Positions 1 to 47,354 of a DNA stretch of 47,354 nt are shown here, one piece after another. Every line of letters begins with the position of its first letter. The first letter of the stretch is position 1. The translations under genes and the position numbers were made by a program. Below the pieces are notes generated by a model. It saw only the letters and a program-made list of their open reading frames with translations, ran no database searches and was not told the origin of the DNA. The stretch covers positions 1 through 47,354 of the IMG/VR virus record IMGVR_UViG_3300009472_000001. One strand, given 5' to 3'. The stretch is from a virus (Duplodnaviria; Caudoviricetes).

Positions 1-123
1 AGCGTAAACCCGTGCATCCGCGCCGTGATTACGGTGCGATGCCTTGGTTTGAGCTTGTGCATCGCCGCATTGATGTATTCGGATGGGCTATCTTTGCATC
101 CATTGGCGTCAATGATTGTGTCA
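1..123. repeat. Terminal direct repeat, left copy (identical to 47232-47354); most likely assembly overlap of a circular/permuted genome
   Basis: agcgtaaacc...gattgtgtca occurs at both ends; a gene reads through the junction in frame. Confidence 0.95.
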
Positions 124-470
124 ATGTATTCACGCACGTCACCATCATCGGTAGGCGTCTTGCGGTTTAGAACGTCAACCAAAGACACTCGAATTTTAGG
201 GCTGTACATATTATTTGAGGATGCGATATGGCCTCTAATCTGCCAGATGAAATGTGTTGAAAGCCGTGTACCCGCGTCTAGGTCAAACGTATTCATTGCG
301 TGAAGAAACGCCATGCGGCAAGTTTGCGCAGCATCATCCGGGCTTGGTTTTCGGAATGACCATCTTTTGATAGTCGGTTCAAACGCCGCCATAGCCTCAT
401 TGAACGCGGTTTCATCGCGGTCCTGTTGCCATCGCTGGATTAGTTCTCGCTCTCGTTCTTTGGTTAGCAT
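1..470 (-). CDS. Sigma-70 family (RpoH/sigma32-like) sigma factor, N-terminal part; continues across the junction to 47069 (about 210 aa total)
   Basis: Manual translation from ATG 470: MLTKERERELIQRWQQDRDETA...MNTFDLDAGTRLSTHFIWQIR (regions 1.2 and 2); in frame with ORF 47069-47293 (LGVTRERIRQIE, region 4.2). Confidence 0.85.
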   Translation of the reverse strand, partial: MLTKERERELIQRWQQDRDETAFNEAMAAFEPTIKRWSFRKPSPDDAAQTCRMAFLHAMNTFDLDAGTRLSTHFIWQIRGHIASSNNMYSPKIRVSLVDVLNRKTPTDDGDVREYIDTIIDANGCKDSPSEYINAAMHKLKPRHRTVITARMHGFT

Positions 471-679
471 TCCCACTCTGCAATCTCCCTTATCGCGTCA
501 CATAGCGCAGATGGTGGACTTGGGATCGTAACCCCCAGCACCGCCACGTGGTCAACCGTGATGTTGTCTGGCTCATACCAAACAGGCGAACCCCTGACGC
601 CGTAGTCAGCGCGGGACATATCCGCGCTGAGTGTTGCTTCTAATACGTCGGTTGATACGGTTGTCGTGTGGCGTGTCAC
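464..679 (-). CDS. Hypothetical protein
   Basis: 71-aa ORF overlapping the dnaN stop and the sigma start, consistent with operon coupling. Confidence 0.6.
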   Translation of the reverse strand: MTRHTTTVSTDVLEATLSADMSRADYGVRGSPVWYEPDNITVDHVAVLGVTIPSPPSALCDAIREIAEWEC

Positions 680-1755
680 GACTGCAACCGCATAGGCATG
701 ATAACCAACGTGAACGCCGCGTCTGCATCATCCTCAATACGCGCGGGGGATCCAGCATCAACAACGTACATCACTGCATTGCCTTCTAAGTGTTGCATGG
801 CGGATGTAACGTACTTGCTATTGAACCCGATACGCACTGGGTCGCCTTCAATTTCTGCGGCGATGTGATCCTCAATCAAGTTAGTGCCAGTCCGACCAAA
901 CACGCCAATACCATCCGCGCCGATATCCATTGCGACTGCGTTGTTGGTCTTGTCCAGAACCGCCCCCACAAGGTCAACAGATGCTTTCATGTCCTTGCCT
1001 GCAAAACGCGCGATGGTGCCTTTACGTTCTGGAATAATTCGCGTGTAGTCAGGGAACGTGCCGTCAACAACCTTGCTAACCAGTGACCATGTATCATCCG
1101 AGAACCGAACCTTACCCGCTGATACCTGCATTTTGACAGGCATTTCAGGTGATCCAATCATCGGTATGGTTTCAGACGGGATGATCACGCTAGGCATACC
1201 CGTTGCGTCAACATCGCAAGCCCATTTTGCAAGGCGGTGACCATCCGTAGCAACGCCCGTAAGCCCATCATCAGACGCGTGAATGTAAACCCCGCGCAAG
1301 TAGTATCGCGTTTCTTCTACCGACGCCGCAAACGACACCTTGCCGAATAGGTTGGCGATCTGATCAGGGTCCAGCATCATTTCAAAGTCGTATTTGTCGC
1401 TTGCCATATGCGGGAAGTCCTCGGCAAGCAAGGTGGCAATAGTCACGCTAACACGACCCGCCTTAACGTCAATTACACCCTTGCCGCTGTCAATGCTGAT
1501 CAACGCGCCCTTTGGCATTTTCTTAACCACATCGGACAACATCTTAAACGGCACCGCAACCGCGCCTTCTGTTTCTACGGTTGCGTATGCCTTGGCTTGT
1601 ACCTCTGCATCAAGGTTGGTCGCCGTGATCGTGACGCCATCCGATGCGCTGATCAAAACATATTGCGTGATGGGCAATGTCGCCTTAGACGCCACTGCAT
1701 ATGCAACCCGTGCTAGTGCCGCCGCGAACGCTGGCTGTTCAATTGTAAGTTTCAT
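676..1755 (-). CDS. dnaN: DNA polymerase III beta subunit (sliding clamp)
   Basis: 359 aa; ATNLD, EETRYYLRGV, ATDGHRLA, GTFPDYTRIIP, IGFNSKY and C-terminal VIMPMRL motifs. Confidence 0.95.
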   Translation of the reverse strand: MKLTIEQPAFAAALARVAYAVASKATLPITQYVLISASDGVTITATNLDAEVQAKAYATVETEGAVAVPFKMLSDVVKKMPKGALISIDSGKGVIDVKAGRVSVTIATLLAEDFPHMASDKYDFEMMLDPDQIANLFGKVSFAASVEETRYYLRGVYIHASDDGLTGVATDGHRLAKWACDVDATGMPSVIIPSETIPMIGSPEMPVKMQVSAGKVRFSDDTWSLVSKVVDGTFPDYTRIIPERKGTIARFAGKDMKASVDLVGAVLDKTNNAVAMDIGADGIGVFGRTGTNLIEDHIAAEIEGDPVRIGFNSKYVTSAMQHLEGNAVMYVVDAGSPARIEDDADAAFTLVIMPMRLQS

Positions 1756-1955
1756 GTGTTGTTCTCCATTTTCATGTCCATAATAATATCTTCTGCCGCG
1801 TTAGCTGCACTTGACATTGCATCAATCTCATATTCAAGATTGTCAATATGCTTATCAAGCCTTTCGCGTGGCGTCAATAGCCACCGCCCATCCTTGCGCA
1901 GTTGCTTTTCCGCCATGCCGTACGATGGCAAGTCTATTAGTTGTTGCGGGGTCAT
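1752..1955 (-). CDS. Hypothetical protein
   Basis: 67 aa with 4-bp overlaps to both neighbours. Confidence 0.65.
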   Translation of the reverse strand: MTPQQLIDLPSYGMAEKQLRKDGRWLLTPRERLDKHIDNLEYEIDAMSSAANAAEDIIMDMKMENNT

Positions 1956-2944
1956 GAGAATAAGCCCCCGTCCTGATCTTTAACCGCGTCATTCTTGGCA
2001 GACGCGATGTACTTGACCGCCTGATTATAGTAGCTAGATTTCAACTCAATACCTACACCGCGACGACCCAAGTAAACAGGGCTGTAAACCTCGGAGCCAA
2101 CGCCCATAAACGGCGTCAATACAGTTTCGCCGGGGTTGGTGTACAATTCAACACACCGATGAATGATATCCAGCATTAGCGGGTGAACGTGCTTTACATC
2201 ATCAGGCTCGCGCGCCTCGCCATCATCCACAACCGCGCGCGCCGTAAGTCCATCGCCGCAAAGCTGTGAATTACTCGCGCGAATGTCCATCCATGCAGAC
2301 GATGCGTAACGCCGCCATACATTGTGAGAAAACTTGTTTAGCTTTTGGTCGCCGACATGCCCACGAAACGGCATTGCATCTTCTGGAATTGGATCAGAAC
2401 CGAAATACCTATGAAATCCCGTTTCATGCGTAACCGGAACAGCGTTGTCGCCTTTCTTGCGGAAAAACAGAACGTAATCAGCGTTTGCGATGCTTGATTT
2501 GGTGCTATCCTCGCAGATCGTTTGATGTGCCAAGCCTCGAACCATCGTGCGCAACCGAACCGCCAACGGCTCATTCCATTTAAGGCGACGCCCGATAAAC
2601 TTAAAACCTGCATCTTCATGTAGCTTGATGATGTTGCCCGGCAAATTGTGAACAGTCCCTACTGCGTCCTCACCAATATCCATGCAATGAACCGCGTTAA
2701 TGCGACCCGGCTTTGTGATGCGATACAGTTCTTTCACCAAAAATCCGTATTGATTGTAGAATTCCTCATAGTTGTAGCAGTTCGACATGTCGCGTTCGTC
2801 GCCTGAATACTGAAACAAGCCAGCAAATGGCGGGGAATACACCGCCATGTCAATGCTATTTGGCTTCATTTCCGACACTACTTCCATGCAATCCCCGTTG
2901 TAGATTGCATAGTCGTCCGTGATTACTTGATCCATTACAGTCAT
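1952..2944 (-). CDS. DNA amino-methyltransferase (N4-cytosine/N6-adenine, beta-type motif order)
   Basis: YNGDCME, catalytic SPPF, then HP and VLTPFMGVGS...GRRGVGIEL SAM-binding motif. Confidence 0.9.
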   Translation of the reverse strand: MTVMDQVITDDYAIYNGDCMEVVSEMKPNSIDMAVYSPPFAGLFQYSGDERDMSNCYNYEEFYNQYGFLVKELYRITKPGRINAVHCMDIGEDAVGTVHNLPGNIIKLHEDAGFKFIGRRLKWNEPLAVRLRTMVRGLAHQTICEDSTKSSIANADYVLFFRKKGDNAVPVTHETGFHRYFGSDPIPEDAMPFRGHVGDQKLNKFSHNVWRRYASSAWMDIRASNSQLCGDGLTARAVVDDGEAREPDDVKHVHPLMLDIIHRCVELYTNPGETVLTPFMGVGSEVYSPVYLGRRGVGIELKSSYYNQAVKYIASAKNDAVKDQDGGLFS

Positions 2945-2956
2945 TTTTCTATCCTT

Positions 2957-4327
2957 TTATACCCAAGACGGGAATGTGGGCTTTGTGCCGTTCCCGAATA
3001 TCTTCTTGTGTGTTTGAGCATCTACCATGTGACGCATCATCTCGTCAAACATTTTATCAGCCGCTTCTGCCTTTCTTTTGCGTGAACTCGCCACGTTAGC
3101 AAGCGACGATGTACCGATCTGGTGAACGGTAACCTCATTCTTTTGACCGAACCGCCAGAACCGTCGCACCGCCTGATAATACTGTTCATAGCTGTAATCA
3201 TCAAAGTAGGTGCAAGCCGCGCTATGCTGCCAATTGACGCCAAGTGCTGCGATCTTTGGCTTCGTAACTAGGTACTTGATTTCGCCAGTCTTAAACGCCC
3301 TGAACTTTTCCTCTTTCACCTCGTCTTTGTCAGCGCCAGATAGATTGACAGCGCCGGGCACAAGCCTTGTCAGTTCGTCTGCCTCTGCATTGAATTGGCA
3401 CCACATGACGCCACTTTCATGCCCTTGGATCAAGTCAGCAGCCATGCCGCAACGCTCTGCAATGGTCGCCTTTTTCTCAATGCGCTCATTCGGTAGACCT
3501 CGAACGGGCATGGCAAATAGCTGACCTTCAAGCGGTGAACTTTGTATCTCGTGGTGAATTTCCGTTAGCTTTGGCAATACCCCTCCATCATCCGAGAACC
3601 CAAGATCAGAAGGGCGGCGAACCGCGCGCGCCCATGATGCAACCCAACGCCAGAAATGCGGCTCGGCATGGCCCTTGAACCGCCATGCTTGCCCAATGTG
3701 AGCGGGGTGCAACGTATCATCGTTAGACTTAAAGAACGTCGCCAACATGTCCATATACGCCATATCACCCAACGCCTCGGATGATGTTCCAAGTTCTGTA
3801 TAATCGTTTGGGGATGGTGTTGCGGTGTACATCGCGCGGTATTTAACCTTGCGCATCATTCGCGTGATGTTGCCACGAATTGAGCCGTCAAAGTTCTTAA
3901 GGATGCTACTTTCATCGCATACGATGCCTGAAAAGTCATTAACGTCGAACATATGCAACCGCTCATAGTTGGTCGTGATAATGCCTTTGCCGTTCGGAAC
4001 TTTACCATCAGACGACCTGACAGCCTCAATTCCGAACTTTTCAGCTTCTTCTACTGTTTGGTGCGATACGGAAAGGGGCGCAAGGATAAGGACGGGCTTG
4101 TTGGTTTTGCGGTGTACATTTTCAGCCCACACCAATTGCATAAGCGTTTTGCCAAGTCCGCAGTCGGCAAAGTTAGCGCCACGGCCCTTGGTTAGCGTCC
4201 ATTCGATCAAATGGTTCTGAAAATCATAGCAATTCGGGTTTTCATAGATAGGCTTGAACCCAAAGTCACCAGCAAGATGCGTCTTGCCTTCGACAAATGC
4301 CTTGTAGTCGCTAATGCTCATATTCAC
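2957..4327 (-). CDS. SNF2-like SF2 helicase/ATPase
   Basis: DCGLGKT (Walker A), CDESS (Walker B), TATPSPND, QAVRRFWRFGQ (motif VI). Confidence 0.88.
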   Translation of the reverse strand: MNMSISDYKAFVEGKTHLAGDFGFKPIYENPNCYDFQNHLIEWTLTKGRGANFADCGLGKTLMQLVWAENVHRKTNKPVLILAPLSVSHQTVEEAEKFGIEAVRSSDGKVPNGKGIITTNYERLHMFDVNDFSGIVCDESSILKNFDGSIRGNITRMMRKVKYRAMYTATPSPNDYTELGTSSEALGDMAYMDMLATFFKSNDDTLHPAHIGQAWRFKGHAEPHFWRWVASWARAVRRPSDLGFSDDGGVLPKLTEIHHEIQSSPLEGQLFAMPVRGLPNERIEKKATIAERCGMAADLIQGHESGVMWCQFNAEADELTRLVPGAVNLSGADKDEVKEEKFRAFKTGEIKYLVTKPKIAALGVNWQHSAACTYFDDYSYEQYYQAVRRFWRFGQKNEVTVHQIGTSSLANVASSRKRKAEAADKMFDEMMRHMVDAQTHKKIFGNGTKPTFPSWV

Positions 4328-4965
4328 TTACCTCCTGTTAATGCGTTCCAACTTACGGGGAACAACGGCGCGATGATATCACCAACCATGCGCGCTAAGT
4401 CTTGCGTTTCCTTTTGAGCGTGTGGGTCGGTGCGTTGATTATAGAACCGCGCATAGCTTGCCAGATTGCCCGTCCATATCCAGTTAACAATCGCGCCTTG
4501 TGGTAGGATAAATCTGGCTTGTTCGGGGCATACGTCATCTGCGATCATGTCGCAGTACAAGTCAACACACATTTCAGCGTGGTTAATATATTCACGCCCC
4601 CAATCTTTGCTATCAGGATGCACCCCACCACTGCCCTGCTTCACGTTATCCGCAGCCATACGCCATTCATCCGGCACAAATACTTCAGGTCGTGATGAAA
4701 TGTATCGGCGGCTTTCTTCGTTCTCAGTCAACCCGGCCTTGTGTTTGAAGCATTGAGTGCGAACCGGAACAGGTGCGGACATTCGCAAGCTGATAGCCGT
4801 ATGGGCAAACGGCGTCCAATGGTTATGCTTGGCAAGGTATGTGATAAGTCGGACGTCATCATCCGCCATTACCTCACTCACCTTATCAAATGATACCCGC
4901 GCGGCATTTACAACGCTAAGATCATCGCCCATGTGGCCAACATATTCAACTGTCTGCTTGGTCAT
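4324..4965 (-). CDS. thyX: Flavin-dependent thymidylate synthase
   Basis: VVNAARVSF, HWTPFAH, KHK..NEESRRY, CPEQARFILPQ, HAQKE; start placed after AAGGAGAATGAT. Confidence 0.92.
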   Translation of the reverse strand: MTKQTVEYVGHMGDDLSVVNAARVSFDKVSEVMADDDVRLITYLAKHNHWTPFAHTAISLRMSAPVPVRTQCFKHKAGLTENEESRRYISSRPEVFVPDEWRMAADNVKQGSGGVHPDSKDWGREYINHAEMCVDLYCDMIADDVCPEQARFILPQGAIVNWIWTGNLASYARFYNQRTDPHAQKETQDLARMVGDIIAPLFPVSWNALTGGK

Positions 4966-5017
4966 ATCATTCTCCTTTTTCATGCCACACCATGCGCCAT
5001 CCATAAAGCATAGTCAA

Positions 5018-5041
5018 TAAAAAACCCGCCGTAGCGGGTTG
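5018..5041 (-). terminator. Rho-independent terminator after ssb, overlapping a putative thyX promoter
   Basis: AACCCGC-TACG-GCGGGTT followed by a T run on the minus strand. Confidence 0.7.
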
Positions 5042-5047
5042 ATTATA

Positions 5048-5509
5048 TCAGAACGGGATTTCCGAGTCGTCAACATCGTCTCTAGGCGGCAATCCACTGC
5101 CTACCGTAGTTCCGCTAGATGGCCCACTATCATAACTGCCACCGCCCCCTGATCCGCCCTTGCCATCAAGCATCAACATAGTGCCGCCGAAGCCTTGCAG
5201 CACGATTTCGGTGCTGTAACGGTCATTGCCAGATTGATCTTGCCATTTGCGCGTTTGCAACTGGCCCTCAATCATCAGCTTGGAACCCTTCTTGACGTAT
5301 TGTTCAATTACGCCGACAAGCCCCTCCTGAAAAACGGCGACTGAGTGCCATTCTGTTTTCTCGCGCCGCTCGCCAGTGTTTCGATCCTTCCACTTTTCAG
5401 ACGTGGCAATTCGCAAATTAGCCACCTTGCCGCCATTGCTGAATGACCGGATTTCGGGATCAGCCCCTACGTTGCCGATTATCATGACTTTGTTTAGGCT
5501 ACCACTCAC
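5048..5509 (-). CDS. ssb: Single-stranded DNA-binding protein
   Basis: [31 protein letters not shown], acidic DDSEIPF tail; alphaproteobacterial type. Confidence 0.97.
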
Positions 5510-6120
5510 ATTGGCACCTCATCATCATCAACATCATTTGGTCTATCTGCCTCCTCGGTTAGCTTTTTCAATTCATCCATGATCGTCTTTGCAACGTCAC
5601 GCGATTGCGGGTTGTCTTTCCACCACGCATTAAACGCATCTTTACCACGTCCAGCAGCATCACGCGCGTCTTGCTTGATTGCGTCCGTGTCGATGGCTGG
5701 GGCGGCTGATTGCAGTTCTAGGATTAGCGGCTGGATTGTTACCGCGCCTTTCTTGCCGCGCGTTTTGGTCAACATCAATTGACGTGGTTTGTCGATGCCT
5801 TCCATATGAGACACCCTAATACCACCAACCGCAGCACCCGCCCAAGTAACTGTAGGGTCGTTGTAAATCGTGCAGGACATGCCAACCCATTGCGCGGCGT
5901 TACTTCCCCATATGGACGCAAGGCATCGGGCAGCGGACTTGCACGGCTTCCACGGCCTGCTATTGTCACCATCATAATTGATGACAATCGGCTGCTCTGG
6001 CGTGTCCCTAACATCAACCGACGTGATCTTGATTGTTCGCGGGCCTGACATCAGATCGTCGGCGTTGATCTGATCTGATTTAGGCTGGATCGCGCGTGTT
6101 ACGTCTTGGTTATCACCCAT
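5506..6120 (-). CDS. Conserved phage protein between exonuclease and SSB (candidate recombination/annealing protein)
   Basis: [11 protein letters not shown]...PWKPCKS...VGGIRVSHM core, acidic DDDEVPM tail; gene context. Confidence 0.7.
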
Positions 6121-6808
6121 CAAAATATACCTCCGTTTCGGGTTCTTCCCGTTCTGTTTCAATTACCACGTCACACGATGCAAGCCGATCATGATATGCC
6201 TCGATTACCTCTTGCACCTTACCCTCAAATTCAAGCGCCGCGTTCAAGATCGCATCTTGGTATTCTGGAATAGGCTCAGATCGAATACGCCACATCGGCA
6301 ACCCGCCTGAATATGACAGATAGTCGATGTAATCCCAACCCGTCACCAGCAACCCTGTTTGAAGCTGCAAGATATGCTCAGTCGGGATTTCGTCGCTTGT
6401 AATCACTTGCACCTGATACTTCTGCACCCGTGACTTGCATTCGATGCCAAAGCCACCCATAACGCCAGCGCCATCCGGGCTGTAACCAATAATCACGCCG
6501 CCAACATCGCGCGTAATGAAGCCTAGTTCATCAACTGGTGCATAATTGTCGCTATACGCATCACGCGCTTTGATTTCGTCGGAATGCCCGCGCAACATTG
6601 CATCACCGATGTAGGTTGGTTCGGTGTATTGGCTGATACGTTGCGCGGCTAGTTCGTATACGTGCTGACGGGTTTTTTCGTTATTGGCGACCTTTAGCGT
6701 TGGCGTCAAGCAGAGGTTCATCTCGCTTGCCGTCAAAATACCATTGCGCGCGGCATGCCATTCAGGCGTACCCTGCTCAACGTCGTGTATAATTGCTTGT
6801 GGGTGCAT
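6113..6808 (-). CDS. YqaJ/lambda-type exonuclease
   Basis: EQGTPEWHAARNGILTAS, MLRG, GYSPDG, IECKS, QLQ motifs. Confidence 0.9.
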   Translation of the reverse strand: MHPQAIIHDVEQGTPEWHAARNGILTASEMNLCLTPTLKVANNEKTRQHVYELAAQRISQYTEPTYIGDAMLRGHSDEIKARDAYSDNYAPVDELGFITRDVGGVIIGYSPDGAGVMGGFGIECKSRVQKYQVQVITSDEIPTEHILQLQTGLLVTGWDYIDYLSYSGGLPMWRIRSEPIPEYQDAILNAALEFEGKVQEVIEAYHDRLASCDVVIETEREEPETEVYFDG

Positions 6809-6809
6809 G

Positions 6810-7115
6810 TTATTTTGCCCCCAGCGTAAACACCGATACGCCATTTCCAGAACGGCATCCAGTAAGTTCCATTCCGTGCAATAATGCAAGCGCCTCAATT
6901 TCAGCCAAAATAGTTGCCGATTTAGACGGTTCATCCCATAGCGCGATTAGGTCGCGTTCAACTTCACATCCGTCAAAATCCGTTAGGCCGTTACTTTCAT
7001 AAGTAAGCATGTTATCGCCACGATACGGCCATTTTTCATTGCTAGCATCATCGTTCAAAATCTCAACCCGCTCACCATTGCGCGTCTTATACACGCCGCC
7101 TACTTCAATTTTCAT
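6810..7115 (-). CDS. Hypothetical protein (GGVYKTRNG-type domain)
   Basis: Strong RBS AAGGAGAATGAT-ATG and upstream TTGATT-N17-CATGGT. Confidence 0.75.
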   Translation of the reverse strand: MKIEVGGVYKTRNGERVEILNDDASNEKWPYRGDNMLTYESNGLTDFDGCEVERDLIALWDEPSKSATILAEIEALALLHGMELTGCRSGNGVSVFTLGAK

Positions 7116-7164
7116 ATCATTCTCCTTTTATCCACCAACACCATGCCACACCATGCAAACATAA

Positions 7165-7575
7165 TCAAGGGTCAATTTTCTCGCCGCGCATAATTCGTTC
7201 GGCATCTTCAATGCACCTACAGAACCCGCTTAGACCACCGTCACGCCAGACAATATCATGCCATTTGATTTGCGCGGCACTTGCGCGCCCGGTTTCGGTT
7301 TTCATTTCCATCGACAGGAACCGCGCGAACTTCTGACCAACCATGTCTTGCGTAATGGTAACTGGAACCCATCCAATACGGTCCGCGCTACCCTTCATTA
7401 GACCAAAGTTGATCCACATGGCGTCACGCAACACAACGTCACCATTAGGTAGAGTTCTGATCTTCTTGCCAGACCACGCACCCCCGACGTTGTTGCGGAA
7501 TGACTTGCCTCCAGCTTTAGACACCGCAATCGCAGCGTCATTTGATACGTTTGCCTCTGTTCTTACACCTTGCAT
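7165..7575 (-). CDS. VRR-NUC family nuclease
   Basis: FRNNVG, FGLMKGSADRIG, EMKTETGRASAAQ..W motifs. Confidence 0.88.
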   Translation of the reverse strand: MQGVRTEANVSNDAAIAVSKAGGKSFRNNVGGAWSGKKIRTLPNGDVVLRDAMWINFGLMKGSADRIGWVPVTITQDMVGQKFARFLSMEMKTETGRASAAQIKWHDIVWRDGGLSGFCRCIEDAERIMRGEKIDP

Positions 7576-7760
7576 TCATCATCCTCATATGTGTTGAACT
7601 CAATTTCATATTCAAGATGAGCGCGCTTTAGGGTTTCAAATAATCCATCAATACCACCATTCGCATCGGCAAATTGACTAATTTCAAGCCCTAATAAATA
7701 ATCTCCAAAGCACTCATTGACATAAACTAAAGCGTCATGTTCCGTTCTTACACCTTGCAT
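7563..7760 (-). CDS. Hypothetical protein, AT-rich inserted gene
   Basis: 65 aa; begins with the same MQGVRTE as the downstream nuclease. Confidence 0.6.
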   Translation of the reverse strand: MQGVRTEHDALVYVNECFGDYLLGLEISQFADANGGIDGLFETLKRAHLEYEIEFNTYEDDECKV

Positions 7761-7918
7761 TTACAACTCCTTTTTACAACCACCATAACCTCACCATCGC
7801 GCCTGACTATCTTCACATCATCCGGCGTCAATCCTCTAGTGCGACAGAACTCCTTAGCCAGTGTCGCGGCGTCTGGCTCGTCTGGCGTTCGGTATGGGAT
7901 GAAATTTGGAGGCATCAT
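7748..7918 (-). CDS. Small hypothetical protein (56 aa; not in ORF track)
   Basis: MMPPNFIPYRTPDEP...KRSCKCKV; fills the gap between helicase and next gene with overlaps. Confidence 0.55.
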   Translation of the reverse strand: MMPPNFIPYRTPDEPDAATLAKEFCRTRGLTPDDVKIVRRDGEVMVVVKRSCKCKV

Positions 7919-9330
7919 TTTATCGGTAACCTCCGCACCTTTAATTGACGTTTAGCCCAAGCTAACGGGTCTTTGTATTCTTCTTCCTTAGCATATTCCA
8001 ATAGCCCTTTCAATCCTTTTTCCTTTGCGATAATAGCCACTATTTGCGGCTTTTTCATGCGCGGTGCCGTTTCCGACACCTCAATCAACTCGCCTTCAAC
8101 CTCCTCAATTTGACGCCCCATGATAGGGAACACATGGCCGCAGTTTGGGCATGTAGGACATGGGCGCATCACAAAATAGCACTCCCCGCATTGGCGCGTT
8201 GGTTCTGTCTTTTCACCACCCGCGCCACGTTTCTTTGCCGCTTCTAGTGACCATTCCCTATCCTGATCCGGCATGCCGTGTTCAAGCGCATTGCCTGCAT
8301 GGTCGAATATCATTGCAGGCTTATCCTTCATGCGCAATACCCTACCCCATTTTTGCGCTTGCCACGGTAGGGACTTGCTGGGGCATAGGTCAGACATGCT
8401 TTCAATGGTCACGTCAACGCCGCTCGCTTGTGCCAGATCGAAACCGAAACCCCACAATTGCGCATTGCATACGTTCAATATCTCACCCTTGGCAAACGCA
8501 CGAATGACCCGTTTCAAATAGTCAGGATCGCTTTCCCCGCTAACCGCCGCGCTTGGTATGCCCGCGTCATTGAATATTTGTGCCGTCATTTTAGCGTGTT
8601 TGACCGATGTACAGAACGATACGTTACGCAGTCCCATTGCGTTATTGGCGTAATGCTTGGCTGCGCTACCCACCAACACCTTGCCGCGTTCGTCTGACAT
8701 CATATAGCTGTCAACGTCATTGGCAACATATTGCCCACCCGTCACACGCAATGCGCTTAGATCAGGCGTATCAGGTGCGAACAACCGGAACTCACTTAGG
8801 CGCTTGTTTTCGATGTACCATCCGATCTGAGGGCCGCATACCATCTGATCATACCATTCACCCATGCCTTGCCCATTGGTTTTCATTGGGGTCGCACTTA
8901 GCCCAATGACCCACGACCCAGCCGACTTGTAATGCTGGATAATACGGTCTAAATCAGCGCCACCAAAATGGCATTCATCAATGAATACGATATCCAGCGT
9001 CGGTGCAGTATCTAGGCGGCGTGATAATGTCGGTGCTGATATTAACTTGACGCGCTCAAATGGTGAAGGTCGCCATCCAGCCGCAACCACCCCATGCGGT
9101 ATGCTGAACTCGTTTAGCGTCTCATGTGTTTGCGCCAATAATGACTTGCGCGGCACTAGGAACCCGCACCGATTTCCTTTGATGCGGGTTCTGTCGATCA
9201 TGTTAGCCGCCATACGCGTCTTGCCGCTTCCCGTTGCCGATTGCATCAGGACAGATTTAGAACGGCGCATGGTTTCAGATACGCGCGCGACAAGTTCGGT
9301 TTGGTCTGGATATAGCGTTACGGCGGTCAT
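7915..9330 (-). CDS. SF2 DEAD/DEAH-like helicase with C-terminal zinc finger
   Basis: ATGSGKT, DECH, SATP, QKWGRVLR, DHAGN, CGEC...CPNCG. Confidence 0.92.
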   Translation of the reverse strand: MTAVTLYPDQTELVARVSETMRRSKSVLMQSATGSGKTRMAANMIDRTRIKGNRCGFLVPRKSLLAQTHETLNEFSIPHGVVAAGWRPSPFERVKLISAPTLSRRLDTAPTLDIVFIDECHFGGADLDRIIQHYKSAGSWVIGLSATPMKTNGQGMGEWYDQMVCGPQIGWYIENKRLSEFRLFAPDTPDLSALRVTGGQYVANDVDSYMMSDERGKVLVGSAAKHYANNAMGLRNVSFCTSVKHAKMTAQIFNDAGIPSAAVSGESDPDYLKRVIRAFAKGEILNVCNAQLWGFGFDLAQASGVDVTIESMSDLCPSKSLPWQAQKWGRVLRMKDKPAMIFDHAGNALEHGMPDQDREWSLEAAKKRGAGGEKTEPTRQCGECYFVMRPCPTCPNCGHVFPIMGRQIEEVEGELIEVSETAPRMKKPQIVAIIAKEKGLKGLLEYAKEEEYKDPLAWAKRQLKVRRLPIK

Positions 9331-10136
9331 GTTTGGGCGTCCAATATGGCGCGTCCGATTAGTTCTGGTATTTGGGGTACTACTGAGTTTCCAAGGGATG
9401 CAAGCTGGTCCAGTTCGGCGGGAACCCCATGTGACGCTCCGCCGCTATCGCCGGAACCCTTCCTCCCATTATTTGGTCCCATAAGCGCACGAAGCCTGCG
9501 CTCCACGTCGCCCCTTCCCTTGAGAGGCGACGGGGCAACCCCACGCGGTCCGTAACCCATACGTTGGAATCGTTGATGCATGAGGACAGGACGCCCCCGT
9601 CCGACTTGGTTATTGTAGGCAACAATCCATACTCGCTCCCGTGCTTGATCTCTGCCCAAGGCTGACGCCGGTATGTTTTCCCATTCTGCATCGTACCCGC
9701 ATTCGGCCAAGTCCCCGAGAACTCTGCCAAACCATCCGCCTCGTTTTTCGCTAGGGCCAGAAAGCAGGTTTGCGACGTTCTCCACGATGACGTATCGGGG
9801 TGATAACTCGCCAATAAGTCGCACGATTTCGGACCACAATCCGCTTCTAGTTCCTTCGCCAATGCCAGCTTGCTTACCTGCAACGCTGATGTCTTGACAT
9901 GGGAAACCACCTGTGATGACATCGACGCTAATTCCGTCTCGTTCCAAAATGTCGCCTGTGAGTTTTGTAACATCTTCATAGCAAGGCACCTCCGGCCAAT
10001 GTTTCGCCAATACTTTGCGCGGGAACGGTTCAATCTCGCAGAATGCAACCGTTTCAAACCCGCCCGTTCGTTCAAGTCCAAGGCTAAACCCGCCTATTCC
10101 GCTAAATAGGTCCAACACCCTTAGTTTATCATCCAT
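9327..10136 (-). CDS. C5-cytosine DNA methyltransferase, main (alpha-like) chain
   Basis: LDLFSGIGG (I), GGFPCQDIS (IV), ENV (VI), QARERVWIVA (VIII), LGNSVVPQI (X); no motif IX visible in this frame. Confidence 0.93.
   Translation of the reverse strand: MDDKLRVLDLFSGIGGFSLGLERTGGFETVAFCEIEPFPRKVLAKHWPEVPCYEDVTKLTGDILERDGISVDVITGGFPCQDISVAGKQAGIGEGTRSGLWSEIVRLIGELSPRYVIVENVANLLSGPSEKRGGWFGRVLGDLAECGYDAEWENIPASALGRDQARERVWIVAYNNQVGRGRPVLMHQRFQRMGYGPRGVAPSPLKGRGDVERRLRALMGPNNGRKGSGDSGGASHGVPAELDQLASLGNSVVPQIPELIGRAILDAQT
9380..9922 (-). CDS. Nested alternate-frame ORF: putative beta subunit of the C5 methyltransferase
   Basis: Long open alternate frame (to 10081) inside the MTase, ending in motif IX-like AAERHMGFPPNWT; start codon uncertain. 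Confidence 0.7.
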   Translation of the reverse strand: MSSQVVSHVKTSALQVSKLALAKELEADCGPKSCDLLASYHPDTSSWRTSQTCFLALAKNEADGLAEFSGTWPNAGTMQNGKTYRRQPWAEIKHGSEYGLLPTITKSDGGVLSSCINDSNVWVTDRVGLPRRLSREGATWSAGFVRLWDQIMGGRVPAIAAERHMGFPPNWTSLHPLETQ

Positions 10137-12750
10137 TCTCAAAACCCTCCATGTCCCATCCATCCGCAACCACAACATCATCCAGCCCCAAAGCCGCCAA
10201 TGGGATGCTAGTGGCGCGCGTCTTTACACCCGGCCCGAAATACGTTTGGCCAACACCCTCTGCGCCTTCATAGTCGCCTAGTGTCCGTTTCCATACGCCC
10301 CACGGTGTATCGTTCAATATACGCTTGAGAGGTGACGCCGTGTTACTAATCACGATCCTATCGCCGTCAACCTTAACGCCAACGCCGCCAAGACCCCTAG
10401 CCGCATCATCACTACCAAGCGCGCCCGGTGTACTTGCGCGCCAGATCAATTCGCCAATGCTGCTTTCACGCCCCATACCGTCATGATCGTATCGAACACG
10501 CGCGGCCATGATGTGTTGAACGAGAGCATCAGCATCGCTACCACCGCCCGTCAACTCCGACCAGTTCCAATCCTGATTGCTCACCCATTCATCAACAAAA
10601 TCATACGTTACCCGCTTGTCAGATACCAGAGAGTACGCACCCGCAAGCAATGTGCCAACCTGATCACCCGCGCGCTTGCTTCCTAGCTTCTTGCTGAACA
10701 CGCTGATGAACACGCTGATATTAGCAAGCAGTACATTAAGATTAGCGACAGTTCGCGCCAATAGTCGGTGCGGAAAGTCATCCGTTATCACCGTGTCAAT
10801 ATCAGATAGTAGGCGTTTATAATGGGCCTCGCTGTCTGGCTTATTGTTCGGCTCCAATTCAAGCATCGACCATCTATCGGCGTCCGCACCTTGATCAATT
10901 CGCGGGTTGATTGCCCCGAAACATGCAGCCGACCGCGCTACATATGTTGCATTTGCGTTCTCTACCACGGCCCCAGATGATGCGTTTCGGAAATACTCAA
11001 GGATCAATTGCAATTGCGCCCGACGTTGTGCGCTCTCTGCTTCTGCCTCATCCATAATGAAAGGACGGCTAGATGCCCCCAACGCCTTGCGGATACCGGG
11101 TTCAGTTGTGCCGCCGTCACGCTTTACAGCAATACCCTTTAGCGCGTCCCTGACGATCTTATCCATCACGGTTGATTTGCCGCTACCCTTGCGCCCCGTC
11201 ACAAAAATATGAGGACGCCAATCAACGCAACCACCGACCGCGCTGATAACCACCCAGCCCGCCAAGAAGTCACCATATTGCGGCTTTTTCCATGTCAGGT
11301 TACCGCATATATCGCGGAATTTAGACGCCTCTGCATTTGATAGCGGCATGGCTTCCATGTCGATTACACGTTGGCCAGCTTCATATACATAGTCGCCGTC
11401 GTATTCGCTGGGGTGGCATTTTACGCCCTCGCCAACAATTACATCGCCGCAGTTGACCAATAGAGCCTTGCCGTCACGCCACACGCCAACGCCCCTTGCA
11501 TTCTCTACGCTGAATATACCACGATTGTGGCACTCTGCGATTAGATCGGCACTGGCATATTCGCATATCGTGCCCATCTTTTCCTCCGGTGCGTACATCC
11601 GTTCCCAAAAACCACGCCGCGCAAGTTGGAATAGGTTCTGCGGCCTACCTAATGACGTGGCGCTGAACTCCATTATCTGCCCTGTTGACCTTGGAAAGAA
11701 ATAGTAAGCGCCCCGATTGTGACCCAATGGCCGGATCTCACCCCATGGGTCAACGTCTATCACGTCGCCATCATCGTCGCCGTAGTCTGGTTCCCATTGG
11801 TCGCCACTGTCATCAGGTTGCGTGGCGATTGCAACAGGTGCGGACAATAGCGCATCACGTACCGCGTCAATTCCGTCCATAATATGCACGTCGTTCCAGT
11901 CACTCACCCCAGCCGCATCAGGCGGCAACAGGACTTGCGCGCCACCAATAGCGACCGCAGCTTGTCCAGCCTTATCGCGGCCGATATTGAGCGGTTGCCC
12001 CTTGCCGTCCGTCGCCTCATGATCGTTATCGCCAGCAATGACAATCCGCGCGTCTGGATACTTGGCACGGATAGCAACAGCAACCGCCTTTAAGTTGGCC
12101 GCATTGAATGATGCAATGACGCTCCACCCCGTCGCCATCGACACGCTTGCCGCAGTGCTGACGCCCTCGCAGATGGCGATTGTATCCATGCTGCCCTTGA
12201 TGCTGAAATACCCGCCCATATGGTCACTGCCCTTTAGGAACAGCTTGAACCCGTCCGGCATGATCTGTTGCACCGCGACCATAACGCCATCACGCCAAAT
12301 AGGCACCACTACATTGCCGCCATCATATCGAACACCACGCAGCACCACACCCTTACGTTCAAGATACGATGATGTTCCAGTACGATCCGACCTTGCCCAA
12401 ATAGTAGCAGCTTCGGCTTGCGCAGCAATCCCGTCTTCTTTGCGTTGTTCCTCGCGGCGTTTCTTACTTGCCGCTAACCTTGCCTTGTATTCCGCCTTAT
12501 CATCATCCGACAGTTTGCGTTTAGACTTGCTATGCCAGTTCGTATTTTCACCCGTCCGATGGTTGTAAAACCACCCAAACCCGAAACCATCATCATCAGA
12601 TAATCGGTATGACCCCTTCTTGGTTCGCGGCTTGTCGCCATCCACATGGTAATACCGGGCCGCGTCATCGGCTATGATATCGTCCGCACTGCTAGGACCA
12701 ACCCCCGCATTGCGCATAGCTGTGATAAATTCCTGCACTGTCTCAGACAT
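10129..12750 (-). CDS. DNA primase-helicase (TOPRIM plus P-loop NTPase)
   Basis: ICEGVSTA, IAGDND, DWND TOPRIM motifs; GRKGSGKST and IMDEAE; RBS AAGGAGG. Confidence 0.9.
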   Translation of the reverse strand: MSETVQEFITAMRNAGVGPSSADDIIADDAARYYHVDGDKPRTKKGSYRLSDDDGFGFGWFYNHRTGENTNWHSKSKRKLSDDDKAEYKARLAASKKRREEQRKEDGIAAQAEAATIWARSDRTGTSSYLERKGVVLRGVRYDGGNVVVPIWRDGVMVAVQQIMPDGFKLFLKGSDHMGGYFSIKGSMDTIAICEGVSTAASVSMATGWSVIASFNAANLKAVAVAIRAKYPDARIVIAGDNDHEATDGKGQPLNIGRDKAGQAAVAIGGAQVLLPPDAAGVSDWNDVHIMDGIDAVRDALLSAPVAIATQPDDSGDQWEPDYGDDDGDVIDVDPWGEIRPLGHNRGAYYFFPRSTGQIMEFSATSLGRPQNLFQLARRGFWERMYAPEEKMGTICEYASADLIAECHNRGIFSVENARGVGVWRDGKALLVNCGDVIVGEGVKCHPSEYDGDYVYEAGQRVIDMEAMPLSNAEASKFRDICGNLTWKKPQYGDFLAGWVVISAVGGCVDWRPHIFVTGRKGSGKSTVMDKIVRDALKGIAVKRDGGTTEPGIRKALGASSRPFIMDEAEAESAQRRAQLQLILEYFRNASSGAVVENANATYVARSAACFGAINPRIDQGADADRWSMLELEPNNKPDSEAHYKRLLSDIDTVITDDFPHRLLARTVANLNVLLANISVFISVFSKKLGSKRAGDQVGTLLAGAYSLVSDKRVTYDFVDEWVSNQDWNWSELTGGGSDADALVQHIMAARVRYDHDGMGRESSIGELIWRASTPGALGSDDAARGLGGVGVKVDGDRIVISNTASPLKRILNDTPWGVWKRTLGDYEGAEGVGQTYFGPGVKTRATSIPLAALGLDDVVVADGWDMEGFENG

Positions 12751-12816
12751 GCGCGGCCTCCTTTATATGTCGCTCAGATACCATTAAAGCATTGGTTTGG
12801 CGGTGTCAACCAAGCA

Positions 12817-13185
12817 CAACGCAACCTACGCAACCTTTCGATTGTTTGTTTTCAATGGGTTATGCTTGAGGTTGCAGGTTGCACAATAAAATAGGGGGGG
12901 GCTAATGCGCGCGTATGTGCGCGTGTGGGCGGGCGGGCGCGTATAGGCACTATGTTTTATTCAAAACGGCACATCCTGCAACCTTTTATTATTATTTTTT
13001 TGAGTAGAAGAAGAAGAAGAAGAAGGTACGGCTATGAAAATAAGGCGGTTTGGCGCTTTGTTTGCTGTTATTACTTTATTACAATTAAAGGTTGCGTTGC
13101 GGGTTGCGTTGGGTTGCGTAGGTGAAATTGCGCAACCTCGAATGATGTTTTTGTTTGTTTTCAATTGGTTAATGAGGTTGCGTTG
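12817..13185. other. Putative replication origin
   Basis: Non-coding strand-switch region with about 10 GGTTGC(G/A)/(C/T)GCAACC repeats, an AT-rich core and an (AGA)n tract next to the primase gene. Confidence 0.65.
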
Positions 13186-13250
13186 GTTTTTGGTTGATTT
13201 TATAGCTTGCGGTGTTATCTAATCATAACAACCAAAAAGGAGTTATGAAA

Positions 13251-13475
13251 ATGCAGTTCGATATAATTAAGGCAGGTAGCTATGATCTGGACGGGTCTGA
13301 TGATCGCGTTTCTTGGCCATGGAGCAAAATGCAAGTCGGCGATAAGGTTGATATTCCGTCAAATCTATTAACTCGTGCCCAAACAGCTTGCCACGTTTAT
13401 GGCCACGCGCGGGGTATGAAGTTCAAAACACGAAAACAGACAACCGGGGAACTCACGGTCACGCGTCTAAAATAA
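13251..13475 (+). CDS. Small hypothetical (possibly DNA-binding) protein
   Basis: RBS AAGGAG; WPWSKMQVGD...GMKFKTRK...VTRL pattern. Confidence 0.75.
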   Translation: MQFDIIKAGSYDLDGSDDRVSWPWSKMQVGDKVDIPSNLLTRAQTACHVYGHARGMKFKTRKQTTGELTVTRLK

Positions 13476-13478
13476 CGA

Positions 13479-13508
13479 TTGACACCCCCACGCCGCGTCA
13501 AGTAGTGT
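13479..13508 (+). promoter_or_regulatory. Sigma70-like promoter
   Basis: TTGACA-N18-TAGTGT upstream of AAGGAG RBS. Confidence 0.55.
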
Positions 13509-13533
13509 GGGGCAGGATAAAGGAGATACGGAT

Positions 13534-13722
13534 ATGTTTAAGAATGCTTTGTGGAATGTAAGTGGCGACGTGCCATTTAATGAAAGCAAGTTTCCGATTT
13601 CGATCAAGGTATCAGGATCGGACGACACAATGATTTGCAATACGCCTGATGATGTACCGCGCGGTGTGGATTTTGCATTGATTGGTACGTGCATCACAAT
13701 ATTGAAGGATCAGGCGACATGA
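13534..13722 (+). CDS. Hypothetical protein
   Basis: RBS AAGGAG; ATGA overlap with next gene. Confidence 0.65.
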   Translation: MFKNALWNVSGDVPFNESKFPISIKVSGSDDTMICNTPDDVPRGVDFALIGTCITILKDQAT

Positions 13723-13907
13723 CAATGAATGACGCATGGATGGAATATAAGGGCGACTTTAACGCCATGACTGACGCAGAGATTGACAGTGAGACAGAAC
13801 AAGCGAAAACTCTAATAGACGAAAACGAAAGCTGGGTTGATGCGGTTGCATCTTGGAAGGTCGCTGGTAAACCAAGAACGGAGGACGGAACACATGACAA
13901 TGATTGA
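13719..13907 (+). CDS. Hypothetical acidic protein
   Basis: Coupled ORF in plus-strand operon. Confidence 0.65.
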   Translation: MTMNDAWMEYKGDFNAMTDAEIDSETEQAKTLIDENESWVDAVASWKVAGKPRTEDGTHDND

Positions 13908-14229
13908 CGACATCAAGCGGGATCGTGAGGCGGGTACGGATGGGCCGTGGTCCAAACCTTTAATAAAGTGCGCATGGCTAGGAGGTCAGAAAAGTCTTAT
14001 GAGCGATAACCCGCACCTCATGCCATATATCATTTCCGCAATCCACGATGGGACGGTTGATGTAGACGCCCGCCGCGTCGCCCGCGTCCCCGACATGGAA
14101 GCCGCGCTGATTGCGGCGGAAGAGATGGCAAATGGCGCAGAGGGAAACGTCGAGCGTGACGGTATTGTTTATGCTCAGGTTCCTGTCCATCTGATTGCCG
14201 CCTACCGCGCCGCGACAGGTGCATCATGA
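13894..14229 (+). CDS. Hypothetical phage protein
   Basis: GTDGPW...DARRVARVPDM pattern common in small phage proteins; GGAGG RBS. Confidence 0.7.
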   Translation: MTMIDDIKRDREAGTDGPWSKPLIKCAWLGGQKSLMSDNPHLMPYIISAIHDGTVDVDARRVARVPDMEAALIAAEEMANGAEGNVERDGIVYAQVPVHLIAAYRAATGAS

Positions 14230-14363
14230 GCCACGCGGAAACACTATGGATGGCGTTTGCATTTATGACAGTTATCCTGAACACGCTAAATGGCGGGTTT
14301 ATAGCGGCGGTTTGGAATGCAATCATTATTCTGATAGCTTTCATGGTTGGTGCATCGCCATAA
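14226..14363 (+). CDS. Small membrane protein (45 aa; not in ORF track)
   Basis: MSHAETLWMAFAFMTVILNTLNGGFIAAVWNAIIILIAFMVGASP; ATGA overlap. Confidence 0.55.
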   Translation: MSHAETLWMAFAFMTVILNTLNGGFIAAVWNAIIILIAFMVGASP

Positions 14364-14525
14364 TCACACGCCACACCAACGGACACCCACCACCAGACGC
14401 CAACTAGGCGCATTGGTAGGCAACCCTACCTGACAGCGTAACGATAGGGCTGTACGGTAAATAAATGTAACTGCAAATGCGAACCATTCGCAACAATAAA
14501 GCTAGAAAATGTAAAGGAGTTTAAC

Positions 14526-15014
14526 ATGGAACTGAAAACACTGCAAGACTGGGACGCTAAACCGGGCGATGTGTTTGGTCGAGGAACTATGTCATTTACC
14601 ATTGACCGACTGGATGGAGAAGATGCAATTGGTAAAACTAAATATCGCGGAGGTATGATTAAGTTTGGCGATAATTGGATGCTGGAAGGTACTAAATCAT
14701 GGCACCTAATCTCACGCGCAACACCAACGGTTGACCTGACCGCCATCACAACACCGTTCGGATTGCTTGACGCTGATACAAAAAAGGCGTTGCGGGAGTA
14801 TACAGGGCAGATTGAGGTATGGATTGTTGATGGATGGACAACTTCAGTTTACCCTGCATGAGTAGGGTCTTTGGCATATCGCGCCAGATCAACGCCAACC
14901 GTCAAGACGTTCACGCAACGGGTCTGGCTGTACGATCTACAATGCCAAGCAACCATCACAGGGCAAGTGCAAGACGGCAAGCTGGTTGGCGATGTTGAAA
15001 TAGTGGTTGACTAG
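14526..15014 (+). pseudogene. Mosaic-family protein interrupted by one in-frame TGA (14859-14861)
   Basis: Frame stays open 50 codons past the TGA (YPA*VGSLAYRAR...VEIVVD*); paralog 44902-45477 has a matching AYR motif. Confidence 0.55.
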
Positions 15015-15105
15015 GAGCGCATGGTTGGCGTAGTGTCTATTTAACGGCAATGACGCCAACCACATGGTCCGCGTCATATGCGGATGTATTTGAAGGGATG
15101 ATACG

Positions 15106-15207
15106 ATGAAGAACGAACCCAAACAACCACACGGCAACGGCTTGGGTATTGCGATAATCGGGAGCGTTGTGTTCTGGTTGTGTCTGGCTGTGGGAGTGAT
15201 GCTATGA
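15106..15207 (+). CDS. Small membrane peptide (33 aa)
   Basis: MKNEPKQPHGNGLGIAIIGSVVFWLCLAVGVML; ATGA overlap downstream. Confidence 0.5.
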   Translation: MKNEPKQPHGNGLGIAIIGSVVFWLCLAVGVML

Positions 15208-15335
15208 CCGCTCGCCAGATCATCGAGGCCCGCATAGGCCGCAAGCTGCCCGACCCTGCCGACATGGCACCGGACGAACGCAAGGCGGTTAAGCTGCTGG
15301 CTATCCAGCTTATCAAGGCAAAGGAAACATCATGA
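15204..15335 (+). CDS. Small hypothetical protein (43 aa)
   Basis: MTARQIIEARIGRKLPDP...; GGAG RBS, overlaps on both sides. Confidence 0.55.
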   Translation: MTARQIIEARIGRKLPDPADMAPDERKAVKLLAIQLIKAKETS

Positions 15336-15709
15336 CCACACCAGACGAACAGACGGTAGAGCGGGTGGCTAAGGCTATCAACGGACCGCATGACGCGACC
15401 TACATTGGCGCTGAAAAACTGCGTGAATTGCAGGACTACCGCTGGAACCATAAAACGCACAAATCTGAAAAGGCATCCGCGTTGAACCAAGCCCGCGCCG
15501 CCCTATCAGCCATGCCCGACACCAAGGCGCTAGACTGGGCCGTGGAAAAGTGGCGCGACGAAGTTCAGAACCGACCATTGCAAAACGTGCATCGCAGGAC
15601 ATTGGACGACACATGGCGAACCGTCATGCGTAAATTCGGAGGCGATCCTGACATCCTTGTAGGCCCATCGCATGATGACCTTCTCACAGCACGGGAACCC
15701 AAGGCATGA
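15332..15709 (+). CDS. Hypothetical protein
   Basis: 125 aa with RBS; VERVAKAI...QARAAL pattern. Confidence 0.75.
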   Translation: MTTPDEQTVERVAKAINGPHDATYIGAEKLRELQDYRWNHKTHKSEKASALNQARAALSAMPDTKALDWAVEKWRDEVQNRPLQNVHRRTLDDTWRTVMRKFGGDPDILVGPSHDDLLTAREPKA

Positions 15710-16023
15710 CCTACACCCCCGAACAGATAGCCCAGCACATCGCGCAACGTGTCGCAGCGGTTGGCGAGGAAAAAGGCGTGCGGATCATCCGGCAGTTGGT
15801 GGCGGAGCGGGACGACGATCCCGTTTGTAGATGCGGCCAGAAATTATCCAAGAACCCACATCCGGATTGCGGTAAGCCTTTCACCCTCTTGGAGGCTGGC
15901 CCTGTTTGGGTCTGCATCCCGTGTCAAAGCAGTAAACTGCACGCATGGTGTGAACGCGCCCTTGCCGCAGAAAGCAAAATCGCCGCCATATCCACACAGG
16001 AGAAAGTCAATGATGTGCTTTAA
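15706..16023 (+). CDS. Hypothetical Cys-rich protein
   Basis: CRCG, CG, CIPC motifs; coupled ORF. Confidence 0.65.
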   Translation: MTYTPEQIAQHIAQRVAAVGEEKGVRIIRQLVAERDDDPVCRCGQKLSKNPHPDCGKPFTLLEAGPVWVCIPCQSSKLHAWCERALAAESKIAAISTQEKVNDVL

Positions 16024-16201
16024 GGATATGTCGTTTTGCGGTTCAGATTGCACCTATGAAACGTGTCGCCGCCACTTTGGAGAAGCCGAAAAGAGGGCGG
16101 CTGAAAGGTGGTGGGGCGGGCCTGACGCACCCGTCGCATTCACGGACCTTCGCGATGGCTGCCCCGATTATACCACACAGGAGAAAGTCCATGAAGGCTG
16201 A
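16010..16201 (+). CDS. Hypothetical Cys-containing protein
   Basis: MCFKDMSFCGSDC...CRRH; AGGAG RBS. Confidence 0.7.
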   Translation: MMCFKDMSFCGSDCTYETCRRHFGEAEKRAAERWWGGPDAPVAFTDLRDGCPDYTTQEKVHEG

Positions 16202-16403
16202 TATGCTACTTCCAGTAACCGTGCGAAACCAGCCCATTTGGTTTGCGTTCCAGCCAGACGGGGTGCTACGCGATAAAGTCCGTCGCGCCGTATCCATGGG
16301 TGTCGTCAAGGTAATCGCGGGGCCTGAGCAATGCCATCTGATCGTCGATGTTAAACGTCCGTACTATAAACCTGTTGCAACACAGGACAAAGCCCATGAC
16401 TGA
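16191..16403 (+). CDS. Hypothetical protein
   Basis: AGGAG RBS; coupled ORF. Confidence 0.6.
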   Translation: MKADMLLPVTVRNQPIWFAFQPDGVLRDKVRRAVSMGVVKVIAGPEQCHLIVDVKRPYYKPVATQDKAHD

Positions 16404-16836
16404 CCTACGCGAAAAGCTGGCGGACGTAGCTGAGGTTGCAATCGACAACGTGCATGACATGGATGTGACGCTTCGAGACTACGCCGAGGCCGCTGCCGAC
16501 GTAATCATCGCAGCCCTGCCGGATATGGTGATGCCGCTGGTTTGGGAAAAAGCCGACGAGCGCCATTTCGATAAAGGCCACTGCCATGGTTACACGGAAG
16601 AAATTGCGTATCTAGCGCCATTGGATTGGTACAGGATTTACCCTGCATCGGACGGAAAGTGGCGTTGGGTCCGGCAATTCAGGATGACTTATATCGAAGG
16701 TAATAATTCAAAAGAGCCTGAACCAGATAGTGCCGAATCCGCCAAAGCCGCTGCACAAGCGCACTACGTCGCGGCATCGCTTGAACCGTTCGGCCTAACC
16801 CACCCACTACGCCAAGGAGGCAATGAATATGACTGA
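16396..16836 (+). CDS. Hypothetical protein
   Basis: PLVWE...AKAAAQAHY pattern; AGGA RBS. Confidence 0.7.
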   Translation: MTDLREKLADVAEVAIDNVHDMDVTLRDYAEAAADVIIAALPDMVMPLVWEKADERHFDKGHCHGYTEEIAYLAPLDWYRIYPASDGKWRWVRQFRMTYIEGNNSKEPEPDSAESAKAAAQAHYVAASLEPFGLTHPLRQGGNEYD

Positions 16837-17077
16837 CACAGACCCACGCTGCGCCAAATGTGGACACAAGCGCAGCCAGCATCATTACCGCCACCCTTTT
16901 GTAGGACCGTCAGTGCAAACCACCATCGCCGCCCAAGCCGACACGATCAAGGCGTTGGTGGAGGCCATTCGACAGTTAAGGGATAGAAACAATAACAAGG
17001 GCGGACTTAGGGATACGGTCGTACAGTTTATCTGCCGGAGCGCCTTGAAGAAAGCCGCAGCAAAGGAGACGACATGA
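16823..17077 (+). CDS. Hypothetical protein with CxxCxH motif
   Basis: CAKCGHKRSQH; AGGAGG RBS. Confidence 0.6.
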   Translation: MNMTDTDPRCAKCGHKRSQHHYRHPFVGPSVQTTIAAQADTIKALVEAIRQLRDRNNNKGGLRDTVVQFICRSALKKAAAKETT

Positions 17078-17322
17078 CAGACGCAGCGGGCAGGATAACC
17101 TGCATACACATGACTGCCGAGATGGCGGCAAACTGTCGGACATGCAACCCAATTCAAGTGAGCATCCGCGCTGATCTAGCCCGCCCTATGACGGCAGCAG
17201 AGGCGGCGCGGCGTTTGATTGACGAGATTAACCGCCCCGCCACGCATGAAGAAAAGCCCGATTGGCGCTATCTGTCACGCTTGGACATGACCAGCCTTCG
17301 CGCACTGTCAGAAGGGGGATAG
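17074..17322 (+). CDS. Hypothetical protein
   Basis: AAGGAG RBS, ATGA overlap. Confidence 0.6.
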   Translation: MTDAAGRITCIHMTAEMAANCRTCNPIQVSIRADLARPMTAAEAARRLIDEINRPATHEEKPDWRYLSRLDMTSLRALSEGG

Positions 17323-17381
17323 TGATGGGCGAGCAGTCCTGAATAAACTAAATCCAACTAACCCCACCGAAAGGAAAAGAC

Positions 17382-17591
17382 ATGATTGAATATTCCGAAA
17401 CCAAACCCGGCGACAAACTGCGCGTCACTGGTGCGGGCGCACCGGGGTTCGCTGCGCTAGGCGATACCGTCACCGTCACCAAATGCAATGGCAAGAACCG
17501 CTGCGACGTGGTGCATGACGCAACCGGCGACAGCGCATATTTCGCCCTCACTTGCGGCGCACAGCGTCTTGAGCGCGTCGAGTCCAAATAA
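17382..17591 (+). CDS. Hypothetical small beta-rich protein
   Basis: KPGDKLRV motif; AAGGA RBS. Confidence 0.7.
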   Translation: MIEYSETKPGDKLRVTGAGAPGFAALGDTVTVTKCNGKNRCDVVHDATGDSAYFALTCGAQRLERVESK

Positions 17592-17608
17592 CCCCCGAAA
17601 GGAACGCT

Positions 17609-17809
17609 ATGAAATCGGACATTGTAGAAATATCAGTGCAGTTTCAGCACCAGACTGAAGCCACATTATGTGTTCGCGCCGTCGAAGATGGCCCTGACAT
17701 TTGGGTACCAAAGTCGCGTTGCGAGGTGCTGCAAACTGACCCACGGCGCGGCCATTACATTCTGCTCACCACAGACGAAGCGACGGCGACCGAAAAGGGT
17801 CTCATTTAG
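17609..17809 (+). CDS. Conserved small phage protein
   Basis: HQTEA...WVPKS...ATEKGLI pattern; AAGGA RBS. Confidence 0.75.
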   Translation: MKSDIVEISVQFQHQTEATLCVRAVEDGPDIWVPKSRCEVLQTDPRRGHYILLTTDEATATEKGLI

Positions 17810-17817
17810 TCCATCCA

Positions 17818-17853
17818 TAAAAGCCCGCACCCCAGTTAAGGAGCGCGGGCTAA
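17818..17853. terminator. Terminator hairpin at the convergence of the two transcription arms
   Basis: AGCCCGC...GCGGGCT stem with T run on the minus strand. Confidence 0.65.
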
Positions 17854-17855
17854 CC

Positions 17856-18182
17856 CTACTTAAACTGTGGATCGTCTAGCAACCGCAACAACTCAGCGCG
17901 CATTGCATCACGACCTGCAATCATACCAAGCAATCTCAGGCCGCTATAGATGATCTTGCGCGCGTCATATTCCTGCGTTGTGTCATCCTTTGACCCAATG
18001 CGGAAAAACGCCTTACCTACATCCTTTAGGTGCAATGATAACGCGCCCCACTGGTTAACGGCCTTCCATTCCATAAGGTCATTCCATGTGGTCCATCCGG
18101 TCGGGAAGTCGTAATAGGTGGATGGCCCTCCGTCTGACTTGGTTGGTGGTGTGGCTTGGGGTGGGTATTCTGCTGCGGTCAT
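17856..18182 (-). CDS. DUF3310-like phage protein
   Basis: GGPSTYY...GKAFFRIGSKD...YDARKIIY resembles the DUF3310 pattern. Confidence 0.6.
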   Translation of the reverse strand: MTAAEYPPQATPPTKSDGGPSTYYDFPTGWTTWNDLMEWKAVNQWGALSLHLKDVGKAFFRIGSKDDTTQEYDARKIIYSGLRLLGMIAGRDAMRAELLRLLDDPQFK

Positions 18183-18340
18183 TGGTCGCCATCCATCTTG
18201 CGATACGCTACAGCCGCGCGCCTGACCGTTTCTTTGCACGGTCCACTTCTTGCCCGCCATACCATTGCTAACGACCTAACGATAGAAAATCCCATCATCC
18301 TGCCGCATCTATACGAATTCATAAACCATATTGTTGTCAT
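18179..18340 (-). CDS. Small hypothetical protein (53 aa)
   Basis: Fills the gap with ATGA overlap. Confidence 0.4.
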   Translation of the reverse strand: MTTIWFMNSYRCGRMMGFSIVRSLAMVWRARSGPCKETVRRAAVAYRKMDGDQ

Positions 18341-18341
18341 A

Positions 18342-19520
18342 TCAAAACCACTCAGTTGCTCTAACTATCTGCCCATCATGCGGGCAATGCACGAACGCCT
18401 CAACGGCCTGTCTATTACAATAACCGTTGCGATGATGCCAGCCGTCCGGCGCGCTAGGTGACCTGACGTATTCCGCCACCATGTCGCCACCCTCAACCCT
18501 TGTAGCACCCATATTGATTTGTGTAAATGCCGTATGGTCTTTCTCACTGGCAAACACGTCAACACCCCGCCGCGTTCTAATCTTGTGGTGGAAGTGGTGC
18601 AGGTAAGCATATAGCAGATCGCATTCCGCAATCATGCCGCGCGCTTCTTTCATAAACAACGACGTTAACGCAGCCTCTTTAGCCCCGTCACCATGCGACA
18701 ACATCAACCCATTGCGCCCGTATCCATAGTATTTACGATGGCGCTCGGACATGTTGTATTCAGTCGCCCTGACGCCATCATGACCGCGCATAGCCGCCGC
18801 GATGGTCTGACTTAGCGCCCAACCAGATCGCCAATCATGGTTCGACATGCAATGCACCAGATCAACATCAGCAATCCCGGCGCATTCCCCGATGGCATCA
18901 ATCGTCGCATGTTGTGCCGCGCGCCATGCTGTAAAATAGGTGCCATCCGTATCTTGCGCCGTGCCGCTAGTGGTTGTCTTGCCGTTGTCGGTATGCAGGA
19001 TATCATTGCCCATAACGAACAGAACCCGCCCAACATCATCGCCAGCCCGCGCGATCAATGCACGCGTACCTTCAACAGCCCGATGCCGTGCGACTTCCAC
19101 ATTGTATTCCGCGCTGGTTTCTGACGTGATGCACAGCTTGCCAAAGTGAACGTCAGCCAGATCCAGAACAAGCAGTTTATCACCTTTGACGCCATGATTG
19201 ACACGCGGGGAAAATAACGCACGGTCAAGGGGTTTATAATCGTCTAAGCTGTCTCGGATCACGTCTTGAATGTCGTGCGTATCCTGCCCCAATAATACCG
19301 AATATGTGGTGCTACCATCCGCCTGCGTTTTGACCCAAGTGACCTTTGGCGTGATAGACGTACCCACCGCATCCATCGCCGCAGATATAGCGTTGTCCGC
19401 ATTGGCAAGACGCCGCTTAACCTGCCGCTTGGTGATACCCATGGTAGATGCAATCTCGGCATAGGTCATCCCCGACGCCTGCAACCGTTGTGCCTCTTTG
19501 CGCTGGTCTTGGGTGTTCAT
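18342..19520 (-). CDS. Calcineurin-like metallophosphoesterase with N-terminal HTH
   Basis: DVHFG, GNDILH, SNHD, HGD, HHFHH motifs; N-terminal GMTYAEIASTMGIT HTH. Confidence 0.85.
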   Translation of the reverse strand: MNTQDQRKEAQRLQASGMTYAEIASTMGITKRQVKRRLANADNAISAAMDAVGTSITPKVTWVKTQADGSTTYSVLLGQDTHDIQDVIRDSLDDYKPLDRALFSPRVNHGVKGDKLLVLDLADVHFGKLCITSETSAEYNVEVARHRAVEGTRALIARAGDDVGRVLFVMGNDILHTDNGKTTTSGTAQDTDGTYFTAWRAAQHATIDAIGECAGIADVDLVHCMSNHDWRSGWALSQTIAAAMRGHDGVRATEYNMSERHRKYYGYGRNGLMLSHGDGAKEAALTSLFMKEARGMIAECDLLYAYLHHFHHKIRTRRGVDVFASEKDHTAFTQINMGATRVEGGDMVAEYVRSPSAPDGWHHRNGYCNRQAVEAFVHCPHDGQIVRATEWF

Positions 19521-19789
19521 TAAGCGCCCTTGCCCAAATGATGCTTAAACCCACGCCCCGATGCGAATACACAAGCCGTACCTTCAACCGAAACGATAGC
19601 CGTGGTCCATGTGCCCGTATTGAGGTTCGCATACGTCACCAACATCACGCCCTCTTGAATTGGTGCGCTCGTGATAAGCTGTTCTTTGTACTTGGCCACA
19701 ACGCCCGCAAGCGCTTCAAGTGGTCCGCAGCTCTGTTGTGCTGATACAGGTGCCGCCATCATTGCGATGATAAATGCTAGTGCTTTCAT
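19520..19789 (-). CDS. Putative secreted/periplasmic small protein
   Basis: Signal-like MKALAFIIAMMAAPVSA, two Cys, GTWT motif; GGAGG RBS. Confidence 0.7.
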   Translation of the reverse strand: MKALAFIIAMMAAPVSAQQSCGPLEALAGVVAKYKEQLITSAPIQEGVMLVTYANLNTGTWTTAIVSVEGTACVFASGRGFKHHLGKGA

Positions 19790-19822
19790 TGATCTTTCCT
19801 CCAATATATGATTGCACGTTAC

Positions 19823-19856
19823 CCTATTGACGCGGCAAAAGCAATATGATAGGCCG
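19823..19856 (+). promoter_or_regulatory. Sigma70-like promoter of plus-strand island
   Basis: CCTATTGACGCGGC identical to 44839-44852; TTGACG-N17-TAGGCC. Confidence 0.6.
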
Positions 19857-19880
19857 TTGGGTATGGAAAAGGAGAACGAT

Positions 19881-20057
19881 ATGAAGAAAAGGAGGACCGC
19901 AGAGAGATGGTTAGCAGATATTTTCAGGACAAAAGAACTATTGCGAAAGGCCGACGAGAAAGACAAGAGGCTAGACAAGTCAGTTGGATCGCAAATAAAT
20001 AATTCACAAGACAAAACGCCAGATACGGATTGGCGCAGACTTATGCGAGGAGAATGA
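19881..20057 (+). CDS. Hypothetical basic protein
   Basis: AAGGAGAACGAT-ATG RBS. Confidence 0.6.
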   Translation: MKKRRTAERWLADIFRTKELLRKADEKDKRLDKSVGSQINNSQDKTPDTDWRRLMRGE

Positions 20058-20058
20058 T

Positions 20059-20679
20059 ATGAGAGAATTTAAGGTTGGTGATCGGGTTCGTAGCGATGAG
20101 TACCGTGAACACAAAGGGCGTGATCTTTGGATTGTGGGTGTCGGTTGCGGGGGAACATTTTATTGCTCACCAAATAAATTGCTACATCCAAAGCACAAGG
20201 CAAACGGGTCTTTTTGCTACTATGCATCACACCTCACCCACGCCGAACCAGTACCAATCGGATACACTGGCAAGTTAAAAGATATGGACTTGCAGGCGGG
20301 TGATGTGGTTAAATATCAAGGGGAAGAGTATGCGTTTCAAAATGTCATTCCATATGGTTCGGTGTACGATGGTGAATATGATTTCTACGATGCTATAATG
20401 GAACTAGACGGCGTGGCCACCCTAAGCTCACGCGCAACAGGCAACGCAGCCGACACCGCACCAACATGGTCCGACTGGATGCTATCACGCAAAGACGGCA
20501 CAATTACACAACAGTATGCCGAGGCTGAAACGGTACCGCTAGATGATACAGATCAGGTTGTGTATCGTGGCCGTGATGTTATTGTGAAGTTTGCCATTGG
20601 CGACGATGTGTATTCTGTCACGCTGAAAGACGGCGTGCCGGATTGGTCAACGGTTGTGCATATTAATGGGGAGGGTTGA
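20059..20679 (+). CDS. Hypothetical mosaic-family protein
   Basis: FKVGDRV and LKDMDLQAGDVV...SRAT modules; AGGAGAATGAT RBS. Confidence 0.75.
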   Translation: MREFKVGDRVRSDEYREHKGRDLWIVGVGCGGTFYCSPNKLLHPKHKANGSFCYYASHLTHAEPVPIGYTGKLKDMDLQAGDVVKYQGEEYAFQNVIPYGSVYDGEYDFYDAIMELDGVATLSSRATGNAADTAPTWSDWMLSRKDGTITQQYAEAETVPLDDTDQVVYRGRDVIVKFAIGDDVYSVTLKDGVPDWSTVVHINGEG

Positions 20680-20683
20680 TAAG

Positions 20684-20851
20684 ATGGAATGGCAACCAAT
20701 TGAAACTGCGCCGAAGGGAACAACAGTTTTGGCCTATGGCCCAAGGAGAAACGGTGGCGGGGGGCAAAGCATCATTCGCTGGGGAAACTACTGTAAACAC
20801 AATCAGCCGGGGTTCACTCACTGGATGCCGCTACCTGCACCGCCAACCTAA
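20684..20851 (+). CDS. DUF551-like protein
   Basis: MEWQPIETAPK...THWMPLPAPP. Confidence 0.8.
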   Translation: MEWQPIETAPKGTTVLAYGPRRNGGGGQSIIRWGNYCKHNQPGFTHWMPLPAPPT

Positions 20852-21210
20852 CGCTTCCAAGCAAACGCCCCAGCACCACCAATACACGCAAGCACAATCC
20901 ACCCCGCCCACTCATCAAGTGGTGCGGGGTAAGCTGCGATAGACCATGTCTGCGGATAAGCACATCCAGCGCACCAAAACAGGTTATACAACGTGATGGC
21001 ACCGAACCACACCGCAACAGGCACGGCGAACATCAGCAACGTCACGAACCCACCCGCCTGCATCCATGAGGCACGGTTGGCGTAGTACGACTGCACCACG
21101 TCGGCCTTAATGCGCTCCTTATCGGTTTGCGCGTCAATGTATTCGTCAACCGAACCTAGCGCACGATCAAGGAACCCTGACGTTAGCCATTTAAGTGCGG
21201 CGCGTATCAC
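20848..21210 (-). CDS. Holin-like membrane protein
   Basis: Two to three hydrophobic segments, downstream of endolysin; GTG start overlapping upstream stop. Confidence 0.6.
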   Translation of the reverse strand: MIRAALKWLTSGFLDRALGSVDEYIDAQTDKERIKADVVQSYYANRASWMQAGGFVTLLMFAVPVAVWFGAITLYNLFWCAGCAYPQTWSIAAYPAPLDEWAGWIVLACIGGAGAFAWKR

Positions 21211-21374
21211 AACGTCCAGTCCTTGCGCTTGGCATATAAATAAACCGACTCCACCGCAGCCGCAGAAATGATGCAACCAACTGCAACCACGTCGCTATCA
21301 TTGGCCAATGACGCATAAGCACCGCCGCCCAGCAAGTACCGTAATGCAATCCGAATAAATGGTGCGTAATTCAT
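21207..21374 (-). CDS. Small holin-like membrane protein (55 aa; not in ORF track)
   Basis: MNYAPFIRIALRYLLGG...VESVYLYAKRKDWTL; overlaps endolysin stop. Confidence 0.65.
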   Translation of the reverse strand: MNYAPFIRIALRYLLGGGAYASLANDSDVVAVGCIISAAAVESVYLYAKRKDWTL

Positions 21375-21931
21375 GCCTTAACTCCACTAATAGCCCGCAA
21401 TAGACGCGCCAACCCAGACACCGCAACAGGTGCAACGTCAACGCCGTACCCATCCGCAAGTAACGCCGCGTCATACTCAGACGCAATGGCCGCGATCTGA
21501 TCAGCCTTATCAGTGCCATTCACAACACCCCGCGCGCCAATGAAGTCGCTTCTATGCAGATCAACGTAATGATCCAGACGGCGACCCGTAAACCACCCCT
21601 CAATCATGCCGGATACCAGAACCCGCACCGCCGCAGATGTTTGCATGGCTAGGTCGGGCTGATCCACAAGAGGCAATCCAAGAACCCGTCCCGCCTTCAG
21701 ATAGTTGTAGTCCCAAGTTAGTTGCACATACCCCCGACCGTAATACGGATAGTATCGCAGGTTCTTCTTGCGCCACGCCTCAGACAGCCAGAACGCCTCA
21801 CGCACGGGTTTAATCGTGTGGGCTGTTTCCCATTTAGCCGTCGCCAAGATATACGCGACTTGATTACGCAGCACCCCTTGGCGCTTGCATTCTTCAATGA
21901 TTAGTTGTGTGTCGCCTAGTGTCATGTCCAT
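21371..21931 (-). CDS. Endolysin, glycoside hydrolase family 19-like
   Basis: AYILATAKWET, YYGRGYVQLTWDYNY, ARGVVNGTD. Confidence 0.9.
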   Translation of the reverse strand: MDMTLGDTQLIIEECKRQGVLRNQVAYILATAKWETAHTIKPVREAFWLSEAWRKKNLRYYPYYGRGYVQLTWDYNYLKAGRVLGLPLVDQPDLAMQTSAAVRVLVSGMIEGWFTGRRLDHYVDLHRSDFIGARGVVNGTDKADQIAAIASEYDAALLADGYGVDVAPVAVSGLARLLRAISGVKA

Positions 21932-22082
21932 TGTAAAATTCCCAACTCCTTTGCGTATGCCCCGGATCAATCCAGTTTATCACACGGCAGAACAATTCCC
22001 AATTCTCATCGTGCGCCCTGCTACATATCGACTGACGATCATCGCCAAATACACGCCAGCAAAGCCAATGGGAAACGGTCAT
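21894..22082 (-). CDS. Small hypothetical protein
   Basis: QSICSRA...INWIDPGH pattern near lysis genes. Confidence 0.5.
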   Translation of the reverse strand: MTVSHWLCWRVFGDDRQSICSRAHDENWELFCRVINWIDPGHTQRSWEFYNGHDTRRHTTNH

Positions 22083-22084
22083 AT

Positions 22085-22423
22085 CTAGCCCCCTGTGAAA
22101 TACGATATCATCTTGTCACGCACCGCTTCCCAGAATAACGTCACAGCACCGCCAAGCATCCCCAGCACGATCATACCTCCAAGCACCATCGACTGCCACC
22201 CGTTCACCTTGGCAATGACTGGCTTCACCTTGGCCATGTCGCTTTCAATGTTGGTGACCCTATGATCAATGCTAGAAGCGTTGGACCTGATAGCCGCGAT
22301 ATCCTTAGACATAGCATCGCGCGCAATCTTGGCTTCTTCACGGTCTCGTTCGTCTGCGTCCATCTTGGCTTTTAATGTGGCGTCCAGTCGTGCCAGCGCC
22401 TCGGCTGTTGTTGGCCTATTCAT
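22085..22423 (-). CDS. Coiled-coil protein with C-terminal TM helix (lysis-region membrane protein)
   Basis: Helical N-terminus, TM segment MVLGGMIVLGMLGGAVTLFW. Confidence 0.7.
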   Translation of the reverse strand: MNRPTTAEALARLDATLKAKMDADERDREEAKIARDAMSKDIAAIRSNASSIDHRVTNIESDMAKVKPVIAKVNGWQSMVLGGMIVLGMLGGAVTLFWEAVRDKMISYFTGG

Positions 22424-22424
22424 G

Positions 22425-25400
22425 TCACGCACCCAAGTCCGTAAAGCTGACCTGATGCCAGTTGCCATCATTCCGACGTTCCAGAACCAGCGTATCGACC
22501 ACGTTGTCCATCGTCCGATCTGCGCCAAGCACAAGGTTCCCCGTGCCATCCTTGGCCACCACAGTGCGCGCGCTATCTGCCGCCGTAATCATCAACCTGT
22601 CGCCAAGCTGACCACCGTTGATCGTGGTCAGGTCGTCGGTCGCGGCGTCTGACTGCGTATCGACAGCGTGAACCGCATTGGTTGCCGCGATTACACCGCC
22701 ACTAATGGTAAGTTCAGGACCGACACCAGCTTTTAGCGACAGAATTGTGCCTGTTAGGCTTGTCGAAGTGTTTACCAGAAGGGGAGTATCCTTGAGGCTC
22801 ACAAATCCAACATCAACCCGACACGCTGACGTGTTCCGATTCAGCAGGCTGGCGCAGTCGATTGCCCGAATACCTCGGCCAAACCCTAGATAGCTTTCCG
22901 TGAGCGAAGTTTGAACCCTGATTGCTCCTATAAAGTTTTCATAGTTGCCATCAAATCTGACATTTGTGTCCGAGGTGACATTGACCGCATAGCCCCTGTT
23001 GATCCCTGAATGATACTTTGCATCAAGGTCAAAAGATATTACACCGTGCCCACCCTGTACTACGCAAGGCGCAAGGGCTGGGTAATTTTTGAATTCGTCA
23101 GCGTACGCGTTAAGAACACCGCTCACTGTGATATCGCCGGAGGTTGATCTGACATCAATAGTTGAAGGTCTTGATGCGATAAAATTCGCAAAGTGAATGG
23201 ATACCCTTTCACACTCATTAAATGTAATGCTCTCCCCACCGCGCGCGTCCCAAAGGATGTTCCTGAACGATACGTCATAAGCTACAGGCAGGTAATAGGT
23301 GCCTTTGCGGCGTACCCAGTTTCCATCATAGATGGTTGTTGACGCACTATCGACAAGCGCAGTCAGGAACTCACCTACCTTGAACGGGATACCTCCGACT
23401 GTACCATCGACACTTACAGTCCAATATTGACCGTCATCTGTGGATACTGGGAAGGTTCCGACTGAGGCATCCCATGATCCTTGATTGCTGTACCCCGTCG
23501 TTGTTCCGTTATCAAAACGAACGGCAGTGCAGGACAGCCACGCACTGTCTCGAATAACCCATTCTGTGCTGTCGGTTGTTGATGCGCCGTCCTTAGTCGG
23601 GACAACAAAGTCACCGATAGATATTGAAAGCCCGTCAATAGTTGCCGCAGATGTTGCGACGTAATAAGAGCCTTCCGAGGCGCTTGCGGGGAACACACCG
23701 TCAGCCAATGGATCAAAGTCGCCTACGTTCTCAAGTCGGTATGCGGTGAAATTATCACCGTCAACAGAAACGCCGTGAACGCCTTTGAAGTAGTACCCAC
23801 AGTTCTCCCGACCCGGCCTTGGAATGAACACGTTACCGCCACTGGTCACATTGTGAATTTGCATGAAGTCGGGCGGCGTTGACCCGTAGTTGGCAATGTT
23901 GACGTTATAGGTGAAAATAATCTCACCACCACGAATTACATTATTTCTGATCGTTAAGCCTGCGTAGTTTTCCTCTAGGCGGCCGGGATCAGTTGCTCCT
24001 ACAGGGGATTGCTTTGCATCAATGGCTGCGATGGTGCAGTCGAAGTGGTTGCCCTCAATAATCCATCCCTGCAGGCCACCAGTGCTGTCAACACCGTCAC
24101 GGTAAGCATTCACGAATTTGTTGTTGAATACGTGACAGTAGCGCGGGCCGATATTTCCAACACCGCTGGCCCCAGCCTTGATGTAGTCACCAAAGTTATT
24201 GGTTCCCACACTGTCAACATACCCCATGTTGCCATCGTTTTCATTGTATCGCCCGTAATCACATCGACCGTTCAGGTAGACGAAATAGAACGGCTTACCC
24301 GCCCAACAGTTAGTTACCCGCCAATAGGGATGGTCTATGATATTGAGCAAAAAACCAGACAGAAAGTCGGCCTTGCATTTATCAACAAAGCATCCGCCGC
24401 CCGTGCCGTTATCGTAGAAAACAGCATTACCATTTCCGTTACCTACGATTTCAGCCTCAGTCACTTCAACGTCATAGGCGAACCGCATACCGCGTCCACG
24501 AAATTTGGCGGCGTTAAACATACCGCTGCGACGTGGCAGTCCATTTGCGTCTGCACGGTTGCTAATTAGGTTCATCAAGCCGATTGTGCGCGTTGCATCC
24601 TCGCCACGCGCGATCTGATCCGCGTTATCAGCCTCGATCACAATCGGAGTAGAAACCGTAAACCCTTCATTCGCAGGTGACGCCAGATCAAAATCCACAT
24701 CGCAAATAAACCGTGTGATGCCTGTCAGTCGTGATGCACAGAACTGCGTGAACGCTACTGTGCCGTTGCTTCCGTCTGTGATGCCGACCTGTTTGGCGGT
24801 AATTGCGCCGCGTGTATCTGGCAAGGCGTATAGCTTGACCGGACCATCAGTAGCGGTGTGATTATCCGTCGCGCCGACCAATGCAACCTCATAACGCAGA
24901 CCGTCCGCCTCAATAATATCACCAGCGGCAACAATGAATTGAGCGCCTGAACCCGTGTAACCAATAATCACGTTATTGTCAGATGTCAAATCAGAAACAG
25001 TAGGAAACCAAGCGCGATCAATAACAGAAAGTGCGTTGACCTCGGTCCTGTCAGCATCAATTAGAGCAGCCGCCGCCGCCGCCTCAGCATCCGCAACGGC
25101 ATCAATTGCCGCGTCATACTCGGCTTGGGTCAAGAAGCTAACGACAACCGCACCAGCAACAACCCCAGCCGCCAAGAAGTCAGCAATATCGCCGCCAATA
25201 TCAGCGACCTGCATCAATCCAAAGTCAATCTCAACAGCCGCGTATGATCCCGTACCCTGATAATACATCTTGACGGAATACGCACTGCCCTTCACACCAC
25301 GGGTATTCGACCAAAGATTAACAGCAACCTCGCCACTGCCATCGACCGTCACGAATACAGGAGACGTGCCAATAGACGCGTCGTCAATGGTATCAAAGTC

Positions 25401-25496
25401 AGGGCGATTTAGCCTAAATTCAACCGTTGCGCTATCGAATAATACGCCGTCTGGCATTGGAAGAAAACCAGTGACGGGAACGGTTGTTAATGGCAT
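22425..25496 (-). CDS. Tailspike/receptor-binding protein with parallel beta-helix (putative depolymerase)
   Basis: About 1020 aa; N-terminal anchor, alanine-rich linker, beta-helix-like repeats (IIEGNHF, TIRNNVI). Confidence 0.8.
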   Translation of the reverse strand: MPLTTVPVTGFLPMPDGVLFDSATVEFRLNRPDFDTIDDASIGTSPVFVTVDGSGEVAVNLWSNTRGVKGSAYSVKMYYQGTGSYAAVEIDFGLMQVADIGGDIADFLAAGVVAGAVVVSFLTQAEYDAAIDAVADAEAAAAAALIDADRTEVNALSVIDRAWFPTVSDLTSDNNVIIGYTGSGAQFIVAAGDIIEADGLRYEVALVGATDNHTATDGPVKLYALPDTRGAITAKQVGITDGSNGTVAFTQFCASRLTGITRFICDVDFDLASPANEGFTVSTPIVIEADNADQIARGEDATRTIGLMNLISNRADANGLPRRSGMFNAAKFRGRGMRFAYDVEVTEAEIVGNGNGNAVFYDNGTGGGCFVDKCKADFLSGFLLNIIDHPYWRVTNCWAGKPFYFVYLNGRCDYGRYNENDGNMGYVDSVGTNNFGDYIKAGASGVGNIGPRYCHVFNNKFVNAYRDGVDSTGGLQGWIIEGNHFDCTIAAIDAKQSPVGATDPGRLEENYAGLTIRNNVIRGGEIIFTYNVNIANYGSTPPDFMQIHNVTSGGNVFIPRPGRENCGYYFKGVHGVSVDGDNFTAYRLENVGDFDPLADGVFPASASEGSYYVATSAATIDGLSISIGDFVVPTKDGASTTDSTEWVIRDSAWLSCTAVRFDNGTTTGYSNQGSWDASVGTFPVSTDDGQYWTVSVDGTVGGIPFKVGEFLTALVDSASTTIYDGNWVRRKGTYYLPVAYDVSFRNILWDARGGESITFNECERVSIHFANFIASRPSTIDVRSTSGDITVSGVLNAYADEFKNYPALAPCVVQGGHGVISFDLDAKYHSGINRGYAVNVTSDTNVRFDGNYENFIGAIRVQTSLTESYLGFGRGIRAIDCASLLNRNTSACRVDVGFVSLKDTPLLVNTSTSLTGTILSLKAGVGPELTISGGVIAATNAVHAVDTQSDAATDDLTTINGGQLGDRLMITAADSARTVVAKDGTGNLVLGADRTMDNVVDTLVLERRNDGNWHQVSFTDLGA

Positions 25497-25500
25497 CAAT

Positions 25501-25911
25501 CTATATCCTTGTTTGCATTGCCACCCTGAATAAGTCATCAACGGCAGTGTCATTCATTGCAGTCAGCATGGCATCCAGAATAGGACCGCGCCGTGTGATG
25601 TGGGTTGCTTTCTGCCAGATAATAGCAGATTTAGCGTTCACCGCAAAGATTGCATCGTTCACCCCAGCATCCAGCATCGCCAGCGCCATTTGAGCCGTAC
25701 TGCACTTCATGGCATCCCGCTCAGACGCCAGCAATTCATCCGCGCTAGGCTCAGGCGGGGGCGTGTATTTGGCCACTTTGCCTAGCGCCCCAGACGATGC
25801 GAGCGCCCATAGTTCGCCACTGTCAGGCTCAATAACCACCATGCTATCATCATCACGCACGGCTAGGATCATGTCACCTTCTGCCGTTTGGTATTGTAGG
25901 TGTTTATACAT
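25501..25911 (-). CDS. Tail-fibre-associated protein
   Basis: YTPPPEPSADELLASER...DDLFRVA pattern; located between tail genes. Confidence 0.6.
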   Translation of the reverse strand: MYKHLQYQTAEGDMILAVRDDDSMVVIEPDSGELWALASSGALGKVAKYTPPPEPSADELLASERDAMKCSTAQMALAMLDAGVNDAIFAVNAKSAIIWQKATHITRRGPILDAMLTAMNDTAVDDLFRVAMQTRI

Positions 25912-26425
25912 TATCATTTCCCTCAACACGACCGCCGACGCCAACCCAAAGATTACCACTTGCAATCTTAATCTGTCCATTATGTGTACCATCACCAAGA
26001 TCCCCATTTCCATTACCTTGAAGTAGCACTTGGTCACCGTGTATTACACTAACATCAACAGTCAATGGAGATGTACCTCCAGATGATGCCAAAGTTGTTG
26101 AGACGCCATTACGTATTCTAACCACCTGTCTTGCACCCACAGATCCAGATACATAGTTAACCACGCACCTAACAGTCCCTTGCTGTAAAAATCCGTGTGA
26201 AACAGACGTACCAAAAGTAGAAGTCCCTGTGACTAATGTATTCTGCCCTTGTACCCGTAGGCTATCCCCAGCCACAAGCGTCCCAAGTGCTGCGAACCGC
26301 AAGTTAGGCGCTCCTACATCACCATTCGCAATTGCATCAGGGTTGTCACGCAGTGCGAACATAAGTTCCTGCGTAATCGGGCTGCCGCTGTCAACCTCGC
26401 CATCTACTATTTCACGATACGCCAT
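25904..26425 (-). CDS. Short tail fibre/tip protein
   Basis: SPITQELMFALRDNPDAIANG N-terminal motif; beta-rich C-terminus. Confidence 0.7.
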   Translation of the reverse strand: MAYREIVDGEVDSGSPITQELMFALRDNPDAIANGDVGAPNLRFAALGTLVAGDSLRVQGQNTLVTGTSTFGTSVSHGFLQQGTVRCVVNYVSGSVGARQVVRIRNGVSTTLASSGGTSPLTVDVSVIHGDQVLLQGNGNGDLGDGTHNGQIKIASGNLWVGVGGRVEGNDNV

Positions 26426-28176
26426 TAAAATATCACATACGGACCAGTGCCGTCCCCAAATTCAAGTGTTGCCTCATCCACAATATACGCCCCATTGATC
26501 TTTTGCGCCACACTGGACGCATCATAATCAGGACGCCCGTTTTCCGTTATGAAACCGAACCGCCCTCTAAATTGATACGTTTCCGCCGTGACCTCTACAA
26601 TATGGCCGGGGTCAATCTCTTGCGTCTTGGTGACCTGCATTTGAGTAGGTGAACTTGCACCCGTCACATCTTGAACAACGCGCGTTGTTGCCTCAATCAA
26701 TTCCGCAACTTCAAGCGCGGCACGGTCTTTGATATCAGCATGAAACGAAATACGTTGCGGTGTATCGCGGTAACGGTTCTTTAGCCGCTGCGACACTGCC
26801 GACGCAACCGACCGAATACCATCATTACCAAGCCATGGCTGATAGATTTCCTTGATGCGCGTTTGGTCGTATTCGTTCGCGCTTTCCGCCTGCAAATCAG
26901 CCGCAACATATAGGTTCTTGTAGTTCTCTGAATTGGTCGTGCTTTTGGAGTAGTCAATCACGCCATGATAAAACCATACTTGAGACAGCCGTTGGTCGTG
27001 CAAGTCCTCGGATGTAATGGTCTTTTCTAGGATGTTGCTTTCGTCGCTGATAGGCGTGATGGTTTCCGTTAGACCTACAGGGCGGTTGGCTTTCAACTTG
27101 ATCTCTTGCGCAATCTTATCCCACCAAAAGATAATACCGAACTGCGCAATCTCACCAAGCAATTTAGCGACACCAATAGGCTTTGGAATGGTTCTGGTCA
27201 GCACGGTGGATGCCAACCAAGTATCCAATTCAGTCACCCAATCGGCATAGGGAATGAATGCCGTATCAACGCCCGCAAAGTCACGCAGCAATTCACGCGC
27301 CACATCGTACACCTTGGCACCGTCAACCACATAGGCTTGCTGAAATGTATCATCAGCGCCGTGCGATGATGCCTCAGTTCCGTCCAAGCCGCGCCCCGTC
27401 AATGTCACCACGTCGCCTGACCGCGTGAACGATACGATCTCTGACCCAATGGACGCTTTGCCGGATGCATCATATTCGTCGCCGACCGTTGCAGGGGTAA
27501 GCGTTAACGTGGTGGCGATATCATCAATATCATCGTCTAGCCGACCGTTGCTAGGCGTGGGGCATTGGCTTAAATCCTCATCAGCCAGCTTTAGGGGATC
27601 TTGCGCTGTGATCTGAACATTGCCATCAGCATCCGGACCAACCCATTCCGTAATGATGTAATGCAGCGTATTCATGCTGGCAATATCATCGCCAACGTAG
27701 CCATTCTTGACCCGTAGCGACCGCCCGTAATAATATGGGAACCTTGCCCGCAACTTGCCAAAGTATGTGCCCTGCGACGTGTCATGGGCGCGTTCTGTGA
27801 CGTATGGGTCTGTGATCTGATCGCCCCACTTGAAGTCACGAAATGATACCGTGACCCGTTCGCGCTTTCCAAGTGACCCTAGCCGATCATCAACCGCGCC
27901 CAACGTGATCTCAGTCGGGTTGGTGCTAACCGATTGCAGCGCTGGCCACACGATCTGCCCGTATATTCCAGTGCGTTGGTTCTTGCTGAACGTCAGCGTT
28001 TTGTCAGTGTTGACAAATGCGTCTTGTGTTGCGGATGTTGGGCATGTGGCAAATGTATTATAGCACTTGTCGGCACTATCAACGCCAAGCACGGCAGGAC
28101 AATCACCCGCGCCATACGATAGGCTGCAACTGTCAATGTCGATTTCTACTATTTGCAAAGTCTCACGGCTAGACAT
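26425..28176 (-). CDS. Tail tip/baseplate hub protein
   Basis: About 583 aa, N-terminal C..C..CYNT..TC motif; position after distal tail gene. Confidence 0.75.
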   Translation of the reverse strand: MSSRETLQIVEIDIDSCSLSYGAGDCPAVLGVDSADKCYNTFATCPTSATQDAFVNTDKTLTFSKNQRTGIYGQIVWPALQSVSTNPTEITLGAVDDRLGSLGKRERVTVSFRDFKWGDQITDPYVTERAHDTSQGTYFGKLRARFPYYYGRSLRVKNGYVGDDIASMNTLHYIITEWVGPDADGNVQITAQDPLKLADEDLSQCPTPSNGRLDDDIDDIATTLTLTPATVGDEYDASGKASIGSEIVSFTRSGDVVTLTGRGLDGTEASSHGADDTFQQAYVVDGAKVYDVARELLRDFAGVDTAFIPYADWVTELDTWLASTVLTRTIPKPIGVAKLLGEIAQFGIIFWWDKIAQEIKLKANRPVGLTETITPISDESNILEKTITSEDLHDQRLSQVWFYHGVIDYSKSTTNSENYKNLYVAADLQAESANEYDQTRIKEIYQPWLGNDGIRSVASAVSQRLKNRYRDTPQRISFHADIKDRAALEVAELIEATTRVVQDVTGASSPTQMQVTKTQEIDPGHIVEVTAETYQFRGRFGFITENGRPDYDASSVAQKINGAYIVDEATLEFGDGTGPYVIF

Positions 28177-28978
28177 GGTAAGCCCTCCCCTGCATCCCAA
28201 ACGACATCAAAGCGCGCGGGCCTGAGTTGGTGGGCTGCACAATACTGCCAGCGCCACGCCAGACAGAATGCAGGTCACCATACTTGCCCGGACGCCATGC
28301 CCAAAACGCACCTTCACCACGGTTCCAGCGCCGCTGAAACGCAAGCCATGTGGCGCTCCGAATAAACGCATCCGGAATGTGATCAAACTGCGCTGCAATA
28401 TTAGACCCGCGCTCAATATATGCCGTCGATACCAATTGCGCGCCTTCTGTGACGTTCGTATTCAGGTCAACAATGGTCGGCGTCAATATCGGCGTGTACC
28501 CTTGGTAAATCCGTTGCGGTATGATGATCTCGGACCCGATCCAGATAACGCCAATGGACTGATCCCCAGACGCACCCGCAATGGATACACGCCAATAATC
28601 AGCCGACACGGGATCGAACCGGAAACCCATGGCCGTGTCATCCGTTGGCGTTATCGTGCCTACATCAGTCCATGCCCCGCCGCTATTGGTGCTATATGCC
28701 ACGGTCACTGCGCTTGTAACGTTATGCGCTGCAATGCCGATAAATGACACCACCTGAGCGGCGTCAAACACATATTGCCATGTTGCGGCACCCGTTGCAG
28801 GCGTCACTACCCAAGGATCATAGGTGCTACCTGATACGGCATTGACTGCGGCGAGAACCTGAGTGCCTACCGTGGTCGATGCCGTGCCAGTATCAATCGC
28901 ACCCGTCACAAATGGGTTGTTGACCGTGCCAGCCGATACAAGCGCAGATGCCCGCGAAATGGTTGTTGTTATTGTCAT
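28169..28978 (-). CDS. Distal tail-like structural protein
   Basis: Directly after tape measure; IGIAAHN, YWRV, FWAWRP. Confidence 0.7.
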   Translation of the reverse strand: MTITTTISRASALVSAGTVNNPFVTGAIDTGTASTTVGTQVLAAVNAVSGSTYDPWVVTPATGAATWQYVFDAAQVVSFIGIAAHNVTSAVTVAYSTNSGGAWTDVGTITPTDDTAMGFRFDPVSADYWRVSIAGASGDQSIGVIWIGSEIIIPQRIYQGYTPILTPTIVDLNTNVTEGAQLVSTAYIERGSNIAAQFDHIPDAFIRSATWLAFQRRWNRGEGAFWAWRPGKYGDLHSVWRGAGSIVQPTNSGPRALMSFGMQGRAYHV

Positions 28979-30768
28979 CGTGCCACCGTTATTCTAAGCC
29001 CTCTATCGCCCGCCTCATCCTGCAACCGTTCTAGCAGACGCCCCACATCCATGCCATCCATCAACTGCCCGCTAGACAGTCCAGACACGCGCACGTCTAG
29101 GGGTTGTTGCGATGCGCCTTGTGGGGTTGATGCTGCACCTGCGCCACCACCACTGCCCCCACCGCCGCTAGATGATGCAGACTTGAGGGCAGAAATGCGA
29201 GCGGCACTATTGGCAACTGACAACGCAGTATAAGCCGCCGCCAATGGTGGACCGCCCGCCTGCATACCCTTTTCCCATGCAGCTTGCGCCGAACTGATGC
29301 CGCTCACAACGGCCTCGGCAATCGCAAACGCCTTGCCGATCTGGAACAGCTTCTCATTGCCGGACTGCATCAACTGCGCACCCTCGCCAAAGAAGTCTTT
29401 CATGATAGCAAGGTTGCCGTTCAAGCCTTCGTCCTTGATGCCTTTTAGCTTGCTCTGGTATTCCTTTTCCAGTCGCAGCTTAGCCTCATTATGCCCGCCA
29501 AGCGCCGCCAATTCAGCCTCGTTAGCCATTGCCAGCAAGTCCATACCTTCTGCGCGCCATTCGTCAACGGTTTCGCGCTCTGTCTTGAGGCTATCGACTA
29601 GGCTCTCAATCCGCGCTTGGTTTGGGTCTGTAGCTGAACCAGCACCGCCACCAGCACTACCTTTATTCAGGCTTGCATTGATTAGGTCTTGCGCAGACTT
29701 CCCGAGATTTCCAGTTCCTGCGCCACCATCGCGGCCAAACGGATCGCCAAACTTTCTAGGATCGCCACCCCGCCCGCTATATTCCATGGATGATTGCAGG
29801 TTTTGCAAAGACATGGCCGCATTTAGTGCGATGCCAAGATTGCCAGCAAGACGAGCAGCCTCTTGCGTTGCACTGAATATGGGGCTTGTAATATCAACGC
29901 CAGCAAGCACAAGAGCCTTTACACCAGCATAACCTAACTGAGCAACAAGGCGTTCTGCTTCTTTTGATACATTTTGACTAACCGCCCAAATTTCACGTTC
30001 TGCATCAGCAAGAGCGCGGGCAGACGATTGCAATCTAGCTTTTTCGCTTTGCTGGCTTTGGATGGTGGAAAGCTGATCTTTTAGAACCGACAACTCGGCA
30101 ACGGCTTCTTTGAGGTTCTGCGATGCCGCGCGCTTGTTTTGCCCCCTCGCAGTTAAAAGGCGTTCTTCTGCGTCTGCAACCTCTTTTGTTTTTGTGGCAA
30201 TCGCGTCCATAATCGCCAATTCGTCAGACGTTACGCCAAGACGCATTTGACGCAATTCAAGATTTAGGTTTGCACTGCTTTCCCTTGCCGCATCAAGACG
30301 CTTTGCAAATTCATCGGCTTCTTCACCAGCAGATAGCGCGCCAACTGCCCACTGCACCAACGCAGCACCGCCAGCAACGACACCGATGGTCATTAGCGAC
30401 ATAGGGCTTGCCATCGCAGCCAAGCCCCCCACAATGCCCTTAAACGCGCTTTGCCCGCTGTTCTTCATTTGCTGGAATACGCCGGATACCTGCGTACCTT
30501 GCTGCATGGCGAGCATTAACGGGCTTTGGCCAGCCGCAAGCATCATTCCGATATCTTGAAACTGGAACATGAGGTTAGTGGTGTGGGCAGATGACGCTTT
30601 CATGCTGCGACCCAAGCTATCAACTTGCGCCTTGGCTGTCTTTAACGGGGCGGTAACCCCAGATGCCTTTGCGGACGTTTCAGAAAGCCCATCGTTGAAC
30701 CTGTCAAGATTGACAGTAGCCTGTGCGGTGTCGGCGGTTACCTGAACCTCAATCTTTGGTAGCGCCAT
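28975..30768 (-). CDS. Tail tape measure protein
   Basis: QFQDIGMMLAAGQSPLMLAMQQGTQV lambda-type TMP motif; Ala-rich helical. Confidence 0.92.
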   Translation of the reverse strand: MALPKIEVQVTADTAQATVNLDRFNDGLSETSAKASGVTAPLKTAKAQVDSLGRSMKASSAHTTNLMFQFQDIGMMLAAGQSPLMLAMQQGTQVSGVFQQMKNSGQSAFKGIVGGLAAMASPMSLMTIGVVAGGAALVQWAVGALSAGEEADEFAKRLDAARESSANLNLELRQMRLGVTSDELAIMDAIATKTKEVADAEERLLTARGQNKRAASQNLKEAVAELSVLKDQLSTIQSQQSEKARLQSSARALADAEREIWAVSQNVSKEAERLVAQLGYAGVKALVLAGVDITSPIFSATQEAARLAGNLGIALNAAMSLQNLQSSMEYSGRGGDPRKFGDPFGRDGGAGTGNLGKSAQDLINASLNKGSAGGGAGSATDPNQARIESLVDSLKTERETVDEWRAEGMDLLAMANEAELAALGGHNEAKLRLEKEYQSKLKGIKDEGLNGNLAIMKDFFGEGAQLMQSGNEKLFQIGKAFAIAEAVVSGISSAQAAWEKGMQAGGPPLAAAYTALSVANSAARISALKSASSSGGGGSGGGAGAASTPQGASQQPLDVRVSGLSSGQLMDGMDVGRLLERLQDEAGDRGLRITVAR

Positions 30769-31338
30769 TCCGTTCCGCCTTCACTTTATCTGCCCATGCC
30801 TCAATCTCGTCCATGCGGCTTTCGGTTATATTAGTGCCACCAACTTTAGGTTCGCCAACATTGAACCGATATTCAACAAACCATTCCGCCATAGTCATGG
30901 CCCAAAACTCAGAAGGCTGTATCCCCCATTGTCGGGCCATGATGTAGAAGCTATCCCAGTCTATCAACTGATCAGGACCAACGCCATAAGTCGGCGCTAC
31001 TTGTCGGCGGCGCTGGCCTCTGCCTTTTTTGGCGCTTTATCCTCTGGACTTAGCGCATTCATAATCTTGCGATATAGCGCCAAAACATCGGACGGGTCAG
31101 ACGATTTAATGTCCTGATAGATATCATCCTCAGTCACGCCATCCGCACCCGCTTGGACCATCGTGATAGCGATGATAGTTGACATCAGCGCCGCTTGGGG
31201 CTTGCCTGCGCTTACCTGCCATTCGACGTGCATAAGGCTAATGCCCTGCAATTCGATGGCCTTTAGAAGTGACATCGAAGGGATCAGCTTATATTTTTTG
31301 CCGTTCCATTCGATCTCTGTTTCACGAAATACACTCAT
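30749..31338 (-). CDS. Tail assembly chaperone, -1 frameshift (G-T type) product
   Basis: A AAA AAG at 31030-31024; the -1 frame is open into IDWDSFY...WGIQPSEFWAMT. Confidence 0.75.
30997..31338 (-). CDS. Tail assembly chaperone
   Basis: Between tail tube and TMP; GGAGG RBS. Confidence 0.8.
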   Translation of the reverse strand: MSVFRETEIEWNGKKYKLIPSMSLLKAIELQGISLMHVEWQVSAGKPQAALMSTIIAITMVQAGADGVTEDDIYQDIKSSDPSDVLALYRKIMNALSPEDKAPKKAEASAADK

Positions 31339-31359
31339 ATTTGCCTCCTAAATGAGTTA

Positions 31360-31764
31360 TTATGCTGGGGTAAACGTCACGCCACCAGACGACATGATAG
31401 TTGTGCTTGCCGTGATGGCGTTCGCTCCGGTTTCGCCCGTGATCTCGAAGTTTCCCAAAAACCATGTTCCAGAAAGCGTACCCAGATCGCCTATAGTGAT
31501 GTCAAAATCATAAAGCTCAGTAGGGGCGCTATCAAACGCCAGTGCCGCCAACACGGTATCCTCCAAGATCAATTCCGCAGAAACATCAATCGAAAATGTA
31601 CCAACGACAGGCAGAAGCTTTCGGACGCCAGCATCGCTCTTCGTGGTGATGTCGATGCTCTCACGGTTGACGGTAATCGAGCCAGTAGTTTGGCCCAAGA
31701 TATCCACAGCACCAGTGCCGGGATCGTATGCAATCAATAACGCGCGGCCTGCTGCTGCTGCCAT
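31360..31764 (-). CDS. Major tail tube protein
   Basis: MAAAAGRALL, NRESIDITTK, MSSGGVTFTPA; position. Confidence 0.85.
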   Translation of the reverse strand: MAAAAGRALLIAYDPGTGAVDILGQTTGSITVNRESIDITTKSDAGVRKLLPVVGTFSIDVSAELILEDTVLAALAFDSAPTELYDFDITIGDLGTLSGTWFLGNFEITGETGANAITASTTIMSSGGVTFTPA

Positions 31765-31813
31765 GGTGTATCACCTCTGATAAAGTTTCTTTGCCTGACT
31801 ATAACAAAAACGC

Positions 31814-31842
31814 TTGCACCGCGCAAAAAGACGTGCTACCAA
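31814..31842 (+). promoter_or_regulatory. Putative promoter of the peptide/ncRNA island
   Basis: TTGCAC-N17-TACCAA followed by AAAAGGAGATATGATATG. Confidence 0.5.
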
Positions 31843-31874
31843 GTACATGCCAACATGAAAAAAGGAGATATGAT

Positions 31875-31949
31875 ATGGCTGTTGCGTTTTTCTTTATGAT
31901 CGTTATTTTCGGTGAAGCTGCTAAAAGTGGTGCTTTGCCGGGAATGTAA
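31875..31949 (+). CDS. 24-aa hydrophobic peptide
   Basis: MAVAFFFMIVIFGEAAKSGALPGM with strong AAGGAG RBS. Confidence 0.5.
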   Translation: MAVAFFFMIVIFGEAAKSGALPGM

Positions 31950-31955
31950 CTAATA

Positions 31956-32138
31956 TGGGCGGGCTGTAATGGTCCGTCTATCGAGCGCGGCTGATTACTT
32001 GGGAGAGAACTAGGCCGTGTCAGTAGCAATAATGCTGGCCTAGACGCGCTCAAATTACCGCAGTTGATGTGGTGTGACTACAACAGATGAATGAGTTTGC
32101 TTGTGCATTTCAAAGTAATCTGACGAAGGTGTCACACC
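31956..32138 (+). ncRNA. Array of stem-loop elements upstream of the tRNA-like RNA
   Basis: Closing stems GAGCGCG/CGCGCTC (31983/32045) with inner CTAGGCC/GGCCTAG, and GGTGTGAC/GTCACACC (32071/32131) with inner CAGAT/ATCTG. Confidence 0.45.
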
Positions 32139-32147
32139 TCATGAGTT

Positions 32148-32253
32148 GCGGCGAGTGGTGAAAATGGTTTCAACGCCTGCACTTTGACAGCTTGCGTTTT
32201 GCATGGGTCAGATAAAGTCGCAGGAAAAGCGGGTTCGATCCCCGCCCGCCGCA
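32148..32253 (+). tRNA. tRNA-like RNA with extended anticodon arm (TTG/Gln register plus about 30-nt insert)
   Basis: Acceptor GCGGCG/CGCCGC, TGGTG..TGG D arm, CCTGC/GCAGG stem, GCGGG-TTCGATC-CCCGC T arm; no encoded CCA. Confidence 0.7.
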
Positions 32254-32417
32254 ACTCAGCCAATCCCCCACATATCATCCGGCATCGAACCCGCGTACAT
32301 CGTGACGGCATCTTGCATCACGTCGTCTATGATATCGTTTATTTCCATTGCGCGGCCTCATGTGTGGTTGACATGGTTATGATAGCGTGTAATGTGGGGT
32401 GTAGGAAATTATGGAGA

Positions 32418-32624
32418 ATGATGATGTTCGCAGAGGGAAAGCGCGGCCAAATTCAAATGGCCTACGTGAGAATTTGCAAAGATAGCGGTTTTAAAATGGA
32501 CGCCATTGACGCCGCAAACCTAACGGCTAGAATTATGGGGTGTCACGGTATAGAAGTAATGGGCGCATTAGGATTTAAAAACATGAAAAACATAGCCTCT
32601 GGCGCACACCCATCAGCGCGTTAA
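32418..32624 (+). CDS. Hypothetical protein
   Basis: TTGACA at 32368, GGAGA RBS, MMMFAEGKRGQIQ... Confidence 0.6.
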   Translation: MMMFAEGKRGQIQMAYVRICKDSGFKMDAIDAANLTARIMGCHGIEVMGALGFKNMKNIASGAHPSAR

Positions 32625-33010
32625 TGATCCACAACCCCACATCTCACCACCATCTCGAACATAGCGCGGCCATTGTCTAAATACATCGGCCCCGCATATG
32701 TGCCAATCGGAACCATGTTAAACACGCCCGTATCTGCATAATCACCCCTGAGATACCGCAGCACCGCAAGCATGGCATTATCAGCCGCAACCACGGCGTC
32801 AGGATCGGCCAGCAGGTACAGCGACACGTCAGGCCATTGGACAACGCTATCCGCACCGCCATTGGTGCCAGACATTTTGAACAGCGCAACACTACCCTTG
32901 CCATTCAAATCATCGTCGGACCATCGGTAATATTTAACGGCATATCCAGACAGCAATCCGCCATCGTCTATAATGTGGTTCTTAACGCGGTTTAGGAGTG
33001 TGATGCTCAT
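32621..33010 (-). CDS. Tail terminator/completion protein
   Basis: Position before tail tube gene; GP....GR motif near C-terminus. Confidence 0.7.
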   Translation of the reverse strand: MSITLLNRVKNHIIDDGGLLSGYAVKYYRWSDDDLNGKGSVALFKMSGTNGGADSVVQWPDVSLYLLADPDAVVAADNAMLAVLRYLRGDYADTGVFNMVPIGTYAGPMYLDNGRAMFEMVVRCGVVDH

Positions 33011-33405
33011 GGTGTATATGCCTGAATTATGCGTGAAAGATCGTCTTGGATGAAGTCTTGAACGCCTTTTTCTAGGAACCGATTAGACGCGCCGGGTTTC
33101 TGCCATCGTTTCTGCGGCCCCTCATGAACGTATATCGCATAATCAGCGACGGACGTGCCGCTACTCGGATTAGTGCCAGATCGCCCCCACCCTATCTGAC
33201 CTTGCGGACCTGATGGCGTCATTTCGGTGCGTCGGTATTCGGAATTGATCAACGTACTGGTATCAACCGGAACATACGGCATGGTATTGGCGGCAATCGA
33301 ATGCAACATAACCGCAAGCATTTCCTCGCTCTCAATATTCACGTCTTTGATTGCCGCGTTGATTGCGTCTTGTGCGGCCTTTATGCCAGTTGCTTTGACT
33401 TTCAC
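33007..33405 (-). CDS. Neck/tail completion protein (HK97 gp10-like)
   Basis: VPVDTSTLINS, YAIYVHE, FLEKG. Confidence 0.8.
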   Translation of the reverse strand: MKVKATGIKAAQDAINAAIKDVNIESEEMLAVMLHSIAANTMPYVPVDTSTLINSEYRRTEMTPSGPQGQIGWGRSGTNPSSGTSVADYAIYVHEGPQKRWQKPGASNRFLEKGVQDFIQDDLSRIIQAYTP

Positions 33406-33740
33406 CCCGTCACCAACGCCACATCACCCGCGCCCCATGATTGCGTATTGGCATTCCAACCCATAACCTTGCGGATGACCTCTGCATTGCTAGGCGGCGT
33501 ACCTGTAACGGTGCCAATGACCATGCGCCAACCAACCGCGACAGACGTGCCTTGCTCAATCCATACCGTTGACCCCGGCACGAACTCTTGTCCCGTGTTA
33601 TCGCGCGTCAACTTGCCACCAGTCATCCAGCTACATGCCACGGTAACTGCCGTGCCGTATTGGGGTTGGTTGTATTCGTCACGCGTAACAGGCCATAGCG
33701 TCACGGTGTCGGTAAAATCCCATCGGCTTGCGGTTGTCAT
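33402..33740 (-). CDS. Head closure (stopper) protein
   Basis: TLW...DEYNQPQY, GQEFV; position. Confidence 0.7.
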   Translation of the reverse strand: MTTASRWDFTDTVTLWPVTRDEYNQPQYGTAVTVACSWMTGGKLTRDNTGQEFVPGSTVWIEQGTSVAVGWRMVIGTVTGTPPSNAEVIRKVMGWNANTQSWGAGDVALVTG

Positions 33741-34111
33741 AACCCATACCGCCCCGATGCCCGCAACTGAACATAGCCACCGTTCGACACAAGCCCACCC
33801 ACGCACCCATATTGGTCCAATGATCGCAGCGTGTTTAGGTATCCAGTCGAACCGGACTTGCGTTGTGAATACGATCTGGACGCGCCACTAACGGCGCGTT
33901 CTTGCGTAATATCACCCCCATCCGTTGCATCGCTTGCCATATGACGCACTGCTAGAATTTTAAGCTGCATCCCGATAACATCCGCAACACTATTGGCCGT
34001 CAAACATGCGTCGGCTTGGACGGTGATCGCAATATATGCGGTCAAATCAGCATCAGATGCGCCCGTACTAAACCCGTCGCGCACTTGTGTTGTTGTGATG
34101 ATGTATGGCAT
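33737..34111 (-). CDS. Head-tail adaptor protein
   Basis: SGASRSY, LRSLDQYGC; position. Confidence 0.75.
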   Translation of the reverse strand: MPYIITTTQVRDGFSTGASDADLTAYIAITVQADACLTANSVADVIGMQLKILAVRHMASDATDGGDITQERAVSGASRSYSQRKSGSTGYLNTLRSLDQYGCVGGLVSNGGYVQLRASGRYGL

Positions 34112-34114
34112 GGC

Positions 34115-35302
34115 TTACCTTTCGCTGACGGAAACAATTCCGCCCGTCTGCATGGTTACGTCTGAGCCGTCAGACTTATTCTCGACCCAAATCTCTATGC
34201 GGTCGTCGGTGTCCATAGACGCAAAGCCGTGAACAGAGATAGACGCAAACGCGCCAAAAAGCGACAGTGTAACTGGACCGCTTTCCCCAAGGTCGATGTA
34301 AGCCGACGCGCTATCATCCCACTGGCGAATGATCGTATTAACCTCGTCACCAGTATCGCCAGACAGAGGAACCGTGACGTTGACCTGAACCCTGACGTTG
34401 CCCGACCCGTCATAAACAAACGCATTGTCTGTTGTGTTACTAAACCACTGCATGTCTGCGTATGTGGTGCCGCCAGCAAGTTTGGCGGGCGTATTTGCTG
34501 CTACGATGGTAGTCGTTGTCGATGACGTACACCGCCACTGACCGCCGATATACGTGTTATCAACGCCCTTGCAGCTTCTAAATCTAGCCTTAACGCTGCC
34601 CGAAGAAATGTTCGGGAATGCATCATCCGCAGCGGTTCGGAACCCTTCGATAAGCAGCCCCTCATCTGAAAGGATGTTGGCCTCCGCGAAATCACAGAAC
34701 ACGCCATTAGATGCCAACCCCAAGGCGTTTACGTCAGACCGGAAAGAACCACCAATAGTCAAGCCCGCGCCCGCCTTGAACACCGTGCCGGAAAAGCCGC
34801 CAATGACAATGCTCGTAAGGGACGCAAAGCCGCCGGACCAAACGCCGGACATTGTCAGCCCGTCATCGCAGAAAATAATGCCCACGCCAGACCACAAGCC
34901 TTGCCGATACGCGTTCAATTCCCCAAGCGATGCGCACCCAACAAAGTTCACGTCGTTGCACTCGACGGCCCCGCTGTTTTCGTCGTTATCCAGATCAAAT
35001 ACAGATGGAGACGTGATCGAGATTGTGCCTATTTGAAGGTTGCCAGCATAACTCGCGCCAGATGCGTTGATAAACATAGGCCCGCCGGAATTCGTAAGGC
35101 CAGACACATCAAAGCCAAGGCCAGCCATTTGCAAGCCGCCTTCTGGCACTTCAATCTGATCAGCGCCCAAATCTATCTGTCCATCCACTACGTAAAGGAC
35201 ATCACTCCGTAGAGGTGGAGTTAGATCGCTAGCCGACGAAACTATACGCTGAAACTGCGGGACGGATACGCTAGGCGCGGATGGTATGGGCGGATAAGGC
35301 AT
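34115..35302 (-). CDS. Putative virion accessory protein (head fibre/whisker-like)
   Basis: About 395 aa, beta-rich; sits between capsid and adaptor genes. Confidence 0.6.
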   Translation of the reverse strand: MPYPPIPSAPSVSVPQFQRIVSSASDLTPPLRSDVLYVVDGQIDLGADQIEVPEGGLQMAGLGFDVSGLTNSGGPMFINASGASYAGNLQIGTISITSPSVFDLDNDENSGAVECNDVNFVGCASLGELNAYRQGLWSGVGIIFCDDGLTMSGVWSGGFASLTSIVIGGFSGTVFKAGAGLTIGGSFRSDVNALGLASNGVFCDFAEANILSDEGLLIEGFRTAADDAFPNISSGSVKARFRSCKGVDNTYIGGQWRCTSSTTTTIVAANTPAKLAGGTTYADMQWFSNTTDNAFVYDGSGNVRVQVNVTVPLSGDTGDEVNTIIRQWDDSASAYIDLGESGPVTLSLFGAFASISVHGFASMDTDDRIEIWVENKSDGSDVTMQTGGIVSVSER

Positions 35303-35667
35303 TAGTCGTCGCTCCAAATACACGCACGCACATACGATGCCCCAGCGATATCTCCCTTGGTCATTTTCGCGTAAAATACACCGCCATTGAACACGGGCGG
35401 CGTGTAAGCGGCATCACCCGGCGTAACATCTGCTGCGATGATCGTGCCGCCACTAGACGCCTCAAGATACTGCCCCGGCACAATCCCGCCCCTGAAGGTC
35501 AGTGTGCCATCTGTAGGCGTCGCAAGGGTTTCGCCGTCCGCGCCATAAAAAGATACATACACCTGATGAACGCTTGCTGATGTAGATACACCCTCAAGCG
35601 TTACAGCCCCATCCGCAATCGGGATGTTTAGGCCGTTATCCGTGTGGCGGAAATATTCAATCGGCAT
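35302..35667 (-). CDS. Putative virion accessory protein
   Basis: 121-aa beta-rich ORF with GGAGG RBS in the head operon. Confidence 0.6.
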   Translation of the reverse strand: MPIEYFRHTDNGLNIPIADGAVTLEGVSTSASVHQVYVSFYGADGETLATPTDGTLTFRGGIVPGQYLEASSGGTIIAADVTPGDAAYTPPVFNGGVFYAKMTKGDIAGASYVRACIWSDD

Positions 35668-35944
35668 TCGCCAGCGCCTCCAGTTCGTCGCGTAGCTTTG
35701 ATGCCTTCCAGCGTCCATCGGGTTCTTTTTCTGCCAGTTCACGGTAATCAGCGCGCAATTCTTCAAGTTCATCATCAACAGGCGCGGGGTTGACTACCAT
35801 CTGTTTTTGTTCGATTGCAACAGGTGCGGAGAACCGCGCCCATGATGCAGGCGGCGCTGACTTGGTGACAAGCACGGTGCCGGGCTGCAATACGGTATGG
35901 TCAAACAAGGTAATCGGTTGGGTGAGTTCGGTTGAATGGGTCAT
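35657..35944 (-). CDS. Hypothetical head-operon protein with helical C-terminal domain
   Basis: LRADYRELAEKEPDGRWKASKLRDEL motif often seen after major capsid genes. Confidence 0.7.
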   Translation of the reverse strand: MTHSTELTQPITLFDHTVLQPGTVLVTKSAPPASWARFSAPVAIEQKQMVVNPAPVDDELEELRADYRELAEKEPDGRWKASKLRDELEALANAD

Positions 35945-36162
35945 GGTTGCTCCTTTTTCGTCGCGGCCTTTACGCCAAACATAGCGGCGGTTTCAATTTG
36001 GGTAATCGCTAAAGACTTTAGTCGACCACGCTCACCAACCCCGTCAATCCCGATACTATTGATGAGATCAATCAAATCTGCGGCTTTGCGCTTGATTTGC
36101 CCAACATCGTCGTCGCCGCTTGGGTTAAAGTCAATTCCTACTAGATATTCGCCGTGTGTCAT
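35941..36162 (-). CDS. Acb2/Tad1-like helical hairpin protein (candidate immune-signal sponge)
   Basis: FNPS...IKRKAADLID...RLKSLAITQIETAAMFGVKAAT. Confidence 0.6.
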   Translation of the reverse strand: MTHGEYLVGIDFNPSGDDDVGQIKRKAADLIDLINSIGIDGVGERGRLKSLAITQIETAAMFGVKAATKKEQP

Positions 36163-36265
36163 GGTTGCTCCTATAGTTTGACGTGATGTTAGCATAAATG
36201 GACTTGACTGGCAATTTATGGGGTGATATGGGTTATGGGTAAGGAAAACATAAAGGAGATACAGA

Positions 36266-36475
36266 ATGAAAGATGTTGCACTATTTATTGGCGCTTTGGC
36301 GGTTGTCTTTGTTCCGGTTTATGCATGGGTAACTCATATCATTTGGGTAATCAGCGCGCTGGCATCGGATGCAGGCGCTACAGGCGGTCAGATCACGCTG
36401 GGCATCATCGGTGCGTTTATGCCGCCTGTTGGCGTTATTCACGGCGCTATGATCTGGTTTGGCGTTGGGCTTTAA
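36266..36475 (+). CDS. Small membrane protein
   Basis: 69 aa hydrophobic; TTGACT-N17-TATGGG at 36204 and AAGGAG RBS. Confidence 0.75.
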   Translation: MKDVALFIGALAVVFVPVYAWVTHIIWVISALASDAGATGGQITLGIIGAFMPPVGVIHGAMIWFGVGL

Positions 36476-36627
36476 TTAAGAACACCCCACCACGCCCTTT
36501 TCGGTGCCTATCACGGGGTGCTAGATACTGCCCGCGCTCAGTGTGGATTGGGGTTCATCTAAAACAGCAAGCGCGGGAAACGGGGCGGGAACTGCCAGAG
36601 TGCCATAACGTAACAAGGGAGAGATAC

Positions 36628-36828
36628 GTGAATGACCTAATTGAAGCACTCAAAATAATGATGAAGCGTGGCGACGTGAAAAACCCAACGCATTGCGTAC
36701 ACGATGAATTGCACGTTTACCCTGCGAATTTCGACTTTACCGATGATGAACTGCAAAGGCTAAATAATCTTGGCTTTCTCCCTAACGATATGGGCGGATT
36801 TATGTCTTTCCGCTTTGGTTCGTGCTGA
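36628..36828 (+). CDS. Conserved small phage protein
   Basis: DLIEALKI...PTHCVHDEL...LGF...FMSFRFGSC; GTG start after GGGAG. Confidence 0.7.
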   Translation: MNDLIEALKIMMKRGDVKNPTHCVHDELHVYPANFDFTDDELQRLNNLGFLPNDMGGFMSFRFGSC

Positions 36829-36831
36829 AAT

Positions 36832-36857
36832 AAAAAAGGGGGCCGCAAAGCCCCCTT
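36832..36857 (-). terminator. Rho-independent terminator after major capsid gene
   Basis: AAGGGGGC/GCCCCCTT stem followed by T run on minus strand. Confidence 0.8.
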
Positions 36858-36878
36858 CTATAATTATGGCGCTACAGG

Positions 36879-37943
36879 TTACGCGATTTCGCGCGCATAT
36901 GCCCAGCCAGTCTTGCCAGTGTAGTCCGTCTTGATTTCCAAGCCTACGTTCGCCCATGTCAGGAAATTGTAGTTGTCGAACGGGTTGGCGCGGAACAATG
37001 GAACAGTCGTTACACCCATGCCGACAAGTGGACGGATGAATTGCGAGGACAGAACCCCATAAACAACCTCGTTACCACTAAGCGAACGGTCAACCTTGAT
37101 CGCAGCAGTTCCCGCCAATTCCATCAACGTTTGCATAACGGTCTTGCCAGCATCGCCAGAACCAGTGCCGTAGAACTGTTCAAGGTTTGATGCGATATCA
37201 GCCGAAACGTAATAGGTGATGTTGCCCGTGACGTTGTTGTCGATCCACAACTTATCGCGCATTGCAATCCAGCCCGCACGAATAGCAGCAGGATCGGTGC
37301 TTGTTGCAAAGTTGATATTCAAATCAGTCACGTCCAGATCAACAGCTTGAACCTTGGTCGATGTCTTGATGCCGTATGCAACAGTGCCGTTGAATGACTT
37401 GTCAACGCCGTCATAGATGTGACCCGCAATGGTATCCATCAGCTTGCGTGTTGCGTTGGCTTGGTCATCAACCAGAGCGTCAAAGCCCTCAGAGCGCTGA
37501 CCTTCCATTTCCATCCAAGTCCGGCCAAAGCCAGTCTTGTGGAACAGCTTGATGGAACTGTCATAATCGTACTGCGCTTTGTCCAGTTCGGCAGGTACGC
37601 TCATATCAAGGTCAGACACGACAACACCGCTATCAGACACGGTACGATAGACGTGTTCAACTTTGCCCAATGGAAGCGCCTTAGCCAGTGGCATCAGGTC
37701 TTGCATCAGCGTCAGGTTGTTTTCGCGCATCAGTTGAGTTGTCTGGTTTTCAAACTCCAAGAACACATCGCGCGGGATGTAAGCCGCCGCGTTGGTCACA
37801 ACCGCCTGACCGTCGTTATCGCGGGTCAACGTGGCCTCTTGCTTGTTGAAATACTTCCAGCGCGCTAGAACGTGGTCGCGCTGTTTCGTGTGGTTCTTGC
37901 CGGAATTACCCACGGCAAACTTGGGATCAAAGTAAAGTGCCAT
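36879..37943 (-). CDS. Major capsid protein
   Basis: 354 aa following protease/scaffold and decoration genes; followed by a terminator. Confidence 0.88.
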   Translation of the reverse strand: MALYFDPKFAVGNSGKNHTKQRDHVLARWKYFNKQEATLTRDNDGQAVVTNAAAYIPRDVFLEFENQTTQLMRENNLTLMQDLMPLAKALPLGKVEHVYRTVSDSGVVVSDLDMSVPAELDKAQYDYDSSIKLFHKTGFGRTWMEMEGQRSEGFDALVDDQANATRKLMDTIAGHIYDGVDKSFNGTVAYGIKTSTKVQAVDLDVTDLNINFATSTDPAAIRAGWIAMRDKLWIDNNVTGNITYYVSADIASNLEQFYGTGSGDAGKTVMQTLMELAGTAAIKVDRSLSGNEVVYGVLSSQFIRPLVGMGVTTVPLFRANPFDNYNFLTWANVGLEIKTDYTGKTGWAYAREIA

Positions 37944-37961
37944 ATTATTTATAGCCTTTCA

Positions 37962-38429
37962 TTATGCTGTTGCAGGGACGCCAGAAGCGACATAGCGGAC
38001 ACGAAGGCGACCAGTTGCGCCGGATGTAGTCAACGCTTCCTCCGCAACGAATAGAACAACGTCAGGGGTTGCACCTGTTGCCGTTGCTTCGACTACAGTG
38101 CCATCACCACCAGATGCCAACATGTCACCTTTGATGATAGCTTCACCATCGGCTAGGATCACGTTATAGGTGCGGCCAACCTCGGGGATAAACGCCCGCA
38201 CGTCGTCACCAACCGTAACGGCTTCTGTGACTGACTTCTGGCGGATAACATCCATGTCCAGAATATACAAGTCACCACCACCACCCGCGATGGAATGCGC
38301 CTGAAAGTCACCCGATGCGTCAAGTTCTACCAGAGTGCCGGGCAGGCTTGCGGCGGTTGCTTTTGCTTCACGGCGAATTGGTGCCGTGTTCGATGCGGGA
38401 CCGGAGAATACTACGTTTGCAGTGGTCAT
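37962..38429 (-). CDS. Head decoration/cement protein
   Basis: PGTLV, KGDMLASGGDG; directly upstream of MCP. Confidence 0.75.
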   Translation of the reverse strand: MTTANVVFSGPASNTAPIRREAKATAASLPGTLVELDASGDFQAHSIAGGGGDLYILDMDVIRQKSVTEAVTVGDDVRAFIPEVGRTYNVILADGEAIIKGDMLASGGDGTVVEATATGATPDVVLFVAEEALTTSGATGRLRVRYVASGVPATA

Positions 38430-39511
38430 TATTTGCCCTCCCAACCAGCGGAAAACCCAAAGTCATCATTGCCGTCATTGGCTTTGAATGCGTTCACTAC
38501 ACCGGGTGCCGTCTTGTGCATATTGGCAAGCACTTCAAGCGCCTCAATATCCAGCTTGGCGGCCACTTCTTCTGGCATCACGCCGCTGTTTGCGACCTTG
38601 GCAACCAGTTCGGCCTTTTTGGCTTCACTGGCTGCATTTGCCAACTTAGCCGCGTTTGCCTGCGCTTCGATCAGGGGCTTCAACGCCTCGTTTACGACAG
38701 CCGCAACGTCCATTTCCGCAAGTTTATTTACCTTGGCGGAAAGGTCGGCAAACTGTTCTTTTGTGACTTCCGTCATATCAGATACCTCGTTTGATATTGT
38801 TTCAGTTTCCCCGCCAAGACCAAGGGCCTCAAGTACAGCGGATTTGATTTGCATCCACTTAGATGCATCCTCTTTGCGCGATACTGCGCGCACGAGTTCT
38901 TGGCCTAGATAGTCGATTTCATCATCTAGGCTCGAATTAATAACGCGAACACTGGCCCCATTCACCATCATGCCAACGCCTTGATCTGGTGTTGCAGCGC
39001 CCGGTTCGTCCAGCAAAATGGCGTCGTGGTCAAATTCCATCGCGTACGCTTCATATTGCGCGGCGTCGTCTTGGCTATTACGCAGCAAGCACATAAGCCC
39101 CGTTGACGTGTGAATTGGCTTGCCTTCTTTGATCGCGTTAAGGACACGCTGGCCCATCTTGCTCTCATTGGCGCGCTCTTTGTCAATCACCTTGTCAACC
39201 ATCACGCGGCCATTGTCTTGGCGCACGTTCTCGTTATACGCACCGAACCAACCAATACTAAGCCCAAGCGGTGACTTGGCGCTGATAAACTCACCATTCG
39301 ATACGGGATGCCCAAGCGGTGCTGGCGTACCCTCAAGACTGGCAAAGCTGGCCTTGATCTCATCAGCAGGATATCGAATGCCATTCATTACTACGTTGTC
39401 AGGCAATGTCGCAGAACGAACCACGATAACCTCACGCCCGTTGCGGGTTTCCTCTCGGATCATGTCACCATTAACCCGCTGCGTGATATTGACCCGTACT
39501 TGTTCGCTCAT
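38429..39511 (-). CDS. Prohead protease/scaffold (DUF2213-like)
   Basis: PAPLGHP, STGL, FDHDAILLDEPGA; helical scaffold-like C-terminus. Confidence 0.85.
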   Translation of the reverse strand: MSEQVRVNITQRVNGDMIREETRNGREVIVVRSATLPDNVVMNGIRYPADEIKASFASLEGTPAPLGHPVSNGEFISAKSPLGLSIGWFGAYNENVRQDNGRVMVDKVIDKERANESKMGQRVLNAIKEGKPIHTSTGLMCLLRNSQDDAAQYEAYAMEFDHDAILLDEPGAATPDQGVGMMVNGASVRVINSSLDDEIDYLGQELVRAVSRKEDASKWMQIKSAVLEALGLGGETETISNEVSDMTEVTKEQFADLSAKVNKLAEMDVAAVVNEALKPLIEAQANAAKLANAASEAKKAELVAKVANSGVMPEEVAAKLDIEALEVLANMHKTAPGVVNAFKANDGNDDFGFSAGWEGK

Positions 39512-39715
39512 GTGAATATCCTTAACATTGGAACCATAATAGCCGCTATTACCCTTGCGCGCAAATTGCCGCGCGTTGGTCCCTGTTGGCTAGATCGGGA
39601 TGCGCCATGCAACGGCTGATAAATTTATCTTTACTCTCGCCCATGGATGGGGTAGGCATGTGTTACGCTCCTGTTTGGGGCAGGTTAACAAATAGCGCAA
39701 GGAGGCGCAAAGTAG

Positions 39716-40069
39716 ATGGCAAAGCTAGTAACACCATGCTGGATGACACCTGATGGAAAAGTTTTTGAACGTGAGGTGGACGCACATAGTCACGTTATGA
39801 TATGGGAGGCCATGCGTTCGTCTAGAGGGTGTTGGAAAGATGTTACTGGATGGACGCAACACAAATCAGGTAATGCCTTACTTATTAGTGACTTACCAAA
39901 CAATAATACCATGATTGTTGTTCTGGAAAGCGTTAATCAGGCAAAAAGTTGGGTAAATCTTCCACAAAGCGTTGCAACGAAAAGCACAATTTACGAATTA
40001 ACAACGCCAATAACACTTGATCGCGTTGTGCCACCAGTTTACGAATGGTCAGATGGAAAGGATACTTAA
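39716..40069 (+). CDS. Hypothetical protein (plus-strand island)
   Basis: AAGGAGG RBS; TPDGKVFE motif. Confidence 0.65.
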   Translation: MAKLVTPCWMTPDGKVFEREVDAHSHVMIWEAMRSSRGCWKDVTGWTQHKSGNALLISDLPNNNTMIVVLESVNQAKSWVNLPQSVATKSTIYELTTPITLDRVVPPVYEWSDGKDT

Positions 40070-40222
40070 ATGACACTGAAAAGCGATGCAAACCAAAAGC
40101 TGCGAAAGGCAGTTGCAGATATTGTAACGGCGCATGGTGAAAAAGATACGTTCGGATATGTTGGCGCGCTATGGGCCGCCGATGCAATTATTGAACTGGT
40201 TAAGAAGGAAGTGGGCAAATGA
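40070..40222 (+). CDS. Small hypothetical protein (50 aa)
   Basis: MTLKSDANQKLRKAVAD...; AAGGA RBS, ATGA overlap. Confidence 0.55.
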   Translation: MTLKSDANQKLRKAVADIVTAHGEKDTFGYVGALWAADAIIELVKKEVGK

Positions 40223-40362
40223 AACAGATATTTTTATTCGCGCATAATATTTGGGCAGATATTGCAGCGGAAAGTGAATTATTTTACCGCGCAACTGATG
40301 TTGATGGTGTAGTGACGTATGTATTAAAAGATGGCCTAGAACAAATCAGGACGCAGCAATAA
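40219..40362 (+). CDS. Small hypothetical protein (47 aa)
   Basis: MKQIFLFAHNIW...; coupled ORF. Confidence 0.45.
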   Translation: MKQIFLFAHNIWADIAAESELFYRATDVDGVVTYVLKDGLEQIRTQQ

Positions 40363-40410
40363 AAATAAAGGTGACAGCATCACCATCACGTTATAGCATC
40401 AACGGGCGGC

Positions 40411-41292
40411 CTAACCAACCGCCCGTTTCTTAGCTGCCTGCAATCGTTCAATTAGCTTTTGCCCGAATACAGGTTCGCCATCCTTGCCGATGGTGACTTC
40501 TGTTTGCGAGCAAAGGCAATTGATCGCATTTCCCGCCTCACTATAGAATTCCGTCACCTCGTCCGTCGTGTAAAGATTGCCGTGACGCTGCATATGTGAC
40601 AGCCGCGACCGATCAGGGATAAGCGCGCTGTACCAAAGCATTTTTACTTTGATGCCGAATTTATCCTCTGCATCGCGGGCCTCGTCCACACGACCACGAC
40701 GCAATGCGCCCGTGATCTCAGTCCGCGCGATACGTTCGGCCCGTGTCTTGGATACCGCAAACCGACGCCGGATCAATCTAGCCACGTTGCGCGGGTTCTC
40801 GCCATCCTGCACCGCCTGAAATAACACGCGGCCAAGATCGGCAGCGGTATCACTGGCGAAACCCTCCATAAACTCAAACACACGCGCCCCGGCTAACGCA
40901 GCCCGCCGCAATACCGGATTGCTGGCCAAGTGCATTGTGACGCTGCGGGTGTAATCGTCGGACAGTCGGCTCAGGTTCTCTACAGCCTTTGCCACGCCTT
41001 CCCGATAACTTGCGTCCGTCTGGCTGGATACAACGCGCCGACCATTGCCTTGTTTCAGTGTATCAGAGATCATCGCAACAATCCGACGCAATTCGTTTAA
41101 GTCAATCAGGTATTCATAAAATGATCGGTTAAGCAAGCGCCCGTTTTGACGCGCAACAGGCAACGCAGCCCAAGCCTCAAGCGTAAGGCGTTGGGCTGCA
41201 TCAATGTCCTTAAACATAGCGCGGCGTGATTTGGCGATACGATCAGTACCGCCAATTGGGTTGGATGGGTGGCGCGGGATTAGGGGGTTCAC
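40411..41292 (-). CDS. Minor head/morphogenesis protein (SPP1 gp7/Mu F-like)
   Basis: RAERIARTE, SH..RHG, INCLCS. Confidence 0.88.
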   Translation of the reverse strand: MNPLIPRHPSNPIGGTDRIAKSRRAMFKDIDAAQRLTLEAWAALPVARQNGRLLNRSFYEYLIDLNELRRIVAMISDTLKQGNGRRVVSSQTDASYREGVAKAVENLSRLSDDYTRSVTMHLASNPVLRRAALAGARVFEFMEGFASDTAADLGRVLFQAVQDGENPRNVARLIRRRFAVSKTRAERIARTEITGALRRGRVDEARDAEDKFGIKVKMLWYSALIPDRSRLSHMQRHGNLYTTDEVTEFYSEAGNAINCLCSQTEVTIGKDGEPVFGQKLIERLQAAKKRAVG

Positions 41293-41486
41293 TTCCCAAC
41301 CACCGCAATTGTCTGCCCGCCAACCGCCATAAACGTAGACACAAGCAATGTCACCAAGTCCTCTAGCCCATCATCGCCACGCAAGCAAGTATGGCCATTT
41401 GCGTTCTTATATGGCGTGTATTGACGCCCAACCGTATAGGCTGGCGATGTGGCGTGGGTGCATATCACTGGTTTATTCGGGGTCAT
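41289..41486 (-). CDS. Small hypothetical protein
   Basis: Coupled ORF; YTVGRQY..DDG. Confidence 0.55.
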   Translation of the reverse strand: MTPNKPVICTHATSPAYTVGRQYTPYKNANGHTCLRGDDGLEDLVTLLVSTFMAVGGQTIAVVGK

Positions 41487-41602
41487 ACATCCACCACCAA
41501 TACCAATTCAGTGCCATCCACATACCAATCCACAACGGTATCCCAATCAACGCCCATTACAGCGGCATAGCACCGCGCCGCTGTGTTGTCACGGTCGGTC
41601 AT
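41483..41602 (-). CDS. Small hypothetical protein (39 aa)
   Basis: MTDRDNTAARCY...; overlaps portal stop and next start. Confidence 0.4.
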   Translation of the reverse strand: MTDRDNTAARCYAAVMGVDWDTVVDWYVDGTELVLVVDV

Positions 41603-42987
41603 TATTCATCACCACCTTGTTCTTCGTCTCCATCTTCTTCTCCTTCTTCTTCTACAATTTCGCTAAACCCCTCGTCGCCTACAAGCGGTTCGTAGTCAAT
41701 CATAGCACGTAGCTCATCTGCGGTAAAGATCATTCCGCCGCTACCCATATTCTTTTGGTTCACGTCGCTCAACCCCTTTAAGATTTCGACCTTCTCACCA
41801 AGGGTTGGCGCGGTCAAGTCGGACCAATCAATATACCAGTCACGCTCGGGCAACACGCCGACGCGTTCCAGCTTTTCAATGATGTCCATGATATTAGGGA
41901 CCACCATCATTGAACGGCGGCTCATGTTGATTTGCGCCCATTCACGCGCATCCTCGGTGCTGGCCCGTTCGCCCGTCTGCATACCCACAAGCACCTTCTG
42001 CGGGATAGGCCAGCTTGCCGCGATCTCTTGCAATGCGATATTGTAGAAGTGTTCAGGCGATGGCAACGTGACCGAAAGCGTCTTGGCTTCCATGCCTTGA
42101 AGGATCAGCGATACATCGAACCCCTTGGACCACTTTGCGACAACATCATCAAGCGCGTCAGGCAATCCGGCCGTGTCAGTGCCAAGCATCGCGGCAAGTT
42201 GGTTGAAGTCCACATCTGGACTAGCTTGCAATACGGGTTGCGCTTTGGCATTCTTCCAGAAGCCCTCACCACCCGCGCCCCTGATCTTTTCCACGTCCAT
42301 CAGCGCGTTATAGCAGCTTTCCAGTTTGCTTTCGCCCCATGTCGTGCGATCCTTTGACCACACATAGACGCGATCCGGGTGCACCGTGAATTGGCGCATT
42401 TTGCCAGTTTCGTTATCAACCGCATTTTCATTGAACATAAACATCTTAGGTTGACCGTAGCTTTCAGATGTTGGGTCAGTATGCCACTCGGAAACTTCTA
42501 GCTGTTCCTCCCATGCAGGAATAACACCCACAAGCCCGTTAATACCCCCAGAAACGGCACCTACAGGTTGATCCCATCTATTACCATCCGCAAGCCGAAG
42601 CAACACGCCAGCGTATTTGCCAACCATGCTGCGGGTGTCAGTTTCAGCAAGCGATTGCCACAACCGGATACTGCTGAACTTCTGCCGTATCGTGAGTTCT
42701 AGGCCCGTTTCCTCGTGGTCATCCTCACTCTCACGCAATGCAGGTTGATCTTGCCAAGTCTTGCCAGCCGTGCGCGTAACAAGTGCCTTTGCAATACCAT
42801 GGCGTCGATACATCCGATACGCCGAATTGAAGTCAATTTCGGTTTCAGTCGGGTATCCAAAATCATACGCCAAGTTGTGCTTTGGGTTGCTGTTTGGCAT
42901 TGCGCCAAAGATGTTTTGGCCGGGGTTGATGTAATTCCCCACCATTCGCGCGGCCATTGCTTGGTTAGCTGTCAGTTTCATATTCAT
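41602..42987 (-). CDS. Portal protein (DUF1073-like)
   Basis: After TerL; FGYP, MYRRHGIA, VHPDRV, LVGMQTGERASTED. Confidence 0.88.
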   Translation of the reverse strand: MNMKLTANQAMAARMVGNYINPGQNIFGAMPNSNPKHNLAYDFGYPTETEIDFNSAYRMYRRHGIAKALVTRTAGKTWQDQPALRESEDDHEETGLELTIRQKFSSIRLWQSLAETDTRSMVGKYAGVLLRLADGNRWDQPVGAVSGGINGLVGVIPAWEEQLEVSEWHTDPTSESYGQPKMFMFNENAVDNETGKMRQFTVHPDRVYVWSKDRTTWGESKLESCYNALMDVEKIRGAGGEGFWKNAKAQPVLQASPDVDFNQLAAMLGTDTAGLPDALDDVVAKWSKGFDVSLILQGMEAKTLSVTLPSPEHFYNIALQEIAASWPIPQKVLVGMQTGERASTEDAREWAQINMSRRSMMVVPNIMDIIEKLERVGVLPERDWYIDWSDLTAPTLGEKVEILKGLSDVNQKNMGSGGMIFTADELRAMIDYEPLVGDEGFSEIVEEEGEEDGDEEQGGDE

Positions 42988-44363
42988 TTCCTGTATTTTT
43001 GCTTAACCATGATGCCAACGCTTGTTACACCCACTTGGATAGGACTATACGCCATTATGAACGCATCCGCCATGTTTGGCGACTTCACATCACGCTTGGC
43101 TAGGTCTTTCTTGCTTTCAACCTTGCTCTTACCCGTCGGTGAATAGTCTTTATGCGGCGTTGACAATTCAATCAATAATGCCTCAAGGTTTTTGCACTTA
43201 GATGATATTGATATAACGTCGCTGGGGTCAATCTCTGCACCCTGCGTCACGGCCATATGTGTTGCGCGAACACGATCAGCCACACCGAACCACGCCTGCG
43301 CCTTGATGTTTTCAAAGTGGTCCTTATTCAATACGCCCGGTTGATATTCCTTATCGGGGTTCACAACGCGGCTACCTGCATTGAATTTGCGGTACACCAC
43401 ATTAGCCTTTTCAGTCTCGTTGATTGCCTTGAAATGAGCGCCCGCCGATGCCCCAACGCCAATGCTGTCATAATCAATTTCAGCACCATGTTCGCGGGCT
43501 AGTCGATATGCCCTGCTACATGATTTAAGTAATTCATCCTCTTGGCCCTTCCATTTATCAACGGCCATGCAAAGCTGACCATGCGTGACAACCGTAGAGT
43601 TAAGGTCGCCACCATCGTCTGCAATGTCGAACCCAACACGACGCCGCCCTGTTGGTTCGATCCCCAACTTGATATGCGCGTCAATGCAGCTATCAAGGAA
43701 CGTGCGCTTGATGATTGCCGCGTCATCATTGGATAGCGCCTGACCTTTATAAATGTGGTCGTATGCGTCTGGATCGACTAGCTTTAGGCGTTCGGCTTTC
43801 TTTCGCGCTGTCTCTGGCAGGAATGGGTTTTGGTCATAGTTGATATGCCGGATAACGCAATCATCCTCGCCAAGCACCGTTGGGAGTTTGGCTTGCACAA
43901 AATCGGTTTGAAGGCGCGGGTTCCATAGCACCCAAACCTGACTGCCTTCTTTCCGGATTGTAGGGTCAATGACTTGCCATTGCGCCTCGGTAAGACCCTC
44001 ACCTTCCTCAATCCAGCAAATGTCTATCCCTTCGGTGCCTTTGATTTCTTCAATATTGCGCGCGATGCCATAGAACAGGAACTCAGAACCCGTTGACTTG
44101 TGACGGATAGTTGACACGCCGATATCAAATTCATCGCGCCATCCAATTTCTGTGATCTTGGCGACTAGGATCGTGTAAACGCTATGACTGATACGGCTTT
44201 GGAATTGGCGCAAACACAAAAAGCGCACAGAAAAATTGCCCGCTAGATATACAGCAAAGCCCGCCGCATCTTGTGTCTTAGACGAAAACCGCCCGCCCTT
44301 TAGCAACTTATACGGACGCGGGTCCGTCCAAAAGTCACTCAGGTTCGGGTTTAGCTGGTACAT
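42984..44363 (-). CDS. terL: Terminase large subunit (PBSX/Terminase_3-like)
   Basis: GGRFSSKT, WIEEGE, PTIRK, GFDIADDGGD, SPNMADA. Confidence 0.95.
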   Translation of the reverse strand: MYQLNPNLSDFWTDPRPYKLLKGGRFSSKTQDAAGFAVYLAGNFSVRFLCLRQFQSRISHSVYTILVAKITEIGWRDEFDIGVSTIRHKSTGSEFLFYGIARNIEEIKGTEGIDICWIEEGEGLTEAQWQVIDPTIRKEGSQVWVLWNPRLQTDFVQAKLPTVLGEDDCVIRHINYDQNPFLPETARKKAERLKLVDPDAYDHIYKGQALSNDDAAIIKRTFLDSCIDAHIKLGIEPTGRRRVGFDIADDGGDLNSTVVTHGQLCMAVDKWKGQEDELLKSCSRAYRLAREHGAEIDYDSIGVGASAGAHFKAINETEKANVVYRKFNAGSRVVNPDKEYQPGVLNKDHFENIKAQAWFGVADRVRATHMAVTQGAEIDPSDVISISSKCKNLEALLIELSTPHKDYSPTGKSKVESKKDLAKRDVKSPNMADAFIMAYSPIQVGVTSVGIMVKQKYRK

Positions 44364-44727
44364 CTTGATCCTTGTAGAAGTCAGACAGATTGCGACCCTT
44401 TGGCGACATAGACCCATCTGCGCTAGACAGATCAACGGATTGTTTCGCCTTGCCTGCGTTACGGTCAATCGCGTCATTGATGATCTGGTTGGCGGCTGCG
44501 GTCACGATTGCAGGCACCAATTCATCAGGGGCGTCTGCGAGGTCATCCGCAAGCGCTGATAGGGCGTCTAGTTGCTTGTCACGCAATGCGAGCGCCTTGT
44601 TATGCTGTTCGTAATGCCGTTCGCGCTGCTTAGACGTAAACCCACCCTTATTGATATCGTCGGGACGCTCACCAAAGCCACCCTTGCCGCTTGGGTTGTT
44701 TACCGTGCCTTTTTTAACGCCTGCCAT
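44335..44727 (-). CDS. Terminase small subunit (probable)
   Basis: NNPSGKGG N-terminus, DR..GKAKQSVDLS..DGSM; directly upstream of TerL; GGAGG RBS. Confidence 0.75.
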   Translation of the reverse strand: MAGVKKGTVNNPSGKGGFGERPDDINKGGFTSKQRERHYEQHNKALALRDKQLDALSALADDLADAPDELVPAIVTAAANQIINDAIDRNAGKAKQSVDLSSADGSMSPKGRNLSDFYKDQDVPAKPEPE

Positions 44728-44838
44728 AACATCCTCCGTTGATGCCCCCAATGGAGGCGTCGCTCTACAGAAAAGGAGAATAAACTGGAACGCCGCCACG
44801 TAGCGACGGGAGGCGCGCACTACGCATAATCAACATAG

Positions 44839-44871
44839 CCTATTGACGCGGCGTCGGCAAATTGGTATCGG
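44839..44871 (+). promoter_or_regulatory. Sigma70-like promoter divergent from terS
   Basis: TTGACG-N17-TATCGG; 14-bp identity to 19823-19836. Confidence 0.6.
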
Positions 44872-44901
44872 TTGATGGTAAGCATGAAAAAGGAGATTGA
44901 T

Positions 44902-45477
44902 ATGCAAACGGGAACGCTTAAAGAACTGGACGTTAAGGCTGGGGATGTGGTGGAGTGTGTTGGCATCATGGATGGTAACGCTGGGCTTGGAGAAGTTATG
45001 ACAATCAATTCAGACGGTGATGCATGTAAGGCTGGGTTTGGTCTTTTTGACCCGATATATGACGAACGATACAATCGGACATACCGCATCATCTCACGCG
45101 CCAACACCACACCAACAACATGGGCCGAAGTGACCGACGCGGAAAAAGGTGCGATCTTGTTGGCGGTGCATAATGGTTCGGACATTGAAGCCATCGACCC
45201 CGCCGACGAATGGGATACATGGGAAACTGTAGGTGCGTATTCATTTGGCGAACGTATCGCATACCGCATCCGTCAAACGCCCTCTTGGTTGCCGCTTGTG
45301 GTTGGCGGTAAGTATGCAACCTATACAGGCGACAGGGAATGCATTGCTGTGATTGATGGAAAGGCGTGGTTGACATCTGGTGGTGATACTGCGGCTTATA
45401 CATGGGACGCAAATACTGGAGCAACACTCAGCCTTTTCGGACATACTGACTACAACATCACGGGGCTTGCGAAATGA
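44902..45477 (+). CDS. Hypothetical mosaic-family protein
   Basis: TLKELDVKAGDVV...ISRA, EKGAILLA..AYRIR, VGGKYAT modules; AAGGAG RBS. Confidence 0.8.
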   Translation: MQTGTLKELDVKAGDVVECVGIMDGNAGLGEVMTINSDGDACKAGFGLFDPIYDERYNRTYRIISRANTTPTTWAEVTDAEKGAILLAVHNGSDIEAIDPADEWDTWETVGAYSFGERIAYRIRQTPSWLPLVVGGKYATYTGDRECIAVIDGKAWLTSGGDTAAYTWDANTGATLSLFGHTDYNITGLAK

Positions 45478-45557
45478 TTGAGGCAATTATCACATTTGCG
45501 AACCTTGCCGCGTTCTCATTGCCGTTTATTGCCTTAACATATTGGATTGAAAAATGA
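45474..45557 (+). CDS. 27-aa membrane peptide
   Basis: MIEAIITFANLAAFSLPFIALTYWIEK; ATGA overlaps both sides. Confidence 0.45.
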   Translation: MIEAIITFANLAAFSLPFIALTYWIEK

Positions 45558-45691
45558 CCGTGTATCTTGACCTTTTGTTTTCGTTAGTAGGATTTGGGTT
45601 TCACATATACGGCGTGTACCTGTGGGCGTGGCGAAATGAAACGCTGGAGGCAATCATGCTTGTTATTTTGGGTATGGGGATGATGCAATGA
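45554..45691 (+). CDS. 45-aa membrane protein
   Basis: MTVYLDLLFSLVGFGFHIYGVYLWAW...; ATGA overlaps. Confidence 0.5.
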   Translation: MTVYLDLLFSLVGFGFHIYGVYLWAWRNETLEAIMLVILGMGMMQ

Positions 45692-46167
45692 CCATATGGA
45701 AGTCCGGCAACGTGAACCGCTGGCATAATCACGACAACCACGCCTTACGCAATAGCACCGACACCAATTGGCAACATCAAGCGCGTGTTGCGGTGTTGTT
45801 GTGGCAAATCGCGCCACATCTTGCAGACGCCAATACAATCATGGCGGCACTGTTGCATGATGCACCTGAAAAGATAACAGGCGACAACCCCGGACCTGCA
45901 AAAACTGGCGATCTAAAGCGTGTTCTGGGCGCACTGCATGATAAATACATGGTTGATAATGATCTGCCATTTGCAACATCATCGGCGCATGGCATGGCAA
46001 TCAACATGTGCGACAAGCTGGACGCCTACCTATGGGCGCGATATATTGACCCGCGCATTGTGGACTGTGAGGCATGGCAATCTCAGCTATCACGCGCGGC
46101 TGTAATTTCGGCTGATCTAGGCGTATCTGATAAGTTTTGGGAGGTAGTGACCAATGCAATCGATTGA
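45688..46167 (+). CDS. HD-domain phosphohydrolase (YfbR/5'-deoxynucleotidase-like)
   Basis: RWH, QHQARVA, ALLHDAPE..GD.P.P.K, CDKLDA. Confidence 0.85.
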   Translation: MTIWKSGNVNRWHNHDNHALRNSTDTNWQHQARVAVLLWQIAPHLADANTIMAALLHDAPEKITGDNPGPAKTGDLKRVLGALHDKYMVDNDLPFATSSAHGMAINMCDKLDAYLWARYIDPRIVDCEAWQSQLSRAAVISADLGVSDKFWEVVTNAID

Positions 46168-46549
46168 AAAGCTAAGGGACCGTGTAAAGTCCGGTATGCC
46201 ATATGAGGTGGCGTATGGTCTTGAATACGTTCTGATGCGTCGCGGCGTGGAGAAGTTCAACGGCAACAAGTGGAGTAAATAAGCGCCACCGGGGCAGGAA
46301 CCGGAAACGATTAAGTGCATGGTTGCCATCATCAAGGTTGTGCGTCGTGGAAATACATGGGCGAAAGACATTGCGCCGTTGGTTGGTCGTAGCGTCAAAA
46401 ACATTGCGCGTTGCCTTGATGCTCTTGTGACTGAGGGTGCAATTAAACCCGTTGACAGGCACGGGCACAAAGGGCGGTTGTTTGCGATTGATACGCATGC
46501 AGATGAATTCTTGGACGCATACGATACGCAAAAAAACATGTTTGATTGA
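46154..46549 (+). pseudogene. Winged-HTH-like protein gene split by one in-frame TAA (46280-46282), or two adjacent in-frame ORFs
   Basis: ATG 46154 (GGAGG upstream) is in frame with ORF 46319-46549 (AKDIAPLVGRSVKNIARCLDALVTEGAI). Confidence 0.5.
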
Positions 46550-46603
46550 CACGATCTGCACAACTGATAATGTACCCGTAGCTTAACAACTGCGGGTATT
46601 TTT

Positions 46604-46780
46604 ATGTCTATTTACATTCAAGACACATGGTCAGGTGAAGGTAGTCTTTTCTCTGATACTGCGTTTTGCAGCGAAAGGGAAAGCCATAGCGCATTACTTG
46701 GGCCAGACGGAAAGCCGCTACAATATCAGCAACCGCCCAAAATTGGCTTTGATCTAACACCAAAAAGGAGAGGGCTATGA
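46604..46780 (+). CDS. Small hypothetical protein (58 aa)
   Basis: LLGPDGKPL...IGF motif; ATGA overlap with next gene. Confidence 0.55.
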   Translation: MSIYIQDTWSGEGSLFSDTAFCSERESHSALLGPDGKPLQYQQPPKIGFDLTPKRRGL

Positions 46781-47079
46781 ACCTATCAACATTAACGGCG
46801 GAACAGCGACTATGGGGCAAGGTATTGTGCCAGATGCTACTGGACGCAATCGAAGGGCCAGAACCGTTTAGGGCTAGTCCTAGTGGCGGTGAAGATAAGA
46901 GTGAGGAATATGAAAGCCGACGCATATCACGAGGTCAGGTGACTGACATGGATGAGGCGTTCTGCTTTGCTTGTGATGCAATGGATTGGGATCCAGAAGT
47001 CATCAGGGATAGCTACCTCGCGGGCAACATGACCCGCGAAGGCGTTTATTATGTGATGGAAAAGCTAACTAACCGTTAA
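46777..47079 (+). CDS. Hypothetical phage protein
   Basis: EQRLWGKVL...LDA...F..CD...DPE.IR pattern; AAGGAG RBS. Confidence 0.75.
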   Translation: MNLSTLTAEQRLWGKVLCQMLLDAIEGPEPFRASPSGGEDKSEEYESRRISRGQVTDMDEAFCFACDAMDWDPEVIRDSYLAGNMTREGVYYVMEKLTNR

Positions 47080-47354
47080 ACATTGCCGTCATACCGCTAG
47101 GCGTCGATGGTTCTTCACGTAAATACAGAACTATCGACGCGGGCAGGTAACCGCGCAACTTATTGATTGCATCGGCTTCGATCTGCCGAATACGTTCTCT
47201 TGTTACGCCAAGTTCTGACCCGATAACATCAAGCGTAAACCCGTGCATCCGCGCCGTGATTACGGTGCGATGCCTTGGTTTGAGCTTGTGCATCGCCGCA
47301 TTGATGTATTCGGATGGGCTATCTTTGCATCCATTGGCGTCAATGATTGTGTCA
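47069..47354 (-). CDS. Sigma factor, C-terminal part (region 4)
   Basis: LKPRHRTVITAR...TLDVIGSELGVTRERIRQIEADAINKLR. Confidence 0.85.
   Translation of the reverse strand, partial: DTIIDANGCKDSPSEYINAAMHKLKPRHRTVITARMHGFTLDVIGSELGVTRERIRQIEADAINKLRGYLPASIVLYLREEPSTPSGMTAMFNG
47232..47354. repeat. Terminal direct repeat, right copy
   Basis: Identical to 1-123. Confidence 0.95.

Follow-up and report, generated by a model that had tools for sequence, protein, structure and literature searches.

A tRNA-shaped module carrying a long arm in place of the anticodon arm ends an array of exchangeable RNA modules in a tailed phage and is a putative decoy RNA

Both the tRNA-like domain of tmRNA and the bacterial Y RNA YrlA present a tRNA elbow with a long helix in the place of the anticodon arm, and the antisense RNAs C4 of phage P1 and CI of phage P4 are phage small RNAs with a terminal helix that have been reported as RNase P substrates. 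For the stable RNAs species 1 (rnaC) and species 2 (rnaD) of phage T4, the function is given as unknown in the passages of PMC12685909 and PMC9697503 that deal with them. The benefit proposed for the engineered tRNA scaffold in PMC3753655 is that the host recognizes and precisely processes the RNA and that the passenger is stable. In addition, phage small RNAs can block immunity by mimicry of host RNAs, as reported for the RNA anti-CRISPRs (Racr, PMC10651486) and for viral sgRNAs (10.64898/2026.06.01.729453).

The DNA analysed in the present study, from a marine phage and referred to as the window, is a complete virus record of 47,354 bases with direct terminal repeats at its ends, and its gene content (primase, helicases, methyltransferases and thymidylate synthase) is that of a tailed phage. 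Between the major tail gene and the gene preceding it lies an insert of approximately 850 bases, which carries a tRNA-like element on the strand opposite to the structural genes, antisense between the two tail genes. This element is one of three modules in an array, a point absent from the preliminary description of the locus, and the array runs in the order promoter-like site, small ORF, first module, linker R1, module A and, in last position, the tRNA-like module. The parts of the insert and its flanks are listed below.

31360..31764, minus strand: major tail protein gene, flank (phrog_1407, E 9.6e-16)
31814..31842, plus strand: promoter-like site ahead of the array (TTGCAC, 17 nt, TACCAA), found by eye
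31875..31949, plus strand: hydrophobic small ORF of 24 aa with a strong ribosome-binding site; no Pfam match
31982..32052, plus strand: module in first position (probable), closed by a degenerate B-type stem in an uncertain register
32057..32073, plus strand: linker R1 of the framework (CCGC-N7-GYGG), which shares its last bases with module A
32071..32138, plus strand: module A with an 8-bp GGTG/CACC closing stem; interior homologous to the A modules of loci L436 and L441
32142..32153, plus strand: 5′ strand of the B-type closing stem (cassette framework), from 32148 on also the 5′ strand of the acceptor stem
32156..32175, plus strand: D-type arm with GG, of the 3-bp kind, third pair mismatched
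32176..32224, plus strand: irregular arm of 49 nt replacing the anticodon arm
32229..32245, plus strand: canonical T arm
32247..32262, plus strand: 3′ strand of the closing stem, then G and CCA
32621..33010, minus strand: tail-region gene, flank (phrog_782)

When folded, positions 32142-32258 gave a cloverleaf with a long lower arm at −49.2 kcal/mol (z −3.19), a stability equalled by two of 200 shuffles. As for the preliminary description, its account of the structure was confirmed in part and its idea of a non-decoding tRNA mimic was supported, whereas its spliced tRNA-Gln and its reading of the outer helix as an acceptor extension were not. The 12-bp helix is present both in the sequence and in the fold (32142-32153/32247-32258), the canonical T arm lies where it had been placed, and the CCTGC/GCAGG stem does enclose 39 nt that pair further. 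The D arm with GG exists as a D-type arm, but its stem is imperfect, with G.A as the third pair, and in the isolated fold another hairpin is preferred, the canonical D pairs having probabilities of 0.15, 0.07 and 0.0; we take this 3-bp kind to be that of the long-variable-arm tRNAs. The statement that there is no CCA was wrong as worded, because G32259 and CCA (32260-32262) directly follow the 12-bp helix, although this CCA does not adjoin A32253, the base at tRNA position 73. At 32142-32143/32257-32262, the helix terminates in the pairs U-A and G-C, followed by the G and CCA, an end that we take to resemble the acceptor end of tRNA-Gln, possibly by chance. The outer helix had been described as an acceptor stem extended outwards; it is instead the closing stem of a repeated cassette framework and not peculiar to this RNA, and its inner half doubles as the acceptor stem.

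From its base upwards, the 49-nt arm consists of 5 bp, a 1-nt bulge, 4 bp, a 4-nt bulge, 4 bp, an internal loop of AGCU (32189-32192) opposite UGG (32204-32206), 3 bp and a 5-nt loop. Of the features of a tRNA, the T arm, the D-loop GG and a 7-pair acceptor are all present, the acceptor with a bulged A and the D stem with two of its three pairs, whereas the 5-bp stem bearing a 7-nt anticodon loop, with U33 and a purine at position 37, that a decoding tRNA (RF00005) possesses is missing. ARAGORN without introns called no gene in the window, and Rfam gave nothing for the element at the gathering score. The best Rfam match, tRNA-Sec (RF01852; 24.3 bits, E 0.032), falls below the gathering score of 47, and we rejected this identity on that score and on the lack of a UCA loop.

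An intron-containing tRNA-Gln(UUG), the other interpretation offered in the preliminary description, now appears barely credible. The sequence CT-TTG-A is indeed present at 32182-32187 and ARAGORN with introns calls the window a tRNA-Gln(TTG), but these bases are mostly paired inside the long arm (pair probabilities of 0.58-0.99), and the homologous module in locus L348 reads CC-TTG-C at the corresponding position and receives the call tRNA-Leu(GAG), each call with a different 11-nt intron, so that neither the anticodon nor the splice position is kept. Excision of a 30-nt intron from the window RNA would leave four of the five anticodon-stem pairs. Neither a tRNA splicing endonuclease nor RtcB was found in any of five array-bearing phage records in searches with working controls, although RtcB may be encoded by the host.

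Locus L348, also reached as L269 by the framework pattern, holds a second copy of the tRNA-like module, situated between a tRNA-Thr gene and an A-B pair of modules and possessing a plain 7-pair acceptor with no outer stem. Model R1, built from the window alone, finds this copy at full length with 43.5 bits. In an alignment of the two sequences fitted to the structure of the window, 59 of 60 cells are paired and both sides have changed in 17 of the 30 pairs, a count that none of 500 shuffles reached and for which slid controls gave 0-3; in the long arm, counted by hand, this applies to eight of 15 pairs. The search for homologs with a conserved insert structure, as suggested in the preliminary description, revealed an arm fold kept through compensatory changes; L348 also retains the D-loop GG and the T arm but lacks an anticodon loop, which supports the non-decoding mimic. 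Kept in both copies are U8, G9, the D-loop A and GG, the T loop, A73 and the AGCU/YGG internal loop, whereas the acceptor pairs and the tip loop of the arm (GUUUU compared with GAAA) vary. That the kept unpaired bases are those of the D-loop, T-loop and internal loop, while acceptor pairs and tip loop vary, fits recognition of a shape and not of a codon or an mRNA.

Since ordinary tRNAs score up to 31.9 bits with model R1 and 43.5 bits with the two-sequence model R2, whole-model scores are not specific to the arm; tRNA-Leu is among the best of these ordinary-tRNA matches. The score of the arm-only alignment between the window and L348 was reached by 60 of 20000 shuffles, and a helix-bulge template of the window, with tolerances chosen when L348 was already known, fits L348 but none of 3000 shuffles and none of four other long inserts. 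An arm-only covariance model missed the L348 arm at E values up to 5. A long-arm motif gave 107 matches, of which 16 were distinct and had a 5-pair T stem, and the module itself was represented by the window and L348 only; no third homolog was found among the 107 or by model R2 over 300 loci. Taken together, we consider the element very probably to be a selected, non-decoding structured RNA module.

The array to which this module belongs was delineated by a closing-stem pattern scan of viral sequence, which gave 71 stretches, a subset of which shares a larger framework. Together with two further scans and one blastn match, this resulted in 17 loci including the window, which are not independent, as L429/L437, L432/L425 and L436/L441 are close relatives. 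The framework comprises linker R1 (CCGC-N7-GYGG), module A with a GGTG/CACC stem, three bases and module B with a TGAG/CTCA stem, and the unit is repeated two or three times in some phages. There are 23 B modules in the 17 loci (24 before removal of one spurious row, L415 at 1413), with closing stems of 9-12 contiguous bp in 22, and 15 A modules, with stems of 8-11 bp and varied pair types in 14; linkers R1 preceding A modules likewise number 15. A T arm is missing from 20 of the 23 B modules. Those of L420 and L424, however, keep a T arm and a D-type arm around unrelated long arms, indicating that the design recurs. N-CCA after the closing stem occurs in one B module and N-CC in seven of the 23, and CCA is hence not a trait of the family.

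Module interiors are exchanged between slots and between phages. The second B interior of L001 is found in L186 inside an A stem, another B interior occupies the first slot in L186 and the second in L288, and interiors recur across slots in L001, L186, L288 and L291. The interior of the window's module A has homologs in L436 2513-2581 (−) and L441 2215-2283 (−), with GAA and AGUA kept on opposite strands and both sides changed in three of 18 pairs. The GAA lies opposite the AGUA above a covarying helix, an arrangement that we liken to the loop-E/sarcin-ricin motif. A further interior, shared by the second B module of L001 and the A module of L417, could form an H-type pseudoknot with an A-rich strand and looks aptamer-like; Rfam gave no match for it. 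Some modules resemble ribozymes or riboswitches (hammerhead, pistol and preQ1), identities that we rejected as Rfam gave no support. In the B module at L441 2131-2211 (−), the D hairpin is like that of tRNA-Sec and the T arm is weak. We also observed that CCGCA of linker R1 (window 32057-32062) can pair with TGCGG in the 5′ strand of the B stem (32146-32151); other arrays have CCGCG with a CGCGG counterpart, not kept in all of them, and this pairing is a possible folding intermediate.

The direction of the arrays is given by terminator-like hairpins and by genuine tRNA genes (tRNA-Trp or tRNA-Thr) that lie on the strand of the array. In most loci, a CTTGAC-type site, 17 bases and a −10-like hexamer are visible upstream, raw counts of promoter-like sites being modestly above background; a strict pattern was matched in four of the 17 loci, and the site at 31814..31842 was called neither by this pattern nor by a consensus scan. 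L348 has a hydrophobic ORF similar to that of the window, of 19 aa, ahead of its array, and both ORFs lie between a promoter-like site and the array. The genes next to the arrays differ, the small terminase being the commonest and head, endolysin, methyltransferase and PhoH genes occurring as well, and each of five records examined holds one array. In a first-look search, which gives weak evidence, the capsid protein of the window had no match in the four other array-bearing records. The array is common to unrelated phages, and the same framework is carried by Octadecabacter Antarctic DB virus 2, a cultured podovirus of a roseobacter described in PMC9239159; the term ‘non-coding’ is absent from the passages of that article concerned with this virus.

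The slot occupied by the array in the window is variable in near relatives and absent from distant ones, a pattern as for accessories of an arms race. In the distant relatives L154, L174 and L175 (51-57% identity), the phrog_782 gene abuts the major tail gene with no insert. In L001, which is more closely related (80%), the insert contains two stems, each with a TGAG start and a CTCA end, and their interiors differ. Run X2 gave no contig across the element, an absence that carries no weight, and runs X4 and X5 covered small shares only. In a relative found in run X3, the closing stem, including its 5′ strand at 32142..32153, and the flanks are kept, but the interior consists of 74 other bases, the final 30 of which hold no T arm; the first module (31982..32052) is kept there with six listed substitutions. 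L001 has a lipoprotein-like ORF 3′ of its array. Within window 32368-32624 (+), TTGACA marks another promoter-like site, accompanied by an ORF of 66 aa for which Pfam gave no match; in the X3 relative, other sequence stands in place of this stretch. Within the head gene region, the window encodes an Acb2/Tad1 hairpin-domain protein (35941-36195, minus strand; PF24729, E 2e-12, above the cut-off), which is likely to be an anti-defence sponge.

Searches beyond this set were also performed. Direct blastn of the window insert, and of the L229 and L433 arrays, against cultured phages gave no match, nor did blastn against plasmids. The T arm plus GCAGG pattern returned at least 119 stretches, nearly all ordinary tRNAs among the matches listed, and TGAG with a T loop and CTCA-N-CCA returned 32, none having the full 12-pair stem. 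Stem-pattern scans (71 and 49 matches) yielded mostly chance matches or members of an AT-rich class of gut phages in which this stem also occurs, and a framework scan gave 28 matches, with an A stem of at least 7 pairs in 13 loci, two of which are duplicates. In prokaryote genomes, the strict pattern matched 15 times, never with an A stem of at least 7 pairs, and in one prokaryote class eight of 401 sampled genomes matched compared with four control matches, with A stems of only 4-5 pairs; the array was not found in the prokaryote genomes searched. L181, L190, L192, L242 and similar loci are low-GC gut-type phages with the same TGAG..GCGG inverted repeat, AT-rich or repetitive interiors and no Rfam match. 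Three elements of 68 nt in one actinomycete genome (L295, L306 and L307) have TGAGTTGCGG as a long inverted repeat and probably represent a small repeat element. L031 2993-3122 (−) is a tRNA whose anticodon loop carries a 54-nt insert with a T-arm hairpin of its own, and at L012 2929-3035 (+) and L152 1918-2035 (+) the upper half of a phage tRNA encloses a long or branched insert that is unrelated to the arm of the window.

The cloverleaf with its long arm, the covariation between it and a single homolog, the recurrent framework and the exchange of interiors are all directly observed. Beyond these, we propose tentatively, with a probability of roughly 0.4, that the tRNA-shaped module lacking an anticodon loop is a putative decoy presenting its long arm to a host protein. 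The host polymerase would transcribe the array from the promoter-like site at 31814, and cuts in the short single-stranded linkers would free the modules, the closing stems of 9-12 bp protecting their ends, such that the module would be released as a stable RNA. The tRNA top half may act as a stabilizing scaffold that gives the RNA its shape, as in the engineered tRNA scaffold, and the host protein might bind the invariant AGCU/YGG loop, perhaps together with the elbow. As the leader is paired to the trailer, RNase P should be hindered at 32148, and the window RNA may therefore remain at 117-121 nt; a sequestered leader is reported to block RNase P in the relevant section of PMC7897497. RNase III is a weak candidate for the enzyme that processes the array. 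Under the E. coli rules (distal box UA/UG, no G-C at proximal-box position 2 and an 11-bp helix, as given in PMC1540722), AG/CU or AG/UU fits the distal box, but a G-C pair would occupy position 2, where it blocks, in both registers tried; the consensus has been found to be loose in PMC5371410.

The partner of the putative decoy would most likely be a defence factor. This is favoured by the fast turnover of the slot among relatives and the movement of arrays between unrelated phages, as well as by the Acb2/Tad1-type protein of the phage and the existence of RNA mimics that block CRISPR immunity. One point against the decoy comes from the OLD nuclease, for which phage tRNAs, in the portion of 10.64898/2026.07.10.737580 concerned, rescue by replacing host tRNA and not by competing for the enzyme, so that tRNA supply serves as the counter-defence. 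Further points against it are the single homolog, the L348 arm missed by the arm-only covariance model, the whole-model scores that are not specific to the arm, the bulged acceptor and mismatched D pair of the window copy, and a promoter placed by eye. A wider and doubtful proposal is that the array of roseobacter-type phages is the RNA equivalent of an anti-defence gene island, promoter-driven, with fixed closing stems and swapped structured RNAs (tRNA-elbow mimics, loop-E-like hairpins, pseudoknots and true tRNAs), each a putative decoy directed at its own host protein, whether RNA-binding or immune, in which the tRNA-like module would be a natural tRNA scaffold with an aptamer arm.

Other explanations have to be weighed against a decoy. 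One is a small RNA that acts antisense in trans, undergoes processing in the manner of P1 C4 or P4 CI RNA and pairs through its loops with host or phage mRNA. It would account for stem-closed small RNAs with variable interiors behind one promoter, and RNase P could take a helix with G-CCA behind it as a substrate; we nevertheless find this explanation unlikely, as the longest exact match (≥9 nt) to the phage's own genome, 13 nt, does not exceed chance (11-16 nt in 100 shuffles), the tip loop of the arm is not conserved (GUUUU and GAAA) and Rfam gave no C4 match. LeuRS is a synthetase that ignores the anticodon. The module might accordingly mature like a tRNA, by a 5′ cut at 32148 and CCA addition after A32253, be charged by such an anticodon-blind synthetase and act on the translation machinery, e.g. 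by binding EF-Tu or donating its amino acid outside the ribosome. The A at position 73 in both copies, the Leu-like D arm, the canonical T arm, the tRNA-Leu among the best ordinary-tRNA matches and the L348 copy, with its 7-pair acceptor and no outer stem, agree with this. We judge it quite unlikely, however, because CCA at positions 74-76 is encoded in neither copy, most B modules have no T arm (20 of 23), and the would-be leader of the window is paired to the trailer over 6 bp, a sequestration that blocks RNase P in the account of PMC7897497 cited above.

It is improbable that the tRNA top half is a mere processing signal by which host tRNA-maturation enzymes cut the array, the arm having no partner. 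In both the window and L424 the acceptor-equivalent helix does start at closing-stem position 7, the distance from the T loop that RNase P would measure, but the helices, bulges and internal loop of the arm are kept through many double changes, the module is the last in its array with nothing structured downstream to release, and the T arm is missing from most arrays. A decaying tRNA gene in a recombination hot spot, with a real framework and a passenger payload, would be in keeping with the bulged acceptor and mismatched D pair, the replacement of the payload in near relatives and the negative arm-only model, yet decay does not yield double-sided changes in 17 pairs while keeping 59 of 60 cells paired, nor does it give an unrelated phage an identical pattern of bulges, and we judge it to be very unlikely. 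The fixed-sequence inverted repeats that flank exchangeable interiors also recall cassettes at the DNA level, in which the repeats would be sites of recombination or inversion and the folds incidental. Against this highly improbable explanation stand G.U pairs on one strand (L001, L420, L436 and L309), interiors that covary as RNA, interiors shared in the same orientation only (as judged by eye) and the finding of no tyrosine integrase, the one recombinase class searched for, in five array-bearing records, the window phage included. The inverted repeats may still serve as homology for swapping.

The putative decoy module and its family provide a handle on phage tRNA-like stable RNAs that have so far been assigned no function, such as T4 species 1 and 2, in the form of a compact exchangeable module with a covarying fold and an invariant loop to mutate. 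Slot-swapped natural variants are available as controls, and the framework is also present in a cultured phage-host pair. Should the modules prove to be decoys, phages would possess a modular counter-defence toolkit made of RNA only and overlooked by tRNA scanners and Rfam, and a natural version of the tRNA-scaffold trick would exist. In the main texts of the open-access literature searched, we found no published description of this tRNA-like RNA or of the array.

In comparison with known systems, the module shares with tmRNA and YrlA the combination of an elbow and a long helix replacing the anticodon arm. A tmRNA was rejected on the grounds that the module has no G.U at acceptor pair 3, no tag frame and no ARAGORN or Rfam call, and YrlA on the grounds of its normal, not permuted, arm order, the lack of a TROVE/Ro60 gene in the five records and no Rfam call. 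With the C4 and CI RNAs it has the terminal helix in common, but there is no Rfam match, no cis target in the phage genome, and no integrase or immunity region was seen in the window. Arm order, D-loop GG and T loop are those of tRNA (RF00005) and tRNA-Sec (RF01852), from which the module differs by its score below gathering, its 49-nt arm and the absence of an anticodon loop and of CCA at 74-76. Racr and viral sgRNAs mimic CRISPR repeats or guides in the passages cited at the outset, whereas the window module has a tRNA top half. The engineered tRNA scaffold likewise consists of an acceptor stem, T and D arms and an insert in place of the anticodon stem-loop (PMC3753655), but it is a laboratory construct, whereas the module occurs in nature, its arm is conserved and a further stem pairs its leader with its trailer. 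T4 species 1 and 2 are similarly phage-encoded stable RNAs, of 119-139 nt, encoded beside tRNA genes, and rnaC has a canonical T arm and an acceptor-like helix at its end with long arms within. The two are, however, not homologous to the module (for rnaC, 14.8 bits with model R1, from the T arm alone), both T4 RNAs are classed as late RNAs whereas the window array has a host-type promoter-like site, and a fixed closing-stem framework or swapping is not described for them in those parts of PMC12685909 and PMC9697503. The module thus belongs with the phage tRNA-like stable RNAs as a new variant, and the swappable array in which it is found could be a new kind of system.
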